Shown one piece after another: positions 1 to 12,509 of a DNA stretch of 12,509 nt. The DNA comes from a virus (Duplodnaviria > Heunggongvirae > Uroviricota > Caudoviricetes): the IMG/VR virus record IMGVR_UViG_2609460344_000006, positions 1-12,509 of that record; one strand, written 5' to 3'. A model generated the notes under the pieces. That model saw only the letters and a program-made list of their open reading frames with translations, had not been told where the DNA came from and searched no databases. How positions within the stretch are numbered: the first letter of the stretch is position 1; the number at the start of each line of letters is the position of its first letter. The position numbers and the translations under genes were made by a program.

Positions 1-7558: not shown

Positions 7559-8052
7559 CCCGGAAGCCCGGGGATTGTGATCTGCAACTGGTTAGCCAGG
7601 GAGTTAATCTCAGCGATCAAACCAGGTTTCGTGTAGCGCCATGCCGCAAGGACTTGCCCGCAGAAGCTCGCCATATCTTTTTTCTGATCAAACTCATGAC
7701 ACTTCATATTGAGCTGCGCACTTAAGCTGTTGCGATGCTGAAGTTCTCCGGTGAAGTAGTCATCCAGGACTTTATAGGCTGCATATTTAAATCCGGGGTT
7801 TAGCCATGTTGCATAATCATAAGCAACAAACTTCCCGCCATATGTTCCACCGTGTACACCGCGCTCAGTAAAAACCACAGATTCGTGGTTTTTCTCCAGC
7901 TCGGCTAAGAACTCTTTGGTCTGCTTGTTTCGCAGGTAGTGGTACGGAGATTCAGATTCACTTTTACCACTGGCTTTCCACATATCAGTGAGGCAGATCA
8001 TGCCATCTTCAGCGACACGGATTGGCTGATTGAAGAGGGTTAATGATTTCAT
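7498..8052 (-). CDS. KilA-N domain DNA-binding protein (Roi/antirepressor-like)
   Basis: From ATG 8052 the sequence MKSLTLFNQPIRVAEDGMICLTDMWKASGK...YLRNKQTKEFLAEL...GGTYGGKFVAYDYATWLNPGFKYAAYKVLDDYF is typical of KilA-N. I reject the upstream 23 codons of the track ORF. The tail PGLPGCVIVSLNAPPERGATSQRS looks out of frame. Confidence 0.85.
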   Translation of the reverse strand: MKSLTLFNQPIRVAEDGMICLTDMWKASGKSESESPYHYLRNKQTKEFLAELEKNHESVVFTERGVHGGTYGGKFVAYDYATWLNPGFKYAAYKVLDDYFTGELQHRNSLSAQLNMKCHEFDQKKDMASFCGQVLAAWRYTKPGLIAEINSLANQLQITIPGLPGCVIVSLNAPPERGATSQRS

Positions 8053-8202
8053 GTCGTATACCTGTTCTTTGAAATGAACCTTTGCCGCATAGGAAACCAG
8101 CCCACCGAGGCTCGCCAGCACTAACGGGTATCCTCAAAGGCCCATTCCAAAGGGTCAGGTTCGGTGGTTATTGTGCGCTGCGGTGCGCGGTGAAATATCT
8201 GT

Positions 8203-8228
8203 ACAAAAATGCCCCGCATCTGCGAGGC
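8203..8228 (-). terminator. Intrinsic terminator after the 83-aa gene
   Basis: Minus-strand RNA reads GCCUCGC-AGAU-GCGGGGC followed by AUUUUUGU. The U-G wobble works only on the minus strand. It is a near-copy of the terminator at 9888-9913. Confidence 0.7.
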
Positions 8229-8251
8229 TTTTAGCATGTGGAAAAGGTAGT

Positions 8252-8503
8252 TTATCGTCGCTCTTCAAGATAAGGATCTATGTTGCTAACTTTTTTGTAC
8301 TTCGGATCCTGCGGTAGTCGAACGGCGGGATCATATACAAGCCATATAGATTCAGACTTGCCATCTGAACCATCTGTGTTTTTACATGAGCGTAACTTGT
8401 AATGAATGATTCTATCTACGTCAGCGTACTCGGAGGTTGCATAAACTTCATATTTATTATCTCCGTGGCAAAGAATAGTTTTAACTAATTTTGTAGATGA
8501 CAT
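8252..8503 (-). CDS. Hypothetical 83-aa protein in AT-rich DNA
   Basis: ATG 8503 with AAGGAG 5 nt upstream. MSSTKLVKTILCHGDNKYEVYATSEYADVDRIIHYKLRSCKNTDGSDGKSESIWLVYDPAVRLPQDPKYKKVSNIDPYLEERR. No family recognised. It has its own terminator. Confidence 0.7.
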   Translation of the reverse strand: MSSTKLVKTILCHGDNKYEVYATSEYADVDRIIHYKLRSCKNTDGSDGKSESIWLVYDPAVRLPQDPKYKKVSNIDPYLEERR

Positions 8504-8589
8504 GTCTGCTCCTTTGTAATTGATGGGTATGACATATGACCACCAATAACAGTGCCATATTTCTGGTGATTATTGCAGCAACGAAATTA

Positions 8590-8620
8590 CAAGCCCACCC
8601 GTAGATGGGCTTTGTAATGG
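8590..8620. repeat. Right copy of the 31-bp hairpin-containing direct repeat
   Basis: caagcccaccCgtagatgggctttgtaatgg. It lies 30 nt downstream of the stop of the 67-aa gene. Confidence 0.9.
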
Positions 8621-8650
8621 AGAGTCGTTGTGAAAGTGGCTCTCAGACTG

Positions 8651-8854
8651 TCATTTTTTCCCTTTCTGTTTACCTGCCCACTGTTTTGCAATGTACAGGC
8701 AGTCATCGAAAATTCGGCCTTTTCTGCTGGCTTGTGAACAACGACGATAATGCTCTACGGCCATATCGGCACCCATTAAGGCGACATTGGGATCATATCC
8801 CTGTTTCACTAGGACGCTTTTCACATTACAGTGGATGAATTGGATCGGGTTCAT
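8651..8854 (-). CDS. Hypothetical 67-aa basic protein translationally coupled to the Bro-N gene
   Basis: The ATG at 8854 overlaps the Bro-N stop (ATGA at 8851-8854). MNPIQFIHCNVKSVLVKQGYDPNVALMGADMAVEHYRRCSQASRKGRIFDDCLYIAKQWAGKQKGKK. No family recognised. Confidence 0.7.
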   Translation of the reverse strand: MNPIQFIHCNVKSVLVKQGYDPNVALMGADMAVEHYRRCSQASRKGRIFDDCLYIAKQWAGKQKGKK

Positions 8855-9423
8855 GCCGACTCTCCATCAGGAAAGTCTCCTAGATCAGGAATTGATAATT
8901 GGGTCAATTGCAAGGCAATCTCTGTAGCTTTCTTGATCAATTTAATGTCACGCTTACGCTGTGCCATCAAACCACTACCTTTTTTCCCGCGATATTTGAG
9001 AGACTTTTTGTCAAACACATCTATCGCATCAAGCATTTTTTGCCCCGCAAGCTGCGGCAATGTCTCTAGATTCAAATGCCCAACCTCAACACCAGACTCT
9101 CTTTCGGCCAAATCAAGAAGCCAGATACGAAGCTCTTTAGCTATCTTGGTTCGCGACATCATGCCAATAAGGTGCGCCCCTCGAGGAGAAAACAATCGAA
9201 CCTGAGTGTAATCTATCATGCTGTTTTTATTACACTTCCTCACTTTGGTCACAATTGTCATGCTATCTGTAAACTCATCTTTATGACGATTGTAGATATT
9301 GGAAACCTTATTTGAATTCGCATAACCAAGCAGATCTGCCAATGCCTCAGCGGTAAACCAAATCTTCCCATCACCATTATCAAATGGAATCACGGTATTG
9401 TTTTTGAACGTCAGTTCGTTCAT
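8851..9423 (-). CDS. Bro-N domain protein (prophage antirepressor-like), 190 aa
   Basis: The true start is probably ATG 9423, with AGGAG 8 nt upstream. MNELTFKNNTVIPFDNGDGKIWFTAEALADLLGYANSNKVSNIYNRHKDEF...RLFSPRGAHLIGMMSRTKIAKELRIWLLD fits the Bro-N pattern. The basic C-terminal ~75 aa are unassigned. Confidence 0.85.
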   Translation of the reverse strand: MNELTFKNNTVIPFDNGDGKIWFTAEALADLLGYANSNKVSNIYNRHKDEFTDSMTIVTKVRKCNKNSMIDYTQVRLFSPRGAHLIGMMSRTKIAKELRIWLLDLAERESGVEVGHLNLETLPQLAGQKMLDAIDVFDKKSLKYRGKKGSGLMAQRKRDIKLIKKATEIALQLTQLSIPDLGDFPDGESA

Positions 9424-9560
9424 TGAGCGTACTCCTATAGAAATGAGCCTCGTTGCCCAGAAACGCCGCCCGCAGAGAGGTCGCCACCTATAACGACGGT
9501 TCTCCAAGGCTCATTTCTGTAAGGCTCTGCGATTTACATGCGCCGGGCATGGCGCAGATA

Positions 9561-9593
9561 TAAAAAAACCACCAACGCGGTAAGCGCCAGTGG
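9561..9593 (-). terminator. Intrinsic terminator in the spacer between Rz and the Bro-N gene
   Basis: Minus-strand RNA reads CCACUGGCGC-UUACC-GCGUUGGUGG (10 bp, three of them G-U pairs) followed by UUUUUUUAUAU. The wobble pairs make it specific to the minus strand. Confidence 0.6.
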
Positions 9594-9594
9594 C

Positions 9595-9681
9595 TTATTG
9601 ATACAGCCTCAAATTAATTGCCAGCACCGAGGTACCCACCCACAGAAGTTTCCCCTCGTTTTGGGGTGAGCTAGTCAACAT
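9595..9681 (-). CDS. Candidate 28-aa small protein (MLTSSPQNEGKLLWVGTSVLAINLRLYQ)
   Basis: Found by reading the sequence; it is below the ORF-track size cutoff. GGGGAG lies 5 nt before the ATG, and the stop TAA directly abuts the terminator stem at 9593. The Shine-Dalgarno sequence is the 3' arm of the hairpin CUCCCC-AAAACU-GGGGAG. Confidence 0.35.
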   Translation of the reverse strand: MLTSSPQNEGKLLWVGTSVLAINLRLYQ

Positions 9682-9887
9682 TTGCACTCCCCAGTTTTGG
9701 GGAGCTCAAACGTTCAACGATGATGCTGCAGATGCGTTCATACCGGCTTTACCTTTTAGTGATGAACCTTGTCACACAGGATTCCGGCCCACAGAAAGGC
9801 ACCGATCACCAAACCGGCATCCTCAAGGGTCATCCTGAAAGGTTCTGTGTTAATAAGTCGCGCGTGTGAAGCGCATTTACTGAGGAC

Positions 9888-9913
9888 ATAAAAAAGCCCC
9901 GCTTCTGCGAGGC
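9888..9913 (-). terminator. Intrinsic terminator downstream of Rz/Rz1
   Basis: Minus-strand RNA reads GCCUCGC-AGAA-GCGGGGC followed by UUUUUUAU, about 45 nt after the Rz stop. Confidence 0.7.
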
Positions 9914-9955
9914 ATTTTCCTGAAAGTCACTTGTTAAATTTCAGTGAAGTTAAAA

Positions 9956-10399
9956 TTATTTTAAGCACTGAGTCCTGATGTACTCCTGCAGGTAGTTAAC
10001 CTGCGCGGTTATCTTGTCGATTCCACTTCGGAGACGGTAATAATTGAGTTCAGCATCTGCTGTAAGTCTTGGGCTTTCTCCATCGCCCATGCTGCTGGCT
10101 CCGGTAGTTGACTTTGCACAGGTGGCGGCGACTTGCAGGCGCTTACGCCCAGCAGAAACATCAGCACGGAGACTTTCAATAGTCGCGTTAGCATCAGCAA
10201 GCTCCTTTGTGTATCTGGTGTCAAGTTCTGCTACATCACGTTGCCGCTTCTGCATATCAGCGATGATGGATGTGGCTTTATCGCGCTGCGCTTTGTAGGT
10301 AATCGCGTTATCACGGTAATGGTCTGTTGCCATCCACAGCGCACCACAGGCCACCAGCAGAATAACGATAAACGCGGAAAGCATTCGGTTTATGTTCAC
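9956..10399 (-). CDS. Rz: i-spanin Rz
   Basis: It has an N-terminal TMD (SAFIVILLVACGALW) and then HYRDNAITYKAQRDK...MQKRQRDVAELDTRYTKELADA...RLQV, which closely resembles lambda Rz. The GTG at 10399 overlaps the upstream stop (GTGA). ATG 10384 is an alternative start. Confidence 0.9.
   Translation of the reverse strand: MNINRMLSAFIVILLVACGALWMATDHYRDNAITYKAQRDKATSIIADMQKRQRDVAELDTRYTKELADANATIESLRADVSAGRKRLQVAATCAKSTTGASSMGDGESPRLTADAELNYYRLRSGIDKITAQVNYLQEYIRTQCLK
10009..10194 (-). CDS. Rz1: o-spanin Rz1 lipoprotein, embedded in the +1 frame of Rz
   Basis: MLTRLLKVSVLMFLLGVSACKSPPPVQSQLPEPAAWAM... has a lipobox-like LGVSAC and a proline-rich mature part, and lies wholly inside Rz. This is the classic embedded spanin architecture. 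Confidence 0.8.
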   Translation of the reverse strand: MLTRLLKVSVLMFLLGVSACKSPPPVQSQLPEPAAWAMEKAQDLQQMLNSIITVSEVESTR

Positions 10400-10527
10400 C
10401 CCAGCAACCCCGACGAAGACAACATCATCCAGGCCATGGAAAGAAAAAGAGCAACCAGCATTAGTGAAAATGAAATGCCGACAATTACACAGAGGATCTT
10501 CGCCAGCGTTATGAGTTTGTCTGACAT
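10396..10527 (-). CDS. 43-aa single-TMD membrane peptide between the endolysin and Rz
   Basis: ATG 10527 is preceded by GGGAGGA 6 nt upstream. MSDKLITLAKILCVIVGISFSLMLVALFLSMAWMMLSSSGLLG. Its stop overlaps the Rz GTG. I reject the N-terminal 30 codons of the track ORF. Confidence 0.6.
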   Translation of the reverse strand: MSDKLITLAKILCVIVGISFSLMLVALFLSMAWMMLSSSGLLG

Positions 10528-10541
10528 GCTTAATCCTCCCT

Positions 10542-10724
10542 TCACGATTTCAACGCAATGACCAGTTTTGCCAGCCCATACAGCATCGGGGACACAGCAA
10601 CACCGACCGCCACCCACTTAATGGCAAAAGCCAGTGCTCTGCTGATGTCATCAGTTACAGGCGCTTTCAGTTCAAGGCCATTTTTCATAGTCAACCTCAA
10701 CAGAATTCGTTTATACTTCGCCAT
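10542..10724 (-). CDS. 60-aa protein with a basic N-terminus and a C-terminal TMD, between the endolysin and Rz
   Basis: ATG 10724 is preceded by GGGAGA. MAKYKRILLRLTMKNGLELKAPVTDDISRALAFAIKWVAVGVAVSPMLYGLAKLVIALKS. There is a 14-nt gap, carrying a strong Shine-Dalgarno sequence, before the next gene. Confidence 0.55.
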   Translation of the reverse strand: MAKYKRILLRLTMKNGLELKAPVTDDISRALAFAIKWVAVGVAVSPMLYGLAKLVIALKS

Positions 10725-10757
10725 GTTCTCCCTTGCCTTACTCAAGGTCAGAAACAC

Positions 10758-10800
10758 AAAACCCCGCTTGGTGCCAACAAACGGGGTTTTTACTTTTATT
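10758..10800. terminator. Bidirectional terminator-like hairpin between the endolysin and the small membrane genes
   Basis: AAAACCCCG-N15-CGGGGTTTT. The plus strand continues TTTTTACTTTTATT and the minus strand continues UUUUGUGUUUCUG. Confidence 0.6.
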
Positions 10801-10880
10801 CACTTACGTTTCGCCAGTTCGCAGGATTTCGTGTTATCCGCCCGCGTGGCCATACCTTATTTTTCAGCAAAATATTCTGC

Positions 10881-11414
10881 TTATCTGTCGATTCCCCAGC
10901 ACGCCAGCGCGCTCTCCTGGTCACGACGGGATACCTGACCATAACAGTTATTTGAGCGGATACGGCAGTCTCTGCCACCGTCCTTAATCCACCAGCGAAT
11001 CGCCTCACACGCTCCCCTGCGATCACCTGCATTAATTCGTTTATAAAACGTCGACGGGAAACACTTACCGGGACCAATGTTGTACGGACAGAATGACGCG
11101 ATCCCCGCTTTCTGGGGTTCACTCAATGGCACTCTGATGTTTTTCTCCACCCATGCCAGCGCCTTATCACGCTCAATGGCGTTAACCCGGTCGCATTTTT
11201 CCTTCGACAACTTCATGCCCGGAACGACAGGTTTGCCATCCACCAGGATGGCACCGCGGCAGATGGTCCAGATACCCGCGCCATCACGGTATGCCGTGGT
11301 GTGGTTACCTTCCTTTTCATCCAGAAACTGGTCGAGGATTTCAGGCGCAGGCGCACCTGCGGCAATCAGCGCCAGAACGGCAGCCGACAGGCCGTATTTG
11401 ATTTTGGTGTTCAT
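10881..11414 (-). CDS. rrrQ: SAR endolysin, T4-lysozyme family (RrrQ-like, 177 aa)
   Basis: It has an Ala/Gly-rich N-terminal signal-arrest-release segment (YGLSAAVLALIAAGAPAP). The catalytic E-8-D-5-T spacing is present in EGNHTTAYRDGAGIWT. The sequence is close to what I recall of the Qin prophage RrrQ. Confidence 0.95.
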   Translation of the reverse strand: MNTKIKYGLSAAVLALIAAGAPAPEILDQFLDEKEGNHTTAYRDGAGIWTICRGAILVDGKPVVPGMKLSKEKCDRVNAIERDKALAWVEKNIRVPLSEPQKAGIASFCPYNIGPGKCFPSTFYKRINAGDRRGACEAIRWWIKDGGRDCRIRSNNCYGQVSRRDQESALACWGIDR

Positions 11415-11464
11415 GGATATTTATCAGGGTTTATCGATTTCAAATCCCTGGATATGTTAAGTCT

Positions 11465-11809
11465 TCAGGCCAGCGGTGGAGTCTTCAGAGAACCAGTAAT
11501 TATTCCCGGTAGTTTTCCTCTGTAGGTTATCAACACATCCTGCGCCTCTAAAATTACGGGGCGCTTTTCCGGCAACGGACCATCCCCTTCACATAACCCG
11601 GCAGCAACATCCATGAAAAACTGCTTCGCCTGCTTTTTCGCCTCAGCTTCGTAAAACTCCAGCGTGGCATCTTCAGTACGGTCAAGACTAATCGCCACAT
11701 CTGGCAACAACAGTGACGGATACCCACCAATTTCCAGTGCCACAGTAACAGTAATCTTATTCGGGTAATTATTTATCCCTTTAACAACCAGTTCGTATTT
11801 TTTCTTCAT
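11465..11809 (-). CDS. ydfR: DUF1327 (YdfR-like) protein inserted between the holin and the endolysin
   Basis: 114 aa, MKKKYELVVKGINNYPNKITVTVALEIGGYP... The start lies 4 nt after the holin stop, with GGGGAGAG upstream. It occupies the same position as ydfR in the Qin order essQ-ydfR-rrrQ, as I recall it. Confidence 0.8.
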   Translation of the reverse strand: MKKKYELVVKGINNYPNKITVTVALEIGGYPSLLLPDVAISLDRTEDATLEFYEAEAKKQAKQFFMDVAAGLCEGDGPLPEKRPVILEAQDVLITYRGKLPGIITGSLKTPPLA

Positions 11810-11813
11810 CGCT

Positions 11814-12029
11814 TTACTCTCCCCGCGCCGCCTTACGACGGTCCTCTCTGATTTTGAAATACAGGTTAGTCAGATATGTCAGCAGCCCAAACAGCAGACT
11901 CCCCAGTACGCCTATTGCCGCCCACTGAGACGGGGAAACCCTGTCCAGCAACTGCAGGAACCAGTAGCCCGTTCCCACCGCTGACGTGGTGTATGACACA
12001 CCTGTTGTGATTTTTTCCATCTGGTACAT
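11814..12029 (-). CDS. essQ: Class II pinholin, S21/EssQ-like (71 aa, dual start at Met1/Met4)
   Basis: [71 protein letters not shown] is near-identical in pattern to phage 21 S. It has two TMDs, the first rich in Gly/Ser/Thr, and a basic C-terminus. Confidence 0.95.
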
Positions 12030-12104
12030 ACCCCGTCTCCCGCAATCCGGAAGCTCACAACAACAAGTGGGGCATCAGCTCACACCGACACCCCCTGCGC
12101 ATGG

Positions 12105-12374
12105 TTACATCATCATTTCGCCGTCAGGCTGAGGCTCACTGCTACCATCAGGCTGAGACCCGACGCCATCTGAAACAGCACTGTCATCCGCAATGCCTTC
12201 CGGCTCCGGAACAGTCGGTGCGCCCAGCAGTTCATCCAGAATGGCATCCACTTCTGCATCAAGACGCGCCTCAAGGTTCTGCCGAAGTTGCTGTTTCAGT
12301 GCGCTTCTGACTTCTTCAGAGCGCAGGACTTCCTTCACTGCTTCAGCAGTGACCAGCGATTTTATTTCTGACAT
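12105..12374 (-). CDS. Small acidic hypothetical protein upstream of the holin (89 aa)
   Basis: The likely start is ATG 12374 (MSEIKSLVTAEAVKEVLRSEEVRSALKQQLRQNLEARLDAEVDAILDELL...), and the tail is acidic and Pro/Gly/Ser-rich. I recall similar ORFs upstream of S in E. coli lambdoid prophages. The Shine-Dalgarno sequence is weak (GAGAAA). Confidence 0.7.
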   Translation of the reverse strand: MSEIKSLVTAEAVKEVLRSEEVRSALKQQLRQNLEARLDAEVDAILDELLGAPTVPEPEGIADDSAVSDGVGSQPDGSSEPQPDGEMMM

Positions 12375-12509
12375 GGTATTTTCTCGTTGAAAGGTGTTGT
12401 TAAGAAAGTTGCTACGGAATGAGAGGCTCTTCGGGTTTTGTTCCGGCTGACTGACTGGCACTGATTTTCTCAGCGGCCCTTTTGTCAATCTGTCTGCGCC
12501 AGAAATCTC

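Follow-up and report, generated by a model that had tools for sequence, protein, structure and literature searches.

A structured, covarying RNA leader follows look-alike terminators in the late operon of a lambdoid prophage

Introduction

In the sar-ant system of phage P22 and the c4-icd-ant system of phage P1, RNA pairing at the ribosome-binding site holds down antirepressor synthesis after transcription. A structured RNA also lies directly upstream of an antirepressor operon in the Gifsy-1 prophage (IsrK/orf45-anrP), where a terminator yields short and read-through forms and RNA structure gates translation of the downstream ORF (Hershko-Shalev 2016, as summarised in PMC13397905, which also mentions sar). 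The same paper describes P22F, a small RNA with 'no known function' from P22-infected Salmonella, as an 89-nt read cluster (Noncoding RNA 2026;12:21, PMC13397905). According to its authors, P22F was detected in infected cells and vesicles only, was validated by RT-PCR and is maintained in other phages, and they suggest an IsrK-like role (PMC13397905). Accessory genes of phages have been described as morons, which in their classic form are preceded by a promoter of their own and followed by a terminator (Juhala et al. 2000, cited in PMC4104026). For the mosaicism of lambdoid phages, short conserved boundary sequences have been proposed (Susskind & Botstein; Clark et al. 2001; PMC3029335), although most mosaic junctions reportedly show no trace of them (PMC3029335).

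Here we analysed a 12,509-nt stretch of a Caudoviricetes genome (the window; IMG/VR record IMGVR_UViG_2609460344_000006), in which two look-alike terminators share not a 27-bp terminator alone but a cassette of ~170–190 nt, comprising the terminator, a hairpin (HP2) and a structured leader (the rod). The rod of copy B is identical to P22F at 78 of 80 positions and occupies the same place, just upstream of a rha/KilA-type gene. The fold, the Shine-Dalgarno (SD) pairing, the HP2 pseudoknot and the linked terminator are not mentioned in the passages of PMC13397905 consulted, and the diverged alleles A and C as well as the repetition inside one prophage are added here. The cassette resembles sar-ant and c4-icd-ant in its RNA pairing at the ribosome-binding site, but this pairing takes place within one molecule (helix P0); neither an antisense promoter nor an antisense-strand structure was supported in the cassette (at most 9 bits on the opposite strand), and the Rfam c4 model was unmatched. 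IsrK shows no match in sequence or structure, the Rfam isrK model finding nothing in the window; furthermore, IsrK, unlike the cassette as analysed here, is described as having its own promoter and acting in trans on the long form.

Like morons, the cassette modules are accessory genes between conserved late genes and are flanked by hairpins, whereas the cassette terminator lies upstream, a crude sigma-70 scan returned no promoter, and the hairpins at the 3' ends of the modules (8590–8620, 7270–7300) lack the U tract of a moron-type downstream terminator. The terminators downstream of Rz in the lambdoid phages mEpX1, ES18 and P22 share the GCCUCGC...GCGGGGC stem of T_A, its U tract and its place after the spanin genes; the hairpin is annotated as a terminator in the ES18 and mEpX1 records, which leave the structured leader behind it unannotated. 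Finally, as in the boundary-sequence model, the cassette is a conserved non-coding element between modules that are unrelated on both sides. As this boundary is long, structured and evidently selected as RNA, recombination may be a by-product.

Results

The genes of the window follow the order holin, lysozyme, Rz, accessory genes and terminase, with the antiterminator Q gene ~6 kb upstream, supporting the initial annotation of minus-strand terminators within the Q-dependent late operon of a lambdoid prophage; their placement at module junctions is likewise supported by the gene map (Table 1). A repeat search of the window identified a 28-nt direct repeat (8205–8232 and 9890–9917) with 25 of 28 positions identical (89%), bearing out the claim that the two terminators share about 27 bp with three differences (0 expected by chance). 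The consensus AAAAANGCCCCGCNTCTGCGAGGCNTTT matched only two sites in the window, both of them terminators, and none of 200 dinucleotide-preserving shuffles gave a match. On the minus strand, T_A and T_B form a 7-bp GCCUCGC/GCGGGGC stem with six G-C pairs, a 4-nt loop and a U tract. The proposed minus-strand specificity through a U·G pair also holds, as the central U·G becomes a C·A mismatch on the plus strand and the minus strand folds more stably (T_A, −15.8 versus −10.4 kcal/mol; T_B, −14.5 versus −9.6 kcal/mol). Since the plus-strand forms are still predicted to fold, with short T runs, T_A and T_B may have weak bidirectional activity. T_C, previously listed as a hairpin at 9561–9593, follows the remnant ORF (−17.9 kcal/mol on the minus strand versus −9.1 on the plus strand). 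By stem, loop, U tract and stop-codon position, T_A, T_B and T_C are canonical predicted intrinsic terminators of the minus strand.

Table 1 Features of the cassette region and its surroundings.
Feature	Position	Strand	Description
Hairpin	10758–10790	both	13 bp; separates the lysozyme gene from two small inserted ORFs
Terminator T_A	9888–9913	−	GCCUCGC-AGAA-GCGGGGC then UUUUUUAU; stem and loop 9913–9896; 42 nt past the Rz stop codon
HP2_A	9860–9874	−	GCGC-UUCACAC-GCGC; loop UCACAC complementary to rod A bulge GUGUGA
Rod A (allele A)	9749–9847	−	~97-nt imperfect hairpin; P0 pairs ACCUUU with the AAAGGU Shine-Dalgarno
Gene remnant (MNASAASSLNV*)	9706–9741	−	Gene once served by cassette A; body deleted or replaced
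Terminator T_C	9559–9596	−	13-bp stem (9596–9566) and U7 tail UUUUUUUAUA; heads the third cassette
HP2_C	9539–9556	−	UGCGCC-AUGCCC-GGCGCA; loop UGCCC complementary to rod C bulge GGGCA
Rod C (allele C2)	9430–9529	−	Leader of the BRO-N gene
BRO-N domain gene	8851–9423	−	Cargo of cassette C; Pfam Bro-N E = 6.5e-8; PGAP annotation
67-codon ORF	8651–8854	−	Overlaps the end of the BRO-N gene, co-oriented; no Pfam match
3' boundary hairpin, module C	8590–8620	−	AAGCCCAUC-UACG-GGUGGGCUU; −19.1 kcal/mol, z = −6.0; without U tract
83-codon ORF	8252–8503	−	Function unassigned; T_B at its end
Terminator T_B	8203–8228	−	GCCUCGC-AGAU-GCGGGGC then AUUUUUGU; stem and loop 8228–8211; 23 nt past the stop of the 83-codon ORF
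HP2_B	8175–8188	−	GCGC-ACCGCA-GCGC; loop CCGCA complementary to rod B bulge UGCGG
Rod B (allele B)	8062–8158	−	Matches the P22 small RNA P22F
KilA-N + ORF11CD3 gene	7301–8052	−	Cargo of cassette B; frameshifted into 7498–8052 and 7301–7558
3' boundary hairpin, module B	7270–7300	−	−25.3 kcal/mol, z = −6.6; abuts the stop codon

The hairpin between the lysozyme gene and the small inserted ORFs looks like a bidirectional terminator, as its folding energies are comparable on both strands (−18.9 kcal/mol minus, −15.7 plus). The two 3' boundary hairpins, 31-nt repeats of 97% identity, fold strongly but are not canonical terminators, since they lack a U tract. The density of terminators, described as unusually high, gained mild support only: the window contains 19 terminator-like sites against 12.8 ± 3.5 in shuffles, with the four strongest minus-strand sites clustered at 8.2–10.8 kb. 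The 3' boundary hairpin element was present in 151 phage records and, in most of the 15 matches listed, stood at or just past the 3' end of a Rha-type or hypothetical gene.

Downstream of T_A and T_B, the minus-strand similarity runs on for another ~135 nt (score of 53 in local alignment; shuffles 17.6 ± 2.3, maximum 27), reaching about 165 nt in total. As homology and covarying structure extend beyond the 27-bp terminator, the latter is not the shared unit. The order on the late-operon minus strand is intrinsic terminator, GC hairpin HP2, ~97-nt rod and start codon, the last ~9 nt past the SD. The rod is composed of a basal helix P0, P1–P4 and an apical loop, P0 pairing a CCUUU-type anti-SD with the SD of the next gene. 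Besides copies A and B, the window harbours a diverged third copy, C (9596–9430). The covariance model R1 scored rods A, B and C at 83.6, 78.1 and 74.5 bits on the minus strand, compared to at most 9 bits for A and B (7 bits for A) and no match for C on the opposite strand. A fourth match at 6788–6884 of the minus strand was treated as noise (13.4 bits, E = 0.08). Single-sequence folding of rod A reproduced the same rod (−35.9 kcal/mol), and the window copy of rod B carries an A-to-C change that breaks one P4 pair. Modules B and C also have the conserved 3' hairpin in common.

A recent duplication of one larger segment within the prophage, which the initial annotation had named as the alternative, would account for the extension of the similarity past the terminator to about 165 nt. 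We nevertheless regard it as scarcely credible: A and B are diverged alleles with rods of 67% and linkers of 48% identity, each of copies A and B is ~96% identical to copies in other genomes, their flanks are unrelated, and the two alleles are separately widespread. A MITE- or ERIC-like mobile repeat was rejected because the orientation and the spacing to the downstream start codon are fixed; in 124 sampled type-A/B occurrences, the gene start was nearly always 19–21 nt past the conserved core.

We next consider the fold of the leader. Loci were fetched with patterns from conserved blocks, a biased sampling that makes the conservation of these blocks circular; the covariation evidence lies in columns that these patterns left free. 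In a plain MAFFT alignment of the rod, 87.3% of cells pair, compared to 73.6 ± 0.9 in shuffled alignments and 34–52% with the partners slid, and 19 of 31 pairs show double-sided changes (3–9 when slid). In the model-fitted alignment of 44 distinct sequences, pairing rises to 89.7% of cells, with compensatory changes in 25 of 31 pairs (5–10 slid) and a covariation score of 0.458 (at most 0.101 slid); five of the six P0 pairs covary. Two U·G pairs are nearly invariant (38/44 and 42/44 in the model-fitted alignment; 26/26 at both positions in the MAFFT alignment), which argues that the rod acts as RNA of the minus strand, a strand-specific element and no DNA palindrome. Conserved unpaired nucleotides are found in the apical GGCG loop and on the flanks of the bulge.

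Since MAFFT cannot register loops and bulges of different lengths, the complementarity of the HP2 loop and the rod bulge was judged by a permutation test of loop/bulge combinations instead of pair counting. At least five consecutive Watson–Crick pairs were present in 133 of 140 unique contexts and in 16 of 20 distinct loop/bulge combinations, compared to 37 of 360 cross-pairings (Fisher p = 7e-12) and 3.2% of shuffled loops, and the complementarity is kept through 12 different sequence pairs. This covariation implies a pseudoknot, in which the HP2 loop docks into the asymmetric rod bulge via 5–6 Watson–Crick pairs, so that HP2 and the rod constitute one folded RNA domain of about 140 nt. For 115 unique leaders, the predicted pairing probability of the SD had a median of 0.99 and a mean of 0.91 (0.61 for shuffled leaders), and that of the AUG was 0.29; the ribosome-binding site is thus predicted to take part in the leader structure. 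A cmscan search of the whole window on both strands against 4,227 Rfam families (E ≤ 1) returned no match, including the prophage small RNA models for IsrK, c4, AgvB, AsxR, STnc100 and Sok.

Other readings of the conserved stretch fared poorly. A coding role, with a leader peptide or toxin that is small and hydrophobic (MTLEDAGLVIGAFLWAGILCDKVHH, 9833–9756), is very improbable. The 25-codon frame is open in allele A and shows some third-position variation, but the frame is not conserved, being three codons long in allele B and cut by a TGA in 933W-type copies while read through in others; moreover, the SD spacing is unusable (sequence AGGAUG), inter-allele indels are not multiples of three, and pairing within a helix accounts for the ATG and its CAT partner. 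A sar-like antisense RNA ending at a bidirectional terminator was dismissed given the C·A mismatch, the plus-strand tail, which is not U-rich in most phages, and the low opposite-strand score. By inspection, a sib-like extension of the terminator stem by its flanks is not conserved, and the rod bulge does not fit a K-turn.

Based on sequence, rod B belongs to the P22F family, R1 scoring the P22 copy at 88.4 bits, and rods A and C are alleles of 65–68% identity that covariation links to this family; the discrete ~89-nt RNA is known from P22 in Salmonella alone. P22F as reported ends 6 nt before the rha start codon and starts inside the rod at the P0/P1 border, without HP2. The accumulating species would thus be either a product of processing or the result of imprecise calling, and it may function in its own right. 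With this 5' end in the basal stem suggesting processing, the rod could be mainly an RNase III/RNase E processing and stability element that cuts the late transcript into units, the terminator hairpin shielding the upstream 3' end and HP2 the downstream 5' end. Parallels are the RNase III sites of T7 and the N-leader and sib sites of lambda, and RNase III cuts imperfect duplexes like the rod, which has ~25 bp. This reading leaves the pseudoknot and the SD pairing unexplained, and the P22F ends given in the report lack the 2-nt-staggered pair expected from RNase III; we consider it improbable.

HP2 and the rod could do more than attenuate passively and serve as a sensor or riboregulator, which we consider rather unlikely. 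Such an RNA could be riboswitch-like, offer a site for a phage or host protein, or have a dual function, the released P22F acting in trans in the manner suggested for IsrK, which precedes the antirepressor operon of Gifsy-1. The covarying loop–bulge pseudoknot and the conserved unpaired nucleotides favour it, as do the accumulation of P22F as a discrete RNA and the IsrK-like role suggested in the P22F report. Moreover, the leader does not depend on which protein is encoded downstream, suggesting that one external effector is shared. Against it, neither IsrK, c4 nor any other Rfam family matched, and constitutive masking of the SD fits the data equally well.

Known prophage small RNAs did not coincide with the cassette. 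AgvB, AsxR and Pas are located near PR' or in the structural operon, and of the Hfq-CRAC peaks in Sakai (Tree 2014), none of EcOnc10, EcOnc11 and EcOnc22 maps to the rod: EcOnc10 and EcOnc11, and EcOnc12 by homologous position, map to the 3' end of a convergent ynfO-like gene after Rz, and EcOnc22, for which EcOnc23/24 are listed as homologues, to tail genes. The absence of a peak at the rod says little, because peaks within 100 bp of a coding sequence were excluded in that study.

A perfect-stem terminator was located 27–50 nt upstream of the rod in 155 of 175 unique contexts, and several of the other 20 have a one-mismatch terminator as read by eye. At least eight unrelated terminator stem sequences are used. 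Of 5,426 complete E. coli genomes, 946 carry one allele and 806 another, a single genome having as many as 8 copies; cassettes were also found in Pantoea, Rahnella, Rouxiella, Proteus, Providencia, Edwardsiella, Klebsiella, Enterobacter and Salmonella. Leaders homologous to rod C precede hkbK in HK620 and rha in HK639 and also occur in phages of Klebsiella, Providencia and Edwardsiella; the T_C terminator accompanies the C2 rod in Edwardsiella ictaluri as well. The genes behind cassettes encode Rha, KilA-N, P22_AR_N, ORF11CD3, P63C, BRO-N and Ant proteins; behind some copies we recognised, from translations and without a family search, what we take to be HNH/AP2-like and TerB-like genes. The remnant behind cassette A resembles, in its first codons, genes behind C2-type rods elsewhere.

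Insertion sites in the cassette-bearing late region vary, lying between Rz and terminase or between R and Rz. With the rod as the unit clustered at ≥90% identity, each leader cluster joins 9–22 unrelated upstream and 8–20 unrelated downstream sequence clusters, and the same downstream gene cluster was found behind alleles A, B and C. The proposed assembly of modules by recombination at shared elements is genuinely supported by these many unrelated flanks per allele, although the unit is the cassette and not the terminator.

Discussion

A crude consensus scan, beyond whose reach weak and non-sigma-70 sites lie, revealed no sigma-70 promoter between any terminator and the next start codon, and on inspection of the alignments the interval from terminator to rod held no conserved LexA box, IHF site or sigma-70 promoter. 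The independent expression of the modules in the lysogen that had been proposed is thus left without support. It formed part of the view that free-standing paralogous terminators insulate the modules for separate expression or silencing, the 27-bp terminator being the recombination site. This view accommodates canonical, minus-strand-specific terminators at module junctions, and a GCCUCGC/GCGGGGC stem that is common to ~75% of cassettes across all three leader alleles. It is nonetheless doubtful, given the missing promoter-like sites, the ~135 nt of homology past the terminator with its structure-preserving covariation, and the identity of the conserved unit between unrelated flanks, which is the leader rod: leaders of one allele also sit behind terminators with unrelated stems.

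The two look-alike terminators are the 5' edges of two alleles of a portable cassette, and we consider it reasonably probable that this cassette limits transcription, masks the SD, gives rise to a stable small RNA and acts as a swap anchor. For ordinary RNA polymerase, the cassette terminator would end the preceding unit, here the lysis genes, so that in essence only Q-antiterminated polymerase would transcribe the accessory genes that follow, most of which are antirepressor-like (Rha, KilA-N, Ant, BRO-N); silence of the modules until Q-modified polymerase reads through is plausible. The leader of a read-through transcript would fold and keep the SD closed, and translation of potentially harmful proteins would stay low or become conditional on some opening event. 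Owing to its stability, the compact fold would build up as a separate small RNA, P22F in the case of phage P22. The 5' cassette and the 3' hairpin, being common to unrelated modules, could serve as homology anchors for swaps of accessory genes between lambdoid phages. For this strain, we infer termination, Q read-through and SD occlusion from sequence features.

Simple SD masking would not need a fold as elaborate as this one, which has a pseudoknot, a conserved bulge and an apical GGCG loop, and this hints at a ligand, protein or RNase partner. Tentatively, HP2 and the rod could be a previously unclassified pseudoknotted regulatory RNA that decides antirepressor-type synthesis after late read-through in lambdoid and Stx prophages. 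If so, it would influence cross-talk between prophages and prophage induction, and its alleles, of which an O157-type genome may contain as many as 8 copies, could work as a network acting in trans.

There is nothing unusual about the terminators taken by themselves. The conserved, covarying RNA domain that follows them matches no Rfam family, yet about one complete E. coli genome in six carries some allele of it, and it recurs across phages of the Enterobacterales. The cassette precedes antirepressor-like genes of Stx-type and P22-type phages, which can affect induction and phage–host conflict, and the orphan small RNA P22F gains a structure, a family and a testable role. The cassette is also exceptionally clear as an example of the conserved boundary sequence that has long been invoked for mosaic phage genomes. 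Some start codons in databases are probably set too far upstream, for instance the GTG start of P22 ORF201/rha, which lies inside the rod. The copies in the window look partly decayed, with the gene of cassette A lost and cassette B having a broken P4 pair and a frameshifted gene; the portal gene in the window is frameshifted too.

Organization of the late operon and its terminators

With 100% identity, the window matches a lambdoid, Stx-phage-like prophage of E. coli strain cM8a. Its late operon is on the minus strand, and an antiterminator Q gene lies ~6 kb upstream, beyond the window.

Features of the window, with the late operon listed from right to left
Feature	Position	Strand	Remark
Holin	11814–12029	−	Late-operon gene
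YdfR			Between holin and lysozyme
Lysozyme	10881–11414	−	Late-operon gene
Hairpin	10790–10758		Bidirectional look
Two small inserted ORFs	10542–10724; 10396–10527		Between lysozyme and Rz
Rz	9956–10384	−	Late-operon gene
Accessory region			2.7 kb, after Rz
Terminator repeat, cassette A	9890–9917	−	28 nt
Rod, cassette A	9847–9749	−
Stretch with hairpins CUCCCCAAAACUGGGGAG and CACCCCAAAACGAGGGGAA	9597–9748, especially 9650–9702	−	Between remnant ORF and terminator of cassette C
Weaker AGCCAGTTAACATTTT copy	9669–9684		Accessory region
Terminator, cassette C	9596–9566	−	Predicted
BRO-N gene	start 9423		Behind rod of cassette C
Terminator repeat, cassette B	8205–8232	−	28 nt
Rod, cassette B	8158–8062	−
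ORF	7498–8121		GTG database start inside rod
KilA-N gene	7301–8052		Frameshift-split into 7498–8052 and 7301–7558
ynfO/ylcI-like gene	6808–7008	+	Convergent, after accessory region
Possible 3′-UTR-derived sRNA	6808–7060	+
Weak model match	6788–6884	−	Probably noise
AGCCAGTTAACATTTT repeats	6219–6234; 6288–6310		Between terS and HNH gene
HNH, terminase small and large subunits, capsid gene			Follow ynfO-like gene

The initial annotation described two related minus-strand terminators within an unusually terminator-rich operon. The repeat is real, with 25/28 identical positions, and its consensus matches just these two places in the window and 0 in 200 shuffles. Both copies have the sequence form of textbook intrinsic terminators, one 42 nt downstream of Rz and the other 23 nt downstream of an 83-codon ORF, and the central U·G pair said to make them strand-specific indeed gives the minus-strand hairpins ~5 kcal/mol extra stability compared with their plus-strand complements. 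The remaining stem-loops all exist, including a strong predicted minus-strand terminator in cassette C and two 31-nt hairpin repeats that are very stable (z about −6) and have no U tract. Of the proposed density, an excess of terminator-like sites over shuffles stands, albeit only a modest one (19 versus 12.8 ± 3.5). The two small ORFs between lysozyme and Rz (10396–10790 region) sit behind the bidirectional-looking hairpin, in the same R–Rz slot that holds terminator, rod and ant in 933W-type phages.

A conserved leader follows the terminators

The similarity extends past the terminators, as the minus-strand flanks yield a single local alignment of ~160 nt running downstream from the terminator, with a score of 53 versus 17.6 ± 2.3 in shuffles. 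Many phages carry this stretch immediately upstream of antirepressor-type genes; for example, it separates R from ant in 933W-like Stx phages and follows Rz in P22-like Salmonella phages. The records of mEpX1 and ES18 annotate its hairpin as a terminator. An IMG/VR pattern scan returned 120 loci comprising two alleles, A and B, each with one copy in the window. In the 124 type-A/B occurrences the gene start lies nearly always 19–21 nt after the conserved core, and the downstream genes fall into seven unrelated clusters with Rha, KilA-N, P22_AR_N, ORF11CD3 or P63C domains. The 25-codon hydrophobic ORF seen in allele A lacks conservation: this frame has 3 codons in allele B and is truncated or read through elsewhere, so what is conserved here is not a protein sequence.

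The segment between the third terminator and the BRO-N gene matches the leaders that precede HK620 hkbK and HK639 rha, together with leaders from phages of Klebsiella, Providencia, Edwardsiella, Enterobacter and Citrobacter, and aligns end to end with alleles A and B. Thus, the window holds three terminator-plus-leader cassettes, with a pairwise identity of 65–68% between their rods, the imperfect hairpins ahead of the next gene. A second IMG/VR scan provided 120 further loci of allele C.

Predicted pairing of the rod with the Shine–Dalgarno sequence

All alleles share one common ~97-nt rod fold, in which helix P0 pairs CCUUU with the AAAGG Shine–Dalgarno (SD) sequence of the next gene, followed by P1 and P2, P3 (AGGA:UCCU or AGAA:UUCU), P4 (CCGGUU:GGCCGG, CCAGUU:GGCUGG or GCCGUU:GGCGGC) and an apical hairpin with a GGCG loop. 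Aligned with MAFFT alone, 26 sequences show pairing in 87.3% of the cells, compared with 73.6% after shuffling and 34–52% with slid partners, and 19/31 pairs show double-sided changes versus 3–9 when slid; in the model-fitted alignment of 44 distinct sequences these changes were found in 25/31 pairs. The covariance model built from the 26-sequence alignment detects exactly three copies in the window (74–84 bits), with ≤9 bits on the opposite strand for A and B and no match there for C. The nearly invariant U·G pairs, together with this strand asymmetry, argue for the rod acting as RNA on the late-operon strand. The model also picks up further diverged alleles among the compared loci, some of them preceding HNH/AP2-like and TerB-like genes as recognised from their translations alone. 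For 115 unique leaders, the predicted SD pairing probability has a median of 0.99 and a mean of 0.91 (shuffled leader mean 0.61), with the start codon mostly open. The weak match listed in the table (13.4 bits, E = 0.08) sits directly ahead of the HNH gene, in overlap with the ynfO-like CDS of the other strand.

HP2 and the rod form a putative pseudoknot

Between terminator and rod lies a short GC hairpin, HP2, whose stem covaries (GCGC/GCGC, AUGCGU/ACGCAU, UGCGCC/GGCGCA, GUGC/GCAC). Its loop is complementary to a 6–7-nt bulge in the rod 3′ strand between P3 and P2, and both co-vary: UCACAC/GUGUGA in window copy A, CCGCA/UGCGG in window copy B and P22, UGCCC/GGGCA in window copy C, and elsewhere UCUCAC/GUGAGA, UCGUAC/GUACGA, UAGCAC/GUGCUA, UCGCA/UGCGA, UCGCAC/GUGCGA, CGCAC/GUGCG, ACGCCC/GGGCGU, UUCGCG/CGCGAA and UUCUCG/CGAGAA. 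At least five consecutive Watson–Crick loop–bulge pairs are present in 133/140 unique contexts, and at this level in 16/20 distinct combinations versus 37/360 cross-pairings (p = 7e-12) and 3.2% of shuffled loops; one Edwardsiella copy keeps the interaction via a G·U wobble. Since loop and bulge are complementary and change together, HP2 and rod are predicted to be one folded domain of ~140 nt. In a few cassettes (loci L048, L128 and L117; IMG/VR and Klebsiella phage loci) HP2 loop and rod bulge do not match, one example being a 933W-type rod preceded by a D-type HP2. Such exceptions look like inter-allele recombinants with a breakpoint between HP2 and rod, and would provide natural 'mutants' of the pseudoknot.

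Terminators, mosaicism and distribution

A perfect-stem terminator lies 27–50 nt upstream of the rod in 155/175 unique contexts, and several of the other 20, judged by eye from the listing, have a one-mismatch terminator. About three quarters of the cassettes carry a GCCUCGC/GCGGGGC stem irrespective of the leader allele behind it. Because at least eight unrelated terminator stems fill the same position in the others, selection appears to act on the presence of a terminator there and not on its sequence alone. In one sub-allele HP2 itself is followed by U6–8, giving tandem terminators. Promoter-like sites between terminator and next start codon were absent from the window, and none was conserved in the alignments.

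Leader clusters (≥90% identity) are each joined to 9–22 unrelated upstream and 8–20 unrelated downstream sequence clusters, and single downstream gene clusters are found behind alleles A, B and C alike. In 151 phage records the window's hairpin repeats are found again, and most of the 15 matches listed fall at, or shortly past, the 3′ end of a Rha-type or hypothetical gene. With leaders in front and recurring hairpins behind, the modules therefore carry conserved sequences at both ends, which fits the old idea of conserved boundary sequences, said to be undetectable at most mosaic junctions (PMC3029335).

Among 5,426 complete E. coli genomes, 946 carry allele B and 806 carry allele A, and copies number up to eight per genome; in the few matches listed, RefSeq (PGAP) usually has no feature at the cassette, or else a Rha CDS with an extended N-terminus. 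Genera in which allele C was found are Pantoea, Rahnella, Rouxiella, Proteus, Providencia, Symbiopectobacterium, Edwardsiella, Enterobacter and Escherichia. Exact type-C cores were also seen on GTDB MAG contigs (L254, L259, L263, L272) labelled Thermodesulfobacteriota, Lachnospiraceae and Collinsella, which most likely derive from enterobacterial phages and were assigned to the wrong bins.

Cassette C with its preceding 180 nt is confined to this strain among the complete E. coli genomes, and an Edwardsiella ictaluri prophage has the same terminator and rod type. These findings suggest that cassette C was brought in as a module to the position behind cassette A; the gene that belonged to cassette A is reduced to an 11-codon remnant. 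At megablast sensitivity, the ~180-nt stretch holding the two similar small hairpins had no match in any further complete E. coli genome, and its first ~180 nt gave no match in the phage collection.

Relation to known small RNAs and start codons

Rfam returned no family match anywhere in the window at E ≤ 1. Identity of the cassette RNA with the AgvB, AsxR or Pas sRNAs was rejected, as was identity with those O157 Sakai Hfq-CRAC peaks that could be placed. According to the available text of a June 2026 report (PMC13397905), P22F is an 89-nt, RT-PCR-validated RNA of phage P22, seen only in infected cells and vesicles, which ends 6 nt ahead of the rha start, has 'no known function' and is maintained in other phages, with an IsrK-like role suggested by its authors. 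By sequence, P22F represents allele B; it shares 78/80 positions with the window copy, and P22 scores 88.4 bits with the covariance model. We found no description of the fold, SD pairing, pseudoknot, linked terminator or diverged alleles in that available text.

The RefSeq start of P22 rha/ORF201 (NC_002371.2, CDS start 1276) is a GTG that falls inside the rod (1239–1335) and is therefore probably too far upstream; the table lists a likewise affected ORF. Such genes more likely begin at the ATG ~9 nt downstream of the SD.

Implications for cassette function

Beyond the cassette anatomy, conservation, covariation, position relative to genes and mosaic context described here, one allele accumulates as a small RNA in the literature (P22F; available text of PMC13397905). 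By analogy with established intrinsic terminators, the terminator would halt ordinary polymerase after the lysis genes, and late transcription would read through it as established for Q-modified polymerase. Judged by its structure, the leader would mask the SD and so limit or gate translation of antirepressor-like proteins. A fold this complex could also be a sensor, a protein-binding site, an RNase substrate or a trans-acting RNA.

The cassette family as a whole is clearly under selection. The window copies look partly decayed, with one gene lost, the KilA-N gene frameshifted, one P4 pair broken and the portal gene (93–2677 of locus L001) marked frameshifted by PGAP, so their function in this particular, probably defective prophage is doubtful.

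Further observations

The strong Hfq-CRAC peaks EcOnc10 and EcOnc11 (O157 Sakai Sp10 and Sp12; loci L250 and L252) map to the 3′ end of a ynfO/ylcI-like gene located after Rz and convergent with the late operon, and EcOnc12, judged by homologous spacing alone, probably maps there too. Because the homologous gene is present in the window, a 3′-UTR-derived sRNA may arise there as well. The 16-mer AGCCAGTTAACATTTT, whose copies are both direct and inverted, may serve as a binding site related to terminase or cos.

Follow-up and report, generated by a model that had tools for sequence, protein, structure and literature searches.

What occupies the 450 bp that follow the Rz gene in the late operon of a lambdoid prophage of Escherichia coli cM8a? 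The window, i.e., the whole stretch of 12,509 nucleotides analyzed here, holds this operon on its minus strand. The gap after Rz looks "empty" apart from short open reading frames (ORFs), two hairpins, and a terminator at each end, from which a type I toxin or small regulatory membrane protein or, alternatively, a structured small RNA (sRNA) had been predicted. All features listed in that original prediction were found on the minus strand, within 1 nt. The interval contains no gene, and neither a toxin gene nor an sRNA gene lies in the post-Rz gap. It consists of one complete late-operon "leader cassette" that is without its gene, followed by the remains of that gene. Taken as a whole, an orphaned leader cassette plus a decayed gene, with the leader restraining translation within the late transcript, is the reading that we consider probable. 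It removes a false lead, as there is neither a toxin nor an sRNA gene to pursue in the gap, and would trace the origin of the gap to an orphaned leader and a collapsed ant-Rz segment.

The RNA of positions 9920 to 9560 folds better than all 100 of 100 shuffled sequences (z = -4.7), and the segment from 9200 to 10300 has 7 terminator-like sites, compared to 1.0 expected from shuffles. Nine ORFs of 20 to 50 aa overlap 9500-9960 (two strands summed), and ORFs of such sizes are unremarkable; the small peptides of the interval have no Pfam or NCBIfam match at E <= 1. A consensus scan, which is blind to weak or non-sigma-70 promoters, finds no sigma-70-like promoter on either strand of the interval, in agreement with the original prediction. 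The A/T-rich hexamers 3' of the small hairpin described below were rejected as a promoter, with the conserved T6 missing and no -35 partner. At the gathering score, no Rfam family matches the window; at E <= 10, none of 4227 families overlaps the cassette in this region, and nothing overlaps it in seventeen related loci. The sub-threshold matches to trpB, istR, and GcvB sit on terminators, and the best of these, istR, is terminator based and reaches 20 bits against a cutoff of 45 bits.

Structure of the leader cassette

Cassette 1 runs from 9913 to 9742 on the minus strand and is composed of an intrinsic terminator, a small GCGC hairpin, and a multi-helix leader of ~95 nt. Its first component is terminator 1, the one after Rz (9913-9890, from a terminator scan), which has a stem of 7 bp at 9913-9896 and a U-run at 9895-9890 (T6). 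The small hairpin, UGCGC-UUCACAC-GCGCG, is found at 9875-9859, and its loop UCACAC (9869-9864) is the 5' strand of a pseudoknot, the junction strand of which, GUGUGA, lies within the leader at 9777-9772. The core of leader 1 (9850-9742) scores 118.9 bits over 9850-9741 with model R1, and the whole unit 1 (9889-9741) scores 138 bits with model R2. In this leader, the helix P1 is formed by 9836-9824 and 9771-9758, and the closing helix, P0, pairs the invariant anti-Shine-Dalgarno (anti-SD) sequence CCUUU (9842-9838) with the SD sequence AAAGG (9756-9752), so that the SD itself is the 3' strand of P0. Its probability of being unpaired in unit 1 is 0.07 (93% paired), versus a median of 0.57 for sequences with a shuffled upstream part. 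Sequestration is moderate in unit 3 of this prophage (0.20, versus 0.50 in shuffles) and weak or ambiguous in unit 2 (0.39, versus 0.33).

The fold is seen again when the homologues are aligned. In an unguided MAFFT alignment, from which RNAalifold recovers P1, 92.6% of the cells are paired, versus 37 to 59% with the partner columns slid. In the model-fitted alignment, this figure is 96.5% overall and 98.8% for P0, and double changes occur at 27 of the 39 pairs, compared to 12.8 in shuffles, none of 500 of which reaches the observed number. Covariation backs every helix but one. The stem of the small hairpin covaries (GCGC/GCGC, UGCGU/ACGCA, GUGUC/GACAC, UGCACU/GGUGCA, and UGCGCC/GGCGCA), and so do its loop and the junction strand: this pseudoknot, which is outside the model, has 91.9% of its cells paired and 62 double-change cells (15.4 in shuffles), with GC46/AU30/UA15 at its central pair, and is visible in the unfitted MAFFT alignment too. 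The strand favored is that of the late operon (119 bits for minus versus 18 bits for plus), on which G-U pairs are frequent. The family shows the marks of a cis-regulatory RNA: diverged homologues retain one fold through compensatory changes, and this fold is on the same strand as the gene that follows it. It also has a near-invariant unpaired YCUNNGGGC. A plain hairpin suffices for SD occlusion, and the conserved three-way fold, the pseudoknot, and the unpaired YCUNNGGGC suggest an additional partner. An alternative inner pairing, CCGG with GGCCGG, was proposed by RNAalifold and may represent an alternative conformer; pairing of CUGUG with the CACAG 5' flank, as a second pseudoknot, proved inconsistent among subfamilies on inspection.

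A purely DNA-level role has also been considered, either as a recombination "linker" between phage modules or as a palindromic operator with a promoter. Breakpoints of homology do coincide with the cassette edges (9846, ~9749, and the start codon at 9421), the window prophage holds three copies of the cassette, and the genes behind it are very diverse, all of which would suit such an element. However, the compensatory long-range pairs, the pseudoknot sites ~90 nt apart, and the G-U pairs that are frequent on one strand only speak against it, and no -10/-35 consensus was found. Since compensatory pairs and one-strand G-U pairing are the signature of an RNA, unlike that of a protein-binding DNA site, a role in DNA alone is highly improbable.

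Two of the mini-ORFs fall in cassette 1. A 19-codon ORF (9889-9830) overlaps by ATGA the 25-aa ORF at 9833-9756, which is taken from the ORF list, encodes the hydrophobic MTLEDAGLVIGAFLWAGILCDKVHH, and lies wholly within leader 1. Across more than 120 homologues, the ORF that begins at AUG 9833 encodes from 5 to 135 aa and passes into three frames after ~7 codons, because the indels are not multiples of three. The AUG is paired in P1, is represented by non-AUG triplets in divergent members (L098, L165, and L199), and has no spaced or usable SD, the AGG of AGGAUG directly abutting it. The 25-aa ORF had been put forward as a small membrane protein or toxin, and this claim does not survive the lack of a conserved frame; broken ORFs alongside a retained structure, which the same prediction had named as the sign of an RNA element, are what the homologues show here. 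The cassette also explains the recurring mis-annotated "hypothetical proteins" after Rz.

Conservation of the nucleotides but not of the peptide would be accounted for by a leader of the IsrK-orf45-anrP type, in which translation of a leader ORF is needed for translation of the anti-repressor gene. However, the ORF stop ranges in position from 63 nt upstream to 332 nt downstream of the SD, the AUG of the ORF is missing in the three divergent members named above, and where present, it lacks a usable SD. The isrK model (RF01394) has no match in the window at E <= 10, and in one related locus (L088), it matches far from the cassettes. We find coupling of this kind very unlikely.

Remains of a gene behind leader 1

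The leader SD of cassette 1 is followed by a stub of 11 codons (MNASAASSLNV and a stop) at 9741-9706 on the minus strand. This 36-nt stub is the 5' end of a lost AntA-type gene: it resembles the starts of intact AntA genes that come after the same leader, such as MNTSVDSS in L018 and MNISVASF in L148. Two tandem AntA fragments coding for VENLSSPKR(A/G)SAK, recognized by identity to intact AntA genes, lie at 9723-9640, and each of them holds one of the twin hairpins. Fragment A (9723-9682) holds hairpin 1, CUCCCC-AAAACU-GGGGAG, which is present as predicted, although at 9704-9687, 1 nt away from 9705-9688, and forms the core of a longer inverted repeat (9714-9698 and 9693-9677). Fragment B (9679-9640) holds hairpin 2, at 9666-9652 exactly as reported before. 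The direct repeat (9653-9666 and 9689-9702) has a spacing of 36 nt. Compared with the stretch of intact AntA genes that encodes the motif, the fragments are 82 to 90% identical (E values of 2e-7 to 5e-3; pairwise E = 6e-4). This stretch comes in 31 distinct variants, 28 of which are found in open frames of 147 to 333 aa, with 27 of those encoding the LSSPK motif.

The palindrome is often imperfect in the intact AntA genes (e.g., CUCACC/GGCGAG). Changes in hairpin 1 among the window, L012, and L148 seemed compensatory, but the 31 intact-AntA variants show frequent mismatches, and selection on this hairpin was rejected as an explanation. An exact-pattern genome scan for hairpin 1 gave no match, and its seven exact-pattern viral matches turned out to be unrelated chance hairpins. 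The twin hairpins are two copies of an ENLSSPKR-coding fossil, and the structure itself is not a selected one.

The AntA fragments are followed by a remnant of a second gene. Terminator 2 (9596-9561, from the terminator scan) has a stem of 13 pairs at 9596-9566 followed by T7, and the stem is 81 to 91% identical over 32 nt to the starts of Rz genes. It descends from the transmembrane-coding stretch KPLALxALV at the 5' end of Rz. In loci with both matches (e.g., L165, L173, L151, and L156), the Rz-start match is found ~570 to 770 nt downstream of the AntA motif. The Rz remnant comprises the first ~20 codons of an Rz gene that formerly came after the AntA-type gene. The order of AntA gene start, AntA motif, and Rz start is colinear with that in intact loci, and the whole of 9741-9566 is what is left of an AntA-type anti-repressor gene that has collapsed, together with the start of an Rz gene. 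With only the 36-nt start and two fragments of ~40 nt left, the segment 9741-9640 does not belong to the AntA family (PF08346); because only the start and the motif fragments remain, colinear with intact genes, it is a pseudogene relic and not a family member.

An ORF at 9687-9595, which begins with ATG 9681 (28 aa) or GTG 9687 (30 aa) and has a TAA (9597-9595) that abuts the terminator stem, runs through this relic. The GGGGAG at 9692-9687, 5 nt before ATG 9681 and inside hairpin 1, had been taken for its sequestered SD. In all six homologous loci, this sequence reads GGGTAG, and the ORF lies within AntA/Rz fossil sequence, which leaves no support for a gene here. Substitutions in the 28-aa ORF are 3 nonsynonymous to 1 synonymous, a ratio based on few changes among seven near-identical copies (97 to 98%), a similarity of the relic too high for a rigorous test of neutrality. 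The 28-aa ORF is, so far as these comparisons go, a chance ORF within the relic, and we infer that the mini-ORFs in general are chance ORFs.

For a type I toxin or small membrane protein, the 25-aa or the 28-aa ORF would have to be translated, with a sequestered ribosome-binding site and a dedicated terminator. Both ORFs are present where they were predicted, one of the peptides is hydrophobic, GGGGAG is properly placed before ATG 9681 and within a hairpin, and the region is strongly structured, as the z score above indicates. However, the comparative data on both ORFs contradict the idea: the ORF at AUG 9833 varies in length and frame across homologues, its start is paired in P1, has no spaced SD, and is replaced in divergent members, and the second ORF has GGGTAG in every relic homologue and sits in AntA/Rz fossil sequence. 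In addition, the consensus scan found no promoter, and no toxin or antitoxin match was obtained in Pfam, NCBIfam, or Rfam (Hok/Sok, Ldr/Rdl, Ibs/Sib, TisB/IstR, Zor/Orz, and others). We give a toxin hardly any credence.

The distribution of the arrangement bears on the predicted sRNA. The segment from 9960 to 9749 has matches in 938 records from 931 of 5426 complete E. coli genomes and in 208 phage records, and the one from 9846 to 9419 matches Edwardsiella-type loci; 9749 to 9570 is absent from all other complete E. coli genomes and from INPHARED phage records. The left part of the arrangement in the window, as judged from these matches, results from recombination with a breakpoint in the 3' end of the leader, at ~9749. 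A free-standing or 5' untranslated region-derived sRNA would consist of leader 1, the relic, and terminator 2 (~300 nt) and would act in trans, e.g., on leaders 2 and 3. Leader 1 is intact (138 bits) despite having no gene, a strong terminator comes after it, the arrangement is kept in Edwardsiella hoshinae, Edwardsiella ictaluri, and four IMG/VR prophages, and sRNAs derived from prophages and leaders, such as IsrK/STnc1160, are known. However, no promoter was detected, the leader elsewhere in the family always runs directly into a coding gene, the left part was made by recombination, and the relic bears no sign of selection in its seven copies, which are 97 to 98% identical. An sRNA is thus unlikely. 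The earlier call of a structured RNA was right for the 5' third of the interval, where a covarying RNA does exist, but this is a cis-acting 5' leader, and the twin hairpins are coding fossils.

Further cassettes and a proposed role

Two more cassettes on the minus strand of the window stand in front of genes. Cassette 2 (9556-9421) scores 56.9 bits with R1 and 91.5 bits with R2 (the latter over 9570-9421). It has a small hairpin at 9556-9539 with the loop UGCCC (9549-9545), a leader at 9532-9421 with the junction strand GGGCA (9458-9454), and the SD AGGAG (9436-9432) before a BRO-N gene, assigned by PGAP annotation and a Pfam match, whose ATG is at 9423-9421. Terminator 2, formed by the palindromic stretch of the Rz stub and the U-run now behind it, doubles as the opening component of this cassette, which serves the BRO-N gene. 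Cassette 3 (8228-8050), a copy absent from the R1 seed alignment, scores 45.1 bits with R1 (E = 1.5e-8) and 72.8 bits with R2. Its parts were read directly from the sequence. It is opened by terminator 3 (8228-8211, then ATTTTT; from the terminator scan) and has a small hairpin at 8188-8175 with the loop CCGCA (8183-8179), a leader at 8161-8055 with the junction strand UGCGG (8089-8085), and a gene with a KilA-N domain by Pfam that starts at ATG 8052-8050. This cassette lies outside the originally described interval. In all three terminators, a G+C-rich stem-loop directly precedes a U-run, as in an intrinsic terminator, and each of the accessory genes in the window is flanked by terminators.

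The leader family is found in more than 120 IMG/VR loci and in 16 species of Enterobacterales, and it ends at the SD before differing genes. The cassette is present in about one-sixth of complete E. coli genomes, often in multiple copies, and its carriers include 933W and other Stx phages, P22-like Salmonella phages, and many Enterobacterales prophages. In 933W, it lies between R and ant, directly before ant, whereas in HK106 it precedes a GIY-YIG nuclease gene. The next start codon belongs to a gene of the Rha, KilA-N, Bro-N, ANT, AntA, or P22_AR_N family or to an HNH or GIY-YIG nuclease gene, as assigned via Pfam, and its position is fixed: the ATG comes 6 to 10 nt past the SD, before about 40 different gene starts. 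Of the 101 distinct cassettes, 90 have a terminator-like hairpin with a T-run within the 75 nt upstream, compared to 21 of 505 random segments from the same loci. No description of the leader was found in the searchable literature, by sequence or by topic, and it is absent from Rfam 15. The leader is apparently a widespread, pseudoknotted, and so far undescribed RNA.

These features would fit the following scheme. The cassette would be read within the Q-antiterminated late transcript, and solely as part of it, its terminator halting any RNA polymerase without the Q modification. The folded leader would then keep the ribosome-binding site in a helix, so that translation of potentially harmful regulators and nucleases would be low, or conditional on the fold being opened or cleaved. 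In the window, the orphaned leader 1 would now drive the 11-codon stub at most.

Beyond such restraint, the cassette might act as an aptamer-like sensor, that is, a new class of riboswitch or protein-responsive RNA of lambdoid phages, 933W included. No riboswitch model in Rfam matches the window or this region, and we regard the sensor as conceivable yet rather doubtful. If it did exist, a host or phage signal would gate Bro-network regulators and homing-type nucleases during late development. Anti-repressors can tip the balance between lysis and lysogeny, and an RNA device shared upstream of their genes would therefore provide a testable handle on their silencing or timing. The cassette also provides a basis in sequence for the way in which Bro-network genes are shuffled like cassettes.

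Comparison with known systems

AgvB, AsxR, the Pas sRNAs, and STnc100 (PMC4104026; bioRxiv 10.64898/2026.05.13.724894), which come from prophages of pathogenic E. coli, share with the cassette their noncoding nature and a conserved position in lambdoid prophages. They differ from it in being short terminated sRNAs that occupy the stx moron site downstream of PR'/Q, and AgvB, AsxR, and the Pas sRNAs were rejected as an identity for the cassette on their location downstream of PR', not after Rz; the Rfam models of these sRNAs match neither the window nor the cassettes. Being accessory genes in the late region with terminators on either side, the genes behind the cassette recall lambdoid-phage morons (Juhala et al. 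2000, as cited in PMC4104026) and the domain-swapping proteins of the "Bro network" (PMC10111431). A classical moron has a promoter of its own in front and a terminator behind, whereas the cassette places both a terminator and a leader upstream of the gene, and the consensus scan found no sigma-70 consensus between the two.

Restraint of anti-repressor synthesis at the RNA level has precedents in phages. In P22 (sar/ant) and in P1 and P7 (c4/icd-ant), anti-repressor genes are controlled by antisense RNA; C4 is Rfam RF01695, and the window has no match to C4 or sar. These RNAs act in trans or as antisense and are made from promoters of their own in immI regions, whereas the cassette is an intramolecular fold of the sense strand in the late operon. 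In Gifsy-1, the anti-repressor gene anrP is separated from a terminator by orf45, which has conserved nucleotides and a variable peptide and is required for translation of anrP (PMC4825925). As in the cassette, a terminator there is followed by a structured, translationally inactive leader before an anti-repressor gene (PMC4825925), with conserved leader nucleotides and an embedded ORF whose peptide varies. However, IsrK belongs to an immunity-type region beside C4 RNA and depends both on uORF coupling and on an sRNA made from a promoter and situated upstream of the terminator; for the cassette, a late-operon element, neither is supported. The cassette has no fixed overlap of a uORF stop with the anti-repressor start (AUGA), the stop position being variable, and with no sequence or model similarity, IsrK is an analogue only and was rejected as a homologue.

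SD-sequestering leaders, including the expression platforms of riboswitches, form a general class of structured leaders. The cassette differs from them in having its terminator upstream of the fold, not downstream, and resembles them in its SD-containing closing helix, its multi-helix core with a pseudoknot, its conserved unpaired nucleotides, and its covariation.

The leader units and their fold

The window is 100% identical to a prophage of Escherichia coli strain cM8a. The late operon lies on its minus strand, in the order holin, YdfR-family gene, lysozyme, two small ORFs, and Rz (10399-9956), followed by the gap, a BRO-N gene (ATG at 9423), small ORFs, a KilA-N gene (ATG at 8052), and genes for HNH endonuclease, terminase, capsid, and portal. 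The portal gene (18285-20461 in locus L003, beyond window position ~1675) is marked as frameshifted by PGAP, so the prophage may be defective. On re-reading, all features listed for the gap in the original prediction were found, with positions right to within 1 nt: two intrinsic terminators (9913-9896 and 9596-9566), the 25-aa, 19-codon, and 28/30-aa ORFs, GGGGAG 5 nt 5' of the ATG at 9681, hairpin 1 (9704-9687), hairpin 2 (9666-9652), and the direct repeat, with a spacing of 36 nt. Hairpin 1 is the core of an inverted repeat with 17-nt arms (9714-9677), the gap RNA folds more stably than every shuffle (z = -4.7), and, as already noted there, no sigma-70-like promoter was detected in the gap. 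An Rfam scan of the gap returned no family, either at the gathering score or at E ≤ 10, and its small peptides matched no Pfam or NCBIfam family. The toxin or sRNA gene proposed for this region is not what the sequence holds.

A scan of IMG/VR with the 17-mer 9846-9830 identified at least 120 loci. Among the matches listed, the ~95 nt 3' of the 17-mer are conserved, with many indels, and end in every case with the Shine-Dalgarno (SD) sequence CAUCACUAAAAGG; an ATG follows 6-10 nt beyond, and the gene that it starts differs from locus to locus. In the same matches, the ORF starting at the conserved AUG (window position 9833), previously taken for a 25-aa hydrophobic peptide gene, varies from 5 to 135 aa and continues in three different frames after ~7 codons, so it is not a conserved protein. 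Coupling through an upstream ORF of the IsrK-orf45 type is disfavored, as the stop position of the leader ORF varies and divergent members have no AUG. In P22-like records a 63-aa “hypothetical protein” is annotated here; its start falls within the terminator behind Rz, and it spans the leader and overlaps the rha start (L001 1540-1731, phage VSe13, vse13_064; L002 1540-1731, phage 118970_sal4, ORF41). Because the frame varies, this is very likely a false gene call, repeated across many records.

RNAalifold predicted a long closing helix from MAFFT alignments of the leader. Searching the window with R1, the leader covariance model, revealed three copies, all on the minus strand: 9850-9741 (119 bits), 9532-9421 (57 bits), and 8161-8055 (45 bits, E = 1.5e-8), the last of them outside the seed; copy 1 read on the plus strand scores only 18 bits. 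In a diverse alignment not fitted to the model (MAFFT), helices P0, P1, and P2 are 92.6% paired, compared with 37-59% when the partner columns are slid, and eight of their pairs show double changes. When 103 distinct sequences are aligned to the model, 96.5% of cells are paired and 27 of 39 pairs show double changes, against 12.8 in shuffles, with 0 of 500 shuffles as high. P0 is formed by the near-invariant CCUUU (9842-9838) and the SD sequence AAAGG (9756-9752). The unit 1 SD is 93% paired in the ensemble, versus a median of 43% with the upstream part shuffled; occlusion in units 2 and 3 is weaker. The motif YCUNNGGGC is near-invariant across 29 subfamily representatives; in the model its GGGC is paired to hairpin B, and no pair of that hairpin covaries.

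A small hairpin, GCGC-N6-7-GCGC, with a covarying stem, lies 5-14 nt upstream of nearly every copy, and in 90 of 101 distinct contexts the 75 nt upstream include a terminator-like hairpin with a T-run, compared with 21 of 505 random segments of the same loci; both belong to the unit. The third complete cassette of the window (8050-8228, minus strand), directly 5' of the KilA-N gene, comprises a terminator (8228-8211), a small hairpin (8188-8175), and a leader (8161-8055). The small-hairpin loop and the P2-P1 junction strand are complementary and covary: UCACAC/GUGUGA in unit 1, UGCCC/GGGCA in unit 2, CCGCA/UGCGG in unit 3, and, elsewhere, UCUCAC/GUGAGA, UCGCAC/GUGCGA, and CGCCC/GGGCG. This pseudoknot is 89.9% paired in an unfitted MAFFT alignment (central pair GC18, UA8, AU7). 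In the alignment to R2, a model of the whole unit built without the pseudoknot, 91.9% of cells are paired versus 80.4% in shuffles, with 62 versus 15.4 double-change cells and a covariation score of 0.279 versus 0.096; 0 of 500 shuffles reach any of these values. Slides by ±2 columns also pair, owing to the CA/GU repeat register, but score only 0.04-0.10. On the loop/junction covariation and these statistics, the functional unit is a pseudoknotted RNA of ~150 nt. Since the covariation is strand-specific and long-range, pseudoknot included, a purely DNA-level role of the unit is disfavored.

A gene relic in a mosaic gap

Judged from its homologies, the gap is a mosaic. Segment 9960→9749 has 91-99% identity with the region behind Rz in P22-like Salmonella phages and Stx phages and is matched in 931 of 5426 E. 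coli genomes (938 records; median, 3 places per genome). Segment 9846→9419 shows 94-95% identity to four IMG/VR prophages, Edwardsiella hoshinae, and E. ictaluri, and this Edwardsiella-type homology stops precisely at the downstream gene's start codon. The central 9749→9570 is absent from all other complete E. coli genomes searched and from INPHARED phages. With homology breakpoints at 9846, ~9749, and 9421, the units clearly act as recombination joints. Window positions 9500-9570 (small hairpin and first part of leader 2) are also matched, at 83-89% identity, in 35 other E. coli genomes, some of these matches falling under or adjoining DNA methyltransferase genes.

The central 175 nt resemble three parts of other phages. 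An 11-codon ORF (9741-9706) after the leader 1 SD starts like the AntA-type genes behind the same leader in the related loci L018 and L148. The hairpin 1 stretch (9723-9682) shares 82-90% identity with the segment of intact AntA genes coding for VENLSSPKR(A/G)SAKSRQQ, and the terminator 2 stem shares 81-91% with Rz 5' ends (transmembrane stretch ..WKPLALIALVAL). In loci with both (e.g., L165, L173, L151, and L156), the Rz-start match follows the AntA motif at a distance of ~570-770 nt, and in several (e.g., L165, L156, and L173) the leader precedes the AntA gene. The colinearity of the three matches (AntA-type gene start, AntA motif, and Rz start) indicates that 9741-9566 is a collapsed “leader-ant-Rz” segment that has lost ~800 nt. 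The palindrome is often mismatched in intact AntA genes, so it is a side effect of the Ser-Ser-Pro-Lys-Arg-Ala-Ser codons and not a hairpin kept by selection. In hairpin 2 this AntA stretch is present a second time, frame-shifted, which accounts for the direct repeat. Nor does the 28-aa ORF hold up as a gene: its GGGGAG reads GGGTAG in 6 of 6 relic homologues, and their differences within the ORF are 3 nonsynonymous and 1 synonymous.

Terminator 2 has a U-run tail similar to those of other unit terminators. When a phage has ant between R and Rz, its Rz gene opens with a palindrome that codes for a transmembrane stretch (GCCACTGGCGC...GCGTTGGTGGC) and continues with TTTGTC, giving a terminator-like hairpin within the coding region (L018, L148, L165, and others; compare window 9596-9566). 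The tail of this hairpin is nearly identical to those of the cassette terminators, a likeness suggesting that recombination has taken place at such sites. In two IMG/VR loci, L171 and L197, the AntA-motif palindrome occurs outside any long ORF, as TTTTTTGAGCTCGCCAAAACGGGGGAGCTCAAATTTTC, and looks like another relic or a terminator made of the same sequence.

Genes served, distribution, and possible mode of action

Pfam domains of the downstream genes include Phage_pRha (with or without ORF11CD3), KilA-N (with P63C or ORF11CD3), P22_AR_N, ANT/KilAC, AntA/AntB, Bro-N, and HNH_3; in HK106 the gene downstream of the unit encodes a GIY-YIG nuclease, and in 933W the unit is flanked by R and ant. Most of the families served make up the “Bro network” of domain-swapping DNA-binding proteins (PMC10111431). 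The genome scan found the unit in Raoultella, Entomohabitans, Arsenophonus, Providencia, Salmonella, Edwardsiella, Siccibacter, Serratia, Citrobacter, Enterobacter, Pantoea, Scandinavium, and Yersinia pestis. A 392-nt contig assigned to Xanthomonas pisi DSM 18956 (L143) contains a cassette of enterobacterial type plus the beginning of a P22_AR_N-type gene and is probably assembly contamination. Distant relatives (R2, 62-70 bits; L088 9813-9956, L042 3260-3403, L044 9575-9718, and L019 2107-2250) lie elsewhere in lambdoid prophages, ahead of a TerB-like gene that has tRNA genes and STnc100 sRNA close by; the family thus extends beyond the post-lysis position.

The analysis establishes how the unit folds and on which strand, that it keeps a fixed position with its closing helix including the SD, that a terminator lies upstream, and which gene classes it serves. 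As for its action, Q-modified RNA polymerase would read the unit within the late transcript, the terminator would stop unmodified polymerase, and the fold may restrain or condition translation initiation. The elaborate conserved core suggests an additional partner, which might be a ligand, a protein, or an RNase.

Among known RNA elements, isrK (RF01394) and C4 antisense RNA (RF01695) lie side by side at 12854-13041 of L088, a prophage that also has three cassettes; the two systems coexist and are distinct. None of 4227 Rfam families matches the unit, and literature searches by sequence and description found no account of it in the library searched. It belongs with the structured 5' leaders, a known kind of element, among which it forms a new family.

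Follow-up and report, generated by a model that had tools for sequence, protein, structure and literature searches.

The systems closest in geometry to the locus described here are, by our comparison, SymR/symE and Sok/hok-mok and, among phages, sar of P22. SymR is reportedly a cis-encoded RNA of about 75 nt whose promoter lies in the first codons of its target and whose transcription start site (TSS) is located beside the target start codon. The RNA is constitutive and is antisense over the Shine-Dalgarno (SD) sequence and 5' UTR of symE, which encodes a 113-aa soluble protein of the AbrB fold and has its own SOS-regulated promoter. In the prophage-borne Sok/hok-mok system the target is a small membrane peptide, the antisense promoter is placed in the 5' coding sequence of an overlapping frame and the ribosome-binding site (RBS) that is masked is the upstream one; the toxin mRNA is stable, has a promoter of its own and contains the fbi and tac folding elements. 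P22 sar is a phage antisense RNA of about 70 nt, made during lytic growth from a promoter inside the target unit; it pairs with the RBS of the antirepressor gene of immI and ends at a terminator which acts on the sense strand as well. The Sib RNAs (about 140 nt) are cis-antisense RNAs paired with small hydrophobic peptides and span the whole 18-19-aa ibs open reading frame (ORF). Bidirectional rho-independent terminators, which are found between convergent genes, combine a G+C-rich stem with A-tract and T-tract flanks and show compensatory substitutions.

The locus lies in a 12,509-nt stretch of DNA, analysed whole and referred to below as the window, which comes from a lambdoid prophage of E. 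coli with its late genes on the minus strand. We lean, by a modest degree, towards reading the locus as a small-membrane-protein cassette of the Q-dependent late operon that carries a gene for a cis-antisense small RNA within its 5' end. The predicted RNA resembles SymR in its length (about 75 nt), in the placement of its promoter within the first codons of the target ORF, in a TSS expected beside the start codon, in its antisense position over the SD sequence and 5' UTR and in its likely constitutive expression. However, no sequence or Rfam similarity to SymR was found and the target is a 48/60-aa membrane protein which lacks a promoter of its own and belongs to a late operon. With Sok/hok-mok it shares the small membrane peptide target, the promoter in 5' coding sequence, the putative masking of an upstream RBS and the prophage location. 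In some alleles a mini-ORF lies upstream and ends at a stop codon that overlaps the main-frame start (GTGA), a leader-peptide/overlapping-ORF layout of the same kind, but a stable toxin mRNA with its own promoter is absent here and fbi/tac elements were not identified in this locus. The resemblance to P22 sar extends to size, promoter position, predicted pairing with the RBS of a phage gene and a terminator that works on the sense strand too, whereas the target here is a membrane protein of the lysis cassette and the promoter would be active in the uninduced state. Like the Sib RNAs, the predicted RNA is paired with a small hydrophobic peptide, although its overlap is limited to the leader and SD sequence. 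The hairpin at which it would end has the stem, flanks and compensatory substitutions of a bidirectional terminator but is located at the 5' end of a gene within an operon rather than between convergent genes.

The late genes surrounding the locus are arranged as follows, in the order of transcription.

11814-12029, minus strand: class II (S21-type) holin, from gene order
11465-11809, minus strand: DUF1327/YdfR, from gene order
10881-11414, minus strand: lysozyme R of the SAR type (Phage_lysozyme with a signal-anchor-like N-terminal segment), the late-operon gene upstream of the cassette
10542-10724, minus strand: gene of the 60-aa small membrane protein, phrog_1115, from PHROGs and hydropathy
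10396-10527, minus strand: gene of the 43-aa single-TM protein, phrog_4906, second gene of the cassette, from PHROGs and hydropathy
9956-10399, minus strand: Rz spanin, downstream end of the lysis cassette
10009-10224, minus strand: Rz1, embedded in Rz, from gene order

The small-membrane-protein cassette is thus placed between lysozyme R and the Rz/Rz1 spanins, and antirepressor-like genes and the terminase are found 3' of Rz/Rz1. The gap between R and the 60-aa ORF is 156 nt and contains the hairpin. A single plus-strand ORF (10558-10938) occurs at the hairpin and is a spurious antisense frame, in agreement with the earlier note on this DNA, which had seen no plus-strand protein gene ending there.

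Two in-frame starts were found in the 60-aa ORF, the first of which is an ATG at 10724-10722 on the minus strand.

10728-10732, minus strand: SD sequence GGGAG of the 60-aa frame (Met1), inside the predicted antisense RNA
10686-10698, minus strand: internal start Met13, with SD sequence GAGG (10698-10695), a 6-nt spacer and ATG at 10688-10686, giving a 48-aa product

The 60-aa protein consists of a basic, +4-charged N-terminal extension, MAKYKRILLRLT, followed by a hydrophobic C-terminal half. Its Kyte-Doolittle maximum over 19 residues is 1.88 (residues 38-56), a value which identifies it as a small hydrophobic peptide, and both it and the 43-aa protein contain one strongly hydrophobic segment. 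Met13 is the start in many annotations (48 aa); as an example, RS06270 of E. coli O157:H7 EDL933 is annotated from the equivalent Met. The GAGG-N6-7-ATG arrangement was observed to be kept in all lineages, including a Salmonella variant in which the frame between Lys-Tyr and Met13 shifts and then returns while the nucleotides are retained. The Lys3 codon is invariably AAG, though AAA would serve the antisense -10 element equally. No sense promoter-like site of at least 9 bits was found between R and the 60-aa ORF. A small gene without its own promoter leaves little to be silenced in a lysogen.

The hairpin and its two flanking tracts occupy the intergenic region.

10758-10790, no strand assigned: bidirectional intrinsic-terminator hairpin with a 9-bp outer stem, from scan, folding and compensatory changes
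10786-10800, plus strand: U-tract for termination of plus-strand (antisense RNA) transcription, TTTTTACTTTTATT, from sequence and flank T counts
10748-10761, minus strand: T-tract for termination of minus-strand (late-operon) transcription, TTTTGTGTTTCTGA, from sequence and flank T counts

The arms of the stem are AAAACCCCG (10758-10766) and CGGGGTTTT (10782-10790), separated by 15 nt and followed by TACTTTTATT through 10800, and an inner extension of 3-4 bp differs by strand. The hairpin scan gave 13 pairs, 6 of them G-C, with a loop of 7, which is above chance. Folding energies were found to be -15.7 kcal/mol (z -2.9) for the plus strand and -18.9 kcal/mol (z -3.9) for the minus strand. The combination that defines an intrinsic terminator, a G+C-rich stem-loop followed by a U-tract, is present on both strands with 8 of 10 T on each side. 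The earlier note had placed the hairpin correctly, while the better U-tract that it saw on the plus strand is better only marginally. Stem pairs were counted by script over 13 variants from three genomic contexts. At position 4 the pair is A-T in 10 variants, G-C in 2 and C-G in 1, and at position 5 it is C-G in 12 and G-C in 1. Since T-rich flanks were observed on both sides of the hairpin in the 13 variants, the element is taken as a bidirectional terminator and, judged from its sequence, is a competent terminator in the antisense direction. Its position within an operon, at the 5' end of a gene, suggests that on the sense strand it would act as a conditional barrier, passed by Q-modified polymerase only.

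The promoter-like site on the antisense strand consists of two hexamers, which were re-found at exactly the coordinates and the 18-bp spacing proposed in the earlier note.

10688-10693, plus strand: -35-like hexamer TAGTCA (4/6), sharing bases with the complement of the small ORF's internal Met13 ATG
10712-10717, plus strand: -10 hexamer TATACT (5/6), the complement of codons Lys3-Tyr4 (AAG TAT A)

The site is antisense to the 60-aa ORF, within its first 12 codons (10688-10717), and matches 9 of the 12 consensus positions of a sigma-70 promoter at a spacing inside the 16-18 bp range. On sequence statistics alone this match is not above chance. A consensus scan of 3 kb found 2 sites where 2.7 were expected, and the PWM score of 9.19 bits makes it one of 10 sites that reach this level over the roughly 25,000 positions of the window. 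Of the 13 gene 5' ends in the window, 2-3 have an antisense site that is just as good. Furthermore, when the N-terminal peptide was recoded synonymously, an equally high score was reached in 41% of cases (P = 0.41 for the window allele and 0.06-0.25 for the others), and the corresponding values for the lineages that carry this ORF family (family I) lie at about 0.06-0.42 each.

Conservation of the site was followed among homologues, drawn from a comparison set of about 400 related loci. The -10 hexamer TATACT is kept in all family-I lineages examined, with the exception of rare TATAAT and TACACT alleles. The -35 hexamer varies (TAGTCA, TGGTCA, TTGTCA and TGGACA) with a match of 4-5/6, and the spacing is constant at 18 nt while the spacer sequence itself changes among lineages via synonymous substitutions. 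When the variability of hexamers and spacer was compared, the hexamers were found to be no less variable, with no depletion of changes. The constant -10 and spacing suit a promoter, but conservation of the encoded Lys-Tyr...Arg-Leu-Thr-Met residues would explain the pattern equally well.

The evidence that a promoter of this design is active comes from a homologous cassette in prophage CP-933M of EDL933, for which a Cappable-seq TSS atlas is available (PMC10469882; antisense starts in Table S6, sense starts in Table S5). This cassette has a -35 TGGACA, an 18-nt spacer and a -10 TATACT at 1272085-1272090(+), and its hairpin is located at 1272157-1272189. An antisense TSS is recorded at 1272098(+) in all 8 conditions, which combine LB, M9, acid and salt with exponential and stationary growth (PMC10469882 Table S6). 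This start is the 8th base past the -10, inside the 6-9 nt expected for a sigma-70 promoter, and lies 1 nt outside the GTG which opens the extended frame. Given that the 5.5 Mb contain 5,967 antisense TSSs, the chance that one falls within +/-1 nt of the predicted base is about 0.3%. The same study recovered the known starts of SymR, SibA-E and RdlD exactly (PMC10469882), and its Table S5 contains no sense TSS for the EDL933 cassette gene. We regard the atlas as decisive evidence for the promoter in the EDL933 homologue. The idea in the earlier note that the RNA is made in uninduced lysogens fits a start recorded in every condition. An antisense TSS does not by itself demonstrate function. More than 50% of EDL933 genes are affected by the antisense TSSs of that strain (PMC10469882), which makes non-functional transcription a serious rival.

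The EDL933 copy is a paralogue of the window allele and has the stronger -35 (5/6, against 4/6 in the window). It also carries an extra 27-nt leader-peptide segment at its 5' end, and the RNA body from the SD complement to the terminator (about 75 nt) is nearly identical in the two. The same -10 and spacing, the EDL933 TSS and the conserved terminator together make it fairly probable that the plus-strand transcript of the window is real. By transfer from EDL933 we infer that the window allele fires too, despite its weaker -35, with transcription starting at about 10725 and stopping at about 10793-10798.

10725-10796, plus strand: predicted cis-antisense RNA of about 72 nt, with the 5' end by analogy with EDL933 and the 3' end from the U-tract

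The start transferred from EDL933 is G10725, so that the predicted RNA opens 5'-GUUCUCCCUUGCC... and reads 5'-GUUCUCCCUUGCCUUACUCAAGG...terminator-UUUUU, with the hairpin beginning 33 nt and ending 65 nt downstream of the start point. The 5' part is a perfect complement of the leader and SD sequence GGGAG of the 60-aa frame. With the TSS taken from the EDL933 homologue, the predicted RNA covers the Met1 SD sequence (10728-10732) while the SD sequence and ATG of Met13 lie outside, and it could therefore act on the long isoform only. It probably abuts the Met1 ATG rather than covering it, as the TSS would fall 1 nt outside the start codon. Of the transcript proposed in the earlier note, the complementarity to SD sequence and leader is retained and that to the start codon is probably lost; the length of about 75 nt is revised to about 72 nt, and the start is borne out in the EDL933 homologue only. 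Predicted RNAs of the homologues are 74-76 nt long and their consensus fold consists of a 5' stem-loop and the terminator. The consensus fold of close relatives contained no pair with a double-sided change, and strand-specific wobble changes within its short 5' stem-loop are too few to decide between strands, 3 being in favour of antisense and 1 of sense.

The stretch 10380-10900 was found at a coverage of at least 80% in 990 of 5,426 complete E. coli genomes, and paralogues are carried by prophages of O157:H7, E. marmotae and Salmonella, at several prophage positions. The hairpin accompanies the downstream small-ORF cassette and not R. As an example, in Sakai Sp6, Sp10, Sp11 and Sp12 and in BP-933W the 3' flank of R is the same up to the base before the hairpin, where an antirepressor module takes the place of the cassette and the hairpin is absent. 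In Stx2 phages (e.g. Stx2_95) the hairpin and SD sequence are kept, and the membrane ORF behind them is a different one of 46 aa, unrelated and unannotated (family II). Its antisense strand has an extended -10 (TGCTAAAAT) that is as far from the start codon as the -10 of family I, and the recoding test gave P = 0.006-0.009 for this site. ORF types III and IV, which also follow the hairpin, showed no convincing antisense promoter. These unrelated cassettes have in common the non-coding DNA between the 3' flank of R and the SD sequence, hairpin included.

Prophages of Salmonella and E. coli also carry the 60-aa family in two other contexts, where it follows a nanS-p-type esterase gene or a tail-fibre gene. 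In each of them the family has its own hairpin, with the compensatory stems AAAGCCCCG/CGGGGCTT and AAACGCCCG/CGGGCGTTT, and directly before this hairpin the upstream gene ends in a sense terminator of its own. Of the two T-tracts, the one facing the antisense direction is the stronger in both contexts (8-9 of 10 T against 5-6). In K-12 Qin the cassette is absent and rrrQ overlaps rzpQ, so that K-12 data sets are uninformative for it. A profile search of genome contigs with the protein alignment returned no confirmed locus.

Searches for membership of a named family gave little. The whole window had no Rfam match at E <= 1, the 60-aa and 43-aa proteins had no match in Pfam, NCBIfam or PADLOC, and PHROGs placed them in families of unknown function only. 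No similarity was found to the Hok/Gef, Ldr, Ibs and TisB toxins or to the Sok, Sib, Rdl, SymR, IstR and OhsC RNAs. Membership of hok/sok was rejected as there was no PF01848 match and no Rfam match to Sok or hok mRNA, and membership of Ibs/Sib was rejected on the missing Rfam match, the ORF length of 48-60 aa and the overlap limited to the 5' leader. With no homology, no sense promoter and a second in-frame start (Met13) beyond the RNA, the locus is not a member of either family to which the earlier note had likened it. Among the Hfq-CRAC data, no EcOnc entry in Table S2 of Tree et al. 2014 corresponds to the Sakai Sp4 copy (hairpin 1184826-1184858). Several RNAs were considered as matches and set aside by position. 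EcOnc10/11/12 lie downstream of Rz, EcOnc33 is inside the esterase gene and EcOnc24 is in the tail region, all away from the R-proximal hairpin (Tree et al. 2014). The Pas sRNAs are located near Q and the holin instead, and hokW-sokW (Sp5) is a different locus. As both the named-family and the generic type I comparisons fail, the candidate is best described as an uncharacterised cis-antisense RNA opposing the RBS of a small membrane protein, with no named family.

If the locus is indeed a cis-antisense small RNA gene, it could work as follows. In a lysogen, the sense strand would be reached only by polymerase leaking through tR' and the hairpin, which on that strand would double as a barrier against unmodified polymerase. 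Pairing of the antisense RNA with such read-through mRNA would keep ribosomes from binding at Met1 and might trigger RNase III cleavage of the sense/antisense pair. After induction, Q-modified polymerase would pass the hairpin and the sense mRNA would exceed the antisense RNA. That the antisense RNA has a regulatory role is a tentative proposal, somewhat short of probable. A narrower version, in which the RNA of this portable cassette masks only Met1, and thereby the +4-charged 60-aa form, and sets the ratio of 60- to 48-aa products, is judged very unlikely.

The regulatory reading has to be weighed against its main rival, in which the hairpin is a bidirectional terminator and module boundary and nothing else, halting unmodified polymerase on the sense strand and stray transcripts on the opposite one, the promoter arises incidentally from AT-rich Lys/Tyr codons, as thousands of others would, and any RNA is non-regulatory. 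All three tests of the promoter match (scan, recoding and other gene starts) gave chance-level results, as such an incidental origin would predict, and the abundance of antisense TSSs among EDL933 genes points the same way. ORF types III and IV do without a good antisense promoter, the stretch from R flank to SD sequence is shared by unrelated cassettes as expected of a recombination linker, both T-tracts are conserved and the Sakai Sp4 copy has no Hfq binding peak. Against this, the EDL933 TSS is constitutive (8/8 conditions) and falls exactly at the predicted base, and the promoter-to-terminator geometry is repeated in an unrelated ORF family (P < 0.01). In addition, an antisense-facing terminator beside a separate sense terminator, seen in two contexts, is hard to explain without an antisense transcript. 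We consider an incidental promoter somewhat unlikely on balance. The conservation of 10680-10717 could alternatively reflect translation control of a dual-start gene (Met1/Met13, compare holin/antiholin), with the antisense strand irrelevant. The invariant GAGG-N6-ATG of Met13 and its frequent annotation as the start, the Salmonella variant that keeps its nucleotides across a shifted and then restored frame and the invariant AAG of Lys3 are all consistent with this. Yet the mapped antisense TSS and the antisense-facing terminator are left unexplained by it, and dual-start control is compatible with an antisense RNA and not exclusive of it; as a replacement for the antisense RNA we find it unlikely.

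A true type I toxin-antitoxin pair would consist of a toxic 60-/48-aa peptide and an unstable antisense antitoxin serving prophage maintenance or abortive infection, like hok/sok. The small hydrophobic protein with its basic N-terminus, the predicted antisense RNA over leader and SD sequence from a promoter that is constitutive in the EDL933 homologue, the mok/hok-like overlapping-ORF layout of some alleles and the portability of the cassette among several prophage positions would all suit such a pair. However, a promoter for the toxin mRNA is absent (no site of at least 9 bits and no EDL933 sense TSS), and the classical type I set-up is therefore missing. There is also no likeness to known toxins or antitoxin RNAs, PADLOC is empty, and the sense orientation within the late operon is more in keeping with a late protein associated with lysis than with an addiction module. 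An addiction function is therefore judged very unlikely.

The antisense RNA and both small membrane proteins are so far uncharacterised, and the EDL933 TSS was already present, unnoticed, in a published supplementary table. If the isoform-ratio version were true, it would provide an RNA counterpart of the dual-start control of holin/antiholin and a new lysis-timing factor in pinholin/SAR-endolysin phages. More generally, should the RNA prove functional, the lambdoid late region would gain a cis-antisense regulator independent of Hfq, and the cassette would represent either an unrecognised player in the lysis of pinholin/SAR-endolysin phages or a new type-I-like toxin family.

The 60-aa membrane-protein gene may be translated from two starts; its first start codon is followed by a short extension and then by a second Shine-Dalgarno sequence with its own ATG. 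The two related cassette arrangements described below are listed with it.

10686-10724, minus strand: 12-codon N-terminal extension, then internal Shine-Dalgarno sequence and ATG (Met13) of the 60-aa ORF; compared loci are L266 (1201-1260) and L268 (upstream ORF)
EDL933 (L401) 1272058-1272157 and Sakai Sp4 (L280) 1184727-1184826: mini-ORF alleles, also in loci L165 and L345
Stx2a phage Stx2_95 (L002) ~2360-2500, minus strand: unannotated 46-aa membrane ORF (VFDFSKLIREIRVMAEKLSTWKFILIWLVFVIMASGYFIGQIRWW), also in loci L309 and L292

In the Salmonella variant P0060, the nucleotides of this region are retained while the frame from Lys-Tyr to Met13 is shifted by +1 and then restored by -1, which changes the peptide from ILLRLT to ISVEAN. 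This pattern suggests that the 5' region of the ORF either carries dual starts or matters more as nucleotide sequence than as peptide.

The 46-aa ORF lies in the R-Rz interval behind the same hairpin and Shine-Dalgarno sequence as the 60-aa ORF, and it likewise has an N-terminal extension, an internal Shine-Dalgarno sequence with ATG, and an antisense extended -10. Some cassette alleles have an 8-codon mini-ORF (e.g. MGREVLSL) with a strong Shine-Dalgarno sequence. The stop codon of the mini-ORF and the GTG that opens the main frame overlap (GTGA); this layout for translational coupling resembles that of mok/hok. Proteins P0090, P0093 and P0098 are fusion or rearranged forms: each ends in the C-terminal half of the 60-aa protein, preceded by the N-terminus of the 43-aa protein or by an out-of-frame version of that N-terminus. 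Judged from these fusions, recombination or reordering of the two small genes evidently takes place in some prophages.

The genome closest to the window is that of E. coli cM8a (99.7% identity), where the annotation marks a frameshift in the portal gene, located at the left end of the window (1-1675, minus strand); the prophage is possibly defective.

In EDL933, a strong, constitutive start site at 1272853 (+), with a relative read score of 31-72 in 8/8 conditions, drives the plus-strand hypothetical gene RS06280, which is inserted between holin and lysozyme and is antisense to the lysis genes. A similar plus-strand gene was found in locus L001, and YdfR occupies this place in the window, where the following plus-strand features were noted.

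6808-7008, plus strand: YlcI/YnfO-family gene, the sole annotated plus-strand gene within the window
6678-6706, plus strand: promoter-like site CTGACA-17-CAAAAT, predicted start ~6713, ~95 nt upstream of that gene

The YlcI/YnfO gene is likely a moron expressed in the lysogen. Positions 7016-7191, of which ~7079-7127 (+) are of most note, share 91.5% identity with the part of Sakai Sp10 that contains EcOnc11, and match no Rfam family. EcOnc10, 11 and 12 rank at the top among Hfq-CRAC peaks (Tree et al. 2014). Because this stretch is directly 3' of the YlcI/YnfO gene, it is probably an Hfq-binding RNA derived from the 3' UTR or terminator of that gene.
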